From Escherichia coli (GTDB lineage: Bacteria; Pseudomonadota; Gammaproteobacteria; Enterobacterales; Enterobacteriaceae), in NCBI RefSeq assembly GCF_003334255.1, contig NZ_QOWU01000016.1: a stretch of 64,000 nucleotides of DNA; one strand, 5' to 3'. The notes beneath the pieces are model-generated. The model did no database searches. It had not been told where the DNA came from and saw nothing but the letters and a program-made list of their open reading frames with translations. Both the position numbers and the translations under genes were made by a program. Below, one piece after another: positions 1 to 64,000 of this stretch. Numbering within the stretch: position 1 is the first letter of the stretch; every line of letters begins with the position of its first letter.

Positions 1-320
1 AGATCGGCAACCATATTTACGCAACGCAGGTCGATGGCTGCGGATTGCGGATATTCTTCTTTGTCGATCCAGTTTTTATTGATCGACAAATCCATCAATT
101 TATGGACGTTTTCGTCGTCCCAGGTCTGGCAGAAAGTGGCCAGGTTCTGACGAGCGTTGCCATCAAGATATAATTCATCATTGATAATCTGAAATGCGAC
201 ATCATCGCGCATTTCGTGCAGCGGAAATCGTTTTGACTCCGCGATAGTAGAAATGGCCTTTGCGCCAAAACGTGAATCGAGTAGTTCTGAGCGGAAATCC
301 GTTAACAGCTTCTGGTCCAT
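1..320 (-). CDS. gadA: glutamate decarboxylase alpha, N-terminal ~106 codons (gene continues beyond window start)
   Basis: Reverse strand from ATG at 320-318 reads [106 protein letters not shown], recognised as the Gad N-terminus; position next to yhjA favours gadA over gadB. Confidence 0.85.
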
Positions 321-399
321 TTCGAACTCCTTAAATTTATTTGAAGGCAATAAAAAAGTAGGATTTATCCGCAATGGAAGCAAGGCATTACAGGCTTAA

Positions 400-419
400 T
401 TTAAATAACAAAATCCTAA
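400..419 (-). promoter_or_regulatory. GAD box (GadE/GadX-RcsB binding site) upstream of gadA
   Basis: Plus strand tttaaataacaaaatcctaa is the reverse complement of the 20-bp GAD box consensus TTAGGATTTTGTTATTTAAA as I recall it, about 80 bp upstream of the gadA start. Confidence 0.7.
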
Positions 420-530
420 GCAGAAAAACGACTTTTTATAATATAAACATTTAACATGATAATATTAAAAACAGACTTTATTATCGTAATAAAAATCGCC
501 CAAACATTGCTGTTCGGGCGATCAAATTAA

Positions 531-1928
531 TTATTGTTTATCCTGCATATACGGCGTGTACACCCCGTTCAGACTGTGCAGGAAAGCTACGATATCATCC
601 ACATCCTCCTGCGGCAGCTCTTTGCCTACCTGATAGCGCAGCATCAGTTTCACCGCCCCGTCCAGCGTCGGCACGTCACCGCGATGGAAGTACGGTGCCG
701 TTAAAGCAACGTTACGTAAACCGGGTACTTTCTGACGCAATTTATCACGCTCTTCTTTAGTCACATTCATACGACCAATATCCGCCGCCGTAATTTCCCC
801 AAAGTTAAAGTCTTTTTTCAGCCCCAACGGTTCAAAGGAACGTCCGCCGAGAATAATACCACCATGACAAGTTGCACATTTATTATCTTTAAATAATTGA
901 TAGCCTTTTTTCTGTTGCGCTGTCAGCGCATTTTCATCTCCGCGCAACCATTTATCAAATGGGGAATCCGGCGTAATTAATGTTTTCTCAAATTCAGCAA
1001 TGGCATCAGTAATATTTTCGCCACTGAAACCTTGCGGATAGACTTCGAGGAACTGCGTTTTAAGCTGCGGATCTTTTTCCAGCTTAGCAATAATTTCGTC
1101 CCAGGATTTCGACGCCATTTCAATCGGGTTCAACGGCGGTCCACCAGCCTGATCCTGCAATGTTGCCGCACGACCATCCCAGAACTGCTCAACGTTAAAT
1201 ACTGAGTTAAATACCGTCGGCGCGTTAATCGGCCCAACTGCGCCACCAACACCAATCGATGTTTTTCTGCCATCGACGCCCCCCGCATTCAACGCATGGC
1301 AATGAGCGCATGAAATGGTGCTATCAGCCGATAAACGGGGATCGTGATACAGCGCAAAACCCAACGCCACTTTTTGCGCATCGGTAGGCAGTTTTTGCGG
1401 GATGGGCTGCACCGGTTCATTGCGATGTTCCGGAGCAGTATCATTGCTGGCGTAATATTCCGCGCGCTGTTTTGCAATCCAGGCCAGTATTTCCGCCCGC
1501 TCTTCATCACTCACCTTACCCGCCCAGTGTAGCGCGGTATAACGCGTTGGTGGCATAGTTTCATACTGCATCACCCATTCAATCTTATTCAAATCGCTTT
1601 GCGAAACGGGTTTATCAGCCAGCAGTGCCGCACGCACGGCCTCAAGGTTAAAAGATTTATATCCAAGCTTAATGTCGTAATCCATCAACTGTTTCGCGCC
1701 AGGAATATAATAATAGGCGGGTAATTCTGCCGAAGGCGTGTGGCAATAGTCGCATCCTTTTTCGCGGAGAAAGCCTAAAACCTTATTATTTTCACTGACA
1801 GCAGATGCCTGAACATCGGCCTGTTTACTGCGTTTATTATCGTGGTACCACACATAACCAGATAACCCTAAATAGCAAATCGCGACGCCAGCCAGGCCGA
1901 TCGCGGTAATACGTGAGACCATTTTCAT
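531..1928 (-). CDS. yhjA: cytochrome c peroxidase family protein (465 aa), three CXXCH haem motifs
   Basis: 465-aa ORF with ATG start; N-terminal membrane anchor; CDYCH, CAHCH and CATCH motifs; matches YhjA/Ccp. Confidence 0.9.
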   Translation of the reverse strand: MKMVSRITAIGLAGVAICYLGLSGYVWYHDNKRSKQADVQASAVSENNKVLGFLREKGCDYCHTPSAELPAYYYIPGAKQLMDYDIKLGYKSFNLEAVRAALLADKPVSQSDLNKIEWVMQYETMPPTRYTALHWAGKVSDEERAEILAWIAKQRAEYYASNDTAPEHRNEPVQPIPQKLPTDAQKVALGFALYHDPRLSADSTISCAHCHALNAGGVDGRKTSIGVGGAVGPINAPTVFNSVFNVEQFWDGRAATLQDQAGGPPLNPIEMASKSWDEIIAKLEKDPQLKTQFLEVYPQGFSGENITDAIAEFEKTLITPDSPFDKWLRGDENALTAQQKKGYQLFKDNKCATCHGGIILGGRSFEPLGLKKDFNFGEITAADIGRMNVTKEERDKLRQKVPGLRNVALTAPYFHRGDVPTLDGAVKLMLRYQVGKELPQEDVDDIVAFLHSLNGVYTPYMQDKQ

Positions 1929-2301
1929 TATTCTTCCCTCACGGTGGTGAGTTATTGTGACCCAGAAAATTTTCCAGAATGCTGCAAACGTCTCTGCGAG
2001 ACAAAGCCATCATAAAAAACAGGGAGATACGCTTTTTGATAGGAATCAATCAATTACATGAATATAAACTATCAATAAGATAGCCTGTGCCTATTACCCA
2101 GATCAGGAATGGCATATCATGATTGCGGCGAGAGCAGGATTGAATGTTCTGAAAATGAAAAACAACACCAAATCGGTATTTTTATAAATTCCATTGATAT
2201 TAGTGCGTTATATTTTTTGACAGGTTAATAAACGTGATCCACCGCACGCTTTGTCGCCCACCAGGCGGAGCGAATGACTACCCTTAAAGAAAAGCCGATA
2301 A

Positions 2302-3981
<1,680 letters not shown>

Positions 3982-3988
3982 TATTTTT

Positions 3989-4018
3989 ACAGCCAGCCGC
4001 TAACTTCCTGCTGGCTGT
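3989..4018. terminator. GC-rich hairpin between convergent treF and yhjB
   Basis: Inverted repeat acagccagc...gctggctgt between the two stop codons; no clear U-tract on either strand. Confidence 0.35.
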
Positions 4019-4031
4019 AAAATTATCCTCT

Positions 4032-4634
4032 TCAGGAGGAGATATTTAACATCATTGCCGCCTGGGTGCGATTTTTCACTTCCAGACGGCGATACAGGGA
4101 TTCCAGATGCGCTTTTACCGTTCCGGTACTGATATTCAGCGCTCTGCCGATCTCCTTATTTGATTCGCCCGCCGCTAACATGGTTAAAATCTCCCGCTGG
4201 CGGGCGCTTAACGATTTGAGATCTTTAATGTCCTTTTCCGGCGTCGTCCGCCAGTCTCCAGGCAGAAACATCATCCCCATCGCCGCACTATTTACCGCCA
4301 ACGCAAATGTCTCGACGGTTGAATCACGAGGCACAATGGCCAGCACATTAAAATGGATAACTTCCTGTAACCACCGTTTATTGCAATCCGTCGCCGTAAT
4401 TAACACCTTAACCTCAGGAAATTGCACCACGGTTTTTTGCAGCAACCAGTAGCAAAACTCACCATCCTGATCGCCATCGAGCATAACTAAGGCTTCAGGG
4501 TAACTTTCCAGCTTTTGCCATAACTCGTCTGCCTGACTGGCCCCCTGAATACTCACTCCTGGAATACGCTGCTGTAAACTGATTTTCATTCCATGAATAA
4601 ATATTGACTGCCTGTCAAACATGACTATTTGCAT
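4032..4634 (-). CDS. yhjB: LuxR/FixJ-family two-domain transcriptional regulator (receiver-like domain plus C-terminal HTH), 200 aa
   Basis: 200-aa ORF with ATG start; C-terminal LuxR-type HTH (LSARQREILTMLAAGESNKEIGRALNISTGTVKAHL). Confidence 0.88.
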   Translation of the reverse strand: MQIVMFDRQSIFIHGMKISLQQRIPGVSIQGASQADELWQKLESYPEALVMLDGDQDGEFCYWLLQKTVVQFPEVKVLITATDCNKRWLQEVIHFNVLAIVPRDSTVETFALAVNSAAMGMMFLPGDWRTTPEKDIKDLKSLSARQREILTMLAAGESNKEIGRALNISTGTVKAHLESLYRRLEVKNRTQAAMMLNISS

Positions 4635-5153
4635 AACTGAATCTCCACCTGAATACGTTAAAAAGACTTAAGTAGTGGAAGGGTATTACCCGCGAGAAAA
4701 AATAAGAATTCGCCATTTGGCGGTGGCCATTCTACAGAGATGACGTGTAGAAAATAGTTACCGATATAAATAGTTACAGCTAAACGCCTGAAATTACATG
4801 TCGAGGGCACTATTTAAAACAATTTTGAGGATTTCCTTATATTGGTGGTTAGTACGCATGCAATTAAAAATGAAATTCCGCGACCACAAGCCAAAATAAC
4901 AAACGGCAAGGAGACAAAAATAAGCACAAATAGCCAACACGTCCTCTGTTCACTTTAAAGGGAATCGCTGAAAAATACGCTCTGTTTAAGGGGATTCACC
5001 TTTCTCAGAAAGCTATTCCGCCCTTTTCCTGCTGAGAAATCGCCACATTCGGCATGACAACATTGTGAAACCCGGCATTAGATGTTAGAAAAAACAATAA
5101 ACAATGCGATATGCGCGTTACTGTTTCGCTGTGAACAACAATCGGTCAAAGAA

Positions 5154-6053
5154 ATGGATAAAATTCACGCAATGCAGTTGTTCATCAAAGTCGCGGAGCT
5201 GGAAAGTTTTTCCCGCGCAGCGGATTTCTTTGCTTTGCCAAAGGGAAGTGTTTCGCGCCAGATACAGGCACTGGAACATCAACTTGGCACCCAGCTTCTC
5301 CAGCGCACCACGCGACGGGTCAAACTCACGCCAGAAGGCATGACCTATTATCAACGAGCAAAAGATGTGTTGAGTAATCTCAGCGAACTGGACGGTCTGT
5401 TTCAACAGGATGCCACCAGTATCAGCGGTAAATTACGCATCGACATCCCGCCAGGAATCGCGAAAAGCCTGTTACTGCCGCGCCTGTCGGAATTTCTCTA
5501 TCTGCATCCGGGAATTGAGCTGGAACTGAGTAGCCATGACCGTCCGGTAGATATTCTTCATGATGGTTTTGATTGCGTGATACGCACTGGCGCGTTACCG
5601 GAAGATGGCGTTATCGCCCGTCCCCTCGGCAAACTGACCATGGTCAACTGTGCCAGTCCGCACTATCTGACGCGCTTTGGTTATCCGCAAAGCCCCGATG
5701 ATCTGACTTCACACGCAATAGTGCGTTATACACCGCACCTGGGTGTACATCCGTTAGGTTTTGAGGTTGCCAGCGTTAATGGCGTCCAGTGGTTTAAGTC
5801 TGGCGGCATGTTGACGGTAAACAGTAGCGAAAACTATCTCACCGCCGGTCTTGCCGGTCTGGGGATTATTCAGATCCCGCGCATTGCCGTGCGCGAAGCC
5901 CTGCGTGCCGGGCGGCTTATTGAAGTATTACCTGGCTACCGTGCCGAGCCGCTCTCCCTTTCGCTGGTTTATCCGCAGCGTCGGGAGCTTTCCCGGCGTG
6001 TAAACCTGTTTATGCAGTGGCTGGCTGGCGTAATGAAAGAGTACCTGGACTGA
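5154..6053 (+). CDS. yhjC: LysR-family transcriptional regulator (299 aa)
   Basis: N-terminal LysR HTH (MDKIHAMQLFIKVAELESFSRAADFFALPKGSVSRQIQALE); start placed at internal ATG 5154 rather than the ORF-track start 5082. Confidence 0.85.
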   Translation: MDKIHAMQLFIKVAELESFSRAADFFALPKGSVSRQIQALEHQLGTQLLQRTTRRVKLTPEGMTYYQRAKDVLSNLSELDGLFQQDATSISGKLRIDIPPGIAKSLLLPRLSEFLYLHPGIELELSSHDRPVDILHDGFDCVIRTGALPEDGVIARPLGKLTMVNCASPHYLTRFGYPQSPDDLTSHAIVRYTPHLGVHPLGFEVASVNGVQWFKSGGMLTVNSSENYLTAGLAGLGIIQIPRIAVREALRAGRLIEVLPGYRAEPLSLSLVYPQRRELSRRVNLFMQWLAGVMKEYLD

Positions 6054-6101
6054 CCGACTATACTTTTTAAGAATGACCACGACAGAAGGACAAAAGAGCG
6101 G

Positions 6102-7115
6102 ATGACGCAGGAAAACGAGATCAAACGTCCCATCCAGGATCTGGAGCACGAGCCGATTAAGCCGTTGGATAATAGCGAGAAAGGCAGCAAAGTTAGCCAG
6201 GCGCTGGAAACCGTCACCACCACTGCCGAAAAAGTCCAACGCCAACCGGTTATTGCGCACCTGATTCGCGCGACAGAACGCTTTAACGATCGGCTGGGTA
6301 ACCAGTTTGGTGCGGCTATCACCTATTTCTCATTTTTGTCGATGATACCAATTTTGATGGTGTCGTTTGCCGCAGGGGGCTTTGTGCTGGCCTCCCATCC
6401 GATGTTGCTACAGGATATCTTCGACAAAATTCTGCAAAACATCAGCGATCCGACGCTAGCCGCCACGTTGAAAAACACCATCAACACCGCCGTTCAGCAG
6501 CGTACGACTGTAGGGCTTGTCGGCCTGGCGGTGGCACTTTATTCCGGCATCAACTGGATGGGTAACCTGCGTGAAGCGATTCGTGCCCAGTCGCGCGATG
6601 TCTGGGAACGCTCGCCGCAAGATCAGGAGAAGTTCTGGGTAAAATATCTGCGAGATTTTATTTCGCTGATTGGTTTGTTGATTGCGCTGATTGTGACGCT
6701 TTCGATCACCTCGGTTGCCGGTTCGGCGCAGCAAATGATTATTAGCGCCCTGCACCTGAACAGCATTGAGTGGCTGAAACCGACGTGGCGATTGATTGGC
6801 CTGGCGATTTCCATCTTCGCCAACTATCTGCTTTTCTTCTGGATCTTCTGGCGGTTGCCGCGCCACCGTCCGCGCAAAAAAGCCCTGATTCGCGGAACAT
6901 TTCTGGCTGCTATTGGTTTTGAAGTGATTAAAATCGTGATGACCTACACCCTGCCATCGTTGATGAAATCCCCCTCTGGCGCAGCATTTGGTTCCGTGCT
7001 GGGGCTGATGGCATTTTTCTACTTCTTCGCCCGTTTGACGCTGTTTTGCGCGGCGTGGATTGCCACCGCCGAATATAAAGACGACCCGCGAATGCCGGGG
7101 AAAACGCAGCCTTAA
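6102..7115 (+). CDS. yhjD: inner membrane protein, YihY/virulence factor BrkB (RNase BN-like) family, 337 aa
   Basis: 337-aa polytopic membrane ORF recognised as YhjD. Confidence 0.88.
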   Translation: MTQENEIKRPIQDLEHEPIKPLDNSEKGSKVSQALETVTTTAEKVQRQPVIAHLIRATERFNDRLGNQFGAAITYFSFLSMIPILMVSFAAGGFVLASHPMLLQDIFDKILQNISDPTLAATLKNTINTAVQQRTTVGLVGLAVALYSGINWMGNLREAIRAQSRDVWERSPQDQEKFWVKYLRDFISLIGLLIALIVTLSITSVAGSAQQMIISALHLNSIEWLKPTWRLIGLAISIFANYLLFFWIFWRLPRHRPRKKALIRGTFLAAIGFEVIKIVMTYTLPSLMKSPSGAAFGSVLGLMAFFYFFARLTLFCAAWIATAEYKDDPRMPGKTQP

Positions 7116-7118
7116 AAT

Positions 7119-7215
7119 AGGCCGGATGCGGCGTAAACGCCTTATCCGGCATACGATTTTATTCGGCCTGGCTCCCCGTAGGCCGGATAAGATGCGCCAG
7201 CATCGCATCCGGCTA
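7119..7215. repeat. REP/BIME palindromic repeat cluster (yhjD-yhjE intergenic)
   Basis: Two inverted REP units: aggccggatgcggcgtaaacgccttatccggcatac and gtaggccggataagatgcgccagcatcgcatccggct. Confidence 0.8.
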
Positions 7216-7525
7216 TAATGCGCACATAACCTCTTGAAACTCGTCCCCAGAGCCTCTTCAGCCATCTATTTGGGAGCAAACAATTTCATTCCAACTCATA
7301 ACCCCAGCATATAAATCCAGTTGGTAACTTTTATTTAACCTGAAACCAGTTTTATCCACTATTTATAAAATTATGTGAAGCATTTCATAGAAGAAAAATC
7401 ACTGGCCTAAACATTATCCCCTTTTTGCCTGATTTTTGACCATTTCCGCGATTTGTTACACATTGAAATATCACTTTTGCTGTGCGTAATATGGCTATTC
7501 GTTAGCCAAAAAATAAGAAAAGATT

Positions 7526-8848
7526 ATGCAAGCAACAGCCACAACACTCGACCACGAGCAAGAATACACGCCGATCAACTCGCGTAATAAAGTCCTTGTC
7601 GCCTCTCTCATTGGCACAGCCATTGAGTTCTTCGACTTTTACATTTACGCCACTGCGGCCGTTATTGTGTTTCCGCATATCTTCTTCCCGCAGGGCGATC
7701 CTACGGCAGCAACGCTACAGTCGCTCGCCACCTTCGCCATCGCCTTCGTCGCGCGCCCCATTGGCTCTGCCGTTTTTGGTCATTTTGGCGATCGCGTTGG
7801 GCGTAAAGCGACGCTGGTCGCCTCGTTGCTAACGATGGGGATTTCGACCGTGGTGATTGGTCTGCTGCCGGGCTATGCCACGATTGGTATTTTCGCCCCG
7901 CTGCTGCTGGCGCTGGCTCGATTTGGTCAGGGTCTGGGCTTAGGCGGTGAATGGGGCGGCGCGGCGCTGCTGGCGACTGAAAACGCCCCACCGCGCAAAC
8001 GTGCACTGTATGGCTCCTTTCCGCAGCTGGGCGCACCGATTGGCTTCTTCTTTGCCAATGGCACTTTCTTGCTGCTTTCCTGGCTACTGACCGACGAGCA
8101 GTTTATGAGCTGGGGCTGGCGTGTGCCATTTATCTTCTCGGCGGTGCTGGTCATTATCGGCCTGTATGTTCGCGTGTCGCTGCATGAGTCGCCGGTGTTT
8201 GAGAAAGTCGCTAAAGCGAAAAAACAGGTGAAGATCCCGCTGGGTACGCTGCTGACCAAACATGTTCGCGTAACCGTACTGGGTACGTTCATTATGCTGG
8301 CAACCTATACGCTGTTTTACATCATGACGGTCTACTCTATGACCTTTAGTACCGCCGCCGCGCCAGTTGGGCTTGGCCTGCCGCGTAACGAAGTGTTGTG
8401 GATGTTGATGATGGCAGTTATTGGTTTTGGCGTGATGGTGCCAGTCGCTGGATTACTGGCTGATGCCTTTGGTCGCCGTAAAAGCATGGTAATCATCACC
8501 ACGCTGATCATCCTGTTCGCGCTGTTCGCCTTTAACCCACTGCTCGGTTCTGGCAACCCGATTCTGGTTTTTGCCTTCCTGCTGCTGGGGTTAAGTCTGA
8601 TGGGTCTGACCTTCGGGCCAATGGGTGCGCTGTTACCAGAGCTGTTTCCGACAGAAGTGCGTTACACCGGAGCATCGTTCTCTTACAACGTAGCGTCGAT
8701 TCTCGGGGCTTCCGTTGCGCCATATATCGCAGCCTGGTTGCAGACTAACTACGGGCTAGGTGCGGTGGGGTTATATCTGGCGGCGATGGCTGGCTTGACG
8801 TTAATCGCCCTGCTGCTGACCCATGAGACGCGACATCAGTCGTTGTAA
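7526..8848 (+). CDS. yhjE: MFS transporter, metabolite:H+ symporter family, 440 aa
   Basis: 440-aa 12-TM ORF; MFS signature GHFGDRVGRK; recognised as YhjE. Confidence 0.9.
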   Translation: MQATATTLDHEQEYTPINSRNKVLVASLIGTAIEFFDFYIYATAAVIVFPHIFFPQGDPTAATLQSLATFAIAFVARPIGSAVFGHFGDRVGRKATLVASLLTMGISTVVIGLLPGYATIGIFAPLLLALARFGQGLGLGGEWGGAALLATENAPPRKRALYGSFPQLGAPIGFFFANGTFLLLSWLLTDEQFMSWGWRVPFIFSAVLVIIGLYVRVSLHESPVFEKVAKAKKQVKIPLGTLLTKHVRVTVLGTFIMLATYTLFYIMTVYSMTFSTAAAPVGLGLPRNEVLWMLMMAVIGFGVMVPVAGLLADAFGRRKSMVIITTLIILFALFAFNPLLGSGNPILVFAFLLLGLSLMGLTFGPMGALLPELFPTEVRYTGASFSYNVASILGASVAPYIAAWLQTNYGLGAVGLYLAAMAGLTLIALLLTHETRHQSL

Positions 8849-8859
8849 TAAGAGTGAAA

Positions 8860-8958
8860 AGCCTGATGCGCTACGCTTATCAGGCCTGAATTTCCATACA
8901 ATATATTGAATTCGCAAGGATTTGTAGGCCGGATAAGGCGTTCACGCCGCATCCGGCA
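8860..8958. repeat. REP/BIME palindromic repeat cluster (yhjE-yhjG intergenic)
   Basis: gcctgatgcgctacgcttatcaggcc and gtaggccggataaggcgttcacgccgcatccggc; followed by hairpin gccggatgtcagacatccggc at 9001-9021. Confidence 0.8.
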
Positions 8959-9029
8959 TGAACAAAGCACACTTTGCCAACAATCTAAATCTGTTTAATT
9001 GCCGGATGTCAGACATCCGGCAATTATCA

Positions 9030-11090
9030 TCACTTCTTCATCTGCGACAAAATCGTCCGACACTGATTAGCCTCCCCTTCGGAAGGTGAGATCAGTGCCA
9101 GTAACGCCGCCGCCGGTGTTACCAGCGTTGCCAGTGCCGCAGCAACAGCACCACGGGCAATCAGCGGTCCGGCTTTCACCCCAGCCTGCGGATTTTTAAA
9201 CGTCCCCCGCACATACAGCGGCGAACGCAGTGTGATAATCCGAATTCCTTTACTCTCCGGATCAATAGTCAAATCCAGCTGTTCCGAAGCAAAACTTGCC
9301 GTGCCGGTAACATTAATCAACGCGTTCTCAGTATCGAAAGCAAAAATCTGCGGGCGCGCCACGCCGTTGGCAATATTCAGATTCGCCGCCGCGCAGTTCA
9401 CCCGCACCTCATCATCACCAAATATCGCACCGACAATGTAGTTGCCGACATTCAGCCCAACAATCTCCATCAGGTTGCGGCTCACCAGCCCGTCATTCAT
9501 CAACAGTTTCAGGTTGCCGTTACTGTTGCCTAAAAGTGCCGCCACCGAGTTACCGCTACCGCGTAGTTCCGCGTCACCGTTCATTTCCCCCAGCGTCTTC
9601 TGCATCAGTTCCACATCGGGCATCAGTTCTTTCAGTTTCAGTCGACGAGCCTGAATATCTGCCCGCCCCTGCATCGGCTTTTTATCGCCTTCCAGATGAA
9701 TATTCGCCGCAATGCTGCCGCCCGCCATGCCAAATTTCAGCGGTTGCAGGCGCAGGTCAGCATTTTTGAGGATGATATGAGTAGAAAGATCGCTAATCGG
9801 CAGGCTACTGCCATGCTCAATGCGCCGCCCTTTGAAGCGAACATCGGCATCCATAACGTCCCATTTATCGGTTTCGAAGCGGTCATAAGGCAGCACTTTG
9901 CCCGCAGGCTGAACGCTTTTTTCGCCCTTCTTCTGTTCAGACCGTTTCGACTTTTCTGCCCCTTTCCCGGAATCAACGCCAATCAACGGTCCCAGGTCCG
10001 CCAGCCGCAATTGCCGCGACTCGACATCACCTTCCAGTTTTGGTCGTGGCTTTCCGGTGGTGTAGACCAGAGAACCGTGGATATCGCTATCACCAATTCG
10101 CCCATTAAAACCGCGATAATCAAAGACCGACGATTTTTCAGTGTCGATTTTCGCTACCAGCCGACCATCCGTTTCAAACGGCGGGGTATCGGGCAGCAGA
10201 ACGCCCGTCAGTTCATAGAGATCACCCAGTGAATCGCCAGAAAATTTAAGCCGTAAATCGACACCGCCCATCTTCATTGGGTCATTCACGACGCCATCAA
10301 AAGCAACACGGGTGTTACCAGAGCGGAAATCAGCCTGTACCGGAAACGGCGTCCCTTCGCCACGCAGCGCCAGCATACCGCCTATTTTTCCCGTACCCGT
10401 GAGCGGTTCACCGTTATATCGTCCCTGCGCCTTCAGGCCAAAAACGTAATCGCCCACCTTTTCTTTATCCGCTTTACCTTTCGATCCAGTAACTTCGCTG
10501 AACGGCAGCGGCTTGCCTAAGGGATCAACAAAAATCTCCAGATCCGCTTTGCTTACTTTGTCATCAATGGCGATCCGCCCTTGATCGAAAAGAATATTAT
10601 CCAGCCGAAACGACCATGCCGACGGCTTTGCATTCGCGTCTTTGTTATCATCGTTGGCAAGATTAAACGTCCAGTTATTGTTCTTTTCAGAGAGGCGAAT
10701 CAGGCGCGCGTCGGGCTTTTCGAGCTTGATCCACGGCAGCCAGACCGTTTTGGTCAGCAGCGCCAGCGGGGCCAGCGTTGCCTCTACGCGTGGCAAATGC
10801 ACCATCGTGACTTCGGGAATATCCGGTGGATTGCCAAGAATGATGTCTTCCGCGTGTACATGGGGCCACGGCACCCAGCTGCGCCAGCCAGTTTCTTGTT
10901 TTTGCCGCTCCCACACCACGCCCAGATCGCCACGGATAGCGAACGGACGATTCAACTCCGCAGAGACTTTCTGGTTGATAGTCGGTTTGAGTCGATTCCA
11001 GTCAAAAGTTGCAATCAAAATGATCGCCACGACAATCAACAACAAGAAAGCCCCTGAAATCGCAGCGGTTATTTTGCCTGCCTTGCTCAT
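9030..11090 (-). CDS. yhjG: AsmA-family protein (envelope/lipid biogenesis), about 686 aa
   Basis: 691-aa ORF; N-terminal TM anchor then long periplasmic AsmA-like region; start placed at MSKAGK (11090), alternative in-frame ATG at 11105. Confidence 0.85.
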   Translation of the reverse strand: MSKAGKITAAISGAFLLLIVVAIILIATFDWNRLKPTINQKVSAELNRPFAIRGDLGVVWERQKQETGWRSWVPWPHVHAEDIILGNPPDIPEVTMVHLPRVEATLAPLALLTKTVWLPWIKLEKPDARLIRLSEKNNNWTFNLANDDNKDANAKPSAWSFRLDNILFDQGRIAIDDKVSKADLEIFVDPLGKPLPFSEVTGSKGKADKEKVGDYVFGLKAQGRYNGEPLTGTGKIGGMLALRGEGTPFPVQADFRSGNTRVAFDGVVNDPMKMGGVDLRLKFSGDSLGDLYELTGVLLPDTPPFETDGRLVAKIDTEKSSVFDYRGFNGRIGDSDIHGSLVYTTGKPRPKLEGDVESRQLRLADLGPLIGVDSGKGAEKSKRSEQKKGEKSVQPAGKVLPYDRFETDKWDVMDADVRFKGRRIEHGSSLPISDLSTHIILKNADLRLQPLKFGMAGGSIAANIHLEGDKKPMQGRADIQARRLKLKELMPDVELMQKTLGEMNGDAELRGSGNSVAALLGNSNGNLKLLMNDGLVSRNLMEIVGLNVGNYIVGAIFGDDEVRVNCAAANLNIANGVARPQIFAFDTENALINVTGTASFASEQLDLTIDPESKGIRIITLRSPLYVRGTFKNPQAGVKAGPLIARGAVAAALATLVTPAAALLALISPSEGEANQCRTILSQMKK

Positions 11091-11159
11091 CGTTCGCTTC
11101 CTCATATTCTTCCTGTGCCAGTCCTAAAGATAGTCCAGCCAGGCGGAAAATGAGGCAGC

Positions 11160-11927
11160 TTATAGCGCCAGAACCGCCGTATTCAGCGTTTCTATCGGTG
11201 CCGGGCGTGAAAGAAACCAGCCTTGTGCGGCGAATGCGGGCGAGTTCTGAACATCACGCCACTCTTCCGGCGTTTCTACGCCCTCGACAATCACCCCGCG
11301 ACAATAGCGATTCATTAGATGTAAAAGCTGAGAAAAGAGTGTGCGTCCTTCCGGCGACTGACGCAGCATCACAAACAGTTCTCGCGCGATTTTGATGTAG
11401 TCATAACGCACTTCACTTAGCGCAGAGAAATTTGCCATCCCGGTACCAAAATCATCCAGCCACAGCGGGCCAAATTCACACATCGAGGCAAAGGTTGAAT
11501 CTTTCGGCAGACGGATATGCTCCACCAGTTCGAAACGCAGCCAGGGAAGACGCTCAATCTGGCGCAGGATTTTTGGTTGCTGACGCAGGGCGATGAGCGT
11601 AGGGCCATCAATATTGACCGATGCCAGCAGGCCGTGCTCTATAAAGAAGTCGGCTTTTTGCGCCAGCAAATCAATCTGCTCTTTCACAACCTCCATCCGA
11701 TGGCTGACGGTGATTTCAGTAAAATAGCGATCCGGCGGCAGGCGTTGCGAAGGGTTCAAGGGATGCGTGACCACCGTTAATAGCTCCACGGCCATTAACC
11801 GCCCGCATGTTTGATAGATCGGCTGCCAGGTGTAAGCACGCTCACACTGCAACCAAAAACGCCGTTCCTGCAAGCTCTCGATGCTTGCTTCAGGGTTGCT
11901 TATTCGCTGGATAACCTGCCTTATCAT
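11160..11927 (-). CDS. pdeH: c-di-GMP phosphodiesterase, stand-alone EAL domain (255 aa)
   Basis: EAL-domain ORF with ELL motif (MAVELLTVV); start at MIRQVIQR (ATG 11927) rather than ORF-track start 11972. Confidence 0.88.
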   Translation of the reverse strand: MIRQVIQRISNPEASIESLQERRFWLQCERAYTWQPIYQTCGRLMAVELLTVVTHPLNPSQRLPPDRYFTEITVSHRMEVVKEQIDLLAQKADFFIEHGLLASVNIDGPTLIALRQQPKILRQIERLPWLRFELVEHIRLPKDSTFASMCEFGPLWLDDFGTGMANFSALSEVRYDYIKIARELFVMLRQSPEGRTLFSQLLHLMNRYCRGVIVEGVETPEEWRDVQNSPAFAAQGWFLSRPAPIETLNTAVLAL

Positions 11928-12073
11928 CAAAGATGTCCTGTGTTTAAAAGTGATGCTGCCCGGACTCGACAAAGATTATCGGCGCGTAAGGGCAGAACTT
12001 TACCGCCTGGCCGGGGTAAATTTCCTCACTCCACAACGGAATCTTTCAGGAATACGTTCTGGCTCAAAAAAAT

Positions 12074-12092
12074 AATGGAACACTGTTTTAAT
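12074..12092 (+). promoter_or_regulatory. putative KdgR operator upstream of kdgK
   Basis: aatggaaca-c-tgttttaat is an imperfect palindrome close to the KdgR box consensus AATGAAACA-N-TGTTTCATT as I recall it, about 70 bp upstream of kdgK ATG. Confidence 0.55.
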
Positions 12093-12158
12093 ATGGTTGA
12101 CCAGCAAACCACCACAGCGCAAACTAACGCTAATTTTTTACAGATCAGGTTCACGACT

Positions 12159-13088
12159 ATGTCCAAAAAGATTGCCGTGATTGGCGAATGCATGATTGAG
12201 CTTTCCGAGAAAGGCGCGGACGTTAAGCGCGGTTTCGGCGGCGATACCCTGAACACTTCCGTCTATATCGCCCGTCAGGTCGATCCTGCGGCATTAACCG
12301 TTCATTACGTAACGGCGCTGGGAACGGACAGTTTTAGCCAGCAGATGCTGGACGCCTGGCACGGCGAGAACGTTGATACTTCCCTGACCCAACGGATGGA
12401 AAACCGTCTGCCGGGCCTTTACTACATTGAAACCGACAGCACCGGCGAGCGTACGTTCTACTACTGGCGGAACGAAGCCGCCGCCAAATTCTGGCTGGAG
12501 AGTGAGCAGTCTGCGGCGATTTGCGAAGAGCTGGCGAATTTCGATTATCTCTACCTGAGCGGGATTAGCCTGGCGATCTTAAGCCCGACCAGCCGCGAAA
12601 AGCTGCTTTCCCTGCTGCGCGAATGCCGCGCCAACGGCGGAAAAGTGATTTTCGACAATAACTATCGTCCGCGCCTGTGGGCCAGCAAAGAAGAGACACA
12701 GCAGGTGTACCAACAAATGCTGGAATGCACGGATATCGCCTTCCTGACGCTGGACGACGAAGACGCGCTGTGGGGTCAACAGCCGGTGGAAGACGTCATT
12801 GCGCGCACCCATAACGCGGGCGTGAAAGAAGTGGTGGTGAAACGCGGGGCGGATTCTTGCCTGGTGTCCATTGCTGGCGAAGGGTTAGTGGATGTTCCGG
12901 CGGTGAAACTGCCGAAAGAAAAAGTGATCGATACCACCGCAGCTGGCGACTCTTTCAGTGCCGGTTATCTGGCGGTACGTCTGACAGGCGGCAGCGCGGA
13001 AGACGCGGCGAAACGTGGGCACCTGACCGCAAGTACCGTTATTCAGTATCGCGGCGCGATTATCCCGCGTGAGGCGATGCCAGCGTAA
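12159..13088 (+). CDS. kdgK: 2-dehydro-3-deoxygluconokinase (309 aa), PfkB/ribokinase family
   Basis: Start at MSKKIAVIGECMIEL (ATG 12159); PfkB C-terminal motif DTTAAGDSFSAGYL; the ORF-track 425-aa version is an upstream over-extension overlapping pdeH. Confidence 0.9.
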   Translation: MSKKIAVIGECMIELSEKGADVKRGFGGDTLNTSVYIARQVDPAALTVHYVTALGTDSFSQQMLDAWHGENVDTSLTQRMENRLPGLYYIETDSTGERTFYYWRNEAAAKFWLESEQSAAICEELANFDYLYLSGISLAILSPTSREKLLSLLRECRANGGKVIFDNNYRPRLWASKEETQQVYQQMLECTDIAFLTLDDEDALWGQQPVEDVIARTHNAGVKEVVVKRGADSCLVSIAGEGLVDVPAVKLPKEKVIDTTAAGDSFSAGYLAVRLTGGSAEDAAKRGHLTASTVIQYRGAIIPREAMPA

Positions 13089-13183
13089 ACGCAGCATATG
13101 CAAAAGGCTGGATAAAGTGTTACCCCTCTATCCAGCTCATCCATAAATACCTGATGGTTGTGCTAACTCATCACCATCAGGCA

Positions 13184-14680
13184 TTACTGTGCAGGTGGAA
13201 TATCCGTCACTTCAGGATGTACGTCATCCGTGGCGACAGAGGTGGTCGCAGCGGCGGTAGATGGGGCCATGATTTGATCCCAGACCGCCTGCAACGCTTT
13301 CATGTTAAATTCCGGCTCGCCTTTCGGCTGCAGCAGTATTAACGCCATATCATTCGACAACTGTTGACGCAGATCCTGATTTAACATCTCTACCGTCAGG
13401 CTATTAAGGAAATCCTGCCGCAGTTTCTGATATTGCTCCGGCGCGATATCGACAACCTGATTTTGCAACGAACGCATCCGCTGACCCATCAGAATATCGG
13501 TATCAGCTCGTGCATAGGCGGCAAACAGTTTCTGCAGCTCCAGTTTCTTTTGCGCCACTAACGCATTGAACTCTTCTTCCGGCAGACCTTTATCGCGAAC
13601 CTTCGCCAGTTCACGCGCCACCAGATTAAGGTTGCTGTTCAGCTTGTCGTTTGGTGATTCGATGTTGATGGCACACTGCGCACGCAGATACAGCACACGG
13701 CAGTCAAATCCAAGACCGATGTCTTTGCTGTTACTGGCACTTAACGCTTGCTGAACATGCCAGAACAGCGCCTCGCGGGCCAGGTCCGCACGCCAGTAGC
13801 GCAGCAGTGCGGCTGATTCACGAATCGGCTGCCACGGCGTATCCCACATGATAGATAACCGGTCCTGACGCACCGCGTCAGTCATAATACTCACCGCTTC
13901 CGCACGCAGCGGAGAAAGCGTCGGCACCGGAGCTGGCGTTTCACGTTTGCCTTTCAGTTCGCCAAACGTTTTGTTTATTTGGTCGACAACCGAGCGCGCA
14001 TCCACGTTTCCCACCACCAGTAGCGTCATTGCATCCGGGGTGTACCATTTCTGATAGAAATCTTTAATTTTTTCCGCTTCAACGGGTTGTTTCAGCGGAT
14101 CGGCAGGATCGTGACCTAACAAGGTTGACCCTTTCAGACGATAGCGCCACCAGCCCTCTTTAGTATCGGCAGGCCAGGTTGCCACCATGTCCTGACTTTG
14201 CAGCGCGTGGTTGATGGTTTCTGGTGTGATGGTCAATTTGCCAGTGGCATTTGCCAGATAAGAGAGCGCTTCTTTCAGCAAATCGTTACGGTTATTGGGC
14301 AAACTCAGATTAAACAGCGTGGTGTCATAAGAGACAATTACCGGCGGCATCGGGCGTTTAGGGTCGATCCCCTGCTGCCACAATGAACGCGCCTGTGCTG
14401 CGTCAAGGCCACCGCTTTGCGTTAGCGCAATACGAGGGATGGCGTGACTGTAACCGCTCTGTTGTGTACTTTCGGCGAGCGAACCGGTATTAACCAGCAG
14501 GCGAATTTCAACACGATCGCTGGGACGCTGGGGGGTGGTCAGCACTTGCCACTGTAAACCGTTGGAAAGCGTCCCCTGTTGCCATGCTGGATCAGGCTGG
14601 AGCGCATCTGCCTGCACATAGCCAGCAGTGGCCATCATCAGCAAACCGCCCGCTAAAAGTCGAATTTTTGTGCCCTGCAT
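13184..14680 (-). CDS. yhjJ: peptidase M16-family homologue, periplasmic (498 aa), catalytic HxxEH apparently absent
   Basis: 498-aa ORF with signal peptide; recognised as YhjJ; region where M16 enzymes carry HxxEH reads GYSHAIPR. Confidence 0.85.
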   Translation of the reverse strand: MQGTKIRLLAGGLLMMATAGYVQADALQPDPAWQQGTLSNGLQWQVLTTPQRPSDRVEIRLLVNTGSLAESTQQSGYSHAIPRIALTQSGGLDAAQARSLWQQGIDPKRPMPPVIVSYDTTLFNLSLPNNRNDLLKEALSYLANATGKLTITPETINHALQSQDMVATWPADTKEGWWRYRLKGSTLLGHDPADPLKQPVEAEKIKDFYQKWYTPDAMTLLVVGNVDARSVVDQINKTFGELKGKRETPAPVPTLSPLRAEAVSIMTDAVRQDRLSIMWDTPWQPIRESAALLRYWRADLAREALFWHVQQALSASNSKDIGLGFDCRVLYLRAQCAINIESPNDKLNSNLNLVARELAKVRDKGLPEEEFNALVAQKKLELQKLFAAYARADTDILMGQRMRSLQNQVVDIAPEQYQKLRQDFLNSLTVEMLNQDLRQQLSNDMALILLQPKGEPEFNMKALQAVWDQIMAPSTAAATTSVATDDVHPEVTDIPPAQ

Positions 14681-14860
14681 GTGAACCCCTGATCAACTAT
14701 CCTGGTAATAAAAAAACTGCCCGTTGTCGGTCAGTCTAAATGACGTTAAAAACACTTCGTGTTAGACCGCAAGAACATGAAAATGTCACGGAAGAAGTGA
14801 AATAAACCTGAACTCACCCAGGTGGTAAGTTCAGGCACAGGGGTCAATTATGCGCAAACA

Positions 14861-14887
14861 CCCGCACTCGGGGAAGGGAGTGCGGGC
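14861..14887 (-). terminator. putative dctA transcription terminator hairpin
   Basis: Inverted repeat cccgcactc...gagtgcggg immediately downstream of the dctA stop on the minus strand. Confidence 0.45.
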
Positions 14888-14900
14888 ATAAGTGATGAGA

Positions 14901-16223
<1,323 letters not shown>

Positions 16224-16369
16224 TTATGGGGTACCTGCGGCCTTAATATAACACCCAGACAACATCACAGAAATGTACCTGGATCATAATTGAAACAAAA
16301 AGGTTAAAAAGTTTGAGCTGGCTCGCACAAACCAGCACTTTTTAAAGTTTTGTAATCAGTTTGGGGTAG

Positions 16370-18358
16370 CTACTTTTCTTCCAGGTAACTCTCTTCGAAG
16401 ATTTCAATAGGGAGTGGGCGAGCAAAAAGGAAGCCCTGGGCAATACCAACGCCCGCTTTTGCCAGCCAGTCGCGTTGTGCTTCAGTCTCCACGCCTTCGG
16501 CAATCATTTGTAAGTTCAGGCTCTGCGCCAGCATGATAATTGCAGCAATCATGCTGCTATCTCCCGGCAAGCCTTCAACAAACATTTTGTCGATTTTCAG
16601 TACGTCGATTGGCAACGATTTCATATGCTGCAGCTGACGCAGCCCTGCGTAGCCCATGCCGAAATCATCCAGCGCCACCCGAACTCCGGCATTGCGCAGC
16701 GGACGGAGGATTGCCACCGCAGCATGAGGGTCGTCAATACGTCGGCTTTCTGTCACTTCCAGAATCAGTGTTCCCGGCTGAATGCGATAGCGGGTTAACA
16801 GTTCCAGCATATCCGCCACCATATTCGGGTGCATCAGTTGCAGCGCAGAGAGGTTTACCGACAAGGGCAGCATAATGCCGCGCTCTTGCCAGGCTGCAAG
16901 CAATCGACAGGACTCTTCCAGCACCCAGTGACCGACGGTAACCATCAGCCCACAGCACTCAATGCGATCGATTAAGCCATCCGGCAGGTCCCAACTGCCA
17001 TCCGGTTGCTGGATACGCAGTAACACTTCCGCACTGACCAGTTTACCGCTGGTCATCTCGACCTGTGGCTGTAACCAAATAGCAAACTGATGATTTTCCA
17101 GTGCATTAAGGATATCGCTCTCTTCCGTCAACCGCTTCTGGGCGGCTTCCATCTGCTGCGGATCAAAGAACTGAATCTGATTCTTGCCTTTATGGCGAGC
17201 GGTAAATGCCGCAGAAATAGCGCGACTGTAAAGCTGTTCGGCGGTGAGATCGCCGTAGAACATCGCCACGCCAATGCTACAGTGCGGACGGAGTTGAATA
17301 CGTTCAATCGGCAGGCGCTCGCTCATGATAGTGAGCACTTGCTGACCTAAGGTGATTGCGTGCCACGGTTCCTGTACACCGTTGGCAATGACAGCAAAGT
17401 CATAACCGCTAATCTGCGCGAGGATCATACGTGGCGACAGTACCGATTTGAGTTTTTCCACCAGCGTCAGCAGCAGAATTTCTCGTTGCGCCTCTTTCAG
17501 CACGCCCGCAGTATCACGCAGGGTTTCACAGGTGATGATCATCAGCGCGGTGGTTTGTTTACGCGCGACAACCTGCTCCAGCATCTCCATCAGCAAGGCT
17601 TTGTTCGGCAAATCCGACACCGGGAAGCGCATCGCATTTTCGTTCTGTTCTTCATAATGGCGCTGCAGCAATTGCTGGTTGAGGTTGTAACTGCGCACCA
17701 ACATACCGATTTCATCGTCCTGATGCAGACGCGGTAATGCCAGTTGGTGACCAACAAGCTCCTTGGCTGGGATGGCGTTAAGTTCGCGAGCAATATTGCG
17801 TAACGGATGCAAAATCAGGCGGTTAATGCACCAGCTGATGGCGACGGTCAGGATAAGCGACAAAAGTAAGTAAATGGTCACTAACGTTGAGAGGGTGCTC
17901 ATCACGAACTTATACATACGGAAGGAATCCGCCTGTAGTACCAGATAGGCAATTGGCTGCGGGTTTGCCGGACGTTCGAGCGAGTAAACGCCCAGCGAGA
18001 TTTGAACCGGTAGCTCAAACAGGCGAGTAACCATTACCGGCACCGGGCGCTCTGGAATAAAACTTTTACGCAGCGCCTGGAACTGGTTAGGCAGCACTAC
18101 ATCGGCACGGCTGACCACGCCTGCCGGTTTAATGCTGGCAAGAATAGCTTCCGCTTCGGGAATATCGCCTTTCAAAATAGCTGAAGATAAGGGTTCGCGG
18201 ACAGAGCGAGCAATGCTTTCCAGTTGCGTAGCCGTGTTATAGCGATTCTGCTGGACCAGATGGAACAGCAAAACGGTGCAAAAAATAAAAACGAACACCA
18301 GGACAACGGCTGCCACCATTGCCATCTGCTTGATTGTTAACGAGCGACTTACGCGCAA
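16370..18358 (-). CDS. pdeK: c-di-GMP phosphodiesterase with TM/HAMP, degenerate GGDEF-like and EAL domains (about 662 aa)
   Basis: ORF recognised as YhjK/PdeK; no intact GG(D/E)EF motif seen; EAL-type domain with EVL motif; ORF-track start at 18358 is TTG, first in-frame ATG is 11 codons downstream, so the exact start is uncertain. Confidence 0.85.
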
Positions 18359-18439
18359 ATTGTCTCCCCCCGGAAATCCCAGATTGCCGCCCGAGTATAC
18401 CCGATCGCAGCGGCATTAAGAGAGGCGCTATCTGAAAAC

Positions 18440-21400
18440 TTACCAGTCGGCGTAAGGTATCAGCGGCTGCGGCGGTAAATCCATGTCACCCTGCCATCCG
18501 GCGGCGGAATAACGTACGTAGAGCAGGAAATGGCTGGGTGCGTAATCTTTCGCCTGCTGGATATCAATTGCCGTGCCAACAAACCAGTTGGAAGTAACAC
18601 GTCGTTCAAGTAATGCCCGCGCCGTGTAGCCGAAGCCCTGACTGCTGCCGCCATCGTTGGATTGCCGCGCAGCTTCTTCCTGCCAGTCGGTCGGGATCAG
18701 ATTCATCAGCGGATAACGCGGCATGGTTTTGGTGCGTGAATGCGACCACGAGCCAGACGCACCCAGCTCCCACGACCAGTTTTCCGTGCGCTCCCGCCAC
18801 ATCACCGGTATGGCAAACGACAGGTATTCCTGCGGACTGTAGTAACCGCCCTGACCGAGTGAGTAGCCACTCAGATCTTTGTCGTAATGCCAGATCATGT
18901 TGTTCAGGCCGATTGTGACGCGGCGATTGTTCTGGTTAATGACCTTATAGTAATAGCCCGTCATCCAGCGCACGCGCCAGTTATCTTCGACATTTTTACC
19001 GGTTAACTGGTCGCCACTAAGCGATGCCCAGACGCCGTTTGCTTCACCTTTATCGTAGCTCAGACTTAGCCCCACACCGTCGGCACGTACGCCACCCCAT
19101 TTTTTCCCGGTATTGCTCGGGGAGTCTTTTTGCCCACCAAAGGCCAGCAAAGAACTGGAGATGGGCCGACGGTGGGCGTTAACGGTGTAACCCAGCGGCC
19201 CGATATCATCGCTGTAACTGATGCCGCCGACCACATCCACCACGTTGAAGCCCATCGGCGTGGTACCGATATCCCAGCTCCAGACGTCATTTCGCCAGCC
19301 GACCGCCACGCTGGCACCGGAATCCGACTGGCTGCGGTTGCCGCTACAGTCCTGTAATGTACAGGTGCCCCAGTTGTCATCCCATTTGCCATCGGCATTA
19401 GTGGAGAAACTGCCGACGTTCATATTGACGAAATCACTGCGAAAGAACATCCGCCCGTCAGAATACGGCGCATCCACCTGCAACATGGTAGTGTGCGCTT
19501 TCAGATCGGAGTAACCACCGGTGCCGCTCGAACCCCAGTAATCGTGCTCAAGGGTGACGTTAAGATCCTGCTGGCGATAGAGGTCCGCCGCATCGCTGCG
19601 CACGCCACGTTTCAGCCAGTCATCCTTCTCGTCGTTACGGGTCAGTCGGGTAAAGGTGTCGTTATCCTGCGGACGCGTCGTAGTCACACCGGATGCGACC
19701 ATGGCGTCTTTGTAGGTTTCCAGCGCCTGCGTTGGATCGCCCGCCTGCGCTTCAAACTTCGCACCATCACGCAGCACCATCGCGCTTTCCATCGACGGTG
19801 GCTGAGATTTTGCCTGCGGGATCAACTTATTAAACGTCCGCTGCGCTGCTGCGGTATCGCCAAGCTGCGCCTGTGCCAGCGCCACGCGCCGCTGTGTGTT
19901 CAGCGAGGCGTTATCGGTAGCGGGCAGTTTCGCCAGCTGGCTACGTGCCGCCGCTTTGTCACCGGCAGCAATATCCACTTCCGTCAGACCAAGAATGGCG
20001 TCGGCGTTAGCTGGCTCCCGCGTCAGGACATTCTGATATGCAGCGCGGGCGGCGGTGTAATCACGTCGTTGTTGCGCCCAGTCAGCCAGCGTGAGGTCAA
20101 TACGCGTGGAAGGTGGTTGCTGGCGCAGCATCGCTTCCGCTTCTGCCTCTTTGCCGCTTTCTCGCAGGCGGTTAGCGGTTTCCAGCACCTGATCGCTTTG
20201 CAGTCGATTAACCAGCTCCTGAATATTGCTGTTCCACTGCGCACGCGGCAGGCTGTTGATATGCGCCAGCGCCGCTCTGTCCTGGTCATGACCAGAGAGG
20301 TACAGCCCGTAAGCGTAAACCTGCTCCGGGTCGTTCGACTTCTGCTGCGCCAGATTGCGCATTAACGTATCGGCCTGGCTGCGTTGTCCGGCCTGCCAGA
20401 GATCCTGCGAAAGTCGGTAAGTAATCCATACGCTGCCGGGGTCCAGCGCCAGTCGTTGCCGCTGAAGTGCTGCCGCCTGCGCCCATTTGCCCTGGTTTTC
20501 CAGTGCCTCTGCCTGCTGTGCCAGACGGTCGTTTTGCAGGCTGCGTTCGATATCATCAATGCTACGCCGCTGACTGGCAGAGAGCGAGGCGATAAACGCT
20601 TCAGCTTTTTCTGGCGATTGCTGGCGGTAAATATTTGCCAGCCCGCGCACGGCGTTAGTGTTGCCGCTGTCCATACGCAAGGTCTGCTGATAATAACGTT
20701 CGGCGGCGGGATAATCTTTTCGCGCCATCGCCACATCGCCCAGCCCCAGCACTGCATAACTGTCGGTGTTATCGACATTACGCGCCTGCTGGAACAGGCG
20801 TTCTGCCCGGTCAGGATTATTGGCTTTCAGCGCAGCATCGCCCTGCTGGATCGCCAGCCAGTAGCGGTTTACTTTCAGCAGACTGTTCCATTTGTCGTTG
20901 TTGCTGCTGTGCGGGTCCAGTGCGAGGGCTTTTTCCAGATTCGCCACTGCATTGGCGCGATCGCCTTTCTGAGAATACGCCTGGCCCAGCGCCCCCAGAG
21001 CTTCACTGTCTTTCGGGTTCGCCCGCACCGCCTGTTGTAGTTCGGGAATGGCTTTACCCGCCATACCAGAGTCCACCGCCGCTAAACCTTGCGCACGAGC
21101 GCGGAAAGCAGGATCGGCCAGCTGTTTTTGCTGTTCTGCCAGTTGCGATTGCGCAGCCGCCACGCTATCGCCATCACTAAAGATCGAGAGATATTTTTTC
21201 AGCGCCGACACACTGGCATCACTGACGGGCATGTCTTTAATCTGCCCGTACCAGATTTTAGAGGCCCCTTCGCGCCCGGCGTTCGATTTTGCCATCTGTT
21301 CCAGGACGGCAAAACCTTCGTCACGGCGATCGCTACTAAACAGCAATAGCGCCAGATTGTTTTGCAGGCCCGTATTGCCCGGTGCATCCGCATTGATGCG

Positions 21401-21913
21401 TTTTAACTGATTAATCGCTTCGCCACGGCGAGCCGGAATTTTCGCCACCGTACTCCAGTACTCGACAGCAATGTCACCTTCCGGCGGCGCACCGTTGAAC
21501 AGTTTGTTGTAACTCGCCACAGCTTCTTCTGCATGACCGGTCGTCGCCTGCAATCGTGCCTGTTGCAGTGCCTGACGACCATCCGGCGTGGAAAGTAGCA
21601 TCGTAGTCCGCGACGATTTATACGCATTTGAACTCGGCGCTAACTGCGACAGCCGATCGAGCTGTTTTTGCGCGCCATCAATATCGCCCTGACGTAACAA
21701 AGAACGGAAACGGGCGGCAACGACGTCCGGGTTATTCGGATCAATAAGTTCCAGCCGATATAACGACTGTTGCACCAGATCTTCACGATGGGTCGCTTCG
21801 CCTAACCGAACTTGCTCCAGCAACTGTTGCTGAGCGGTTGGTGCTGCCTCGACCATCGGCATGACGGCCAGACCGAGGGAAAGCGTGAATATGTTTAGTG
21901 TGAATTTGCGCAT
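18440..21913 (-). CDS. bcsC: cellulose synthase operon protein C, TPR-repeat periplasmic scaffold plus outer-membrane beta-barrel (1157 aa)
   Basis: 1157-aa ORF with signal peptide, long TPR-rich region and a C-terminal beta-barrel-like region ending in aromatic residues (PYADW). Confidence 0.93.
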
Positions 21914-23001
21914 TCCTGGCCCCAGTCAGGTAATAACTCACCTTTTGTCGAGAAGCGGAAACGGTGTTGATCCCAGCCTTGTCCAAACAGGGTCAGCACA
22001 TAGTTGTAATAGGCATCGCTGCCGGGAAAGTTATCGGCCACGCGCTGGCGCTGAACGGCCTGCGCATCGCGGTTTTGTAAAAAGGGCAGCATGGCGGCAG
22101 AAAAACCGACTGGTCCTTTACCCTGCGCTTTCCCCGTAGCCACATCCACTTTTTCCGGCGGATAACCGTTTTTCTCAGTGAATGTCGCCATCGGTTTAAA
22201 CCGGTTGAGCATCCGCGCTTTTTGCGGATCGCTGTCAGGCATCATGCCTACCCACATGTAAACGCGGATAGCGTCGTAGCTGCTGATCAATGTTTTTTCG
22301 GCTTTTAGCTGCCAGCCTTTGTCTTTCTCATAGCGCACCCAGTCTGGCGAAAAACCTTTCGGGGCGGTTTCCAGCAATAAACGTTGATTGGTTTCGCGCA
22401 GCGTGGTCCACGGCGCGCCAAAGCGGGTGAAATACTGCGCCAGCGTCGGCGGCAGGTAGCTGGGGTTAAAACGCCAGCTGTTATCCTCAGCAAAACCCAC
22501 TTTGCCCGGTAACAACATGGAACCCAGCCCAGGCACCGTCACCACTTCCTCCCGCGCGATACGTTTTAGCAACGCGCTGCCGATGTCGGTATAACGCTGC
22601 TCTTTCCACAAACGCCCCGCCTCCAGCAACGACCAGGCCATCCAGACATCACCATCGGAGGCCGAATTGCTGTCCAGCACTTCCCACTTACTGTTCTCTT
22701 TCTTGCCCCACAGCCAGGCGGGCAAACGTTCTTTTAAAGAACCCTGAGCGAGATTGTTCTGCGTCCAGTCGAGAATATTATCGAAAGCTGCACGGTCGTT
22801 AGCCGCCAGGGCAGAGAACATGCCGTAACTTTGCCCTTCGGAGGTGGTGATTTTGCGCGCGTCGCTGGGGTCGATGACGCGCCCTTCCTGACTGATGTAA
22901 TCCTTTTTAAACTGCTCCCAGGCAGGCCAGGTACAGGCTGCCTGAACACTAAAGGCAGCCAGCAGCAGCATCGTCACGATTCCACTACGCAACACATTCA
23001 T
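21895..23001 (-). CDS. bcsZ: endo-1,4-beta-glucanase (glycoside hydrolase family 8), 368 aa
   Basis: Recognised as BcsZ; ORF-track start at 23007 is TTG, ATG at 23001 gives the 368-aa protein; 3' end of bcsC overlaps by 19 nt. Confidence 0.9.
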
Positions 23002-23007
23002 CTTCAA

Positions 23008-33302: not shown

Positions 33303-34574
33303 ATGCAGCACAACACACTATCGAAACACAATCAGAAATTGCCGTTTACACGCTACGACTTCGGCTGGGTTTTATTATGCATAGGCATGGCGATTGGTGC
33401 CGGAACCGTGCTGATGCCAGTACAAATTGGCTTGAAGGGAATTTGGGTATTTATTACCGCAGCGATCATTGCTTATCCTGCCACCTGGGTAGTGCAGGAC
33501 ATTTATTTAAAAACCCTTTCTGAAAGCGATTCCTGTAATGACTACACCGATATTATCAGTCATTACCTGGGGAAGAACTGGGGAATTTTCCTCGGGGTTA
33601 TCTACTTTTTGATGATTATCCACGGGATTTTTATCTACTCTCTCTCCGTGGTTTTCGACAGCGCCTCGTACCTGAAAACCTTCGGTTTAACCGATGCCGA
33701 TCTTTCACAATCTCTACTTTATAAAGTCGCTATTTTCGCCGTACTGGTGGCGATTGCGTCTGGTGGTGAACGATTACTGTTTAAGATTTCCGGGCCAATG
33801 GTGGTGGTCAAAGTAGGGATTATTGTCGTGTTCGGTTTTGCGATGATCCCGCACTGGAATTTCGCCAATATAACCGCCTTCCCGCAAGCCTCCGTCTTTT
33901 TCCGCGATGTCTTGCTTACCATTCCATTTTGCTTCTTTTCTGCAGTATTTATTCAGGTACTTAACCCAATGAATATTGCCTATCGTAAACGGGAAGCGGA
34001 TAAAGTACTGGCAACCCGGCTCGCGCTGCGTACCCACCGAATTAGTTATATCACGCTCATCGCGGTGATCCTGTTTTTTGCCTTTTCGTTTACCTTCTCA
34101 ATTAGCCACGAAGAAGCCGTTTCTGCCTTTGAACAAAATATCTCAGCACTGGCGCTGGCCGCGCAGGTGATCCCTGGGCATATCATTCATATCACCTCTA
34201 CGGTGCTTAATATCTTTGCCGTACTGACCGCATTCTTTGGCATTTATCTCGGTTTCCACGAGGCCATTAAAGGCATTATTCTCAATCTGTTAAGCCGAAT
34301 TATTGATACCAAGAAAATTAACTCACGCGTGCTGACTCTGGCGATCTGCGCTTTTATCGTCATTACGTTGACGATTTGGGTTTCGTTTCGTGTATCGGTG
34401 CTGGTGTTCTTTCAGTTGGGAAGCCCGTTATATGGTATTGTGTCGTGCCTCATTCCGTTTTTCCTGATCTATAAAGTCGCACAACTGGAAAAACTTCGCG
34501 GATTTAAAGCCTGGCTGATTCTGCTGTACGGCATTTTGCTATGCTTGTCGCCACTGTTGAAGCTGATTGAGTAA
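33303..34574 (+). CDS. yhjV: HAAAP-family (hydroxy/aromatic amino acid permease) transporter, 423 aa
   Basis: Start at [22 protein letters not shown] (ATG 33303); polytopic membrane protein. Confidence 0.88.
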
Positions 34575-34603
34575 ACCGGAGCGCATGGCCCCGGTTTTGT
34601 GAG

Positions 34604-35608
34604 TTAACGCTGCGGATTTTCATCCTGATCAACAGCAAAACAAGCTACCAGTTGACCGCCGTAGTCTTTTAGCTGCGGCTGCAACTGGGTGCAGGGGCCG
34701 AAGCGCCGACGACAGCGGGCGTTGAAGGCGCAACCCGGCGGTGGATTCAGTGGGCTTGGTAGTTCACCGCTGAGCTTGATGCGCTCGCGGCGATCGTCCG
34801 GGTTCAGGCGCGGCGTCGCGGAAAGTAGCGCCTGAGTGTACGGATGGCGCGGGTTATTGAAGATTTGGTCTTTCGTTCCCTTCTCCACGCAGCGGCCCAG
34901 GTACATCACCATCACTTCATCAGCAATGTGCTCCACCACCGACAGGTCGTGGGAGATAAAGACATAAGACAGCCCCAACTCCTGCTGCAAATCCATCATC
35001 AGATTCAGCACCTGCGCGCGCACTGAAACATCCAGCGCGGAAACCGGTTCATCGGCAATCACCACATCCGGGTCGAGCATCAGACCACGGGCGATGGCGA
35101 TACGCTGACGCTGACCGCCGGAGAACATATGCGGATAGCGGTCATAGTGCTCGGTTTTCAGGCCGACTTTCGCCATCATCGACAGGGCTTTTTCCCGACG
35201 CTGTTCTTTGCTTAAGCTGGTGTTGATCAGCAGCGGCTCTTCAAGAATTTGCCCGACTTTTTTACGCGGATTCAGCGAACCGTAAGGGTTCTGGAAGACG
35301 ATCTGGATTTTCTGCCGACGCAGCTTCTGCGCCTGCGGATCGTGCTTAAGCAGATCCTGCCCCTGGTAATACAGCTCGCCACCGGTGGGCATTTCAATCA
35401 TCGTCAGCAACCGACCGAGGGTCGATTTACCGCAGCCAGATTCGCCCACTACTGCCAGCGTTTTGCCACGTTCAAGGTTAAACGAAACGCCATCCAGCGC
35501 TTTAACCAGACGTTCCGGCGCGAACATGCCTTTCTTCACCGGATAATGTTTTTTCAGGTCGATAGCCTGCAACAGCGGTTGTTGCAGGGTGGCCTCTTGC
35601 GTACTCAT
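34604..35608 (-). CDS. dppF: dipeptide ABC transporter ATP-binding protein DppF (334 aa)
   Basis: Walker [13 protein letters not shown] signature FSGGQRQR, C-terminal oligopeptide-type extension. Confidence 0.93.
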
Positions 35609-36588
35609 AGTGTCGGCCTCCCGGCATCATCAAGTGGGTAATGGCATTTGGACTGACGCCCGTCAGCGAGCATATTCAGCGCCGGTTCTTCAGCGCGACA
35701 TCTGTCAGTGGCATAGGGGCAGCGCGGGTTAAGCAGGCAGCCGTTCGGGCGGTCGTACTTGCCGGGAACGACACCTGGCAACGACGCCAGACGTTCTTTG
35801 TCCTGAGCAAATTCTGGCAGCGCACGCAGCAATGCCTGAGTATACGGGTGACGCGGCGCATGGAAGATGGCGTGCGCATCACCGGTTTCCACCACCTGGC
35901 CTGCATACATCACGATGATTTTATGTGCCGCTTCCGCCACCAGCGCCAGGTCATGGGTAATTAACACCAGCGCCATGTTCTCTTTCTGCTGTAGCTCCAG
36001 CAGTAGTTCGATGATTTGCGCCTGAATGGTCACGTCCAGCGCGGTGGTCGGTTCATCGGCAATCAGCAGTTTTGGCCGACAGGCAATCGCCATGGCGATC
36101 ATCACGCGCTGGCTCATGCCGCCGGAAAGCTGATGCGGGTAAACATCCAGACGCGATGCCGGATCGGGAATACCGACCTGATTCAGCAGGTCAATCGCTC
36201 GCTGACGGCGGGTACTTTTGTTGCCGCCCTGATGCACCTTAATCGCTTCCATAATCTGGAAACCCACGGTGTAGCACGGGTTAAGGCTGGTCATCGGGTC
36301 CTGGAAGATCATCGCCACTTCGGCACCCACCAGGTTGCGGCGCTCTTTTTCTGAGATACGCTGCAAATCCTGGCCGTTAAACTCCAGTTTTTCTGCCATT
36401 ACGCGGCCCGGATAATCAATCAGCCCCATAATCGCCAGTGAACTGACCGACTTACCGGAGCCGGACTCACCCACAATCCCGACCACTTCGCCCTGTTTTA
36501 CGCTGTAGCTGATGCGGTCTACGGCGCGGAACGGCGCGCTTTCGTCGCCGAAATGCACCGATAATTTATCTACATTTAATAACGCCAT
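35605..36588 (-). CDS. dppD: dipeptide ABC transporter ATP-binding protein DppD (327 aa)
   Basis: Walker A GESGSGKS, signature LSGGMSQR; 4-nt overlap with dppF. Confidence 0.93.
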
Positions 36589-36598
36589 CTCGAACCTC

Positions 36599-37501
36599 TT
36601 ACTGCTTCAGTTTGGGATCGAGCGCGTCACGCAGACCGTCACCCATCAGGTTAAATGCCAGCACCGTCAGCAGGATCGCCAGACCCGGGAAGGTCACGAC
36701 CCACCAGGCGCTTTGCGCGAACTGCAACACGTCGGAGAGCATGGTGCCCCACTCAGGCGTTGGCGGCTGTGCCCCCATGCCGAGGAAACCAAGAGCAGCC
36801 ATATCGAGAATGGCGTTAGAGAAACCGAGCGACGCCTGAACAATCAGCGGCGCAAGGCAGTTCGGGAAGATGTTAATAAACATCTGACGCATCGCCCCGG
36901 CACCCGCCACGCGAGACGCGGTGACGTAATCGCGGTTAACTTCCACCAGCACGGCGGCGCGGGTTAAGCGCACATAGTGCGGCAAGGCAACGAAGGTCAG
37001 TGCCAGCGCGGCGTTACCAATCGACGGGCCGAAAATTGCCACCAGCACCAGCGCCAGCAGCAGACTTGGCAGCGCCAGCATGATATCGACCACGCGCATA
37101 ATGATGTTATCGACCAGGCCGCCAAAGTAACCGGCGATCAGGCCGAGAATAACGCCCATAATCAGCGATAACACAACTACCAGACAGCCAACCAGCAGCG
37201 ACAGGCGCGCACCGTACATCAGGCGCGACAGCACATCACGGCCTACGTCATCGGTGCCCAGCAAGTGCGCCATGCTGCCGCCTTCCTGCCAGGCTGGCGG
37301 GGCGAGCAGTGCATCGCGGAACTGTTCCGCCGGGTTATAGGGTGCAATCCAGTTGGCAAAGATCGCGATGAACAGCACGATGACGACGTAAACCAGCCCG
37401 ACGACCGCGCCTTTGTTGCGTTTAAAATAGTGCCAGAACTCCTGTAACGGGGTCATCGGCACCGGTGCGCTAATCACTTTATTTTCAGTAACCTGTGACA
37501 T
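36599..37501 (-). CDS. dppC: dipeptide ABC transporter permease DppC (300 aa)
   Basis: Polytopic membrane ORF recognised as DppC. Confidence 0.92.
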
Positions 37502-37510
37502 GATGTCCCC

Positions 37511-38530
37511 TTACTTCTTATGACGAATACGCGGGTTCACCACGCCGTACAGCAGATCGACCAGCAAGTTGACGAGGATAATCATCGTCGCCACCAGCAA
37601 TACGCCGCCCTGCACTACCGGATAGTCGCGGCGTTGCAGTGCGTCAATCAACCAGCGTCCCAGACCGGGCCACGAGAAGATGGTTTCGGTCAGAATCGCC
37701 CCCGCCAGCAATGTTCCCACCTGCAGGCCGATAACGGTCACCACCGGCAGCATCGCGTTACGCAGCGCATGGACGATAATCACCCGCATGCGGGTTAGCC
37801 CTTTGGCGCGCGCGGTGCGGATGTAATCCTCGCCCAGCACTTCCAGCATCGAGGAGCGTGTCATACGCACAATGACCGCCAGCGGAATAGTACCCAGCAC
37901 AATGGCAGGCAAGATCATATGGGCGACGGCATCGATAAAGTTGCCGTCTTCACCCCAGATGGCGGTGTCGATTAGCATAAAACCGGTTAACGGATTGGAG
38001 TCATCGAGGAACACCATATCGCTCACGCGACCGGAGACGGGCGTCAGGTTCCAGTGCACCGAAACCAGCATGATCAGCATCATGCCCCACCAGAAGATAG
38101 GCATTGAATAACCTGTCAGCGCCAGGCCAACCGCTGTGTGATCGAAAATGGAACCGCGTTTAACCGCAGCCAGCACGCCGACCGGAATACCGACTGCCGT
38201 AGCAAAAATCATCGCGCAGACGCCAAGTTCCAGCGTGGCCTGGAAGCGCGGCACGAACTCTTCCCAAACCGGGATGCGGCTTTTCATTGAAATGCCTAGA
38301 TCGCCATGCATAACGCCCCAAATGTAATGGAGATACTGCTGCCACATCGGTTTATCTAAGCCGAGTTCAGCCAGCAGCTGCGCGTGACGCTCTGGGGAGA
38401 TCCCACGTTCGCCCGCCATGATCATCACCGGATCGCCCGGGATCATGTGGACAAAGGCAAATGTGAGAAGGGTAATACCGATAAACGTGGGGATGACGAG
38501 TCCCAAACGTCGGAGAATAAACTGCAACAT
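37511..38530 (-). CDS. dppB: dipeptide ABC transporter permease DppB (339 aa)
   Basis: Polytopic membrane ORF recognised as DppB. Confidence 0.92.
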   Translation of the reverse strand: MLQFILRRLGLVIPTFIGITLLTFAFVHMIPGDPVMIMAGERGISPERHAQLLAELGLDKPMWQQYLHYIWGVMHGDLGISMKSRIPVWEEFVPRFQATLELGVCAMIFATAVGIPVGVLAAVKRGSIFDHTAVGLALTGYSMPIFWWGMMLIMLVSVHWNLTPVSGRVSDMVFLDDSNPLTGFMLIDTAIWGEDGNFIDAVAHMILPAIVLGTIPLAVIVRMTRSSMLEVLGEDYIRTARAKGLTRMRVIIVHALRNAMLPVVTVIGLQVGTLLAGAILTETIFSWPGLGRWLIDALQRRDYPVVQGGVLLVATMIILVNLLVDLLYGVVNPRIRHKK

Positions 38531-38628
38531 AACCCGGATTCTCTATAGTGACCCGCAGCCTGGAACTGCGTGTCTGTATTGCTCACAAATCAATTCCCGC
38601 CCTTATCGGACAGGGAATGAAGTATTGC

Positions 38629-38800
38629 TGCCGGATGGCGCTGCACGCAGAGGCACAGCGCCACCGGGTATACAGATTGTTGACAAAGTGCGCTTTGTTT
38701 ATGCCGGATGCGGCGTTAACGCCTTATCCGGCCTACAAAATCGTGCAAATTCAATACATTGCAGAATTTTCGTAGGCCTGATAAGCGGAGCGCATCAGGC
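38629..38800. repeat. REP/BIME palindromic repeat cluster (dppB-dppA intergenic)
   Basis: Three REP-like units, e.g. atgccggatgcggcgttaacgccttatccggcctac and gtaggcctgataagcggagcgcatcaggc. Confidence 0.8.
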
Positions 38801-38837
38801 ATTTTTGCCTTTGCCATCAGTCTTGTATGGCTTTTAA

Positions 38838-40445
38838 TTATTCGATAGAGACGTTTTCGAAGTGATGTTTGCCTAATGGATCAACCACATAGCCTTTAAC
38901 TTCTTTACGTACCGGTTCAAACACGGTGGAGTGAGCGATGATCAGTGCCGGAGCCTGATCGTGCATCACCACCTGCGCTTGTTTGTACAGTTCAACGCGT
39001 TTATTGTGGTCGTCGGTAGCACGCGCCGGTTGAATCAGATCTTCAAACGGTTTGTAGCACCATTTTGAGTAGTTGGAGCCTTGTTCAGAGGCGGCGCAGC
39101 TGAACAGGGTGGCGAAGAAGTTATCCGGATCCCCGTTATCGCCAGTCCAGCCCATCATTACCGTCTGGTGCTCGCCATCTTTCGCACGCTTGAGGTACTC
39201 ACCCCATTCGTAGGTGACAATTTTGGCCTGCACGCCGACTTTCGCCCAGTCTGCCTGAATCATCTCCGCCATGCGGCGAGCGTTCGGGTTATACGGACGT
39301 TGTACCGGCATCGCCCACAGGTCGATGGAGAAACCTTTTTCCAGACCCGCTTCTTTCAGCAAGGCTTTCGCTTTTTCAGGATCGTAGGTGTAGTCCTGAA
39401 CGTCGTCGTTATAGCCCCACATGGTTGGCGGGATCAGGTTTTTCGCTGATACGCCCGCGCCCTGATAAACCGCTTTGATGATCGCGTCTTTGTTCACCGC
39501 GTAGGTCAGAGCCTGGCGAACTTTCACGTCATCGAGTGGTTTTTTCTGCACGTTATACGAGAGATAACCGACGTTCAGCCCCGGCATTTCCATCAGATTG
39601 ATGGATTTATCCTGCTTCATGCGAGCGATATCTGCCGGGTTCGGGTACGGCATCACCTGGCATTCATTCTTCTGCAATTTCGCGTAACGCACGGAAGCGT
39701 CAGGGGTAATAGAGAAAACCAGCGTATCGATCTGCGGTTTGGTGCCCCAGTAGCCATCAAACGCTTTGTAGCGGATACGGGAATCTTTTTGATACTGCTG
39801 TAACTGGAACGGACCGGTTCCGATTGGGTTGAGGTCCAGTTTTTCCGGTGTACCGGCTTTCATCATCGCATCAGCATATTCTTTTGACAGAATAGAGGCG
39901 AAGTCCATTGCCAGGTCAGCGAGGAACGGCGCTTCCGGGCGAGTCAGCACAAACTGAACGGTGTTGTCGTCCACCTTTTTCACTTCACTGATCAGCTCTG
40001 GCAAGCCCATGCCTTCGAAGTATTCGTAGCTGCCGCCAGAAACTTTATGGTACGGGTTTTGCGCGTTTTTCTGACGATCGAACGAGAACACCACATCATC
40101 GGCGTTCAGTTCACGCGTCGGTTTGAATTCTTTATTGTCGTGCCACTTCACACCTTTACGCAGATGGAAGGTATAGGTTTTACCGTCTTCGCTGACTTCC
40201 CACTTTTCAGCGAGGCCCGGGATCACTTCGGTGGTGCCGATTTTAAATTCAACCAGACGGTTATAAAGCGGGACGGAAGAGGCGTCATAGGTGGTGCCGG
40301 AGGTAAACAGCTGCGGGTTAAACCCTTCCGGAGATCCTTCTGAGCAATAAACCAGAGTTTTAGCCTGAACACTTGCTGCGACGGTCATAGCCACCAGGCT
40401 GAGACCAAGCTTCAGCATCCCTGACTTTTTCAAGGAAATACGCAT
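38838..40445 (-). CDS. dppA: dipeptide ABC transporter periplasmic substrate-binding protein DppA (535 aa)
   Basis: 535-aa ORF with signal peptide; SBP family 5; recognised as DppA. Confidence 0.93.
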   Translation of the reverse strand: MRISLKKSGMLKLGLSLVAMTVAASVQAKTLVYCSEGSPEGFNPQLFTSGTTYDASSVPLYNRLVEFKIGTTEVIPGLAEKWEVSEDGKTYTFHLRKGVKWHDNKEFKPTRELNADDVVFSFDRQKNAQNPYHKVSGGSYEYFEGMGLPELISEVKKVDDNTVQFVLTRPEAPFLADLAMDFASILSKEYADAMMKAGTPEKLDLNPIGTGPFQLQQYQKDSRIRYKAFDGYWGTKPQIDTLVFSITPDASVRYAKLQKNECQVMPYPNPADIARMKQDKSINLMEMPGLNVGYLSYNVQKKPLDDVKVRQALTYAVNKDAIIKAVYQGAGVSAKNLIPPTMWGYNDDVQDYTYDPEKAKALLKEAGLEKGFSIDLWAMPVQRPYNPNARRMAEMIQADWAKVGVQAKIVTYEWGEYLKRAKDGEHQTVMMGWTGDNGDPDNFFATLFSCAASEQGSNYSKWCYKPFEDLIQPARATDDHNKRVELYKQAQVVMHDQAPALIIAHSTVFEPVRKEVKGYVVDPLGKHHFENVSIE

Positions 40446-41011
40446 TATTCTGCTCCAATTGTGATGTTTGTTGTTTTAACCCTTTGCAGTGGGTTGTCGC
40501 TGCCTGACCTTTTTTGTTTTTTGCCCGGTCGGGTCAACGTTATGAGGTGGGGATGCCGTACTAATTAACATCAGTGTAACAGTGCGGATCCTCCATAAAA
40601 TGCCCCTCGTGACCTACAATCTGTCAACAGAATGTGAAAACGTCAATACAGCCAACCGGGATTTACACCAACGGTGAGAATCCACAGACAAAGATTAAAA
40701 AAACTTCAAACAGCTATTTGCAGCAGAGAAATTTGTGCTACTCCAACATGACCAGAACAATCAGCTTAATATTTAGCAACATTTGGTGATTAAGTTTTAT
40801 GCATTTAATGAAAAAAATCTGAGGAAAAGGTGGATATCTGAGCGATTAATACCATGAACGCTAAAACGCACAGCGGAAAATGCCAGGGCCAGCCATAAGT
40901 AACGCAAAAAAAGATTTAAGCAAATATAAAAAAAGACAATGGTTTCTGTCACAAATCCGTTAATGGATAGTGAGATATGGGGCGCAAATTTGGCAGGGAA
41001 ATGTGTGTCGT

Positions 41012-41097
41012 GTAGGTCGAATAAGGCGGTCGCGCCGCATCCGACAATGGCCGGCACATTTGCCTGATGCGACGCTGACGCGTCTTATCAGGCCTAC
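41012..41097. repeat. REP/BIME palindromic repeat pair
   Basis: gtaggtcgaataaggcggtcgcgccgcatccgac and tgcctgatgcgacgctgacgcgtcttatcaggcctac. Confidence 0.75.
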
Positions 41098-41152
41098 GTC
41101 GAGTCGAACCTCCCTGCCCCCGGAGGTTCTCATCCTCATGAGCTGCAGATGC

Positions 41153-41182
41153 AAAAAAGCCTGCTCGTTGAGCAGGCTTTTC
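41153..41182 (-). terminator. duplicate copy of the proK intrinsic terminator
   Basis: Hairpin agcctgctc-gttg-agcaggct flanked by an A6 run (T6 on the minus strand). Confidence 0.55.
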
Positions 41183-41320
41183 GAATTTGGTCGGTGATAG
41201 AGGATTACTCGCCACTTCGTGGCTCGCCCTGCGGGCCGTTGCTGGCGCAACGTTCTCTCGCTTCGCTCGAGTCGAACCTCCCTGCCCCCGGAGGTTCTCA
41301 TCCTCATGAGCTGCAGATGC

Positions 41321-41350
41321 AAAAAAGCCTGCTCGTTGAGCAGGCTTTTC
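41321..41350 (-). terminator. proK rho-independent terminator
   Basis: Same hairpin immediately 3' of the tRNA on the minus strand, followed by a T-run. Confidence 0.7.
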
Positions 41351-41355
41351 GAATT

Positions 41356-41432
<77 letters not shown>

Positions 41433-41523
41433 AATGCGGGGCGCATCTTACTGCGCAGATACGCCCTCGTCAATCCCTTAATAGCAAAATGCCTTTTGAT
41501 CGGCGAGAAAGTCAGCAGGCCGC

Positions 41524-43215
41524 TTAGTTAGCCGCTGCCTCTTTTGCCTGCGGGATGTGACACCAGTTGTTGTTTTCGTTAATTCCACCATCCGGTGAAG
41601 TATAGCCAAGACAACCCATGATGGTATCGTACAGCTCTACGTGACGGCGTGGCACTTTCATGTCGGCTTCTTTTTTCAGCTGCGCAAACGCCTGCGCATT
41701 GGCCGGATTTTCCAGATATTTATCTGACATCCAGACCATCATCGGTACGCGGAACTGCTCCGGCGGTGCCAGTTCACGCGGCGTGCCGTGCAGGTGCTCG
41801 CGTTCATTAATTGACTCACCGTGGTCAGCTGCGTAGAACACAATCGCTTTCTTATCGCGAACCTGATCAATCACGCTGGAGATAAAGTGATCCACATAGG
41901 TCACCGAGTTGTCATAGGAGTTGATCATCTGCGCTTTGGTACAGCCGCTATCAACACCAATACATTCCGGCTTCCACTGCGCGAAGCTACGCGGATAACG
42001 CTGGGTGTAGTTAAAATGCGAACCTTTGGTATGCAGAATGATCAGATGCTTACCATCCGGGTTGCGCCCTAGCGATTGCTGCATTTCGTCTACCAGCAAC
42101 ATATCATCTACCGGCTTGCCACGATTACGTGGCTCCGCACCAATCTGCTCACGATAAGCAATGTTGTCCGCCATCGTGTTGCTGTAGAACCACATTTCGC
42201 TCTGCATAGCGTAGAGGTCAGAACTGAATCCTAACTGCTTCAGAACCGCGAAAATGTTCTGTTCTTTTAATGTGCGCTGCGGATTATCTTCCGCGCCCCC
42301 CTGACGTACAAACATGCAACGCAGTGAGAGTTTGGTTGCGGTATCACAGGAGTAACCACGGAACGCCGCCAGATTTTTCTCCTGGGCCAGTTTCGGCGTG
42401 GTATTACGCTCATAGCCGAAAATACCCATATGGTCCCAACGCGTGGTTTCACCGATGATAAACACGACATAAGTGTCATCAACGTTTTGCGGTGCCTGAT
42501 AAGTGAATTTCTTCGCCGGATTAAGCAATGAATTATTATCGGAAGATTCATCGACCCGCGCCCAGGCATACAGCCCCAACGCAGAAAGCCAGTTTGATGG
42601 CAGATAAGAGTTCGCTACGACACCGCCATAACTCGGCAAATCAACGCCGGTCGCCCTCTCCACTTTCTTCTGCTGGATATCCAGCAAACGAATCGGTGCC
42701 CAAACCATAATACCCGCCAGTACGACGACCGCCAGGCTGCGAATACGCTGCCCTGGGGTTCGCAGTTGTCGGAGCAAGGTGTAGCGACAGCGGTTATTCC
42801 AGATAAGGATAAGAGGCAATGCACTAACGGCGATTAACCAGAGAATAAAGTTCAGACCAACAACTTCTTTTGACAGGTCGATATCGGTGGTCATGACGGA
42901 AGCGATGATGCCATAACCAATGACCACATTAAGGAAGGTCATGTAATAGCTGGCACCTGCGGAAAAGAGCACCACCAGCGATGCCAGAATACGCCAGCTG
43001 CGGCGGCCAAACAGCGAAAGAAGACGTAGTAAAAAGAAGGTCACCAGTACGGTGGCGGCCAGTTCAACAACAGCAGAAATGCCTTTCCAGACGGTAAAAT
43101 CGTGCGCATAGCTGCCGAAGCGGCGGTAAAAAACCGCGCCATTCATAAAAAGGCCAATATAGATTGCAAGCAAAAAGCTCAGCTTCTGCTGTGTAATCGA
43201 TTTGATGTATCTCAT
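41524..43215 (-). CDS. eptB: Kdo2-lipid A phosphoethanolamine transferase (563 aa)
   Basis: Start at [10 protein letters not shown] (ATG 43215); N-terminal TM region plus sulfatase-like periplasmic domain; recognised as EptB/YhjW. Confidence 0.9.
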
Positions 43216-43430
43216 GCAAACAAACCCTGGACAAACAGGTGATAACACCCTGCTTAGTGGCTTTTCAGGCCCGGCAGGGAAAAAGTGCGGAGGTAGTCAG
43301 ATAAGTAAAATCTACACGCGCGAATAAGTAGACCACAGCAAAGGGAAAAAGTGTGGGGAAAGAGTGTGCATGAAGCACAAATTTACAAAAATGCAAGTTT
43401 GAAAAGAGACTTTAGCGTTACAAAAAGCAG

Positions 43431-43460
43431 TAAAAAGGGCCAGTTAATTGGCCCAAATTT
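43431..43460 (-). terminator. rho-independent terminator downstream of yhjX
   Basis: Hairpin gggccagttaattggccc followed on the minus strand by a T-run. Confidence 0.55.
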
Positions 43461-43538
43461 TACGAGTCATTGTTTATACATTTCGTTGATGCGTTTGATG
43501 CACACGGAAGCTGAAGCCCAGTAGCTCGCGGCTGAGCA

Positions 43539-44747
43539 TTAAAGGGAGCCATGCGCCTCACGCAACATTTTCTGCTCTGGCTGACGAATCGTCGTAGAAA
43601 GCGCCAATGACAGAATCAGCAGGGCGAAAATCACGTAGAAGGTCACATAGAAGCCGCCAAACAGTGAGGCGATAATCGAACCACAAATGCTACCGATACC
43701 GAAACCGAGATAAATCACACCGTAGTTTTTCGCCAGGTTATTGAGGCCAAAGAACTCACTGACCAGTGACGGAAAGACGGTAATAGTGCCGCCAAAGTTA
43801 AATGCCACGCAGGCAATCGCTGCAAAGAACGTCACTGCATTCAATGGTGCAAACAGCAGGGCCGCCATACCCACCAGCGATATCACCTGACCAATGGTAA
43901 TAACACGGATACGGGCGATTTTGTCAGACAGAATACCCAGCACCAGACGACCTGAAAGGTTGGCGATGGAAATAACAGTGACTGCATTGGCTGCGGAAAC
44001 CACATCAAGGTGTGCCAGACTTTGGGCGATATCTTTCGCTACCCCAATCACGTACAGGCCGCTCATGCAGGCGGTCAGGAACATTACCGCTAACATCCAG
44101 TACTGCGGTTTACGCATCGACTCTGCCAGCGTGTAATCTTTCTCCACCACACCATTGCTGGTTTTCACTTCCTGTTTTGGTGCGTCTTTCATTAACGTTG
44201 CGCCGAAAACAATCATCAACAGCGCAATCGCTCCCCAAATCACAAAGGTTTTTTCCAGACCGACCGTTTCCAGCAGCTGCGTGTCGATAAATTTGAAACC
44301 CAGGCTACCCAGACCATAAGAACCGATAGCGAACGCGGAGATCAGACCTTTACGCTCCGGGAACCACTTCACACAGTTAGAGAGCGTCAGCAGATAACCC
44401 GCGCCATCTGCCAGTCCCACCAGCACACCGGCGCTTAACCACAGCATCATCAGGTTGTCAGAATGCGCTGTCAGGAAGAAGCCTAATCCCAGCAAAATGC
44501 CGGAAGCCATGGTGACGCGTTTAACGCCAAAACGTTCCTGTAATTTGCCCGCAACAGAAGACGAAATTGCCAGCCCCAGACTTAACAAGCCGAAAGAGAA
44601 AGCGACCTGGCTTACCGGCGCATCCAGCTTGGCGGAAAGCGCGCCATTAAACAGGCTCCAGGTATAAACCGACCCCAGCGCAAACTGGGTAATGATAGTA
44701 CCGATGAGTGTCAGCCAGCGGGTACGCTGATAATTTGAAGGTGTCAT
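43539..44747 (-). CDS. yhjX: MFS transporter, oxalate/formate antiporter-like (402 aa), pyruvate-responsive YpdA/YpdB target
   Basis: Start at MTPSNYQRTRW (ATG 44747); 12-TM MFS ORF recognised as YhjX. Confidence 0.9.
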   Translation of the reverse strand: MTPSNYQRTRWLTLIGTIITQFALGSVYTWSLFNGALSAKLDAPVSQVAFSFGLLSLGLAISSSVAGKLQERFGVKRVTMASGILLGLGFFLTAHSDNLMMLWLSAGVLVGLADGAGYLLTLSNCVKWFPERKGLISAFAIGSYGLGSLGFKFIDTQLLETVGLEKTFVIWGAIALLMIVFGATLMKDAPKQEVKTSNGVVEKDYTLAESMRKPQYWMLAVMFLTACMSGLYVIGVAKDIAQSLAHLDVVSAANAVTVISIANLSGRLVLGILSDKIARIRVITIGQVISLVGMAALLFAPLNAVTFFAAIACVAFNFGGTITVFPSLVSEFFGLNNLAKNYGVIYLGFGIGSICGSIIASLFGGFYVTFYVIFALLILSLALSTTIRQPEQKMLREAHGSL

Positions 44748-44827
44748 GGCAGTATTCCTGCAGTAATAAAAAGGAAAAATCTCTGCCGACAACCATAACG
44801 AAGTGCACTTTATGCCTGGGGAAAAAC

Positions 44828-44861
44828 GGCATGAAATGCCATCAGAACGGAATGAAATGCC
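44828..44861 (-). promoter_or_regulatory. YpdB (LytTR response regulator) binding site: direct repeat upstream of yhjX
   Basis: atgaaatgcc occurs at 44831-44840 and 44852-44861 (11-bp spacer), i.e. GGCATTTCAT direct repeats on the yhjX strand, about 85 bp upstream of the start. Confidence 0.65.
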
Positions 44862-44975
44862 TTAGTTCAGGAATGAATGACGCGACAATTATTCACCAAA
44901 TTTATTATTTGGTAAGTTAGCACCCACTATTGCCACAACTATTGTTATTTAATGGTTTCAATTGTGACTGTTACG

Positions 44976-45674
44976 TTAAAATCTGGCGCTAACCCCCATC
45001 GTATACAGATAGTCGCTATTATTAGTGGTATTTTCTGCCTGAGTTAGCGCGGCATAGGCGGCAATATTTTGATTGAGCAACATATCAGCGCCTACGGTGA
45101 CATCCAGCCAGTTGCCGTTCTGGTTTGTCGCCGTCATCCGGCTCAGGCCTGATTGCGCCTTCCAGATATTCTCGCCAAATTGCTGGTTATAGCTGATTTG
45201 CGCCCAGGGTCGGAGATCGCCAAGCCGGGAGTCAACACGCCAGCCTAAGGTACTCACGCTGGCATGCCATAACGGATCGGTCAGCGTGGTAGTACTGTCG
45301 CCAAACTCGTTATACATCGAGGTGGTTGTGCCATCGTAATGTAATGCCGCGACCGGGCCGGTTGTAACCTGTTCATATAAAGGAAAATTCCAGCCCATAC
45401 TCATACTGCTGGTCACATCCACAGGGGTTTCTTCCGCCAGATTGACTTCCAGTCCCAGCGCCCTTTGGCTACTTTGAATACGTTGCGACAAAATATCGTT
45501 GTAATCAGGTTGATGATCACTATCCCAGGTGTAACGCTCTGTGGAAAGTCCGGGTTGCGTATCAACGATATATTCTTGTTGCCAGGCGTAAGCTGTGTTG
45601 AGAAAAAAGGCACTGATTACCACGCTCGCCAGCAGGCTTAGCTGCCAGCGACCACCGCTTTTTTTTATGATCAT
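44976..45674 (-). CDS. yhjY: putative outer-membrane beta-barrel protein (autotransporter beta-domain-like), 232 aa
   Basis: Signal peptide plus C-terminal aromatic residue (SARF); ATG at 45674 (ORF-track start 45680 is GTG). Confidence 0.8.
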   Translation of the reverse strand: MIIKKSGGRWQLSLLASVVISAFFLNTAYAWQQEYIVDTQPGLSTERYTWDSDHQPDYNDILSQRIQSSQRALGLEVNLAEETPVDVTSSMSMGWNFPLYEQVTTGPVAALHYDGTTTSMYNEFGDSTTTLTDPLWHASVSTLGWRVDSRLGDLRPWAQISYNQQFGENIWKAQSGLSRMTATNQNGNWLDVTVGADMLLNQNIAAYAALTQAENTTNNSDYLYTMGVSARF

Positions 45675-45831
45675 TAACACGACTCCAGGGAAGAGCCGAA
45701 TTCGGCAATATTATTGTCATTGTATGAAGGATATCGGGCATAGTAGCCCTGTATTAAATATTGACTTTTTCACCGATGCGTCAAGAAAAGCGGCTGAAAT
45801 TTTTACGATCGGGTACATAGCGAGGGAAAGT

Positions 45832-46395
45832 ATGGAACGTTGCGGCTGGGTGAGTCAGGACCCGCTTTATATTGCCTACCATGATAATGAGTGGGGCGTG
45901 CCTGAAACTGACAGTAAAAAACTGTTCGAAATGATCTGCCTTGAAGGGCAGCAGGCTGGATTATCGTGGATCACCGTCCTCAAAAAACGCGAAAACTATC
46001 GCGCCTGCTTTCATCAGTTCGATCCGGTGAAGGTCGCAGCAATGCAGGAAGAGGATGTCGAAAGACTGGTACAGGACGCCGGGATTATCCGCCATCGAGG
46101 GAAAATTCAGGCAATTATTGGTAATGCGCGGGCGTACCTGCAAATGGAACAGAACGGCGAACCGTTTGTCGACTTTGTCTGGTCGTTTGTAAATCATCAG
46201 CCACAGGTGACACAAGCCACAACGTTGAGCGAAATTCCCACATCTACGTCCGCCTCCGACGCCCTATCTAAGGCACTGAAAAAACGTGGTTTTAAGTTTG
46301 TCGGCACCACAATCTGTTACTCCTTTATGCAGGCATGTGGGCTGGTGAATGATCATGTGGTTGGCTGCTGTTGCTATCCGGGAAATAAACCATGA
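45832..46395 (+). CDS. tag: DNA-3-methyladenine glycosylase I (187 aa)
   Basis: Start at MERCGWVSQDPLYIAYHDNEWGVP (ATG 45832); C-terminal zinc-binding cysteines; the 266-aa ORF-track version is over-extended. Confidence 0.92.
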   Translation: MERCGWVSQDPLYIAYHDNEWGVPETDSKKLFEMICLEGQQAGLSWITVLKKRENYRACFHQFDPVKVAAMQEEDVERLVQDAGIIRHRGKIQAIIGNARAYLQMEQNGEPFVDFVWSFVNHQPQVTQATTLSEIPTSTSASDALSKALKKRGFKFVGTTICYSFMQACGLVNDHVVGCCCYPGNKP

Positions 46396-46832
46396 TTCGG
46401 GAAGCGCAACGTTCAGAACTCCCCGCGATCCTCGAACTGTGGCTGGAAAGTACAACCTGGGGGCATCCCTTTATAAAAGCGAATTACTGGCGTGACTGCA
46501 TTCCGCTGGTGCGGGATGCCTATCTTGCCAACGCGCAAAACTGGGTCTGGGAAGAAGACGGTAAGCTTCTCGGTTTTGTCAGCATTATGGAAGGCCGATT
46601 TCTGGCAGCGATGTTTGTCGCACCGAAGGCCGTCAGGCGCGGTATTGGTAAGGCGCTGATGCAGTATGTGCAGCAGCGCCATCCCCACCTGATGCTGGAG
46701 GTTTATCAAAAAAATCAACCGGCGATAAATTTTTACCAGGCACAGGGTTTTCACATTGTCGATTGCGCATGGCAGGATGAAACCCAACTACCCACATGGA
46801 TTATGAGCTGGCCGGTGGTTCAAACGCTGTAA
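46392..46832 (+). CDS. yiaC: GNAT-family N-acetyltransferase (146 aa)
   Basis: 146-aa ORF with 4-nt overlap to tag; acetyl-CoA binding motif RRGIGKALM. Confidence 0.88.
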
Positions 46833-49134
46833 GTGTCAGTTCCGGACCGTTGTATTTTTCCAGCCATGCCAGCGCCGTATTACCCGCACAGCCATTCCCC
46901 AGCCGCGAGCTGGGGAGATCTTTGGTCAGCACGTTCACTGCGCCGTTTTTACAAATACCGTCAGCGGTTAAATCCAGATCCGGCCATGCCCCTTCGTGAA
47001 TGCAAATCACGCCAGGTTTAATTCCCTCGCTAATGACCGCTCCGGCAAGAATTTGCCCGCGTGCGTTCCACAACCGAACAGTATCGCCATCTTGTATGCC
47101 GCGCTCCTGGGCATCGTCAGGATGAATGGTGACAGGCTCACGATTTGCCACCGCGTACAATTCGCGCAGAGAACTGTAATTCAGCTGGCTGTGCAGGCGG
47201 TGCGCCGGATGGGCAGAAAGTACCTGCAACTGTTCTGGTTCGGCATTGCCCTGCCATTCGTCCGGCTCCAGCCACATTGGATGCCCAGGGCAATCCGGGT
47301 AACCGTAATCGGCAATACGCTGTGAGAAGATTTCAATCTTGCCGCTGGCGGTTTTTAACGGATGCGCCAGCGGATCGCGGCAAAAATCAGCGAAGCGAAT
47401 AAACCGCTCGCTGTCCGGGTTTTCCGGCATCTCAATTAACTGGTTGGCTTGCCAGAACTCAGCAAATGGCGGCAATTCAACCTGCTGGCTTGCCCCGCGC
47501 TGTCGGGCAACGTTATAAAACGTTTCCAGCCATTGCAGCTCACTTTTTCCTTCCGTAAAACGTGCATAACCGCCCTTCTCCCAGCGTTCACTTAACTCGG
47601 CAAAAACATCAAAATCATTACGCGCTTCATAGCGTGGCGGCACCACTTGCTTCATCGGCACCAGATGCTGATTACTGTAATCACCGGTCATGGTGAGATC
47701 ATTACGCTCAAAAGAGGTAGTCGCAGGCAGAACGATATCCGCGTGTTTTGCCGCCGCCGTCCAGAAGCATTCAGAGATCACCACCAGCTCCGGTTTTTGC
47801 CAGGCACGGATCAGGCGATTGGTATCCTGATGATGAGTAAAGTTGGCACCGCCCGCCCACCAGATAAAACGAATATCCGGGAAATGTCGGTTCATACCGT
47901 TGTGTTGATATGCGCCACCAGGGTTTTCCAGTGCTTCAACAATGCGGGCAACAGGGATTTTATCCACCGCATCGCAGCCACCCGGCAAGCTGCCCTGCAT
48001 GGAAGAGAGCACCGCAGAACGCCGCGTGGGGTTACCACCATTGGCAAAATGGTAAGAAAGACCAAAACCGCCGCCGGGTGTGCCGATTTGCCCCAACATT
48101 GCTGCCAGCGTGACGATCATCCAGTGTTTTTGCTCACCAAACTGTTGGCGCTGCATTCCCCAGCCTGCCATCAGCATGGTGGTATTTTGGTGGAAAATAG
48201 CCGCCAGCTCGCGGATTTTCGCTGCGCCAACACCACAAATCTCTGCTGCCCATTCGGCGGTTTTCGCTATTCCGTCACTCTCGCCCAGCAAATAAGAGGC
48301 GAAGACGGCATAACCTGTGGTGCAACGCGCCAGAAACGCTTCGTCGTGCCAACCATTTTCCACCAGCGTATGGGCGATCCCCAGCATCAGCGCAACATCG
48401 GTGCCCATGTGCGGTGCCACCCACTCCATTTTATCGCCAAAGAAATCGACGGTTTCCGATCGCATTGGATCAATGCAGATCAGCTTTTTCCCGCTGTCAC
48501 GCAGTGCAGAAAAGTAAGAAAGCCCCTGCTCATCGGATGCATTCCACGCAATTTTCAGCGTATTGAGTGGGTTAGCACTCCACAGCACCACGACATCGCT
48601 ATGTTCCAGCACCAGCGGCCAACTGGTCTGCTGTTGATAAACTTCACTACCACCCACGACATACGGCATGATCGCCTGTGCCGCGCCGGTCGAATAATCC
48701 CCCAGATGCCCGGTATAACCGCCTGCCAGCGCCATATAGCGTTGTAATAATGTCGAGGCCTTATGCAGCACGCCGTTTGAACGCCAGCCGTAGGAACCAG
48801 CAAAAATCGATGCCGGACCATAAGCCTCACGAATGCGTTTATGTTGTTGGTGAATAAGATCCAGCGCCTCATCCCAACTCACGCGAACAAATTCATCCTG
48901 CCCACGAATGCCTTGCGGGTTTTCCGGTGACGCAAGAAAGCCTTTTCGCACCATTGGAAATCGTACCCGCGTATTGCTGTGAACCTGGTCGCGAACCGCG
49001 CTCTGCAAGGAGTTTTCCATTCCTGTGGCTAACGCGCCACGCGAGCTAAACACGGTTTCGCCGTCGGTTTCAACCAGCATGGGCCCCCAATGGGCGGCAG
49101 TCAGAACGGAATATCGTGAGGATGAGTTGGCCAA
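46801..49134 (-). CDS. bisC: biotin sulfoxide reductase, molybdopterin (DMSO reductase family) enzyme, 777 aa
   Basis: 777-aa ORF recognised as BisC; first codon in the ORF track is TTG (49134-49132); 3' end overlaps the yiaC 3' end by 32 nt. Confidence 0.9.
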
Positions 49135-49286
49135 ACCGAAGACTCCTGAAAGGTTAGATGTATTGAGCAGTTAAATATTACTTACAAATTTCCGAGTATT
49201 CCCAGGAATAATCTTCATGTTCACGCGGCATAATCTCCCGCCACGGAACCCGTGGCAAAGAATAAAAAGGTTATTAAGGATTAACA

Positions 49287-49946
49287 ATGAAGAAACGTGT
49301 TTATCTTATTGCCGCCGTAGTGAGTGGCGCTCTGGCGGTATCTGGCTGCACAACTAACCCTTACACCGGCGAACGCGAAGCAGGTAAATCTGCTATCGGC
49401 GCAGGTCTGGGCTCTCTCGTGGGCGCGGGTATTGGTGCGCTCTCTTCTTCGAAGAAAGATCGCGGTAAAGGCGCGCTGATTGGCGCAGCAGCAGGCGCAG
49501 CTCTGGGCGGCGGCGTTGGTTATTACATGGATGTGCAGGAAGCGAAGCTGCGCGACAAAATGCGCGGCACTGGTGTTAGCGTAACCCGCAGCGGGGATAA
49601 CATTATCCTCAATATGCCGAACAATGTGACCTTCGACAGCAGCAGCGCGACCCTGAAACCGGCGGGCGCTAACACCCTGACCGGCGTGGCAATGGTACTG
49701 AAAGAGTATCCGAAAACGGCGGTTAACGTGATTGGTTATACCGACAGCACGGGTGGTCACGACCTGAACATGCGTCTCTCCCAGCAACGTGCGGATTCCG
49801 TTGCCAGCGCGTTGATCACCCAGGGCGTGGACGCCAGCCGCATCCGTACTCAGGGCCTTGGCCCGGCTAACCCAATCGCCAGCAACAGCACCGCAGAAGG
49901 TAAGGCGCAAAACCGCCGTGTAGAAATTACCTTAAGCCCGCTGTAA
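49287..49946 (+). CDS. yiaD: OmpA-domain outer-membrane lipoprotein (219 aa)
   Basis: Lipobox LAVSGC, glycine-zipper region, C-terminal OmpA-like peptidoglycan-binding domain. Confidence 0.9.
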   Translation: MKKRVYLIAAVVSGALAVSGCTTNPYTGEREAGKSAIGAGLGSLVGAGIGALSSSKKDRGKGALIGAAAGAALGGGVGYYMDVQEAKLRDKMRGTGVSVTRSGDNIILNMPNNVTFDSSSATLKPAGANTLTGVAMVLKEYPKTAVNVIGYTDSTGGHDLNMRLSQQRADSVASALITQGVDASRIRTQGLGPANPIASNSTAEGKAQNRRVEITLSPL

Positions 49947-50049
49947 TCCCTTTCATGCCAGGTGATGCAGAAATCACCTGGCATTCTTCAGTTTTCCTTC
50001 ATCATATTTCAGGCTAAGGTGATCGCCTTATCAGTGAATGGAGAGAAGC

Positions 50050-51024
50050 ATGAAGCCGTCCGTTATCCTCTACAAAGCCTTACCTGATGATTTACTGCAA
50101 CGCCTGCAAGAGCATTTCACCGTTCACCAGGTGGCAAACCTCAGCCCACAAACCGTCGAACAAAATGCAGCAATTTTTGCCGAAGCTGAAGGTTTACTGG
50201 GTTCAAACGAGAATGTAAATGCCGCATTGCTGGAAAAAATGCCGAAACTGCGTGCCACATCAACGATCTCCGTCGGCTATGACAATTTTGATGTCGATGC
50301 GCTTACCGCCCGAAAAATTCTGCTGATGCACACGCCAACCGTATTAACAGAAACCGTCGCCGATACGCTGATGGCGCTGGTGTTGTCTACCGCTCGTCGG
50401 GTTGTGGAGGTAGCAGAACGGGTAAAAGCAGGCGAATGGACCGCGAGCATAGGCCCGGACTGGTACGGCACTGACGTTCACCATAAAACACTGGGCATTG
50501 TCGGGATGGGACGGATCGGCATGGCGCTGGCACAACGTGCGCACTTTGGCTTCAACATGCCCATCCTCTATAACGCGCGCCGCCACCATAAAGAAGCAGA
50601 AGAACGCTTCAACGCCCGCTACTGCGATTTGGATACTCTGTTACAAGAGTCAGATTTCGTTTGCCTGATCCTGCCGTTAACTGATGAGACGCATCATCTG
50701 TTTGGTGCAGAACAATTCGCCAAAATGAAATCCTCCGCCATTTTCATTAATGCCGGACGTGGCCCGGTGGTTGACGAAAATGCACTGATCGCAGCATTGC
50801 AGAAAGGCGAAATTCACGCTGCCGGGCTGGATGTCTTCGAACAAGAGCCACTGTCCGTAGATTCGCCGTTGCTCTCAATGGCCAACGTCGTCGCAGTACC
50901 GCATATTGGATCTGCCACCCATGAGACGCGTTATGGCATGGCCGCCTGTGCCGTGGATAATTTGATTGATGCGTTACAAGGAAAGGTTGAGAAGAACTGT
51001 GTGAATCCGCACGTCGCGGACTAA
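50050..51024 (+). CDS. ghrB: glyoxylate/hydroxypyruvate reductase B, D-2-hydroxyacid dehydrogenase (324 aa)
   Basis: Start at MKPSVILYK (ATG 50050); NAD-binding GIVGMGRIG motif. Confidence 0.92.
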
Positions 51025-51073
51025 GCCGCGACTGCGTAGAGTAAAGCCCGATAATCGCTCGGGCTTTTACTCT

Positions 51074-51784
51074 TTATTGGGTTGCAGTAACTGCTGTAGT
51101 CCAGGCCTGATTAAACGCCTGATGCTGTGCCGGTAATGGCGCAATCAGTTTGTTATATTCACTTGCCTGCTGTGAAGTCGGGAACTGGATGCCATTTGCG
51201 ACAAAGCTCACCTGAGTACCTTGCTGAGCAATGTAGTCTCCAACCATCACCAGTTGTTGCGTGAAAGTTTGTGCCGCCGGAATCAACGGTTGCAATGCAT
51301 CAGCTGGCGTCGTTACCACTTTGGTGAATGCCTGATCAAAGACCGGTTTCAAATCATCGCTCTGTTTTAGCGCAGAGTGCGCAGCATCGGCCTGCAACTT
51401 CGCATTTTGCAGTTGTTGCGCCAGCACACCCAGCGAACCGTTCATTTCACGCAGCGGACCGCTTTGCGTAACGTAATCCTGCGGTACGCGAATTGCGTTA
51501 ACGCTGTCTACAACCGGGCGCAGACCGGAATCCATCGCCTGATTCACCTGCTGAGAATAACCATACAGAATCGCGTAATCAGAGACAAAAGGACCAAACT
51601 GTTTTTTCTGATCGGCAGTCAGGGTTGGTAGACGTTCACCGCTACGCATCACTGTATTCTGCAGGAAGTCGATAAACGCTTTACGCTGATCGCCTTCTTT
51701 ATCAAAACACCCACTCAGGCTAACTACCATTAATAACGCCGCAAGAGGCGCAAACCAGCGAGAGCAGGACTTTCCTGTCGCCAT
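51074..51784 (-). CDS. yiaF: lipoprotein YiaF (236 aa)
   Basis: Start at MATGKSCSRWFAPLAALLMVVSLSGC (ATG 51784) giving a lipobox; ORF-track start 51904 is over-extended. Confidence 0.85.
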   Translation of the reverse strand: MATGKSCSRWFAPLAALLMVVSLSGCFDKEGDQRKAFIDFLQNTVMRSGERLPTLTADQKKQFGPFVSDYAILYGYSQQVNQAMDSGLRPVVDSVNAIRVPQDYVTQSGPLREMNGSLGVLAQQLQNAKLQADAAHSALKQSDDLKPVFDQAFTKVVTTPADALQPLIPAAQTFTQQLVMVGDYIAQQGTQVSFVANGIQFPTSQQASEYNKLIAPLPAQHQAFNQAWTTAVTATQ

Positions 51785-52217
51785 TTTCTTACTCCTTTCA
51801 CCCAAAAAAAGCGCACAACGACACACGCGTGTCTGACGTGACAAGGATAGTCCAGGACAGGCTTGCAGGATACCCTTTCTACGTAATCTTCCTGGTAAAA
51901 TCATGGAGAAAATGAAACAAGGTTAATTTGTTGTTTCATTGTTAAAAAATGATAGTGCCGTTGCCTTTTTTGTAGCCAGAGATTTACGCCTTCGCAGAAG
52001 GTTAGATTTTCGAAATCTTTACAAAACAGGAGTGGTAAGAGATATATCGGCATTTATCAGATCGTTAGGTGGCTATAAGTCACGCTAAATGACAGGCTGA
52101 ATCGAATCATAGCCAGAGCATGCCCTGACTTCACCCCGCTGTGTCTGCTTTTCCCGACTATTCTTAATGAGCTTCGATGCAATTCACGATCCCGCAGTGT
52201 GATTTGAGGAGTTTTCA

Positions 52218-52508
52218 ATGGAATATAAAGATCCAATGCATGAGCTGTTGAGCAGCCTGGAACAGATTGTTTTTAAAGATGAAACGCAGAAAATTACCCT
52301 GACGCACAGAACAACGTCCTGTACCGAAATTGAGCAGTTACGAAAAGGGACAGGATTAAAAATCGATGATTTCGCCCGGGTTTTGGGCGTATCAGTCGCC
52401 ATGGTAAAGGAATGGGAATCCAGACGCGTGAAGCCTTCAAGTGCCGAACTAAAATTGATGCGTTTGATTCAAGCCAACCCGGCATTAAGTAAGCAGTTGA
52501 TGGAATAG
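52218..52508 (+). CDS. yiaG: XRE-family HTH transcriptional regulator (96 aa)
   Basis: 96-aa ORF with HTH (GLKIDDFARVLGVSVAMVKEWE). Confidence 0.85.
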   Translation: MEYKDPMHELLSSLEQIVFKDETQKITLTHRTTSCTEIEQLRKGTGLKIDDFARVLGVSVAMVKEWESRRVKPSSAELKLMRLIQANPALSKQLME

Positions 52509-52589
52509 ACTTTTATCCACTTTATTGCTGTTTACGGTCCTGATGACAGGACCGTTTTCCAACCGATTAATCATAAATATGAAAAATAA

Positions 52590-52788
52590 TTGTTGCATCA
52601 CCCGCCAATGCGTGGCTTAATGCACATCAACGGTTTGACGTACAGACCATTAAAGCAGTGTAGTAAGGCAAGTCCCTTCAAGAGTTATCGTTGATACCCC
52701 TCGTAGTGCACATTCCTTTAACGCTTCAAAATCTGTAAAGCACGCCATATCGCCGAAAGGCACACTTAATTATTAAAGGTAATACACT
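52590..52788 (+). promoter_or_regulatory. cspA promoter (AT-rich UP element, -35 ttgcat) and 159-nt 5' UTR with cold box
   Basis: Leader acggtttgacgtacagaccattaaagc starts about 159 nt upstream of ATG; cold box tgacgtacaga at 52636-52646. Confidence 0.75.
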
Positions 52789-53001
52789 ATGTCCGGTAAA
52801 ATGACTGGTATCGTAAAATGGTTCAACGCTGACAAAGGCTTCGGCTTCATCACTCCTGACGATGGCTCTAAAGATGTGTTCGTACACTTCTCTGCTATCC
52901 AGAACGATGGTTACAAATCTCTGGACGAAGGTCAGAAAGTGTCCTTCACCATCGAAAGCGGCGCTAAAGGCCCGGCAGCTGGTAACGTAACCAGCCTGTA
53001 A
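52789..53001 (+). CDS. cspA: major cold shock protein CspA (70 aa)
   Basis: [70 protein letters not shown]; RNP1/RNP2 motifs. Confidence 0.97.
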
Positions 53002-53028
53002 TCTCTGCTTAAAAGCACAGAATCTAAG

Positions 53029-53057
53029 ATCCCTGCCATTTGGCGGGGATTTTTTTA
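53029..53057 (+). terminator. cspA rho-independent terminator
   Basis: atccctgcc-attt-ggcggggat hairpin followed by a T7 run. Confidence 0.75.
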
Positions 53058-53187
53058 TTTGTTTTCAGGAAATAAATAATCGATCGCGTAATAAAATCTA
53101 TTATTATTTTTGTGAAGAATAAATTTGGGTGCAATGAGAATGCGCAACGCCGTAAGTAAGGCGGGAATAATTTCCCGCCGAAGACTC

Positions 53188-53340
53188 TTACTCTTTCAAT
53201 TTGCAGGCTAAAAACGCCGCCAGCTCATAACTCTCCTGTTTAATATGCAATTCACACAGTGAATCTCTTATCATCCAGGTGAAAAATAAAAGCGTGAAAC
53301 AAATCACTATTAAAGAAAGTAATCTATATTTCTGCGGCAT
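53188..53340 (-). CDS. hokA: Hok-family type I toxin HokA (50 aa)
   Basis: MPQKYRLLSLIVICFTLLFFTWMIRDSLCELHIKQESYELAAFLACKLKE from ATG 53340-53338. Confidence 0.85.
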   Translation of the reverse strand: MPQKYRLLSLIVICFTLLFFTWMIRDSLCELHIKQESYELAAFLACKLKE

Positions 53341-53442
53341 TCCCAGCCTCCTGTGTTGATTTCCAACGAGTGATTTATAGTCAGGTGGGGCTTTTCTCTG
53401 TCTGCCTTTCGGTGAATACCTGAGACAAACAGTCTCAAGCAC
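53188..53442 (-). CDS. mokA: mok-like overlapping reading frame (84 codons) in frame with hokA
   Basis: ORF starting MLETVCLRYSPKGRQRKAPPDYKSLVGNQHRRLG and ending at the hokA stop; functional status not determinable from sequence. Confidence 0.4.
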   Translation of the reverse strand: MLETVCLRYSPKGRQRKAPPDYKSLVGNQHRRLGMPQKYRLLSLIVICFTLLFFTWMIRDSLCELHIKQESYELAAFLACKLKE

Positions 53443-53470
53443 CCGTGGCTATTCTAGCTTAATAAGTTTG
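53400..53470 (+). ncRNA. sokA: expected Sok-type antisense RNA (sokA) opposite the mokA translation initiation region; boundaries not resolved
   Basis: Inferred from hok/sok locus architecture only; no unambiguous promoter or terminator identified by eye. Confidence 0.3.
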
Positions 53471-53570
53471 TTTCTTCTCCTTGATATAATCCTAAAAAAA
53501 TCTCATAAAATTAATATATGAGATAATCTTTATTCAGCAGAAGATTATTAAAGGTTGCTGTATTATTTAG

Positions 53571-53602
53571 CGATAAAAAAAGCCTGCCAGATGGCAGGCT
53601 AT
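53571..53602 (-). terminator. glyS rho-independent terminator
   Basis: Hairpin agcctgcc-agat-ggcaggct followed on the minus strand by a T7 run, 16 nt after the glyS stop. Confidence 0.7.
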
Positions 53603-53617
53603 TTAATAACGGCGTTA

Positions 53618-55687
53618 TTATTGCAACAGCGAAATATCCGCAACGCGCAGGAACAGTTCGCGCAGTTTCTCCAGCATGGTCAGACGGTTGATACGCAATT
53701 CTTTGTCATCAACCATGACCATCACTTTATCGAAGAAAGCATCAACCGGTTCACGCAGCTCAGCCAGTTCGACCAGCGCATCCTGGTAACGACCTTCCGT
53801 AAAGTACGGCTCCAGCTTGTCACGTAGCACCACAACCTGCATCGCCAGTTTAATTTCTTCCGGCTCTTTCAGGGTAGAGGCATTCACGCGGTCGCTCAGC
53901 ACTTCGTCAGATTTCGCCAGAATGTTAGATACACGTTTGTTCGCCGCCGCCAGTGCAGCAGCTGCATCCAGGGTACGGAAATGCGATACCGCTTTCATAC
54001 GGGCATCGAAATCAGCCGGACGAGTCGGACGACGCGCCAGTACCGCCTGGATGGTGTCAACGGTATAACCTTCGTCCTGATACCAGGCGCGGAAGCGACC
54101 GAGCATAAAGTCGATAACATCATCAACTACGTTGGCATTAGTCAGCTTATCGCCATACAGACGCACCGCTTCTTCGGTCAGCGTTTGCAGATCAAGGTTG
54201 AGGTTCTTCTCAACGATAATTCGCAGCACGCCAAGCGCGGCACGACGCAGCGCAAACGGGTCTTTGTCGCCTTTCGGATGCTGACCGATACCGAAGATAC
54301 CCGCCAGGGTATCCATCTTGTCAGCAATCGCCAGCGCACAAGCTACTGGGTTGGACGGCAGGTCATCACCAGCAAAACGCGGCTGATACTGCTCATTCAG
54401 CGCCACCGCGACATCTTCCGCTTCGCCATCGTGACGCGCATAGTGCATCCCCATAACGCCCTGGGTGTCGGTGAACTCGAAGACCATGTTGGTCATCAGG
54501 TCGCACTTAGACAGCAGACCCGCACGGGTAGCGTGGTTAACGTCAGCGCCAATCTGTTCAGCAATCCAGCCAGCCAGCGCCTGGATGCGGTCAGTTTTGT
54601 CGCGCAGCGTCCCCAACTGTTGCTGGAACAACACGGTTTGCAGGCGCGGCAGGTTATCTTCAAGACGTTTTTTACGGTCGGTGTTGAAGAAGAACTCGGC
54701 ATCCGCCAGACGCGGACGAACGACTTTCTCGTTACCGGAGATAATCTGCTGCGGATCTTTCGATTCGATGTTGGCAACGAAGATAAAGTTCGGCAGCAGT
54801 TTGCCGTCGTTCGCATACACCGGGAAGTATTTCTGGTCACCTTTCATGGTGTAAACCAGCGCTTCAGCCGGCACCGCGAGGAATTTCTCTTCGAATTTTG
54901 CGGTCAGAACGACCGGCCACTCCACCAGCGAAGCCACTTCTTCCAGCAGGCTTTCGCTTAAGTCAGCGTTACCGCCAATCTTACGCGCTGCTTCTTCGGC
55001 ATCGGCTTTAATCTTCGCCTTACGTTCTTCGTAATCGGCGATGACTTTCCCACGCTCACGCAGAATTTCCGGATACTGATCGGCGTTATCGATGGTGAAT
55101 TCCGGCTCGCCCATAAAGCGGTGGCCGCGAATCACGCGATCGGACTGAATGCCCAGAATGGTTGCCGGAATGACTTTGTCGCCCAGCAGCAGGGTCACGG
55201 TGTGCACCGGACGCACGAAGTGCACGTCGCTTGCGCCCCAACGCATCAGTTTCGGGATCGGCAGTTTCGCCAGAGAAGTCGCAACCATATTCGGCAGCAG
55301 TGCTTCGGTGCTTTCGCCCTTCACATGGGCGCGATACAGCAGCCATTCGCCTTTATCGGTAGTCAGACGCTCAGCCTGGTCAACGGTAATACCGCAACCA
55401 CGCGCCCAACCTTCTGCCGCTTTGCTCGGTTTGCCTTCAGCGTCGAACGCCTGGGCAATCGCCGGGCCGCGTTTTTCGATTTCACGATCCAGTTGCGCTT
55501 CCGCCAGGTTAGCTACTTTCAGCGCCAGACGACGCGGAGCAGCAAACCATTGAACGGTGCCGTGTGCGAGGCCAGCGTTATCCAGCTCCGCAGTAAAGTT
55601 CGCAGCAAAGGACTCAGCCAGGCTGCGCAGTGCTTTTGGTGGCAGCTCTTCAGTGCCGATTTCCACCAGAAAAGTTTTCTCAGACAT
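53618..55687 (-). CDS. glyS: glycine--tRNA ligase beta subunit (689 aa)
   Basis: 689-aa [34 protein letters not shown]... recognised as GlyS. Confidence 0.95.
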
Positions 55688-55696
55688 AGCCGCCTC

Positions 55697-64000: not shown

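Follow-up and report, generated by a model that had tools for sequence, protein, structure and literature searches.

Known di-haem and tri-haem peroxidases

Classical bacterial cytochrome c peroxidases (Ccps), such as those of P. aeruginosa (PDB 1eb7), N. europaea (1iqc), N. gonorrhoeae (6qkn) and P. pantotrophus (2c1u), contain an electron-transfer (E) and a peroxidatic (P) haem domain in common with E. coli YhjA, as well as an inter-haem Trp, the catalytic Gln and Glu residues and a Ca2+ site; these four enzymes match aa ~170-456 of YhjA at E about 1e-71 to 1e-76. They differ from YhjA in having no counterpart of its ~170-residue N-terminal anchor and haem domain, and in taking electrons from soluble cytochromes or cupredoxins, not from quinol. 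A further difference concerns the P haem pocket, where classical Ccps have a distal His that ligates the oxidised P haem and must move away on reductive activation, a step that most of them need, whereas YhjA has Val227 at this site.

The quinol peroxidase (QPO) of Aggregatibacter actinomycetemcomitans and PerC of Zymomonas mobilis are described in the literature as enzymes of the same tri-haem, N-terminally anchored, quinol-dependent kind as YhjA. These are orthologues in other species that were compared by their literature description, and QPO was found experimentally to be membrane-bound, whereas the anchor of YhjA is a predicted one. The di-haem enzymes MauG, MbnH and BthA also belong to the CCP_MauG fold family of YhjA, but their similarity to it is much weaker (E about 1e-24 to 1e-31), and they differ from it in chemistry and gene context.

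The presence of three haems in YhjA, its quinol peroxidase activity, the ligation of its N-terminal (NT) haem and its control by FNR and OxyR are all published already. The physiology of Ccp, the activity of YhjA and the regulation of yhjA were reportedly treated by Khademian and Imlay in 2017, by Nobrega in 2018 and by Partridge in 2007, respectively. Published haem assignments place His63 and Met125 at the NT haem, His211 at the P haem and His355 at the E haem, with potentials of +133 mV for the NT haem, +210 mV for the E haem and -170 mV for the P haem; the P haem is described as having OH-/His coordination and as needing no reductive activation. The biochemistry of YhjA was performed with an anchor-less construct and the artificial donors hydroquinone and ABTS. 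Later papers report that the quinol peroxidase activity of YhjA is positive, whereas the discussion section of a 2016 paper (PMC4899803) states, citing Yamada 2007, that this activity had tested negative; the conflict presumably reflects expression or assay conditions.

The ccp locus and the architecture of its product

The ccp (yhjA) coding sequence occupies positions 531..1928 on the minus strand of the window, by which we mean the whole 64-kb stretch of DNA that was analysed, and the list of open reading frames and re-translation both give a product of 465 amino acids followed by a stop codon. The gene begins with an ATG that is preceded, 6 nt upstream, by the Shine-Dalgarno sequence GAGGGA; the codon, motif and domain coordinates given below refer to the same strand. 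RefSeq labels this sequence 'ccp: cytochrome c peroxidase' at 100% DNA identity, and a DNA search with positions 400-2400 of the window produced matches in 5423 of 5426 complete E. coli genomes, at least 80% of the query being covered in 5413 of them. Over aa 46-462, which is the whole of Ccp without its anchor, the product has 100% identity to the structure deposited as 9qdt in the PDB ('Probable cytochrome c peroxidase'); a literature search found no paper describing this structure. When compared to the E. coli K-12 YhjA/Ccp protein (9qdt; Oliveira 2023, PMC10301912), no difference was detected, and the product of 531..1928 is E. coli Ccp (YhjA) itself rather than merely a similar enzyme. 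For a genome scan, this amounts to a correct call on a well-characterised gene.

A sequence-only reading of this DNA had claimed that YhjA carries three CXXCH haem-binding motifs, and re-translation of 531..1928 yields exactly three. The first, CDYCH (aa 59-63, 1740-1754), is the extra attachment site for the NT haem, with His63 as proximal ligand; the second, CAHCH (aa 207-211, 1296-1310), belongs to the P haem at the catalytic site, with His211 as proximal ligand; and the third, CATCH (aa 351-355, 864-878), belongs to the E haem, with His355 in the same role. Pfam divides the protein in a corresponding manner, into an N-terminal haem-binding domain (Haem_bd, PF14376; aa 19-152, 1473..1874; i-Evalue 1.9e-29), the P haem domain of the classical Ccp core (CCP_MauG, PF03150; aa 185-332, 933..1376; i-Evalue 2.7e-53) and an E haem domain (Cytochrom_C, PF00034; aa 340-453, 570..911; i-Evalue 3.3e-05) that aligns along its length with solved Ccps. 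Similarity to the classical di-haem Ccps of solved structure is confined to aa ~170-456 (E about 1e-64 to 1e-76); this coverage, together with the Pfam assignments, indicates that the protein is composed of a classical Ccp core plus an extra N-terminal anchor and haem domain. The same analysis bears out the view that CAHCH and CATCH are typical of di-haem Ccps and that CDYCH is additional, in that CAHCH and CATCH lie in the region matched by classical Ccps and CDYCH in Haem_bd.

Considered as a whole, these and the following observations are very probably best explained by an anchored, tri-haem quinol:hydrogen-peroxide oxidoreductase in which electrons move from the NT to the E to the P haem, and whose synthesis is under FNR and OxyR control. 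The motifs, domains, conservation, absent distal His and promoter sites on which this explanation draws come from the present analysis, and the haem potentials, quinol activity and regulation phenotype come from the literature.

Proposed electron pathway, regulation and physiological role

In the proposed mechanism, an uncleaved helix comprising aa ~7-29 would hold Ccp in the inner membrane with the remainder of the protein in the periplasm, where the Ccm system would attach its three c-type haems. Electrons supplied by the quinol pool would enter at the NT haem ligated by His63 and Met125, move to the His/Met-ligated E haem (CATCH) and then cross Trp250 to reach the P haem (CAHCH), at which H2O2 would be converted to water with the assistance of Gln260 and Glu270; a Ca2+ site made up of N235, T410 and P412 would be situated between the E and P haems. 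A published M125A variant has a high-spin NT haem with a lowered potential and reduced activity, and this lower activity shows that the NT haem is on the electron pathway. By this route H2O2 would act as a respiratory electron acceptor via Ccp, and the literature contains a proposal that E. coli can respire with H2O2 by means of Ccp.

Curated information on the regulation of yhjA lists FNR as an anaerobic activator and OxyR as an activator. When sites for these proteins were sought between positions 1929 and 2331, as the sequence-only reading had suggested, predicted sites for both were found, in line with the curated activation. The putative FNR site (TTGATAGGAATCAA, 2036-2049) is an exact TTGAT-N4-ATCAA box and the sole exact match in the window, while the putative OxyR site, located at 2058-2094 by a sequence scan and thereby upstream of the FNR box with respect to ccp, is a tetrad of the type ATAG-N7-CTAT-N7-ATAG-N7-CTAT that agrees at 14 of 16 bases; this tetrad is the window's only match at two or fewer mismatches, and 100 shuffles contained 0 matches. 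A candidate -10 hexamer of the ccp promoter, TATGAT, was read by eye at 2009..2014 on the minus strand, and the centre of the FNR box would be ~40.5 bp upstream of the start site that this hexamer implies, which is the usual class II position. The ccp promoter was missed by a generic sigma-70 scan, as is expected of an activator-dependent promoter that has no -35 element. Transcription of ccp would need both FNR, at low oxygen, and OxyR, in the presence of peroxide, and from this dual need it follows that Ccp would be produced in anoxic or micro-oxic cells once they meet peroxide, a pattern in keeping with the published proposal of respiration with H2O2.

An inverted repeat (CTCACGGTGGTGAG, 1938-1951) just upstream of the ccp Shine-Dalgarno sequence was flagged as terminator-like on the plus strand. 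This hairpin was rejected as a meaningful structure of the 5' UTR, since a fold of 1900-2003 on the minus strand gave a z-score of -0.03.

The regulatory and biochemical data also bear on what the tri-haem enzyme is for. One can argue that its main role is periplasmic peroxide detoxification, not respiration with H2O2 as terminal acceptor: OxyR activates ccp as it does katG and ahpCF, the literature places Ccp in the front line of periplasmic defence, and Z. mobilis becomes sensitive to peroxide when perC is knocked out. We consider this unlikely, however, given that the kinetics of YhjA led investigators to call it ineffective in defence and to propose a respiratory role, and that the FNR requirement confines Ccp to low-oxygen conditions, in which the reoxidation of quinol becomes limiting. 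Detoxification and respiration are not mutually exclusive, and sequence alone cannot separate them.

The N-terminal segment and its predicted attachment to the membrane

To compare the N-terminal region with that of distant relatives, aa 1-175 alone were used as the query against 1.84 billion representative proteins, and 377 proteins in this representative library were found at E<=1e-3. An earlier search with the NT domain against a word-indexed database, which is superseded by the one reported here, had returned mostly fragments of enterobacterial orthologues and gave little information on distant conservation. Twenty full-length distant relatives (449-492 aa) among the matches listed, plus E. 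coli Ccp, form the comparison set of 21 sequences; the 20 relatives are 27-45% identical to Ccp in the N-terminal domain and 39-48% identical overall.

The N-terminus is strongly hydrophobic in 19 of the 20 distant relatives. In E. coli Ccp, aa 7-29 (1842..1910) form a run of 23 residues without a charge, which is longer than the core of a typical signal peptide, and the best 19-residue Kyte-Doolittle mean of the N-terminal segment is 1.72; the run is predicted to be an uncleaved signal-anchor or transmembrane helix. The CDYCH motif starts 30 residues beyond it, in agreement with the earlier suggestion that this motif follows a membrane anchor, the anchor itself being a prediction. A published analysis similarly predicts a transmembrane helix (aa 7-30) and reports that SignalP detected no signal peptide that could be cleaved. 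From these predictions, and by analogy with the membrane-bound QPO of Aggregatibacter, we infer a membrane topology in vivo in which native E. coli Ccp would be anchored.

It is far less probable that the N-terminus is a cleaved signal peptide, which would release a soluble periplasmic tri-haem enzyme that is served by a soluble donor instead of quinol. A scan did identify small-residue (-3,-1) sites after residues 41, 43 and 45, the enzyme made without its anchor has activity in vitro, and three of the relatives (P0176, P0103 and P0066) have N-termini that resemble a signal peptide or bear a lipobox. Yet these candidate sites are placed 12-16 residues past the end of the 23-residue uncharged run, and both the published SignalP result and the confirmed membrane location of the Aggregatibacter enzyme also speak against cleavage. 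CDYCH is downstream of every (-3,-1) site in the scan, so the mature protein would retain the motif despite any such cleavage; neither of the two circumstances that could have removed this N-terminal motif, its location in a cleaved signal peptide or its loss on re-translation, was found on inspection.

Attachment as a lipoprotein, in the manner of N. gonorrhoeae Ccp, which we take to be a lipoprotein, was also considered and rejected, as a scan of the E. coli Ccp N-terminus found no lipobox. Among the tri-haem relatives, lipobox-like motifs are present in P0103 (VTSC, aa 23-26) and P0066 (VASC, aa 9-12), and P0176 has a short N-terminal segment that resembles a signal peptide; membrane attachment may therefore vary within the tri-haem family. 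Eight of the 20 distant relatives (P0094, P0101, P0122, P0124, P0127, P0135, P0143 and P0150) have a P-L/V-x-N-L motif immediately C-terminal to the hydrophobic stretch with which the protein begins, and this motif is absent from E. coli Ccp.

The possible site of quinol oxidation

Residues Y19, Y25 and D30 of the helix have been proposed to function in quinol binding, and W118 in electron transfer from the NT to the E haem (Oliveira 2023, PMC10301912). In the tri-haem comparison set, Y19 (1872-1874), Y25 (1854-1856) and D30 (1839-1841) are each kept in 2 of 21 sequences, and W118 (1575-1577) in 3 of 21, and about half of the relatives have no Tyr or Asp anywhere in the helix. Two residues in the globular part of the NT domain, H134 and W135, are found in 20 and 19 of the 21 sequences, respectively. 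Published work also shows that YhjA without its anchor still oxidises hydroquinone, and in two relatives the helix is seemingly swapped for a lipoprotein signal. The exact quinol site is an inference, and we tentatively entertain, at somewhat short of even confidence, the idea that the transmembrane helix is a tether only and that quinol is oxidised on the side of the N-terminal haem domain that faces the membrane. This idea should be regarded as a lead only, since the helix is poorly conserved and its alignment cannot be relied on.

Conservation of the haem sites across tri-haem relatives

Each of the 20 distant full-length relatives contains exactly three CXXCH motifs, separated by 134-150 and 142-147 residues, and each has a tri-haem architecture like that described for QPO and PerC. 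The haem residues that are invariant in all 21 sequences comprise those of the three motifs (C59, C62 and H63; C207, C210 and H211; C351, C354 and H355) together with M125 (codon 1554..1556), the distal axial ligand of the NT haem, and M429, a candidate distal ligand of the E haem. The other invariant positions considered are W250, Q260, E270, N235, T410 and P412, and the roles that the literature gives to the invariant residues include haem ligation, the inter-haem electron path, O-O bond cleavage and the Ca2+ site. The NT domain also occurs outside full-length enzymes, as CXXCH is present in 65 of 67 short standalone matches, which suggests that this domain is a modular haem-binding unit. 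Three orthologue entries, P0047 (Salmonella enterica), P0036 and P0049, diverge before the first CXXCH, so that the motif is missing, after which their alignment with Ccp resumes; these look like frameshifted genes or miscalled fragments.

Alignment with classical Ccps places Val227 (codon 1248..1250) at the site of their distal His, that is, opposite His75 of the N. gonorrhoeae enzyme and the His of the GH pair in 'SVGHGW' of P. aeruginosa and 'SIGHKW' of N. europaea; where these enzymes read GH, YhjA reads GV. This column contains Val in 9, Ile in 12 and His in 0 of the 21 tri-haem sequences. The replacement of the distal His by Val227 implies an open P haem in the oxidised form of the enzyme and no need for reductive activation, which agrees with the OH-/His coordination and the lack of such a need published for YhjA.

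The domains, the conservation, the absent distal His and the published biochemistry uphold the proposal of the sequence-only reading that YhjA is a tri-haem enzyme of the quinol peroxidase type and not a soluble di-haem Ccp. That it might nevertheless be an ordinary soluble di-haem Ccp, in which the extra CXXCH arose by chance or is non-functional, is hardly credible. Such a view could appeal to the end-to-end alignment of the core (aa ~170-456) with solved di-haem Ccps and to the RefSeq name, which is simply 'cytochrome c peroxidase', but CDYCH is inside a recognised haem-binding domain (the Haem_bd match, E 1.9e-29), it is invariant along with Met125 in 21 of 21 divergent sequences, and the M125A substitution alters both spectra and activity. 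Chance is also a poor source of such motifs: among 200,000 shuffles of the protein, one motif occurred in 414, two in 1 and three in 0. Six of the seven cysteines of Ccp are inside CXXCH motifs. For the tri-haem family, the survey adds a modest check on published work, in showing that the haem sites, Met125 and the missing distal His are family-wide and that the helix residues proposed for quinol binding are not.

That Ccp acts like MauG or MbnH, modifying a protein substrate instead of reducing peroxide, can be dismissed with near certainty, for although Ccp belongs to the CCP_MauG superfamily as they do and the best NCBIfam matches of Ccp are the MbnH and MauG models, its scores are far below the curated cut-offs (145.7 against 443.85 bits for TIGR03791 and 160 against 362.85 bits for TIGR04039, on which grounds membership was rejected), true Ccps match at E about 1e-75 but MauG structures only at about 1e-24, Gln260 and Glu270, the catalytic residues of peroxidases, are invariant, and the adjacent genes are gadA and treF, with no mau or mbn genes among them.

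Flanking sequences and other features of the window

The genes gadA and treF neighbour ccp, one on either side. Directly 3' of the ccp stop codon, between ccp and the downstream gadA, the minus strand carries an intrinsic-terminator-like hairpin (494..523) with a 13-pair stem that includes 6 G-C pairs and is followed by the T-run TTTTATT. Further along, upstream of the gadA start, the sequence TTAGGATTTTGTTATTTAAA (400-419 of the window, minus strand) has what we take to be a resemblance to the GAD box, the element recognised by GadE.

A few E. coli strains have an IS1 element in or beside ccp. One such case is strain EC23HZZ201 (NZ_CP168035.1, locus 632-2806), in which IS1 splits the gene; its upstream piece is annotated separately as a 'heme-binding domain-containing protein', and the core is annotated as an N-terminally truncated pseudogene. 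These disrupted copies look like natural knock-outs of ccp.

Elsewhere in the window, Rfam matches at gathering threshold are located at 32876-32941, 38737-38779, 41015-41094, 41188-41321, 41359-41432, 52629-53056 and 53338-53444. The features they represent are ordinary for E. coli and include the rdlD antitoxin RNA, the ES036 sRNA, naRNA4, an RtT element beside a tRNA, the cspA thermoregulator and a sok-like antitoxin RNA.

Follow-up and report, generated by a model that had tools for sequence, protein, structure and literature searches.

A conserved near-palindrome upstream of kdgK as the probable operator of the repressor KdgR in Escherichia coli

The pdeH-kdgK Locus

The stretch of DNA analyzed here (64 kb, hereafter the window) belongs to the chromosome of Escherichia coli and carries, according to the annotation of the E. 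coli record, the genes yhjG, pdeH, kdgK, yhjJ, and dctA in this order. The pdeH coding sequence (11160-11927) is on the minus strand with its start-codon end at 11927, and kdgK (12159-13088 in both the annotation and the table of open reading frames), which encodes the 2-dehydro-3-deoxygluconokinase of 309 amino acids, is on the plus strand with an annotated ATG at 12159. The divergent spacer between the two genes is 231 bp long and contains the near-palindrome aatggaacactgttttaat, whose position at 12074-12092 is exact by direct reading of the sequence (AATGGAACA-C-TGTTTTAAT, the same letters as quoted in a previous sequence-only reading of this DNA). That reading had placed the element between the divergent pdeH and kdgK and inside an over-extended frame of kdgK, and the coordinates agree on both points, since the element lies between 11927 and 12159 and within a TTG-initiated frame of 425 amino acids (11811-13088) that is a mechanical upstream extension of kdgK. 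A distance of 76 nt separates the center of the element from the kdgK ATG.

Of 5426 complete E. coli genomes, 5422 contain a match to the segment 11900-12200, annotated there as pdeH at one end and kdgK at the opposite end. The 100 nt preceding the kdgK ATG are fully identical to those of K-12 MG1655, in which this ATG is located at 3,679,419. The offset between the MG1655 and window coordinates amounts to 3,667,260 at kdgK (12159) and to 3,668,710 at wecH (57177). Because these offsets differ, about 1.45 kb present in MG1655 must be missing from the window between kdgK and wecH, possibly an insertion sequence.

Resemblance to the KdgR Motif

Considered as a bare palindrome, the element is complementary at six of nine arm positions, and at least six pairing positions occur at 716 of the 63,982 positions of the window (1.1%). 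Such pairing being common, palindromy was rejected as evidence. The consensus of the KdgR operator, as quoted in PMC5559549 from Rodionov (2000/2004), is AAATGAAACAnTGTTTCATTT, and its inner 19 nt are the very consensus that the sequence-only reading had used. The 21-mer at 12073-12093 (TAATGGAACACTGTTTTAATA, hereafter the kdgK box), which includes the 19-mer at 12074-12092, is identical to this consensus at 15 of the 20 specified positions. A search with the degenerate pattern AATGRAACANTGTTTYATT, allowing up to three mismatches, returned the kdgK box as the sole site of the 64-kb window against 0.26 expected; this search lists a site once per strand, and two or more matches arose in 4 of 100 shuffles. 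However, two unrelated 21-mers of the window, at 58518-58538 within the coding sequence of yiaA and at 51910-51930, also agree with the consensus at 15 of 20 positions, and the raw count of identities was rejected as a test for this reason.

Since raw identity discriminates poorly, a position weight matrix (PWM) was built. It was symmetrized and derived from four other boxes of E. coli K-12, with the kdgK site excluded, namely those of kdgT (AAATAAAACAGCGTTTCAATT), kduI (first box AAATAAAACAATGTTTCATTT, second box TAGTGAAACACTGTTTCGTTT), and tabA, also named yjgK (AAATGAAACGTTGTTTTAATT), all of them located upstream of genes that are reported in the literature as KdgR targets or as genes with a KdgR box. 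The kdgK box reaches 21.4 bits. The training sites score 26-33 bits, and the highest-scoring 21-mer outside these sites, out of 121.5 kb of E. coli sequence, attains 13.0 bits. The two 21-mers that equal it in raw identity score 13.0 bits (58518-58538) and 9.6 bits (51910-51930), and both were treated as chance matches. The exact score distribution gives a p-value of 3.4e-8 per position, so that 0.002 sites are expected in the window and about 0.16 in a genome of 4.64 Mb. This p-value is rough because the matrix has only four sites, themselves chosen by their similarity to the consensus. Similarly, in a comparison made without any seed, the 17-mer of the spacer that is best common to the upstream regions of kdgT, kduI, and tabA was 12074-12090, with 43 of 51 matches, whereas 200 shuffled spacers yielded 35.1 ± 1.3 and never more than 42. 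The match to the KdgR motif exceeds chance.

The kdgK box has in common with the four other boxes the dyad T(G/A)AAAC-N3-GTTT(C/T)A and A/T-rich flanks, and the genes that these boxes precede are reported to be derepressed upon mutation of kdgR. The tabA box also contains the right half-site GTTTTA. On the contrary, the kdgK box differs from its siblings by a G in place of A in TGGAAC and, on its right side, by the absence of the AAAT/ATTT outer arms. The distance to the start codon varies among the E. coli boxes, from -25 to -130.

Conservation in Enterobacteriaceae

Conservation was assessed with one KdgK-based scan of species-representative genomes, from which the 80 closest loci of Enterobacteriaceae were taken (KdgK identity 86-100%; Escherichia, Citrobacter, Salmonella, Enterobacter, Klebsiella, Kluyvera, Kosakonia, Lelliottia, and others), the more distant kdgK loci of Dickeya and Yersinia being outside this set. 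In all 80 loci, the kdgK box was the top PWM match of the whole locus of about 7 kb, and its center was always found 74-78 nt ahead of the kdgK ATG.

The motif GGAAC-NNN-GTTTTA was found without exception in the 81 sequences, and the half-site columns were invariant (11 of 11), although such columns do not count as independent events given that the 80 loci are related. The left half-site, TGGAAC at 12076-12081, corresponds to TGAAAC in the consensus, and the right one, GTTTTA at 12085-12090, to GTTTCA. Between them, the central triplet (ACT at 12082-12084 in the window) took 11 different values among the 81 sequences, its mean major-allele frequency being 0.745; ACT, AGC, and GGC all occur within E. 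coli. By comparison, the third codon positions of kdgK in the same loci are invariant in 5.5% of cases and have a mean major-allele frequency of 0.70. The triplet thus looks neutral, apparently drifting like third codon positions. Fixed half-sites around a free spacer are the signature expected from a dimeric helix-turn-helix protein, unlike that of a promoter hexamer or of a chance sequence.

Indeed, one could argue that the element is a chance near-palindrome devoid of function, as its arms pair at a level commonly encountered in the window and as two other 21-mers equal its identity to the consensus. This reading is contradicted by the far lower PWM scores of both 21-mers, by the invariance of the half-sites across 80 species while the neighboring spacer and the third codon positions drift, and by the location upstream of a known KdgR-regulated gene; its probability is close to nil and it can be regarded as effectively refuted already. 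The resemblance to a KdgR operator claimed in the sequence-only reading is therefore upheld by consensus, PWM score, and half-site invariance together, and the check that it had proposed, a comparison of the PWM score with the background in which a low score would count against the claim, left the claim standing.

The G at 12078, which replaces the A of the consensus in TGGAAC, is itself invariant in 81 of 81 sequences of Enterobacteriaceae and occurs in none of the four other E. coli boxes. A TGG is also found in a weak candidate site inside edd, upstream of eda (TATTGGACCGGTGTTTCAAAA, L083:4096-4116, on the eda strand).

The Predicted kdgK Promoter

The hexamer TTGACC (12097-12102 in the window) occurs in 80 of 81 sequences, invariably 6 nt past GTTTTA, and is followed 17 nt downstream by CAnACT or CAAAAT, again in 80 of 81 sequences (CAAACT at 12120-12125 in the window, CACACT in most relatives). 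The spacing from the box to both hexamers is constant in 81 of 81 sequences, the 17 nt between them are unconserved, and insertions or deletions are confined to the interval between the second hexamer and the ATG, which measures 31-37 nt. We infer from this pattern that TTGACC-N17-CAAACT is the sigma-70 promoter of kdgK, with a predicted start near 12132. A strict promoter scan gave no match in this region, which can be explained by the weakness of the -10 hexamer. An alternative -10 hexamer, GCTAAT at 12129-12134, was rejected as it has no conserved -35 hexamer 16-18 nt upstream. No entry for a kdgK transcription start was found in the supplements of five genome-wide studies of transcription starts and operons (PMC4782308, PMC4161252, PMC3415461, PMC2760140, and PMC6131387), and the promoter is for that reason given here as a predicted one.

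Relative to this predicted promoter, the 21-bp box would extend from about -59 to about -39, with 3 nt separating it from the -35 hexamer. On its pdeH side lies an A-tract (GGCTCAAAAAAATA at 12062-12075; GGCTCAAAAAAATAA when taken as 12062-12076) with high column conservation, about equal to that of the box flanks, which could be an extended arm of the operator or a promoter-upstream element. The conserved block at about -59 to -39 might instead of a repressor site be a promoter element with an incidental likeness to a KdgR operator. It could act as an AT-rich, UP-like element upstream of TTGACC-N17-CAAACT, or a second promoter could use TGtTTTAAT (12084-12092) as its extended -10. Its position is the usual one of UP elements, TGtTTTAAT does look like an extended -10, and the A-tract next to the box is conserved to the same degree as the box. 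However, a promoter element would not leave just three central bases free between a fixed pentamer and hexamer related by dyad symmetry; TTTAAT lacks the nearly essential A at its second position and the scan gave no sigma-70 pair there; and kdgT, kduI, and tabA are preceded by this dyad as well, at differing distances from their promoters. We consider this explanation very unlikely.

Regulation by KdgR

The gene kdgK has been included in the KdgR regulon since the 1970s, and its repression by KdgR is textbook knowledge. The KdgR box of kdgK is likewise already known and is an ordinary regulatory element: the kdgK promoter was described as a KdgR target bearing a KdgR box (PMC6958661, citing Rodionov 2000/2004), and the amount of kdgK mRNA increases in a ΔkdgR mutant of E. 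coli, as seen by Northern blot (PMC6958661). Similarly, a deletion of 39 genes including kdgR leads to the overexpression of kdgK and kdgT (PMC6892915). In Salmonella Typhimurium, no kdgK expression is detected unless 2-keto-3-deoxygluconate (KDG) is present, which induces the gene strongly, and a ΔkdgR mutant expresses kdgK constitutively (PMC4784465); the Salmonella locus of our set (L024) exhibits the same box in the same geometry. No gel shift (EMSA), footprint, or ChIP of KdgR on E. coli kdgK DNA was found in the literature examined, and a search for the box sequence in the full texts of papers returned no match.

Judged on its sequence, the kdgK site displays every property by which a KdgR box is recognized, that is, a fit to the consensus and to the PWM far above background, a place in the regulatory DNA of a member of the KDG and pectin catabolic regulon, and conservation in orthologous upstream regions with constrained half-sites and a free spacer. 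The near-palindrome is thus very probably the operator through which KdgR, a repressor of the IclR family, controls the kdgK promoter. In the absence of inducer, KdgR would sit on the half-sites TGGAAC and GTTTTA, on either side of a 3-nt spacer that it would not contact. Given the position of the box at about -59 to -39, 3 nt before the -35 hexamer, the bound repressor would prevent the RNA polymerase from making its contacts at -35 and further upstream, and kdgK would stay silent. The accumulation of KDG would then release KdgR and allow the transcription of kdgK. The motif match, with its specificity, conservation, and geometry, is a result of this analysis, and the regulatory phenotype comes from published work, whereas both the binding of KdgR to the exact sequence 12073-12093 and the steric mode of repression are inferred. 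Some features speak against a KdgR operator: none of the four other E. coli boxes scores as low or carries the G of TGGAAC, and the center of this box near -49 is upstream of the -35 hexamer, whereas the classic position of a repressor is over the -10 hexamer or the +1.

The KdgR operators of Dickeya were reportedly footprinted by Nasser and colleagues in 1994. The operators controlling pectinolysis in Dickeya dadantii (Erwinia chrysanthemi) share with those of E. coli the consensus AAATGAAACAnTGTTTCATTT, the family of the regulator, and KDG as inducer (PMC5559549), and kdgK is a predicted member of the KdgR regulon in Dickeya as well (PMC6127512). On the contrary, E. coli has no pectinases, and its regulon is for this reason limited to downstream catabolism.

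What is added here to a known box is a clean phylogenetic footprint, with invariant half-sites, a free spacer of 3 nt, and a fixed spacing to the predicted -35 and -10 hexamers, as well as the fact that the weakest KdgR box of E. coli departs from the consensus in a conserved manner. Such details could guide the engineering of operator affinity or of KdgR biosensors, but they carry little weight beyond annotation and raise no new question.

Apart from these sites, a weak PWM match of 11 bits (AATCAGAACTGTTTTTTATTA, L087:6130-6150) is located in the kdgR-yebQ spacer of K-12, upstream of kdgR, and could be a hint of autoregulation or a product of chance.

PlaR and Other Regulators of the IclR Family

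The kdgK box might also be, mainly or to an equal degree, an operator of PlaR (YiaJ), a paralogous repressor of the IclR family that would regulate kdgK together with KdgR through one shared site. The PlaR box, ATnTGAAACnnnGTTCAnTT, is a nearly identical dyad, kdgK is among the targets obtained by genomic SELEX, gel shifts are reported for the high-affinity targets, and co-regulation with KdgR was proposed by the same authors (PMC6958661). Furthermore, KdgR and PlaR are 34% identical and have similar recognition helices (KSTVYRFLQ and KSTVHRLLQ). Compared by hand with the PlaR consensus ATnTGAAACnnnGTT(T)CAnTT, the kdgK site agrees at 11 of 16 specified positions, a consensus that at this resolution is indistinguishable from that of KdgR. 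However, the list of genes with increased expression in the plaR mutant comprises yiaK, kduD, eda, glpA, and glpT, and kdgK is named only among those that go up in the kdgR mutant; in addition, PlaR was used in vitro at micromolar concentrations, and the text of this study does not give the nucleotides contacted by PlaR in the pdeH-kdgK spacer (PMC6958661). The two repressors also differ in their signals, PlaR responding to ascorbate and galacturonate, with yiaK as its main target. The binding of PlaR to the pdeH-kdgK spacer is thus documented in vitro and its co-occupancy with KdgR is possible, but we hold it somewhat unlikely that PlaR is the main or an equal user of the box.

A further extension of KdgR control would make of the kdgK box a sub-optimal operator of dual specificity for KdgR and PlaR, in which the invariant non-consensus G and the rigid 6-nt offset from the -35 hexamer would have been selected, and in which repression would proceed upstream of -35, through the blocking of contacts by the alpha-CTD and sigma region 4, and not through coverage of -10 or +1. 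We regard this proposal as unlikely. If true, it would imply a lower induction threshold for the kinase gene kdgK than for the transporter gene kdgT, which could matter because KDPG, the product of the kinase, is toxic when it accumulates (PMC4784465).

The operators of IclR and AllR (TGGAAATNATTTCCA and TTGGAAWAWTWTTCCAA, respectively) are also A/T-rich palindromes bound by proteins of the same family (PMC8222616). The left half-site of the kdgK box, TGGAA, happens to resemble the IclR/AllR half-site, whereas the spacing and the right half differ, and no evidence for an action of IclR or AllR at kdgK was encountered.

The Divergent Gene pdeH

The location of the box in a shared divergent spacer is the sole argument in favor of a control of pdeH, alone or along with kdgK, which would tie c-di-GMP and motility to the availability of KDG. 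On the contrary, pdeH has a conserved promoter of the sigma-28 type of its own on the minus strand (12002-11976). The sequence TAAAGTTC-N11-GCCGATAA at 11976-12002 of this strand departs by one mismatch from the consensus of sigma-28 (FliA) promoters, is the unique match of this kind in the window (0.06 expected), and has both of its elements conserved in the 80 closest loci. Situated about 40 nt ahead of the pdeH (yhjH) ATG, it presumably serves this gene as a class-3 flagellar promoter. The center of the box is some 81 bp upstream of the -35 edge of this promoter, with a poorly conserved stretch (approximately 12004-12048) in between, and the literature examined reports no effect of KdgR on pdeH. 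An action of the box on pdeH therefore appears highly improbable.

As for CRP, the only match in the spacer (12015-12030) has three mismatches and lies in unconserved sequence, and it was rejected as a CRP site. The sequence TGTAAGCACGCTCACA at 11831-11846 fits the CRP core TGTGA-N6-TCACA with a single mismatch but is located within the pdeH coding sequence.

Follow-up and report, generated by a model that had tools for sequence, protein, structure and literature searches.

In thousands of genomes RefSeq still gives the gene yhjJ the label 'M16 family metallopeptidase', which raises the question of whether its product, YhjJ, is a peptidase at all and, if it is not, what it does in the cell. 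The gene occupies positions 13184-14680 on the minus strand of the window, by which we mean the whole 64,000-nucleotide stretch of Escherichia coli DNA that was analysed. An earlier note, drawn up from the DNA letters alone, had described YhjJ as a secreted M16 homologue without its zinc-binding motif, and had proposed a non-proteolytic role, possibly as a chaperone or binding protein.

The yhjJ locus and its promoter

The window gene is yhjJ, now named bipP. Positions 13184-14680 have 0 mismatches (100% DNA identity) to yhjJ of K-12 strain ER1709, and the encoded protein carries the accession WP_001163141.1. The gene is a monocistronic unit with a hairpin on either side and a conserved Shine-Dalgarno sequence, AGGGG; the features of the locus are as follows.

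13184..14680, (-) strand: yhjJ / bipP coding sequence, ATG start, 498 codons and TAA stop, from the ORF listing
14806..14836, (-) strand: terminator-like hairpin 3' of dctA, a 13-bp stem followed by a T-rich tail
13107..13136, (-) strand: terminator-like hairpin 3' of yhjJ, an 11-bp stem followed by a T-rich tail
14762..14789, (-) strand: candidate sigma-E-type promoter, GTGACAT, 16 nt, then TCTAA, identified as a conserved footprint

The neighbours of yhjJ are dctA (upstream) and kdgK, in an order kept in Salmonella and Yersinia; the divergent family members P0123 and P0132 lie in non-syntenic contexts. The hairpin at 14806..14836 sets yhjJ apart from dctA. That at 13107..13136 overlaps a sub-threshold REP/naRNA4-like match, beyond which an Rfam scan of the locus returned nothing.

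Both boxes of the candidate promoter and their spacing are invariant across E. coli, Salmonella and Yersinia, within flanks that diverge, and a sigma-70 promoter scan yielded no site. Sigma-E has been reported to raise yhjJ expression 8-fold in E. coli (PMC2731931), and Salmonella yhjJ coincides with a high-affinity sigma-E ChIP peak (PMC4577112); this reported control fits the conserved footprint. We infer that a sigma-E promoter drives yhjJ and thereby makes it part of the envelope-stress response.

Of the 5426 complete E. coli genomes, 5423 carry an intact yhjJ, and its dN/dS against Salmonella was 0.059, which indicates strong purifying selection. Together with the synteny in Salmonella and Yersinia, these values show that yhjJ is functional and not decaying.

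An M16 fold without its catalytic residues

That YhjJ is an M16 homologue, as the earlier note had it, with the two-domain fold of that family, was found alike by Pfam, by profile-profile alignment with active relatives in hhalign (probability 100, E 1e-57) and by Foldseek. The parts of the protein are listed below.

14609..14680, (-) strand: Sec-type signal peptide, residues 1-24, MQGTKIRLLAGGLLMMATAGYVQA followed by D25, recognized by eye and hydropathy
14207..14545, (-) strand: degenerate Peptidase_M16 domain (PF00675), residues 46-158, Pfam i-Evalue 1.1e-5
13550..14083, (-) strand: Peptidase_M16_C domain (PF05193), residues 200-377, Pfam i-Evalue 5.6e-24
13673..13702, (-) strand: cysteine pair C327-RVLYLRAQ-C336, both cysteines present in 171/171 family members
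13187..13258, (-) strand: disordered low-complexity C-terminal tail, residues 475-498, pLDDT <50

The PF00675 match covers just model positions 2-107 of 149. A search of NCBIfam found no dedicated BipP model; its YfmF and YfmH models scored 26 and 23 bits, respectively, far below their cut-offs of 285 and 250. When the AF2 model of YhjJ (pLDDT 88) was submitted to Foldseek, the top match was 3GO9, followed by PqqL and FusC, with a TM of 0.75 to the first half of PqqL.

The closed chamber of M16 peptidases has four domains and is formed either by one chain of ~930-1000 aa or by a dimer of two ~50-kDa subunits. YhjJ has only two domains within its 498 aa, matching those of the N-terminal half in PqqL/FusC-type proteins. 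The size had been read as that of a pitrilysin-like M16 protein; the M16 part of that description stands, although 498 aa is half of the full pitrilysin size. A basic n-region (K5, R7), a hydrophobic core (L8-A19) and a VQA cleavage motif before D25 are consistent with the secretion signal described earlier; the AF2 model shows disorder over residues 1-23, and the protein is reported to be periplasmic (PMC11789061). The C-terminal tail is poorly conserved and lies outside the region aligned to a longer M16 protein from Plesiomonas, which is described below. In the model, Cys327 and Cys336 face each other on the adjacent hairpin strands 322-330 and 333-341 and would probably form a stabilising periplasmic disulfide. 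This pair is missing from 4/5 of the active sequences compared and is common only to the Plesiomonas form.

The site at which catalysis would be expected was examined in three independent alignments: phmmer against the PqqL and FusC structures, MAFFT with 13 active relatives, and hhalign. Two elements are relevant.

14432..14455, (-) strand: GYSHAIPR, residues 76-83, in the place of HxxEH, located by the alignments and lying on helix 77-87 of the model
14177..14224, (-) strand: E-x6-E remnant, residues 153-168, PETINHALQSQDMVAT, located by MAFFT and hhalign

In all three alignments H79-A-I-P82-R83 fell precisely where active M16 enzymes have their H-x-x-E-H, in hhalign with the probability and E-value given above, so that P82 occupies the position of the catalytic glutamate and R83 that of the second zinc histidine. 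Neither HxxEH nor HExxH was found in the protein, nor when all six reading frames of the region were translated, and the protein contains only five histidines (79, 158, 190, 308 and 488). The missing motif and its GYSHAIPR replacement, both noticed earlier, were thus confirmed.

The third M16 zinc ligand is the second glutamate of a downstream E-x6-E, whose equivalents in insulin-degrading enzyme are E182 and E189; this ligand is invariant in 15 active sequences (E163 of A3). The remnant in YhjJ is 4 residues shorter than in active enzymes. Its first glutamate is replaced by A159 in MAFFT and hhalign alike, and the ligand glutamate is matched by S162 in MAFFT and by a gap in hhalign; in pairwise phmmer the glutamate pair falls on Q161/T168. 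The aligners disagree on the counterpart of the ligand because of the four-residue deletion, and none of the three placed a glutamate or aspartate there. Every catalytic residue of YhjJ is therefore lost.

Other placements of the ligands were also considered. SYDTT (118-122), set against SYDET of PqqL, was rejected as the lost third ligand, since the ligand sits in the downstream E-x6-E, as the alignments confirmed; residues 112-128 instead form the NAxT..T.Y structural motif, partly lost in BipP. A shifted metal site made of H79, E154 and H158 (helix 153-161) was rejected because relatives have K, R, S or Q in place of H158, and because active enzymes too can have an acidic residue at 154 that does not serve them as a ligand. 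No conserved replacement set of His, Glu or Asp was found in the family alignment, in which H158 and E154 vary; the search for zinc ligands at a shifted position, the finding that would have overturned the earlier reading, thus returned none.

HxxEH was present in 0/223 full-length family members (Enterobacterales) and in 72/72 outgroup M16 homologues, the outgroup being M16 homologues of >400 aa; this difference exceeds a chance absence of the motif. The catalytic loss is family-wide and old. At the motif site H79 is kept in 152/171 members (and substituted in 19/171), P82 in 146/171 and R83 in 158/171, with entropies of 0.5-0.9 against 1.09 for the median position. Because these three residues are better conserved than the median, the old active site may keep some role. 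On the evidence of sequence, YhjJ is very probably a pseudo-peptidase, which would neither bind zinc nor cleave peptides.

NlpI contacts and competing accounts of function

A role for YhjJ has been described by Park et al. (PNAS 2025), who renamed it BipP and noted the missing motif (PMC11789061). In that work, BipP binds the adaptor NlpI and competitively blocks the recruitment of substrates to the Prc protease; overexpression of bipP stabilised MepS, MepH and MltD, and the hyperactive substitutions N130K, N225K and Q284R slowed NlpI-dependent but not NlpI-independent degradation (PMC11789061). BipP pull-downs recovered NlpI alone, neither Prc nor the hydrolases; substrates and BipP competed for NlpI, interface mutants abolished function, and a ternary complex of BipP-NlpI with Prc was reported (PMC11789061). 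[quoted passage not shown] In vitro, purified wild-type BipP gave no binding or inhibition, which were obtained with the triple hyperactive mutant only, and the published structure of the complex was obtained by fitting an AlphaFold model into a cryo-EM map of low resolution (PMC11789061). All residues cited there match the window protein (D30, A32, Q34, L47, N130, N225, Q284, Y389, A390, P414, E415). The published NlpI pocket lies in two parts.

14579..14593, (-) strand: D30-P-A32-W-Q34, N-terminal part of the pocket (PMC11789061)
13436..13516, (-) strand: Y389-A390 to P414-E415, C-terminal part of the pocket (PMC11789061)

All eight contact residues (D30, A32, Q34, L47, Y389, A390, P414, E415) are present, each being kept in 167-171 of 171 family members: D30 in 170, A32 in 168 and Q34 in 169 at the N-terminal part, and Y389 in 170, A390 in 167, P414 in 168 and E415 in 171 at the C-terminal part. 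The contacts remain at least 98% conserved even at 33% overall identity and are among the top 9% of conserved positions; the Y389/A390/P414/E415 pocket was not found in PqqL-like outgroups and is present in the Plesiomonas form. This family-wide conservation offers independent support for the published interface model.

The account that we favour, and regard as very likely, is that BipP is an inactive M16-fold protein that restrains NlpI-Prc. It would be exported to the periplasm and act as a stoichiometric regulator. [quoted passage not shown] Since the hydrolases would be excluded from NlpI, their degradation by Prc would slow, and their levels would rise when DD-endopeptidase activity is limiting. 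The non-proteolytic binding role proposed in the earlier note matches the published BipP-NlpI experiments (PMC11789061); of its two suggestions, a binding protein or regulator holds and a chaperone does not.

Two other accounts would keep YhjJ within peptidase chemistry. It might be a working metallopeptidase with unconventional ligands, for example one that cleaves host autophagy proteins at nardilysin-type dibasic sites, as could be gathered from its RefSeq name, from the retention of H79 in most of the family, and from a Salmonella study in which YhjJ was taken as a zinc protease from its Pfam domain and delta-yhjJ strains had autophagy phenotypes (Sudhakar et al. 2019). Cleavage was never demonstrated in that paper, however, and the Salmonella motif is GFSHAIPR; HxxEH, the catalytic glutamate, the second histidine and the third-ligand glutamate are absent in every alignment, no alternative set of His, Glu or Asp is conserved (H158 varies), and bipP dosage leaves NlpI and Prc levels unchanged (PMC11789061). 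This account is close to refuted. YhjJ might otherwise be the inactive subunit in an M16B peptidase heterodimer, of the alpha-MPP, bc1 core or PA0372 type, completing the chamber of an active partner: its size (~50 kDa, two domains) and fold would fit, inactive M16B partners are known, and Foldseek matches M16B subunits and core proteins with a TM of ~0.6. Yet there is no adjacent M16 gene, as dctA and kdgK flank yhjJ in three genera with hairpins on both sides, and its closest relatives are the N-terminal halves of four-domain enzymes, the tree nesting YhjJ with PqqL-like proteins. Besides BipP, the BipP study names just PqqL and PtrA as M16 proteins of E. coli, both of them four-domain monomers, and its pull-downs retrieve NlpI (PMC11789061). 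We give such a partnership hardly any credence.

The chaperone half of the earlier suggestion would make YhjJ a general periplasmic chaperone or peptide binder, whose vestigial M16 cleft holds unfolded envelope proteins. M16 folds bind extended peptides, which counts in its favour, as does membership of the sigma-E regulon (PMC4577112, PMC2731931), but there is no sign of client binding and a two-domain half-chamber cannot enclose a substrate. Both genetics and biochemistry point to one partner, NlpI, whose contact residues form the family's best-conserved surface, and a chaperone role is accordingly very unlikely. In pathogens, YhjJ might also, or instead, act outside the bacterium, which it could leave in vesicles, for instance, and modulate autophagy by binding host LC3B without cleaving it. 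His-tagged YhjJ was enriched in a GST-LC3B pull-down in the Salmonella study, and LC3B colocalisation was reduced in delta-sifA delta-yhjJ Salmonella; the pull-down, however, used cytoplasmically expressed protein, and the infection phenotypes could be secondary to changed levels of cell-wall hydrolases. Moreover, yhjJ, whose product is exported by the Sec route, is a core gene both in E. coli of commensal or laboratory origin and in plant-associated and insect-associated Enterobacterales such as Pantoea, Dickeya and Xenorhabdus; this distribution argues for a housekeeping envelope role. A host-directed function is thus improbable. The Salmonella infection phenotypes and LC3B binding are unexplained by the NlpI model.

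Origin, significance and known systems

A possible view of an ancestor is offered by a 943-aa M16 protein of P. shigelloides (WP_435132562.1; P0131/P0274), which is 36% identical over BipP residues 1-467 and which branches in the tree as sister to the BipP clade in its entirety (200/200 bootstraps). This long form has 7/8 of the NlpI-contact residues and the cysteine pair in common with BipP; unlike BipP, it retains HFLEH, ERGVILGE and NAST, together with the full second half of the M16 architecture, and its genomic context differs from that of bipP. The main text of Park et al. mentions neither Plesiomonas nor the cysteine pair (PMC11789061). Because the sister form keeps HFLEH, the comparison suggests that BipP descends from an active peptidase of four domains that was truncated and inactivated. 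A further step, that this active peptidase was already docked on NlpI and that Plesiomonas retains the ancestor, is conceivable but rather doubtful. If it is true, NlpI of Plesiomonas and of the ancestor would recruit another protease besides Prc, one belonging to a different class, and BipP would have become a brake when that protease was killed and its docking site kept. The active-looking long form provides a handle on the evolution of the regulator, and perhaps on what the activating signal binds to.

The finding of a dead peptidase is correct and already known (Park et al., PNAS 2025); since the biology was published in 2025, there is nothing new in it for a specialist. The additions made here are modest: the conservation of the contact residues, the cysteine pair, the promoter footprint and the Plesiomonas sister form. 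BipP is a clear case of a dead enzyme that has found new use as a regulator, and it belongs to a circuit by which E. coli and its relatives keep their cell-wall-cleaving enzymes at a safe level, a circuit that is a possible antibiotic target. The metallopeptidase label matters as well, in that at least one infection-biology paper built on it a hypothesis of host-protein cleavage that the sequence cannot support.

Among known systems, BipP of E. coli K-12 is the same protein (100% identity), with nothing different (PMC11789061). The crystal structure 3GO9 from Yersinia pestis (2009) is that of a YhjJ orthologue (phmmer E 5e-199, 61% identity; Foldseek TM 0.89/0.96 and rmsd 1.9 A against the YhjJ model) with a likewise degenerate motif, GFAHLLPR; it is a structural-genomics deposit named 'predicted insulinase family protease', with no functional study. 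The closest characterised active relatives are the four-domain periplasmic proteins PqqL (E. coli) and FusC (Pectobacterium), whose N-terminal half aligns with the whole of YhjJ and which have the N-terminal DP-x-W motif in common with it. At ~930 aa, in contrast to YhjJ, they have HxxEH, E-x6-E, NAxT and a chamber-closing second half, and they are without its cysteine pair and its Y389/A390/P414/E415 pocket.

In function, the nearest parallels come from other folds. EnvC, NlpD and ActS, degenerate LytM (M23) factors to which the authors of the BipP study themselves liken it (PMC11789061), are also periplasmic metallopeptidase homologues, have lost their metal ligands and regulate cell-wall hydrolysis by binding proteins; their M23 fold, however, is unrelated to M16, and they activate amidases directly, whereas BipP inhibits a protease adaptor. 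YejM (PbgA), the antagonist of LapB-FtsH/LpxC, resembles BipP as a non-proteolytic, homeostatic brake on an envelope-protease adaptor, but is an unrelated inner-membrane protein that blocks adaptor-protease contact instead of substrate recognition and is 'on' by default (PMC11789061).

The catalytic site and fold of YhjJ

The protein under study and its altered motif are placed as follows:

13184-14680, minus strand: yhjJ (bipP), an ORF of 498 codons with an ATG start
YhjJ residues 76-83, minus strand: GYSHAIPR, located where HxxEH is expected

The earlier note had reported that GYSHAIPR replaces the zinc-binding HxxEH motif, and an ORF scan and three independent alignments bore this out. Neither HxxEH nor HExxH occurs in the protein, which contains five histidines in total, or in any frame of the region. 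YhjJ was aligned by phmmer with the sequences of the PqqL and FusC crystal structures (GVAHFVEHMMF, GVAHMVEHMVF), by MAFFT with 13 active relatives and, through a profile of 30 family members, with a profile of 15 active enzymes (probability 100, E 1e-57); each time, H79-A-I-P82-R83 fell on the H-x-x-E-H of active M16 enzymes. The first zinc histidine is therefore retained, with proline in place of the catalytic glutamate and arginine in place of the second zinc histidine.

As their third zinc ligand, M16 enzymes use the second glutamate of E-x6-E, a segment approximately 75 residues downstream of HxxEH (the glutamates are E182/E189 in insulin-degrading enzyme and E169 in pitrilysin). This ligand was invariant across 15/15 active sequences. 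The corresponding segment of YhjJ is shorter by four residues; A159 is the counterpart of the first glutamate, and S162 or a gap that of the ligand. Because P82, R83, A159 and S162 (or the gap) replace them, every catalytic position except the first histidine is lost. No conserved substitute metal ligand was present at a shifted position in the alignments or family counts, so the earlier note's reading is not undone by displaced zinc ligands.

Both Pfam profiles matched, Peptidase_M16 weakly and in part (residues 46-158, E 1e-5, model positions 2-107 of 149) and M16_C solidly (residues 200-377, E 6e-24). AlphaFold2, given the family alignment, yielded a confident model (pLDDT 88, pTM 0.84) in which only residues 1-23 (signal peptide) and 475-498 (C-terminal tail) are disordered. 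In a Foldseek search of the PDB, the Yersinia pestis orthologue 3GO9 came top (TM 0.89/0.96, rmsd 1.9 A, 61% identity). Next in rank were PqqL, matched over its first half, a Porphyromonas M16 protein and FusC; M16B subunits, mitochondrial processing peptidase and bc1 core proteins followed. Because of the matches to 3GO9, the first half of PqqL and FusC, the predicted structure is a genuine M16 fold that corresponds to the two N-terminal domains of a four-domain enzyme. The proposed M16 homology thus holds, but not the pitrilysin-like size, as YhjJ matches only half of such an enzyme.

Restraint of NlpI-Prc and competing explanations

Both the missing motif and the non-proteolytic reading have already been published, with experiments, for this exact protein, which Park et al. 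(PNAS 2025, PMC11789061) renamed BipP. Those authors stated the lack of HxxEH from an alignment with PqqL and PtrA, and argued for a regulator role by analogy with degenerate LytM factors. Deletion of bipP aggravated DD-endopeptidase mutants, and levels of NlpI and Prc were unaffected by BipP; in vitro, hyperactive BipP (N130K, N225K, Q284R) slowed NlpI-dependent but not NlpI-independent degradation, wild-type BipP was inactive, and peptidoglycan fragments failed as the activating signal (PMC11789061). BipP retrieved NlpI in pull-downs, and Prc through NlpI only; BipP and substrates compete for NlpI. Their AlphaFold interface, validated by charge-reversal and bulky mutants and consistent with a low-resolution cryo-EM map, inserts NlpI R28 into a BipP pocket of D30, A32, L47, Y389, A390, P414 and E415, with Q34 as a further contact (PMC11789061).

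Set against this mechanism, none of three other explanations is a serious competitor. A cryptically active peptidase is extremely improbable, as all ligands are lost and H79 itself varies across the family. It is just as hard to credit that YhjJ is a non-catalytic M16B partner subunit; no partner gene lies next to yhjJ, and the phylogeny groups YhjJ with four-domain enzymes. A general chaperone is barely easier to entertain, with nothing supporting it and a specific partner known; of the chaperone or binding role suggested in the earlier note, the binding part is upheld by the published NlpI interaction (PMC11789061) and the chaperone part is not supported.

The restraint of NlpI-Prc is not reflected in database names. 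Across complete E. coli genomes YhjJ is annotated 'M16 family metallopeptidase', and RefSeq/PGAP and UniRef also use 'insulinase family protein', 'zinc protease' and 'pitrilysin family protein'; NCBIfam has no model for it. Judged from its sequence, YhjJ cannot have the activity these names imply. Sudhakar et al. (Autophagy 2019) called Salmonella YhjJ a zinc protease and predicted autophagy-protein cleavage at nardilysin-type sites from the Pfam domain alone. Because Salmonella YhjJ reads GFSHAIPR and has all the losses in common with the E. coli protein, the proteolytic part of that proposal, as far as the alignments go, cannot stand; the LC3B pull-down and infection phenotypes of the same study may stem from a second, moonlighting interaction or, indirectly, from effects on the cell wall. 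The remaining value of our analysis is a flag on the misleading 'metallopeptidase' annotation and a small evolutionary lead from Plesiomonas.

The yhjJ locus and a candidate sigma-E promoter

The window's yhjJ is 100% identical to that of K-12 strain ER1709, with zero mismatches gene-wide. Of 5426 complete E. coli genomes, 5423 carry the gene, in every case on the chromosome. dctA lies upstream on the same strand and kdgK is convergent, with pdeH and yhjG to one side and pdeK/hmsP and the bcs cellulose operon to the other; because terminator-like hairpins occupy both flanks, yhjJ looks monocistronic. Its dN/dS is 0.059 between E. coli and Salmonella, synteny is retained in Salmonella and Yersinia enterocolitica, and the gene is not decaying.

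Upstream of the gene lies a conserved site:

14789-14762, minus strand: GTGACAT-N16-TCTAA, invariant in E. coli, Salmonella and Yersinia

The surrounding sequence diverges among the three, and no sigma-70-like site was found upstream of yhjJ. Sigma-E is reported to induce yhjJ 8-fold in E. coli (PMC2731931), and a high-affinity sigma-E ChIP peak is located at yhjJ in Salmonella (PMC4577112). We infer a candidate sigma-E promoter, which would link the envelope-stress response to this brake on the breakdown of cell-wall hydrolases.

Several other observations were made. In the Y. enterocolitica locus (L007, CP124245.1), an IS110-family transposase gene (6600-7562) separates yhjJ and kdgK, the dctA-yhjJ-kdgK-pdeH-yhjG order being otherwise kept. 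The kdgK-yhjJ intergenic region (window 13106-13182) gave a sub-threshold match to Rfam naRNA4, a REP-derived family (23.5 bits; gathering score 59.5); the match overlaps the hairpin that follows yhjJ and is probably no more than a REP element. In bcsQ (27973-28725, minus strand), codon 6 at 28709 is TTG (Leu), giving an intact 250-aa BcsQ, whereas K-12 ER1709 has TAG and a shortened annotated gene. Because identity to K-12 is otherwise 99.96% over 41 kb, the window derives from a K-12-like, or repaired, strain with a potentially functional cellulose operon. Beside tRNA-Pro(CGG) (41356-41432), positions 41099-41374 hold 168 bp missing from ER1709. Of these, 60 bp are novel (41207-41266) and the other 108 bp duplicate positions 41099-41206, a unit that takes in the last 19 nt of the tRNA at its 3' end. 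Such a direct repeat looks like a scar of integration or excision; it was absent from the Tandem Repeats Finder output.

Conservation and origin of the BipP family

An exhaustive search over 1.84 billion cluster representatives ended in a sharp score cliff, with about ten full-length BipP-like clusters at 257-1086 bits and, below it, PqqL-like proteins of about 930 aa at no more than 120 bits. HxxEH occurred in 0 of 223 full-length family members and in 72 of 72 outgroup proteins longer than 400 aa. Named members belong to the Enterobacteriaceae, Erwiniaceae, Yersiniaceae, Hafniaceae, Pectobacteriaceae, Morganellaceae and Budviciaceae, and none lies outside Enterobacterales, consistent with the statement that Pseudomonas aeruginosa is without a close homologue.

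Among 171 non-redundant members, with overall identity as low as 33%, each of the eight NlpI-contact residues was kept in 167-171, and they rank within the most conserved 9% of positions; comparison across the family thus independently supports the modelled interface. The family also shares an invariant pair of cysteines, C327 and C336, missing from PqqL-like active outgroups; they are opposed across a beta-hairpin in the AlphaFold2 model, and a periplasmic disulfide, of which the main text of Park et al. (PMC11789061) makes no mention, is the natural reading of the pair. N225K (codon at window 14006-14008) and Q284K (13829-13831) each occur naturally in 3 of 171 members, divergent ones, and Q284R itself in none of 171; because these substitutions resemble the lab-selected hyperactive type, some lineages may carry a constitutively stronger brake.

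The closest relative beyond the short family, with 36% identity over BipP residues 1-467, comes from the Plesiomonas shigelloides locus L002:

L002 (CP195150.1) 8001-10832: a 943-aa M16 protein, sister to the BipP clade

In a neighbour-joining tree the short forms were monophyletic (200/200 bootstraps), with the Plesiomonas protein as their sister on a short branch (200/200). Unlike yhjJ, its gene is not flanked by dctA and kdgK; an OmpA-like gene lies upstream, and a 4HBT thioesterase, pldA and recQ downstream. Unlike BipP, the protein retains HFLEH, ERGVILGE and NAST together with the whole of a second M16 half; like BipP, it has 7 of 8 NlpI-contact residues and the cysteine pair, which it alone has among the active sequences compared. 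The simplest reading is that BipP would have arisen once, after the Plesiomonas split, from an active enzyme that lost its C-terminal half and catalytic residues and that, more speculatively, may already have bound NlpI.

Follow-up and report, generated by a model that had tools for sequence, protein, structure and literature searches.

The DNA analysed here, referred to as the window, is a 64,000-nt stretch of an Escherichia coli contig (NZ_QOWU01000016.1 of assembly GCF_003334255.1). Its minus strand carries pdeK, also named yhjK or hmsP, with bcsC upstream and dctA (16187..14901) downstream. The bcsC stop codon at 18440 lies 81 nt upstream of the TTG codon that opens the pdeK frame, which places the gene at the cellulose synthase operon, as is typical of HmsP/PdeK. 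The gene and the segments of its product are:

16370..18358, minus strand: pdeK (yhjK/hmsP) coding sequence, 662 codons plus stop, TTG start; same ends in the list of open reading frames and in RefSeq
18323..18355, minus strand: codons 2-12, cytoplasmic N-terminal tail with three basic residues ahead of transmembrane helix 1 (TM1); amino acids invariant
18254..18322, minus strand: TM1, approximately aa 13-35 (Kyte-Doolittle windows >1.6 starting at residues 5-20)
17894..18253, minus strand: GAPES3 periplasmic sensor domain, aa 36-155 (Pfam PF17154, E = 5.9e-46)
17828..17893, minus strand: transmembrane helix 2 (TM2), approximately aa 156-177 (hydropathy windows starting at residues 150-166)
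17666..17827, minus strand: HAMP linker, aa 178-231 (Pfam PF00672, E = 3.5e-4)
17177..17620, minus strand: degenerate GGDEF-like domain, aa 247-394 (Pfam PF00990, E = 1.1e-10, model positions 6-161 of 161)
17396..17410, minus strand: SGYDF, aa 317-321, at the position of the GG(D/E)EF active site (alignment to DgcC, 3icl and DosP)
16415..17116, minus strand: intact EAL domain, aa 415-648, with EVL (aa 444-446) at 17021-17029 (Pfam PF00563, E = 3.5e-59)

With two hydrophobic segments flanking GAPES3, the protein shows the HmsP/PdeK architecture TM-GAPES3-TM-HAMP-GGDEF(degenerate)-EAL. The predicted product would be a 662-aa inner-membrane protein in which a basic cytoplasmic tail is followed by TM1, the GAPES3 domain, TM2, the HAMP linker, a dead GGDEF-like domain and an active EAL domain.

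A sequence-only reading of this stretch had named the gene pdeK and described the longest minus-strand frame (18358..16370) as opening with TTG, with the first ATG at codon 12 (18325, MAMVAAVV), and both descriptions hold. RefSeq coding sequences with identical ends are annotated as b3529, NP_417986.4 (‘c-di-GMP phosphodiesterase PdeK’) and WP_001266293.1 (hmsP). In addition, the protein scores 781 bits against the NCBIfam HmsP equivalog NF008807 (‘biofilm formation regulator HmsP’; curated cutoff 733), with residues 2-659 aligned to positions 1-663 of the 670-position profile, so that the profile begins at the N-terminal tail. The region is an ordinary, already characterised E. coli pdeK, the orthologue of Yersinia hmsP, and a known pdeK with a TTG start, a dead GGDEF-like domain and an active EAL domain is, with high confidence, the best joint explanation of the data.

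Over 2.2 kb, the pdeK region is 100% identical at the DNA level to E. coli K-12 MG1655 and likewise to many other E. coli strains. K-12 PdeK (YhjK, b3529, NP_417986.4) has the same coding sequence ends, 662-aa product, domain order and position between bcsC and dctA, and the gene itself shows no differences. The 2.2-kb region was found in 5,425 of 5,426 complete E. coli genomes. In the pig isolate HNSQ2209 (NZ_CP137737.1), pdeK is broken by an IS5-family transposase.

Further upstream in the window, bcsQ (about 27973-28725, minus strand) starts with MAVLGLQG and its codon 6 is intact. For classical K-12 strains, a bcsQ allele with a premature stop has been described. The window DNA probably stems from a cellulose-proficient background, despite the K-12-identical pdeK region.

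A simple scan of both strands of 16100-18800 for sigma-70 promoters and intrinsic terminators found none; in particular, neither a predicted intrinsic terminator nor a consensus sigma-70 promoter lies in the 81-nt spacer between bcsC and pdeK (18359-18439, minus strand). A TATACT at about −41 of pdeK was considered as a promoter candidate and dropped, its sequence not being conserved in other genera.

Start codon and N-terminal tail of PdeK

Three codons at the beginning of the frame have served or could serve as starts, listed here with the SD sequence of the first:

18363..18370, minus strand: Shine-Dalgarno (SD) sequence GGGGGAGA, with a GGAG core at 18364-18367, 5 nt before TTG, pairing with the 16S rRNA 3′ end
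18356..18358, minus strand: TTG initiation codon, TTG in 81 of 81 Enterobacteriaceae sequences
18323..18325, minus strand: ATG at codon 12 (would give 651 aa), no SD sequence (+0.5 kcal/mol), ATG in 81 of 81 sequences
18317..18319, minus strand: ATG at codon 14 (older 649-aa model), no SD sequence (−1.6 kcal/mol), not ATG in nine of 81 sequences

The sequence-only reading regarded the start as ambiguous and proposed to compare the ribosome-binding sites of TTG and the downstream ATG. That comparison gives a clear site for a single start, the TTG, so that the ambiguity does not persist: the SD sequence of TTG forms a duplex of −9.4 kcal/mol with the 16S rRNA 3′ end and the ATGs have none, while protein-level conservation in 80 other species begins exactly at TTG. 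Both the strong SD sequence directly upstream of TTG and the third candidate start, Met14, had gone unmentioned. A duplex as stable as that of TTG is reached at 0.45% of 18,270 sampled window positions and ranks among the best of the long open reading frames in the window, whereas the scores of ATG12 and ATG14 are no better than background. Upstream, the frame extends no further than an in-frame TAA at 18418, 20 codons before TTG, and no ATG, GTG or TTG lies in between. Translation would accordingly initiate at TTG 18358, driven by the strong SD sequence.

Secondary structure was predicted around each candidate. A 9-bp hairpin formed by GGCAAUGGU and GCCGUUGUC (about 18298-18322, minus strand) covers ATG14 and the first TM1 codons, leaving ATG14 with an unpaired probability of 0.02; it is probably incidental. 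A small predicted hairpin overlaps part of the SD sequence of TTG, which has an unpaired probability of 0.29. Given its weakness and the lack of sequence conservation across genera, this second hairpin was discarded as a regulatory element.

For comparative analysis, 80 loci from Enterobacteriaceae, one genome per species, were combined with the window to give 81 sequences; more divergent N-terminal halves were also aligned. The codon homologous to the pdeK start is TTG throughout this set, and GGAGA at −11 to −7 is the sole conserved upstream block. Directly after TTG, variation becomes confined to third codon positions, the first two being invariant, so that the 3-nt periodicity starts right there; Ser6, for example, is encoded by TCG, TCT, TCA or TCC and Leu7 by TTA, TTG, CTT or CTC. 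With third positions varying so freely, conservation of codons 1-11 as an RNA element was rejected. In-frame stops occur as near as five codons upstream of TTG with no start in between, and nine of the 81 sequences have Thr, Ala or Ile in place of Met14.

The same picture extends to relatives at 35-60% identity (HmsP of Serratia and of Edwardsiella and several metagenomic proteins), which keep the 12-residue tail from residue 1. Among these distant relatives the start is TTG in four (Serratia, Edwardsiella and two metagenomic) and GTG in one, but never ATG, and each has a GGAG-type SD sequence and upstream stops nearby.

A start at ATG12 (18325) or ATG14 (18319) would yield a protein of 651 or 649 aa and turn the upstream 11-13 codons into an untranslated leader. 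ATG is the favoured initiator, the stretch preceding ATG12 is rich in A and largely unpaired (0.84 in the −12 to −5 window), and older annotation as well as some gene callers give 649-651 aa, the 649-aa numbering having been used by Richter et al. 2020. However, neither ATG has an SD sequence, and the invariant amino acids and free third positions of codons 2-11 in the 81 sequences are unlike a leader. Met14 is not only missing in those nine sequences but also in Serratia and Edwardsiella, its codon is sequestered in the predicted hairpin, and a protein starting there would begin within TM1, devoid of the three basic residues that set N-in topology. We therefore consider a start at either ATG extremely unlikely; the methionines at codons 12 and 14 appear to be internal ones.

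Dual initiation, in which TTG would give the full-length membrane protein and ATG12 or ATG14 a minor isoform of altered topology or function, is in our view very unlikely as well. TTG is weak, so that some scanning 30S subunits might take a nearby ATG, Met12 is present in all 81 sequences, and the region just upstream of it is unstructured. Against this, there is no SD sequence and no conservation signal particular to a second start, the conservation of Met12 is equally explained by its position in the invariant tail motif, and an isoform without the tail has no obvious function.

Because the SD sequence, the comparative evidence and the tail/TM1 topology agree, we regard the start as settled at TTG, an assignment that we hold with great confidence. 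In the searchable literature, we found no direct mapping of the pdeK N-terminus by N-terminal proteomics or initiation-site ribosome profiling.

As an initiator, TTG is inherently weak. When the 81 sequences are placed on a neighbour-joining tree, its first base requires 0 parsimony steps, compared to 16.7 on average at 4-fold degenerate sites, corresponding to a rough P of ∼1e-5 were start-codon switching neutral. This invariance suggests selection for the weak initiator, and together with the strong SD sequence it makes pdeK a clear-cut case of a conserved start other than ATG.

The 12-residue tail (18323-18358, minus strand) is the most conserved segment of PdeK, with a mean column identity of 99.9% among 74 orthologues versus 83% for the EAL domain and for the GGDEF-like domain, and none of the Pfam models covers it. 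Its three basic residues ahead of TM1 are as expected for an N-in membrane anchor. That the invariant weak TTG and the ultra-conserved tail are both functional features is a tentative idea, which we consider possible but rather doubtful. The TTG might keep the copy number of PdeK low and in step with that of the cellulose synthase complexes, and the conserved weak start may be a sign of dosage control over an enzyme that acts locally. The tail, in turn, could function as a motif for specific docking, insertion or signalling instead of a generic positive-inside signal.

What ambiguity there is about the start belongs to annotation history: among public gene calls, PdeK is given as 662, 651/650, 649 or 647 aa, and the same 11-residue discrepancy occurs in Serratia and Edwardsiella entries. 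Numbering in Richter et al. 2020 (PMC7397504) follows the 649-aa protein from Met14 and is offset by 13 relative to the 662-aa model, so that E431, V432 and E611 correspond to residues 444, 445 and 624. The offset likewise affects the published segments aa 148-649 and delta 26-136. Constructs designed on the 649-aa model would miss the 13 most conserved residues of the protein, and ‘full-size’ constructs from such work may lack a functional motif if the tail is one.

The degenerate GGDEF-like domain and the active EAL domain

As had been noted from the sequence alone, no GG[DE]EF string occurs anywhere in PdeK. The register of the GGDEF-like domain was established by BLASTP against the active E. 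coli cyclase DgcC and by phmmer against solved structures, and both agree. In this alignment, which the sequence-only reading had proposed as a check, no intact motif emerged: SGYDF occupies the signature position, opposite GGDEF of DgcC, GGDKF of 3icl and EGTQF of DosP. The best solved relatives of the domain, 3icl and DosP, are themselves degenerate GGDEF domains of GGDEF-EAL proteins.

Compared to DgcC, GRFGGDEF is replaced by AQISGYDF, with Q315 in place of the Arg before the signature. The DxD motif corresponds to T276-C-E278, with T276 at the metal-binding Asp, ND to A284-G285, with A284 at the guanine-binding Asn, and GD to R-E293, with E293 at the Asp. We take T276, A284, E293 and Y319 to be the equivalents of PleD D327, N335, D344 and E370, respectively. 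The cyclase active site, defined by GG(D/E)EF and the metal and guanine residues of DxDxFKxxNDxxGHxxGD, is accordingly absent from PdeK and likewise from 74 Enterobacteriaceae orthologues, in which the signature reads SGYDF (47), SAYDF (13), SGYDL (7) or otherwise (7). The Serratia orthologue has SNTEF. The I-site, an RxxD five residues before the signature, is also lacking: RGSD of DgcC is replaced by SPRM, of which M311 is invariant in the orthologues. With other residues at the metal-binding, guanine-binding and signature positions and without an RxxD I-site, the GGDEF-like domain is predicted to be unable to make c-di-GMP.

In contrast to its active site, the domain as a whole is well preserved: its mean column identity of 83% equals that of the EAL domain, so that it is under selection. 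In the DgcC alignment, two phosphate-contacting basic positions of the GGDEF fold are apparently kept as R/K, so that residual nucleotide binding is conceivable. Caulobacter PdeA (CC3396), in which GTP binding at the GGDEF site reportedly controls the EAL domain, offers a precedent for a reading in which the domain is an allosteric nucleotide sensor (of GTP, or of c-di-GMP at the I-site) that controls the EAL domain, and not purely a structural dimerisation module. The conservation of the domain and the retained basic positions fit this reading. However, the equivalents of PleD N335 and D327/E370 are A284, T276 and Y319, and the I-site is SPRM. Moreover, the purified cytoplasmic part is highly active, and added GTP was not reported as required (PMC7397504). 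We regard an allosteric sensor as unlikely and favour a dimerisation module.

The EAL domain retains its complete set of catalytic and metal-binding residues: E444-V-L, R448, N502, E534/E537, D564-D565 (DDFG), K588, E621/E624 (EGVE) and Q641. In line with this, c-di-GMP hydrolysis has been published for the K-12 protein, which is identical to that of the window (PMC7397504). Richter et al. 2020 described PdeK as GAPES3-HAMP-GGDEFdeg-EAL and showed that its cytoplasmic part is a highly active phosphodiesterase in vitro, dependent on the EVL motif and the catalytic Glu, with E431A/V432A and E611A (649-aa numbering) abolishing activity (PMC7397504). In the same study, the transmembrane regions were found to contact BcsB and the periplasmic loop to contact DgcC, which led to a role for PdeK as a local c-di-GMP sink opposing DgcC at cellulose synthase, next to BcsA; deletion of pdeK has a weak phenotype in vivo (PMC7397504). 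The isolated GGDEF domain homodimerises strongly and contacts other GGDEF domains in two-hybrid assays (Sarenko et al. 2017, PMC5635695).

These data bear on the earlier suggestion of a non-catalytic, regulatory GGDEF-like domain. Its first half is upheld by the alignments and by published work, while ‘regulatory’ applies in part: because the cytoplasmic part on its own has full phosphodiesterase activity (PMC7397504), the GGDEF-like domain is not inhibitory, and the two-hybrid results point to dimerisation and contact. It is plausible that the domain is regulatory only as a dimerisation or transmission module. Most likely, it would dimerise the cytoplasmic part and relay movements of the HAMP linker to the EAL domain, with the periplasmic GAPES3 domain sensing a signal.

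Both the TTG start and the dead GGDEF domain are already known, and RefSeq annotates the 662-aa TTG product in K-12. With the gene, the domain layout, the dead GGDEF domain and the local-sink role all published, the discovery value of the locus is small and its practical value lies in bookkeeping.

In some orthologues the EAL domain deviates. The orthologue of Enterobacter sp. Bisph1 has lost EAL catalytic residues (AHALLR, LAVSDS, NIGK and AAGVE), and Lys replaces the EAL glutamate in three Kosakonia-type loci (Kosakonia arachidis, K. oryziphila and a metagenome-assembled genome with the same sequence) and in Enterobacter sp. JUb54. Such orthologues may be enzymatically dead PdeK variants.

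Relation to other GGDEF-EAL proteins

Yersinia pestis HmsP (NF008807) belongs to the same family as PdeK and resembles it in architecture, in its degenerate GGDEF signature and in having an active EAL domain; it is listed as ‘SKTEF and EAL’ (PMC3084805). The two proteins are about 60% identical in their N-terminal half. Their outputs differ, as Yersinia HmsP acts on Hms (poly-GlcNAc) biofilm and E. coli PdeK on the pEtN-cellulose synthase. The HmsP proteins of Serratia and Edwardsiella that we examined have the same 12-residue tail and TTG start as PdeK. A BCSC_C gene lies upstream of hmsP also in the Serratia locus and in one metagenomic relative; at the Edwardsiella hmsP locus, no upstream gene was called.

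DosP/PdeO and PdeR of E. coli and Caulobacter PdeA likewise combine an active EAL domain with an inactive GGDEF fold on its N-terminal side. PdeK differs from other GGDEF(degenerate)-EAL phosphodiesterases in its sensor module, which is GAPES3-HAMP compared to PAS/haem, and from Caulobacter PdeA in that the GEDEF site of the latter still binds GTP, whereas the guanine- and metal-binding residues of PdeK are lost.

More distant proteins of similar architecture and length are the GAPES3-type GGDEF-EAL proteins P0227 and P0242 of Balneatrix alpica and the metagenomic P0230, whose N-terminal similarity to PdeK is low (24-26% identity). Unlike PdeK, all three keep a complete DxDRFKxxND motif and a signature that reads GGDEF or GSDEF. 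Because these most distant GAPES3-type relatives retain the cyclase motifs, the comparison suggests that the PdeK/HmsP clade lost the cyclase residues secondarily.

Follow-up and report, generated by a model that had tools for sequence, protein, structure and literature searches.

The window, by which we mean the whole stretch of 64,000 nucleotides of Escherichia coli DNA that was analysed, carries yhjX and its upstream neighbour yhjY, with a direct repeat of the 10-mer GGCATTTCAT in the spacer between the two genes (Table 1). The yhjX protein scores above the cut-off of two NCBIfam models, with 478 bits against TIGR00890 (oxalate/formate antiporter family) and 342 bits against the L-lactate MFS transporter model. 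Between 43400 and 45800 the DNA is shared at 100% identity with E. coli K-12 MG1655 and many further E. coli genomes, and among the complete genomes of the species, 5423 of 5426 carry the yhjX locus. Compared with MG1655, the window shows 6 substitutions in ~24.5 kb, and at position 53371 it is without the 1.4-kb IS150 element that interrupts hokA/sokA in MG1655 and many of its close relatives. The small number of substitutions, together with one IS150 fewer, indicates that the source is a very close relative of K-12, though not MG1655 itself; the operator is identical in the two.

Elsewhere in the window, a 108-bp segment near proK is duplicated (41099–41206 and 41267–41374); this duplication is a known RtT-type repeat and corresponds to the RtT sRNA region in the annotation of related genomes. 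No RNA family match was found with Rfam within 43000–46000. The mechanically called open reading frames that run across the operator (44708–44920 on the plus strand and 44647–44832 on the minus strand) are without support and were disregarded.

Table 1 Features of the yhjX regulatory region, by position in the window.
Feature	Position	Strand	Basis
yhjX coding sequence, 402-aa MFS transporter (regulated gene)	43539–44747	−	RefSeq annotation of identical DNA
Shine-Dalgarno-like AGGAA ahead of the yhjX start	44755–44759	−	CAGGA invariant in the alignment
Putative −10 hexamer TATGGT of the yhjX promoter	44792–44797	−	CTTCGnTATnGT conserved in 19/19 aligned promoters
Published YpdB-bound yhjX promoter fragment	44827–44884	−	58-nt core of the SPR oligonucleotide, 0 mismatches
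Site B, promoter-proximal GGCATTTCAT	44831–44840	−	Exact match; replaced in the 'B bs' oligonucleotide (PMC4847170)
Spacer TCCGTTCTGAT, 11 bp	44841–44851	−	Partly conserved across genera: TCC invariant, then invariant CTG
Site A, promoter-distal GGCATTTCAT	44852–44861	−	Exact match; replaced in the 'A bs' oligonucleotide (PMC4847170 Table 1)
Third conserved block GTCATTCATTCC, putative function	44870–44881	−	TTCATTCC in common with site A and its flank, at exactly one 21-bp period
yhjY	44976–45674	−	RefSeq annotation of identical DNA

A direct repeat upstream of yhjX

Both copies of the 10-mer are exact, and the plus strand accordingly reads atgaaatgcc, atcagaacgga and atgaaatgcc again, as had been claimed in a preliminary description of this DNA that proposed two copies of atgaaatgcc with an 11-bp spacer. 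The span assigned to the feature there, 44828–44861, is right at its end, but its start takes in three flanking bases (ggc) too many, since the repeat begins at 44831. The distance to the yhjX start, put at 'about 85 bp', agrees with the 83 nt that separate the end of the proximal copy from the ATG at 44747.

The two copies are the only exact occurrences of GGCATTTCAT in the 64 kb, and the pattern GGCATTTCAT-N11-GGCATTTCAT has a single match in the window (44831–44861, minus strand). A repeat finder lengthened the copies to 16 nt, with a single mismatch between them (AACGGcATGAAATGCC and AACGGaATGAAATGCC), and delimited two tandem 21-nt units at 44825–44845 and 44846–44866. Lying one 21-bp period apart, sites A and B would be presented on the same face of the helix. 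Repeats of 10 nt with an 11-nt spacer fall within the general spacing of LytTR operators, in which repeats of 9–11 nt are placed 11–13 nt apart (PMC4847170).

Short tandem duplications do occur, and the exact pattern is also found inside coding tandem repeats of unrelated genomes (L012, L013, L028, L029 and L032), so that a functionless repeat arising by chance or by neutral duplication has to be weighed. We regard this explanation as practically dismissed, however, because no match appeared in any of 100 dinucleotide-preserving shuffles, because the position upstream of yhjX is kept across genera, and because the binding and mutational data published for identical DNA already refute it.

The repeat pair is the published PyrR (YpdB) operator

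In the yhjX promoter (PyhjX), YpdB binds to a directly repeated GGCATTTCAT that has been well characterised and whose two copies are named sites A and B (Behr, Heermann and Jung 2016, PMC4847170). The wild-type PyhjX fragment used in SPR, CGCGTCATTCATTCCTGAACTAAGGCATTTCATTCCGTTCTGATGGCATTTCATGCCG, is said to span every DNase I-protected nucleotide (PMC4847170 Table 1), and this oligonucleotide carries the same 11-bp spacer as the window. From the mutant oligonucleotides, site A is the distal and site B the proximal copy. For the activated derivative YpdB-D53E, the KD is ~1 nM at site A and ~21 nM at site B, mutation of site A leads to loss of all YpdB-D53E binding, and the low-affinity site B is filled only after the high-affinity site A (PMC4847170).

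The preliminary description had taken the arrangement for the binding architecture of YpdB and had set comparison with the published site as the test of that assignment. This reading is borne out, as the motif and the 11-bp spacing are those of the published site, neither sequence nor spacing differs, and the match extends over 58/58 nt of the SPR oligonucleotide. The YpdB site was reportedly defined by Fried, Behr and Jung in 2013, and the limits of the footprint are taken here second-hand, through Behr et al. 2016. Given this identity, the reading of the repeat as an operator is correct, and the feature in the window is almost certainly (probability of about 0.96) the PyrR/YpdB operator of yhjX that has already been characterised.

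The cognate two-component system and the pyruvate response

For K-12, induction of yhjX by pyruvate through the kinase YpdA and the regulator YpdB, since renamed PyrS and PyrR, has been published, and the pair responds to external pyruvate at concentrations of at least 600 µM. In the UPEC strain UTI89, the non-cognate kinase BtsS together with YpdB is reported to drive the yhjX promoter, with pyruvate supplied by serine deamination (PMC9765748), and the E. coli yhjX promoter is reportedly recognised across genera (PMC5552118). The genes pyrS (ypdA, b2380) and pyrR (ypdB, b2381) are placed at 2.50 Mb in the MG1655 annotation and lie outside the 64-kb window; their DNA was found in 5423 of the 5426 complete E. 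coli genomes. From this distribution and from the near-identity of the window to K-12, we strongly infer that the source strain has both genes. To our knowledge, PyrR has no direct target other than yhjX.

The BtsSR and PyrSR systems form a network with which E. coli senses excreted pyruvate and adjusts its uptake or export. The repeat could on this ground be thought a target of the paralogous regulator BtsR (YehT) in place of PyrR, given that the BtsR and PyrR systems belong to one network and that the kinase BtsS can drive yhjX. Several observations make this very improbable. The BtsR-type pattern ACCRCTYA-N13-ACCRCTYA has no match in the window. The BtsR target DNA PyjiY, which differs in sequence, served as the non-binding reference for YpdB (PMC4847170), and in UPEC the response regulator acting at the yhjX promoter is still YpdB (PMC9765748).

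With the repeat taken as the PyrR operator, the literature on identical DNA shows the following course of events. External pyruvate switches on a kinase, usually PyrS (YpdA) but BtsS in certain strains, and through it PyrR. One activated PyrR monomer binds first to the distal site A (~1 nM), and occupancy of this site enables a second monomer to bind the proximal site B (~20 nM), where published on and off rates are fast. Transcription of yhjX thereupon comes as a pulse.

Proposed geometry of the yhjX promoter

Between the operator and yhjX, a scan for consensus sigma-70 elements gave no promoter. The sole hit of the scan, TTACCA-16-AATAAT (44915–44888), is on the upstream side of the operator and is not kept in Citrobacter, and it was rejected as the yhjX promoter. 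The hexamer TATGGT is likely to be the −10 element of yhjX, judging from its conservation. At standard spacing from this hexamer, the −35 region reads CCCAGG, which amounts to essentially no −35 element, and the want of a full sigma-70 match near TATGGT is as expected for an activator-dependent promoter. The alternative hexamer CATAAA (44809–44814), which would set site B over the −35 region, is lost in Intestinirhabdus and Raoultella, whereas TATnGT is present in 19/19 promoters; CATAAA was consequently discarded as the −10 element. PyrR bound at site B would probably bring RNA polymerase to a promoter devoid of a usable −35, because the end of site B would be situated ~10 bp upstream of the nominal −35 for TATGGT, the usual layout for an activator that recruits polymerase.

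Conservation of the operator and its alleles in E. coli

An exact-pattern scan with one genome per species returned 30 loci, 17 from enterobacteria and 13 from outside this group. The enterobacterial loci come from Escherichia albertii, E. whittamii, three further Escherichia, ten Citrobacter, Intestinirhabdus alba and one Raoultella, and in 17/17 the operator is located upstream of a yhjX orthologue (88–98% amino-acid identity) at a nearly equal distance from the ATG. As the loci were chosen by an exact match to both sites, the invariance of sites A and B is given by construction, and it is the conservation of the surroundings that is informative. In an alignment of 19 promoters, no variation is seen in the TCC that follows site A, in the GCC.TTTT that follows site B, in CTTCGnTATnGT or in CAGGA.

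The gene yhjY is the upstream neighbour in Citrobacter too. The spacer between yhjY and yhjX holds a further conserved block, GATAGTGnGTnCTAAC on the yhjX strand (44910–44933), that is common to Escherichia and Citrobacter, nearly so to Raoultella, and is absent from Intestinirhabdus.

Among complete E. coli genomes, 3600 have the K-12 58-mer with no internal mismatch. A second allele, found in 1627 complete genomes (~30%), has TGCATTTCAT at site A and CGAG in place of the upstream CGCG. The differences between the alleles fall at window positions 44861 and 44882 and include a G-to-T substitution in the high-affinity site A. The species thus varies at the first G of site A, and the core of the site that is conserved is the 9-mer GCATTTCAT.

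A third conserved block in phase with the repeats

The block GTCATTCATTCC upstream of site A is identical in 18 of the 19 enterobacterial promoters; the intervening 8 nt up to site A, by contrast, vary freely. When the yhjX strand is written as 21-nt units, C (TGTCGCGTCATTCATTCCTGA), A (ACTAAGGCATTTCATTCCGTT) and B (CTGATGGCATTTCATGCCGTT), the string TTCAT(T/G)CC recurs in exact register across the units, as seen both in the alignment and with the repeat finder.

This periodicity raises the question of whether the operator is composed of three units, with GTCATTCATTCC serving as a degenerate third contact for PyrR or as the site of a second factor that would modulate yhjX beyond the two-site model. 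We consider this possible though on balance doubtful. The identity of the block in promoters of four genera despite a variable adjoining stretch speaks for such a role, as does the TTCATTCC string that it shares with site A and its flank at the exact period, and nucleotides in the flanks reportedly affect expression in vivo. The block also falls within the SPR fragment, which is said to include every nucleotide protected from DNase I (PMC4847170). Against a role as a third unit, the site A mutant retains GTCATTCATTCC and site B and yet loses all binding, and only two binding modes were resolved (PMC4847170); GTCATTCATTCC is therefore not an independent site. Aligned without gaps, moreover, the block agrees with the 10-mer at only 6/10 positions, and it may already be covered by Fried et al. 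2013. A functional role of GTCATTCATTCC, if real, would be one in cooperative contact or in DNA shape.

A broader proposal would have the operator as a three-unit array of 21-bp period, in which GTCATTCATTCC is a functional contact of PyrR or another factor left out of the published two-site 'AB-BA' model and in which the G-to-T polymorphism of site A tunes induction between lineages. We hold this combination to be rather unlikely. The two-site PyrR operator remains our reading of the locus.

Discussion

The operator upstream of yhjX shows that a characterised regulatory site can be recognised from the raw sequence. What the present analysis adds to the known system is small and refines it: a third block in phase with the two repeats, a common variant of site A, and an identical operator at the lytST-lrgAB loci of Limosilactobacillus. 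These additions could serve models of DNA recognition by LytTR proteins or the design of pyruvate biosensors.

Four Limosilactobacillus species carry an exact GGCATTTCAT-N11-GGCATTTCAT in the intergenic DNA that separates lytS-lytT from lrgA-lrgB, with ldh following (4427–4457 in L031; also L008, L015 and L017). The spacers vary among these operators and the repeats are invariant. The neighbouring products were identified as LytR, LrgA and LrgB with NCBIfam, and E. coli PyrR and the LytT of L. vaginalis are 36% identical over their full length. The other nine of the 13 non-enterobacterial matches are singletons, most of them in DNA resembling tandem or peptide repeats in unrelated metagenome-assembled genomes, and all nine were judged unrelated. 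The YpdB site has been noted to resemble the LytT site of Bacillus subtilis, in which two 13-nt boxes stand 8 nt apart and so have the same 21-bp period (Charbonnier et al. 2017). In view of this likeness, the Limosilactobacillus operators represent a new instance of a known relationship.

Among known systems, the YpdB/PyrR site of the K-12 yhjX promoter is the same as the feature in the window in its motif, its 11-bp spacer, its flanks and its downstream gene. The BtsR operator of btsT (yjiY) likewise consists of direct repeats bound by a paralogous LytTR regulator within the same pyruvate network, but the sequence of its repeats differs. The LytT operator of B. subtilis pftAB (ysbAB) and of the lytST-lrgAB loci of Firmicutes also belongs to a pyruvate-responsive LytS/LytTR system, with boxes of 21-bp period upstream of a pyruvate transporter operon. 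The LytT loci differ from yhjX in that their target is LrgAB/PftAB, whereas in E. coli it is an MFS transporter, and in that their operator adjoins the regulator genes, whereas in E. coli these genes are ~1.2 Mb from the operator. Operators of the AgrA, VirR and PlnC/D type share the general layout of two direct repeats of 9–11 nt, 11–13 nt apart, upstream of an activator-dependent promoter (PMC4847170), but they have no sequence consensus with the yhjX site, and their regulons concern quorum sensing, toxins and bacteriocins.

Follow-up and report, generated by a model that had tools for sequence, protein, structure and literature searches.

Convergent coding overlaps have been accounted for by the model of Kingsford et al. 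(2007), summarised in PMC3887535, in which a 3' end is extended until a further stop codon is reached. Where convergent neighbours have overlapping transcripts they have been described as convergent excludons, and the ExcludonFinder report (Sanmartin et al. 2025, PMC12288877) lists 165 of these in at least 50% of 58 MG1655 RNA-seq samples, with yiaC-bisC among them. Compared with other neighbouring genes, excludon pairs as a class are reported there to be more syntenic and less co-expressed in single cells. On the other side of yiaC, a 4-nt overlap with tag has already been stated (Christensen 2018, PMC6199490); the same paper describes yiaC as polycistronic with tag and suggests a possible internal promoter. 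The gene products are likewise familiar from earlier work. YiaC has been published as a lysine acetyltransferase and lactylase (PMC6199490, PMC9636275), with its gene reported to be upregulated under oxidative stress (PMC6199490), and BisC is described in the literature as a biotin sulfoxide and methionine sulfoxide reductase.

Here we examine the tag-yiaC-bisC locus in a window of Escherichia coli DNA, by which we mean the whole 64-kb stretch analysed. The junction between yiaC and bisC is the annotated, published, and ordinary arrangement of E. coli K-12; it represents neither a new regulatory device nor new biology. We think it likely that the overlap of the two genes is a case of frozen packing, with a regulatory effect that is unproven and probably small.

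The tag-yiaC-bisC arrangement and its surroundings

A 3.9-kb stretch around the three genes matches E. coli K-12 MG1655 with 100% identity, and the stretch is found in at least 5,420 of 5,426 complete E. coli genomes. The 121-nt junction of yiaC and bisC is at least 95% identical in every complete E. coli genome that carries both genes. All three pairs of gene coordinates given in a preliminary description of this DNA are correct (Table 1). That description had also proposed that tag and yiaC are coupled through an ATGA and that the 3' ends of yiaC and bisC overlap by 32 nt; re-translation and the RefSeq annotation of MG1655 agree with the ATGA coordinates, and both stop codons of the convergent pair were verified by re-translation and have the same coordinates in RefSeq. 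Neither yiaC nor bisC ends earlier when re-translated. The overlap holds the last 10 codons and the stop of yiaC, and the last nine full codons and the stop of bisC, with first codon positions of yiaC paired with first positions of bisC, second with third, and third with second.

Table 1. Positions of genes, junctions, and signals at the tag-yiaC-bisC locus, in window coordinates
Feature	Positions	Strand	Basis or location
tag, DNA-3-methyladenine glycosylase I, 187 aa	45832-46395	+	RefSeq annotation; translation
tag stop codon, TGA	46393-46395	+	re-translation
yiaC, GNAT N-acetyltransferase, 146 aa	46392-46832	+	RefSeq annotation; Pfam on homologues; YjaB structure match; published abstracts
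yiaC start codon, ATG	46392-46394	+	re-translation
yiaC stop codon, TAA	46830-46832	+	re-translation
ATGA, yiaC start on tag stop, 4 nt	46392-46395	+	sequence; PMC6199490
Convergent coding overlap of yiaC and bisC, 32 nt, TTATGAGCTGGCCGGTGGTTCAAACGCTGTAA	46801-46832	both	re-translation
bisC, biotin sulfoxide / free Met-S-sulfoxide reductase, DMSO reductase family, 777 aa	46801-49134	-	RefSeq annotation; structure alignment
bisC stop codon, TAA	46803-46801	-	re-translation
bisC start codon, TTG	49134-49132	-	re-translation; annotation; sequence; 13/14 loci
AGGAG Shine-Dalgarno sequence, 8-nt spacer to TTG	49143-49147	-	sequence; comparison
Promoter-like match TTGCCA-17-GATTAT, 9/12, consensus match only	49230-49258	-	upstream of bisC
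Candidate hairpin, G+C-rich, AUCUUUGGUC	46895-46917	+	consensus scan; -19.1 kcal/mol, z = -2.4

Ten convergent gene pairs are present in the window, and coding sequences overlap in two of them, yiaC/bisC by 32 nt and hokA/ysaE by 24 nt; the other eight are separated by gaps of 29 to 278 nt. By annotation, five same-strand junctions in the window have 4-nt overlaps (tag/yiaC, dppD/dppF, bcsG/bcsF, bcsF/bcsE, and bcsQ/bcsA). Convergent overlap is thus rarer here than the ATGA type, and yiaC/bisC is the only case between two genes of ordinary size. The second overlap lies at 53188-53211, between hokA, which the record places on the plus strand, and the small ysaE gene, and this pair likewise appears in the ExcludonFinder list (PMC12288877). 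Two further features were seen in the same part of the window. A coding sequence at 52789-53001 carries the name cspE in RefSeq record NZ_CP032667.1; we take its product to be the CspA sequence and its position to be that of cspA in K-12, and the name seems to be an oddity of automated annotation. A copy of IS150, with its programmed-frameshift transposase, occupies 53420-54789 between glyS and hokA, and is presumably the insertion adjoining the hokA locus that K-12 has been known to carry.

Conservation of the convergent overlap and the frame under constraint

The arrangement was compared over 14 loci that contain bisC, representing seven named genera of the Enterobacteriaceae and two metagenome contigs. 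The Escherichia part consists of E. coli K-12, a divergent contig labelled E. coli, and four further species or clades of the genus; the remaining loci are those of Salmonella, Citrobacter amalonaticus, Enterobacter ludwigii, Kosakonia, Pseudescherichia, and Lelliottia, with the two metagenome contigs. A contig scan using YiaC alone returned Escherichia only, and the other genera were reached by protein search and contig look-ups; within the set, YiaC identity extends down to 52%. One Logan contig (L021) with a YiaC-like ORF (P0135) has only short ORFs, with no Pfam match, at the places expected for bisC and yiaD, and its translation does not reproduce the query protein. Either the locus is degraded or the assembly is of low quality, and the contig was left out of the comparison.

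The convergent overlap of yiaC and bisC is present in all 14 loci, which stem from one ancestral arrangement and are non-independent observations; its length is 32 nt in 11 loci and 38 nt in three. Each stop codon is written into the other gene. Read on the opposite strand, the junction between the YiaC Ile137 and Met138 codons, inside the conserved motif TWIMxW of the last beta-strand, is the stop of bisC; ATT ATG, ATC ATG or, in one contig, GTC ATG yields a TAA or TGA there. The yiaC stop arises in the same way from a conserved Leu-Thr codon junction in BisC, where CTT ACN or CTC ACN yields a TAA or TGA in yiaC. At the loci with the longer overlap (Kosakonia, Lelliottia, and one metagenome contig) the Leu-Thr codons read CTG ACG; a CTG codon for Leu abolishes the yiaC stop, yiaC runs two codons longer, and the overlap becomes 38 nt. 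Because each stop lies inside conserved codons of the partner, neither can be moved without altering the other protein, and the two stops are mutually locked by conserved residues. A chance pattern of open reading frames is ruled out by the near-universal presence of both genes in E. coli and the retention of the overlap in 14 of 14 bisC loci.

Which of the two frames is constrained can be read from the mean column entropy per codon phase, computed over the 14 loci. In DNA coding for yiaC only, entropies are 0.42, 0.32, and 1.03 for yiaC positions 1, 2, and 3, and in DNA coding for bisC only they are 0.24 and 0.18 for bisC positions 1 and 2 and 0.96 for the wobble position 3. Within the overlap, the value is 0.12 where the first positions of both genes coincide, 0.58 where yiaC position 2 meets bisC position 3, and 0.17 where yiaC position 3 meets bisC position 2. 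The pattern therefore changes from a yiaC type to a bisC type on entry into the overlap, somewhat damped. The protein tails can be described in the same terms. The BisC tail, LTAF[DE]PPA[SN][SPA], is well conserved over the loci, and the YiaC tail past W140, [PQRL][VA][VDG]QT[LPR], carries second-position variation that is silent or conservative in bisC. The BisC frame thus dominates the constraint on the overlap, with the last six YiaC residues behaving as a passenger tail that follows wobble substitutions in bisC.

The lengths of both proteins are what would be expected of their families. The 199 C-terminal residues of BisC align with the DMSO reductase and TMAO reductase structures 1eu1, 1dms, and 7l5i (E = 1e-55 to 1e-58), and the C-terminus falls within two to three residues of the solved chain ends of DMSO reductase and TMAO reductase; PF00384 and PF01568 (molybdopterin oxidoreductase and molybdopterin-dinucleotide-binding, respectively) were found on the 777-aa Salmonella orthologue, as is proper for this family. 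For YiaC, close homologues match the GNAT families PF00583, PF13673, and PF13508, and the YjaB structure 2kcw is matched at E = 5e-13. Distant YiaC homologues recovered in a full-library search lose similarity at the residue aligned with W140-P141, and in 69 full-length single-domain homologues the tail beyond W140 is 1 to 19 residues long, with a median of 6, which is the length of the YiaC tail. Judged against these relatives, neither YiaC nor BisC is longer than the family norm. As the C-terminal lengths are family-typical, the overlap is no recent run-on extension; it is better described as a tight tail-to-tail packing, with a sequence-tolerant YiaC tail placed antisense to the end of BisC.

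Loci that carry tag and yiaC without bisC point to the order of events. In four distant loci (L017-L020), with YiaC 42-44% identical, tag-yiaC adjoins glyQS as in E. coli and bisC is missing; yiaC is followed by a gap of 460-550 nt and then by a 2-hydroxyacid dehydrogenase gene, or by GDT1 and yiaD-like genes. In these loci tag and yiaC are still tight, with a 4-nt overlap or, in one locus, a 6-nt gap. The tag-yiaC pair is thus probably the older unit, and the overlap appears to be present wherever bisC adjoins it.

Translation starts of yiaC and bisC

The junction of tag and yiaC varies over the same loci. It is ATGA in E. coli and E. albertii, and TAATG, a 1-nt overlap, in E. whittamii and Escherichia sp. 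E1V33; in Salmonella, Citrobacter, Enterobacter, Lelliottia, and Pseudescherichia the overlap is 23 nt, and in Kosakonia it is 20 nt. Outside Escherichia (L007-L014; for example, L007:3501-3523) a 1-nt indel shifts the tag frame, giving a Tag protein of 192-193 aa and the overlap of 20-23 nt with yiaC. Across the loci compared, the junction is always tight, but its exact geometry varies. Ribosomes that finish tag could re-initiate on yiaC, although the Shine-Dalgarno sequence of yiaC in K-12, GGGAA, is weak. This translational coupling of tag and yiaC is something we infer from the general behaviour of ATGA junctions.

The preliminary description had noted that bisC appears to begin with TTG, and this reading holds up well. 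TTG is the annotated start, it is conserved in 13 of the 14 loci, and inspection of the region upstream of position 49134 for a ribosome-binding site located an AGGAG 8 nt away (Table 1). It is also the only canonical start upstream of the conserved HWG motif in the open frame, and in 13 of the 14 loci TTG is either the sole start upstream of this motif or stands at the conserved position. Upstream of it, AGGAG or CAGGAG is kept in all genera compared. The BisC proteins of Salmonella and C. amalonaticus have Ile or Val in place of Met19, so that no alternative ATG is available there. The TTG start thus has good comparative support, and translation of bisC would begin at a weak, conserved codon with a strong AGGAG in front of it. 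A literature search on the TTG start of bisC found no relevant report, two seeming matches being a name in a reference list and an FNR site. A different sequence was seen in the contig labelled E. coli SCPM-O-B-8794, from a divergent Escherichia lineage (YiaC 89% identical), which has TTA at the bisC start (L004:6241-6243, minus strand) and no canonical start left upstream of the HWG motif; this may be a loss of the start codon, a sequencing error, or a sign that Met19 is used.

Transcript ends, regulation, and likeness to described systems

Because the coding sequences overlap by 32 nt, full-length yiaC and bisC mRNAs are unavoidably complementary over at least 32 nt, and transcriptional interference between yiaC and bisC, as had been suggested, is plausible. 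The locus has convergent neighbours with overlapping transcripts, as the 32-nt coding overlap and the published listing both indicate, and in this sense it is a convergent excludon. A functional excludon would be more than this, in that transcription of tag-yiaC and of bisC would mutually repress through polymerase collision, RNase III cleavage of the duplex, or both, and a protein acylase and a sulfoxide-repair enzyme would then be expressed mutually exclusively. The place of yiaC-bisC in the ExcludonFinder core set, the synteny and co-expression behaviour of the class, the retention of the overlap in all bisC-containing loci sampled, and the link of both genes to oxidative stress are consistent with this explanation, and conservation of the overlap between genera could also reflect selection for antisense regulation. 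Nonetheless, we consider a functional excludon unlikely. The listing of yiaC-bisC reflects coverage overlap only, and the single-cell co-expression figures are those of the class; moreover, because the coding sequences themselves overlap, the transcript-boundary criterion is satisfied automatically and listing is near automatic whenever both genes are expressed. According to PMC12288877, convergent pairs did not lend themselves to validation of double-stranded RNA with p19. The overlap holds no conserved RNA family or structure, and 45000-50000, scanned against Rfam at E <= 1, matched no known sRNA or cis-element. The same conservation data fit the stop-codon lock, and locking together with the coding constraint on BisC would be a sufficient explanation of them.

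The nearest terminator-like site is a hairpin on the plus strand that begins 63 nt past the yiaC stop, within the bisC codons for LPSSRLGN, and has a poor U tail; it is a possible, weak candidate for a yiaC terminator. The hairpin is kept in most loci and weakened in Salmonella, C. amalonaticus, Kosakonia, and Pseudescherichia, with one compensatory pair. We considered it as a conserved RNA structure and rejected this, as the coding of LPSSRLGN in BisC explains the conservation and one compensatory pair is insufficient. A more elaborate proposal, that the overlap and this hairpin together form a selected antisense module for reciprocal expression of YiaC and BisC in oxidative stress, with the hairpin acting as a terminator embedded in coding sequence that fixes the length of the antisense part, strikes us as distinctly improbable.

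Bidirectional terminators between convergent E. coli genes are reportedly common in SEnd-seq work, and a single hairpin in or near the overlap could in principle end both convergent transcripts, the plus-strand hairpin described above being the obvious candidate. Such shared termination, which the preliminary description had also raised, is not borne out. Consensus scanning and folding found no hairpin with a T run in or across 46780-46850 on either strand, and the arrangement sought, a G+C-rich hairpin flanked by A and T tracts between or across the 3' ends, is absent from this interval on both strands. The candidate hairpin lies beyond the overlap, and its U tract is poor on the plus strand and absent on the minus strand; it is also upstream of the bisC stop, so that minus-strand termination there would cut bisC short. 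Past that stop the minus strand has a single U7 run, at 46708-46714, and no convincing G+C-rich stem precedes it. We therefore regard a shared bidirectional intrinsic terminator as very unlikely, and infer that both transcripts must end within the partner gene, by weak intrinsic or Rho-dependent termination. As a separate observation, the minus strand at 46560-46700, antisense to yiaC, folds at -52.8 kcal/mol (z = -3.5, with none of 200 shuffles as stable), and the fold includes a near-perfect hairpin, GGCGCUGCUGCA...UGCAUCAGCGCC, that has no U tail.

That the overlap is an annotation artefact, with yiaC or bisC ending earlier or not being a gene at all, can be dismissed with near certainty, given that both stops are read straight from the sequence, both C-termini are conserved between genera at the protein level, the BisC end matches those of solved homologues, the length of YiaC is typical of its family, and both proteins have been subjects of experimental work.

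The reading we favour is thus that of frozen packing. bisC is packed tail-to-tail on yiaC with zero intergenic DNA, and the overlap would be a frozen by-product of this and no dedicated device; within it the BisC frame sets the constraint, and the six-residue YiaC tail changes with the bisC wobble.

The packing has practical consequences for the construction of mutants. Because 32 nt are common to both genes, a clean deletion of either yiaC or bisC can damage the other; a yiaC deletion that extends to the last codons takes the stop of bisC with it, and a bisC deletion of this kind takes the end of yiaC. This is relevant to phenotypes ascribed to deletion of yiaC (acetylation and lactylation) or of bisC (methionine sulfoxide). 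In the engineered and sequenced bisC deletion strain E. coli BE104 (NZ_CP040643.1, 3846980-3847225) yiaC is intact, because its stop is followed by 8 nt before the deletion begins; some 40 nt from the 3' end of bisC remain, along with a 153-nt 5' piece annotated as a pseudogene.

Set against described systems, the two junctions of yiaC compare as follows. The tag/yiaC junction resembles other ATGA operon junctions, the commonest type of overlap, in lying on one strand with an ATG that shares bases with the TGA; it departs from a fixed geometry in that the spacing differs between genera. Pairs with bidirectional intrinsic terminators are likewise convergent, and yiaC/bisC has no spacer between its genes, but a hairpin with A and T tracts is absent around the overlap. 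With the convergent excludons of ExcludonFinder, yiaC-bisC shares convergent orientation, overlapping transcripts, and an explicit listing; in contrast to pairs whose transcripts overlap through long 3' UTRs or leaky terminators, its transcript overlap is obligatory and comes from the coding sequences. The Kingsford model is likewise one of tail-to-tail overlaps of tens of nucleotides, and the poor conservation of YiaC residues 141-146, which track the bisC wobble, agrees with it. Unlike a net extension, yiaC/bisC would be a case in which a dispensable tail was replaced upon juxtaposition, and it is stable in at least seven genera. It thereby offers a worked example of dual-coding constraint, in which one frame is dominant and the tail of the other protein is a passenger.

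Follow-up and report, generated by a model that had tools for sequence, protein, structure and literature searches.

Identity of the locus

Do positions 52590 to 53057 of the window (the whole stretch of DNA that was analysed, 64,000 nucleotides in length, to which all coordinates below refer) hold a canonical cspA cold-shock unit with a long structured leader, as proposed in an original prediction made from the sequence alone? With a probability of about 97%, the locus is cspA, a chromosomal gene of Escherichia coli which forms a monocistronic unit and encodes the major cold-shock RNA chaperone CspA. None of the observations speaks against this identification. The segment extending from the yiaG stop codon to hokA (52509-53187, 679 bp) displays 100% identity to E. 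coli K-12 MG1655, and 2132 bp including cspA are identical to NC_000913.3, where the open reading frame is annotated as cspA (b3556). The 679-bp unit is found as a single occurrence in 5423 of the 5426 complete E. coli genomes. Compared to K-12 cspA (b3556) and to the RNA family RF01766, no difference was observed within the promoter, leader, cold box, Shine-Dalgarno sequence, reading frame or terminator. Only the wider context differs from MG1655, by the absence of an IS150 element beyond hokA and by 18 substitutions elsewhere in the 64 kb.

All the elements named in the original prediction are present at the positions given there, and alignment of the leader to the characterised cspA untranslated region (b3556, MG1655) returned full identity, not the substantial divergence that would speak against a cspA unit. 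The cold inducibility and high expression also ascribed to this unit are properties that we infer from the literature on the identical K-12 sequence. The unit found here is already known and fully characterised; nothing in it is new, and no open question is made more testable by this copy of the locus. Its value is that of a positive control, in which one of the best-studied stress genes of bacteria, together with its regulatory anatomy, was correctly recognised from raw sequence.

Leader, cold box and RNA family

The 5' untranslated leader occupies positions 52630-52788 of the plus strand, begins with ACGGTTTGACGTACAGA (52630-52646) and is identical to that of K-12. Counted from 52630 to the ATG at 52789 it measures 159 nt, the length originally predicted. 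The RNA family match starts one base earlier, at 52629, and gives a leader of 160 nt; both figures are in use, 159 nt with the cold box in the Inouye numbering (PMC6719143) and 160 nt in the work of the Giuliodori/Gualerzi laboratory (PMC6386945). An unusually long 5' leader of approximately 145-160 nt containing a cold box is part of the definition of such genes (PMC6719143), and the 159 nt at 52630-52788 do enclose this element. The cold box TGACGTACAGA, 11 nt in length and spanning +7 to +17 of the leader (52636-52646, plus strand), had been placed at the leader start and was located there within ACGGTTTGACGTACAGA; the window contains no second exact copy. Both the Rfam consensus and the ViennaRNA folds include it in a 6-bp hairpin where 52632-52637 are paired to 52643-52648, and a 6-bp stem-loop containing the cold box has been described at 37 C (PMC9411577).

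The Shine-Dalgarno sequence AAGG (52776-52779, plus strand) is located 9 nt 5' of the ATG and pairs, in the Rfam consensus, with a CCUU at model positions 87-90. Further 5', the segment GCCGAAAGGCACA (+123 to +135; 52752-52764, plus strand) includes a small GCC-GAAA-GGC hairpin which is part of the same consensus. We take GCCGAAAGGCACA to be the 'upstream box' of the cspA leader, which Yamanaka et al. 1999 reportedly placed at 123-135.

The entire mRNA is covered by the Rfam family RF01766 'cspA thermoregulator'. The match extends from 52629 to 53056 on the plus strand, is ungapped over model positions 1-428 of 428 and reaches 500.8 bits (E=1.9e-142), the gathering threshold of the family being 78 bits. 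The 124 consensus base pairs of the model are all standard pairs in the sequence of the window (124/124).

A near copy of the cold box with one mismatch, TGACGCACAGA, is present inside yiaG (52300-52310, plus strand), 330 bp upstream of the real one. Matches with at most one mismatch amount to 3 in the window where 0.6 would be expected, and at least 3 were obtained in 2 of 100 shuffles. The copy in yiaG is probably due to chance.

Promoter and boundaries of the unit

The promoter architecture is complete, comprising both hexamers at a 17-bp spacing, a TGn motif and an AT-rich tract 5' of the -35. The -35 hexamer TTGCAT predicted for this unit was read from the sequence at 52593-52598 of the plus strand and agrees with TTGACA at 3 of 6 positions. 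It is followed, after a spacer of 17 bp, by the extended -10 TGG + CTTAAT (52613-52621, plus strand), whose hexamer shares 4 of 6 positions with the consensus. To judge from the title of Phadtare and Severinov 2005, cited in PMC2613000, the extended -10 is critical for the cspA promoter. Directly 5' of the -35 lies the AT-rich UP-element region (52559-52592, plus strand), which is identical to that of K-12; in the 22 bp at 52571-52592 the A+T content amounts to 86%, compared to 48.5% for the whole window. An AT-rich UP element is required according to Mitta et al. 1997, as this work is quoted in PMC6386945 and PMC4956666. The UP element of the original prediction does exist, but its delimitation was too narrow: the element is situated almost wholly 5' of the proposed start at 52590 and was clipped by it.

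Taken together, the cspA hexamers agree with the consensus for sigma-70 at no more than 7 of 12 positions. A simple consensus scan of the window did not report the cspA promoter. Since the hexamers are weak with respect to the consensus, the promoter is credible only by virtue of its identity with the studied cspA promoter. Such weakness is also what could be put forward in order to argue that the signals listed here are chance matches in AT-rich intergenic DNA lying beside a short reading frame: the agreement is limited to 7 of 12 positions, the promoter-like sites returned by the consensus scan are fewer than in shuffled sequences (2 vs 3.8), and cold-box matches with one mismatch exist elsewhere in the window. 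This explanation can nevertheless be dismissed in view of the RF01766 match at E=1.9e-142, of the 100% identity to a characterised gene kept in 5423 genomes, and of the protein families and solved structures matched by the product, which are described below.

A hairpin consisting of ACGGTCCTG-ATGA-CAGGACCGT and followed by TTTT (52534-52558, plus strand; -15.5 kcal/mol) is located just past the yiaG stop codon. It is likely the yiaG terminator, and it delimits the cspA unit on the upstream side; a T run of only 4 T explains why it is missing from the consensus terminator scan. At the opposite end, the terminator scan returned an intrinsic terminator with a 12-bp stem, a 4-nt loop and 7 T (53026-53059, plus strand), which is also the last helix of RF01766. 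The hairpin proper (53026-53053) contains 12 pairs, 6 of them G-C, and has a predicted energy of -19.0 kcal/mol; the description of this terminator as strong and intrinsic was accurate, given the 12-bp stem, T run and energy. With the hairpin at 52534-52558 (-15.5 kcal/mol) upstream and the -19 kcal/mol terminator downstream, it is reasonable to call the unit self-contained.

Coding sequence and the 'cspE' label

The coding sequence (52789-53001, plus strand) consists of 70 codons followed by TAA, terminates in NVTSL and corresponds to b3556 cspA in NC_000913.3. Translation and family matches confirm the 70-residue CspA frame that had been read at this position. The RNA-binding motifs RNP1 (KGFGFI) and RNP2 (VFVHF) occupy residues 16-21 and 30-34 of CspA, respectively. 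The NCBIfam model for CspA, NF007679, gives 172.2 bits for a cut-off of 130, and the solved structures 2L15 (E=6e-44, residues 1-70) and 1MJC (E=3e-43) of the PDB, both entitled 'cold shock protein CspA', are matched as well. The reported 'downstream box' ATGACTGGTATCGTA, positioned from the sequence, covers codons 5-9 (52801-52815, plus strand), and codons 1-9 are identical to those of K-12 cspA. The downstream box is described as lying within the first 9 codons, its mechanism being disputed by papers cited in the same source (PMC6386945).

In most of the genomes listed, the protein record WP_000014594.1 bears the name 'cspE: transcription antiterminator/RNA stability regulator CspE'. Taken literally, this name would make the gene another member of the csp family, the constitutive antiterminator cspE and not the cold-inducible cspA, and the protein does score above the CspE equivalog cut-off (124 vs 120 bits). 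We give this identification next to no chance. The score obtained with the CspA model is far higher (172.2 bits), the gene has the position of b3556 cspA in K-12, between yiaG and hokA/glyS, and the long leader and cold box match the cspA RNA family. The RefSeq label, an annotation artefact of overlapping model cut-offs, arises because the protein scores above the threshold of the CspA model and also above that of the CspE model. The use of the 'cspE' name for CspA in most complete E. coli genomes by the NCBI automatic annotation can mislead.

The identification of the gene as cspA also holds with regard to the remaining members of the family. The cspE and cspC genes are constitutive and have the cold-shock-domain fold in common with CspA, but cspE is devoid of the long leader, cold box and downstream box (PMC6719143) and is found at another genomic location. 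The cspB, cspG and cspI genes of E. coli do share with cspA long leaders (160, 155 and 145 nt, respectively), a cold box and a downstream box (PMC6719143). They occupy other places on the chromosome, however, and are absent from the window, where the only exact cold box is that at 52636; the protein encoded here reaches 128.6 bits with the CspG model, below its cut-off of 144.

Conservation among orthologues

Genome contigs were scanned with a degenerate 14-base leader pattern (AAGNNNNNTCNNNGATACCNNTCG), which yielded 120 loci, 117 of them chance occurrences in unrelated phyla. The three true orthologues recovered in this way belong to E. albertii, Citrobacter werkmanii and one divergent Escherichia, and reach 447-491 bits with RF01766. 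Identity to these orthologues amounts to 90.7-98.8% for the leader and 97-99.5% for the coding sequence, compared to 79-93.5% for the yiaG coding sequence and 59-87% for the upstream intergenic DNA. The conservation of the leader fits with purifying selection acting on it, as far as the comparison of sequences can tell. Variation affects 16 of the 124 consensus pairs when the three orthologues (89-98% identity) are considered together with the window, which represents too few differences for a covariation analysis. Compensatory double changes were absent among those orthologues, and several single changes break a pair. As the four sequences are nearly identical, these pair counts carry no weight.

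Published mechanism and proposed explanation

Two conformers of the cspA mRNA have been described. One of them, the cold form, is confined to temperatures below 20 C; it binds the 30S subunit approximately 2.5-fold better and is translated in vitro without cold-shock factors. In the other, the 37 C form, the Shine-Dalgarno sequence and AUG are partially masked, and its translation in the cold requires CspA, whose effect is on the progression of ribosomes and not on 30S binding (PMC9947658). Probing in vivo at 10 C indicated that the cold box is then paired to a distal segment and that the start region is looser (summarised in PMC9411577). At 37 C the half-life of the mRNA is 12 s; in the cold it exceeds 20 min (PMC4956666).

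The mechanism proposed for the cspA unit of the window can be briefly outlined as follows. Sigma-70 RNA polymerase would initiate transcription at A52630 (or A52629), the weakness of the hexamers being compensated by the AT-rich UP element and the extended -10, and would produce a 428-nt mRNA with a 159/160-nt leader. At 37 C this mRNA would disappear within seconds, its cold box being held in the small 5' hairpin and its Shine-Dalgarno sequence and start codon being partly occluded. Below approximately 20 C, an alternative fold would pair the cold box to a distal segment and leave the initiation region looser. [quoted passage not shown] The accumulated protein would then bind single-stranded RNA and aid ribosomes on structured mRNAs, an assistance that would extend to its own mRNA in the less favourable conformation. 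Transcription would stop at the strong intrinsic terminator, 130 bp short of hokA, which is convergent with cspA.

Such a mechanism bears some resemblance to that of the ROSE, fourU and rpoH thermometers, where translation initiation is likewise controlled by a temperature-dependent mRNA structure. In these thermometers, a hairpin covering the Shine-Dalgarno sequence melts as temperature rises, unlike the situation in cspA, whose mRNA adopts two alternative global folds, is favoured in the cold and owes a large component of its regulation to mRNA stability.

Folding at different temperatures

The comparison of predicted structures at 10 C and 37 C, which had been suggested as a check of the leader, gave results that depend on how it is performed. 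The minimum-energy fold of the full-length RNA does change, between 15 and 20 C. The fold predicted at 10-15 C shares 81% of the RF01766 pairs, compared to 56% for that predicted at 20-37 C; the Rfam consensus resembles the 10-15 C fold, yet the Shine-Dalgarno sequence and AUG are paired in this consensus. The extent of the change is not particular to this sequence: the minimum-energy folds at 10 C and 37 C are separated by a base-pair distance of 79, whereas shuffled sequences have a mean of 87 and reach at least the same value in 51% of cases.

In a 187-nt fragment from the 5' end, the cold-box hairpin has an ensemble probability of 0.10 at 10 C and of 0.94 at 37 C, while the unpaired fraction of the Shine-Dalgarno sequence falls from 0.31 to 0.03, a direction in agreement with the in vivo structures summarised in PMC9411577. 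In the full-length RNA, the Shine-Dalgarno sequence and AUG are predicted to be paired at every temperature. The published direction is recovered in the 187-nt fragment, but full-length folding leaves both elements unchanged. The predicted switch is absent at lengths of 175, 200, 220, 300 and 428 nt, and partial at 240 nt. In overall stability, the whole mRNA surpasses its dinucleotide shuffles (z = -3.0 at 37 C and -3.1 at 10 C); the leader alone does not (z = -0.2 to -0.7).

Since the switch depends on the length of the folded RNA and is of the size observed in shuffles, folding was not counted for or against a thermosensor. In the models, these results would fit with a choice between nearly equal folds that is determined kinetically or co-transcriptionally. 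Two-temperature equilibrium RNA folding is an unreliable test for a thermosensor of the cspA type.

The full-length predictions also have a bearing on the relative importance of the steps proposed above. The gene being the same, its induction could proceed mainly by stabilisation of the mRNA against RNase together with CspA-assisted elongation, the unmasking of the ribosome binding site having a minor role. The longer half-life in the cold (more than 20 min, compared to 12 s) argues in this direction, as do the help given by CspA to the closed conformer, through ribosome progression and not 30S binding, and the full-length folds in which the Shine-Dalgarno sequence and AUG remain paired at all temperatures. 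The cold conformer, however, binds 30S approximately 2.5-fold better in vitro and is translated well without cold-shock factors; both effects have been documented, and one does not preclude the other. A predominance of stability is considered rather unlikely, and the explanation preferred for this locus remains the one where the cold fold would act on 30S binding and half-life alike.

The hokA neighbour

The original prediction placed the unit directly next to a hokA toxin locus, and this neighbourhood is real: hokA is located on the opposite strand, 130 bp past the cspA terminator. Its reading frame of 50 codons (53188-53340, minus strand), convergent with cspA, attains 129.7 bits with the NCBIfam HokA equivalog (cut-off 89). 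The upstream control region mokA/sokA (53338-53444, minus strand) has suffered a 45-bp deletion between 53371 and 53372. The Rfam sok match to this region contains internal gaps and amounts to 62.1 bits (gathering threshold 59) vs 124 bits for an intact locus. The missing 45 bp correspond to a hairpin-containing segment (TAAGAGGCTAACCTTATGGTGTTCAGGCATAGGGTAGCCTCACTT) carried by intact hokA/mokA/sokA loci. With an intact HokA frame and a damaged mok/sok control region, this is a degenerate hokA locus, like that of K-12 but without IS150. The exact junction between 53371 and 53372 was encountered in no complete E. coli genome. Similar deletions exist in 27 genomes, and the gaps in the two that were aligned measure 44 and 46 bp and do not share their end points, which suggests that the hairpin of the hokA region may have been lost recurrently.

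Between the two genes, and outside the cspA unit, lies ysaE (53140-53211, plus strand; RefSeq annotation b4793), a frame of 23 codons whose start is 82 nt away from the terminator of cspA and which has 24 nt in common with the 3' end of hokA, convergent to it. A consensus scan of the interval between the terminator and ysaE detected no plus-strand promoter. Expression of ysaE may depend on read-through from cspA. A more elaborate proposal, which we consider very doubtful, is that in the cold, when antiterminators of the CspA family are abundant, read-through of the cspA terminator would produce both ysaE mRNA and antisense RNA across the 3' end of hokA. If true, such read-through would couple cold shock to a remnant of the hokA toxin locus.

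The spacer between the cspA terminator and hokA (53058-53187) contains an IS1 family element in one genome (H1). In the divergent Escherichia (L117, 5458-5911), approximately 400 bp of extra DNA separate the cspA terminator from ysaE, and in Citrobacter werkmanii unrelated sequence is found where ysaE and hokA would be. The spacer seems to be an insertion hot spot.

The wider window

In MG1655, the window corresponds to positions 3667261-3732710; the two sequences differ by 18 substitutions, and the IS150 found after hokA in K-12 is absent from the window. The gene order around the unit is ghrB, yiaF, yiaG, cspA, ysaE, hokA, glyS. At position 28709 (K-12 3695969), codon 6 of bcsQ is TTG vs a premature TAG in K-12, so that bcsQ is intact here; judging from this codon, cellulose synthesis is probably intact. 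The possibility that the window originates from an engineered, IS-free K-12 derivative was considered and ruled out by the 18 substitutions, including the intact bcsQ codon 6. By the same sequence comparison, the window is from a close natural relative of K-12.

The product of yiaG (52218-52508, plus strand), the gene situated just 5' of cspA, gave sub-threshold matches to MqsA (43 vs 61.8 bits) and NadS. Possibly, YiaG is an orphan HTH regulator similar to an antitoxin. The window also contains members of further curated RNA families (32876-32941, 38737-38779, 41015-41432), namely rdlD, the antisense RNA of the ldrD toxin, as well as ES036, naRNA4, RtT RNA and the tRNA-Pro proK. A 108-bp direct repeat (41099-41206 and 41267-41374) is located beside proK.
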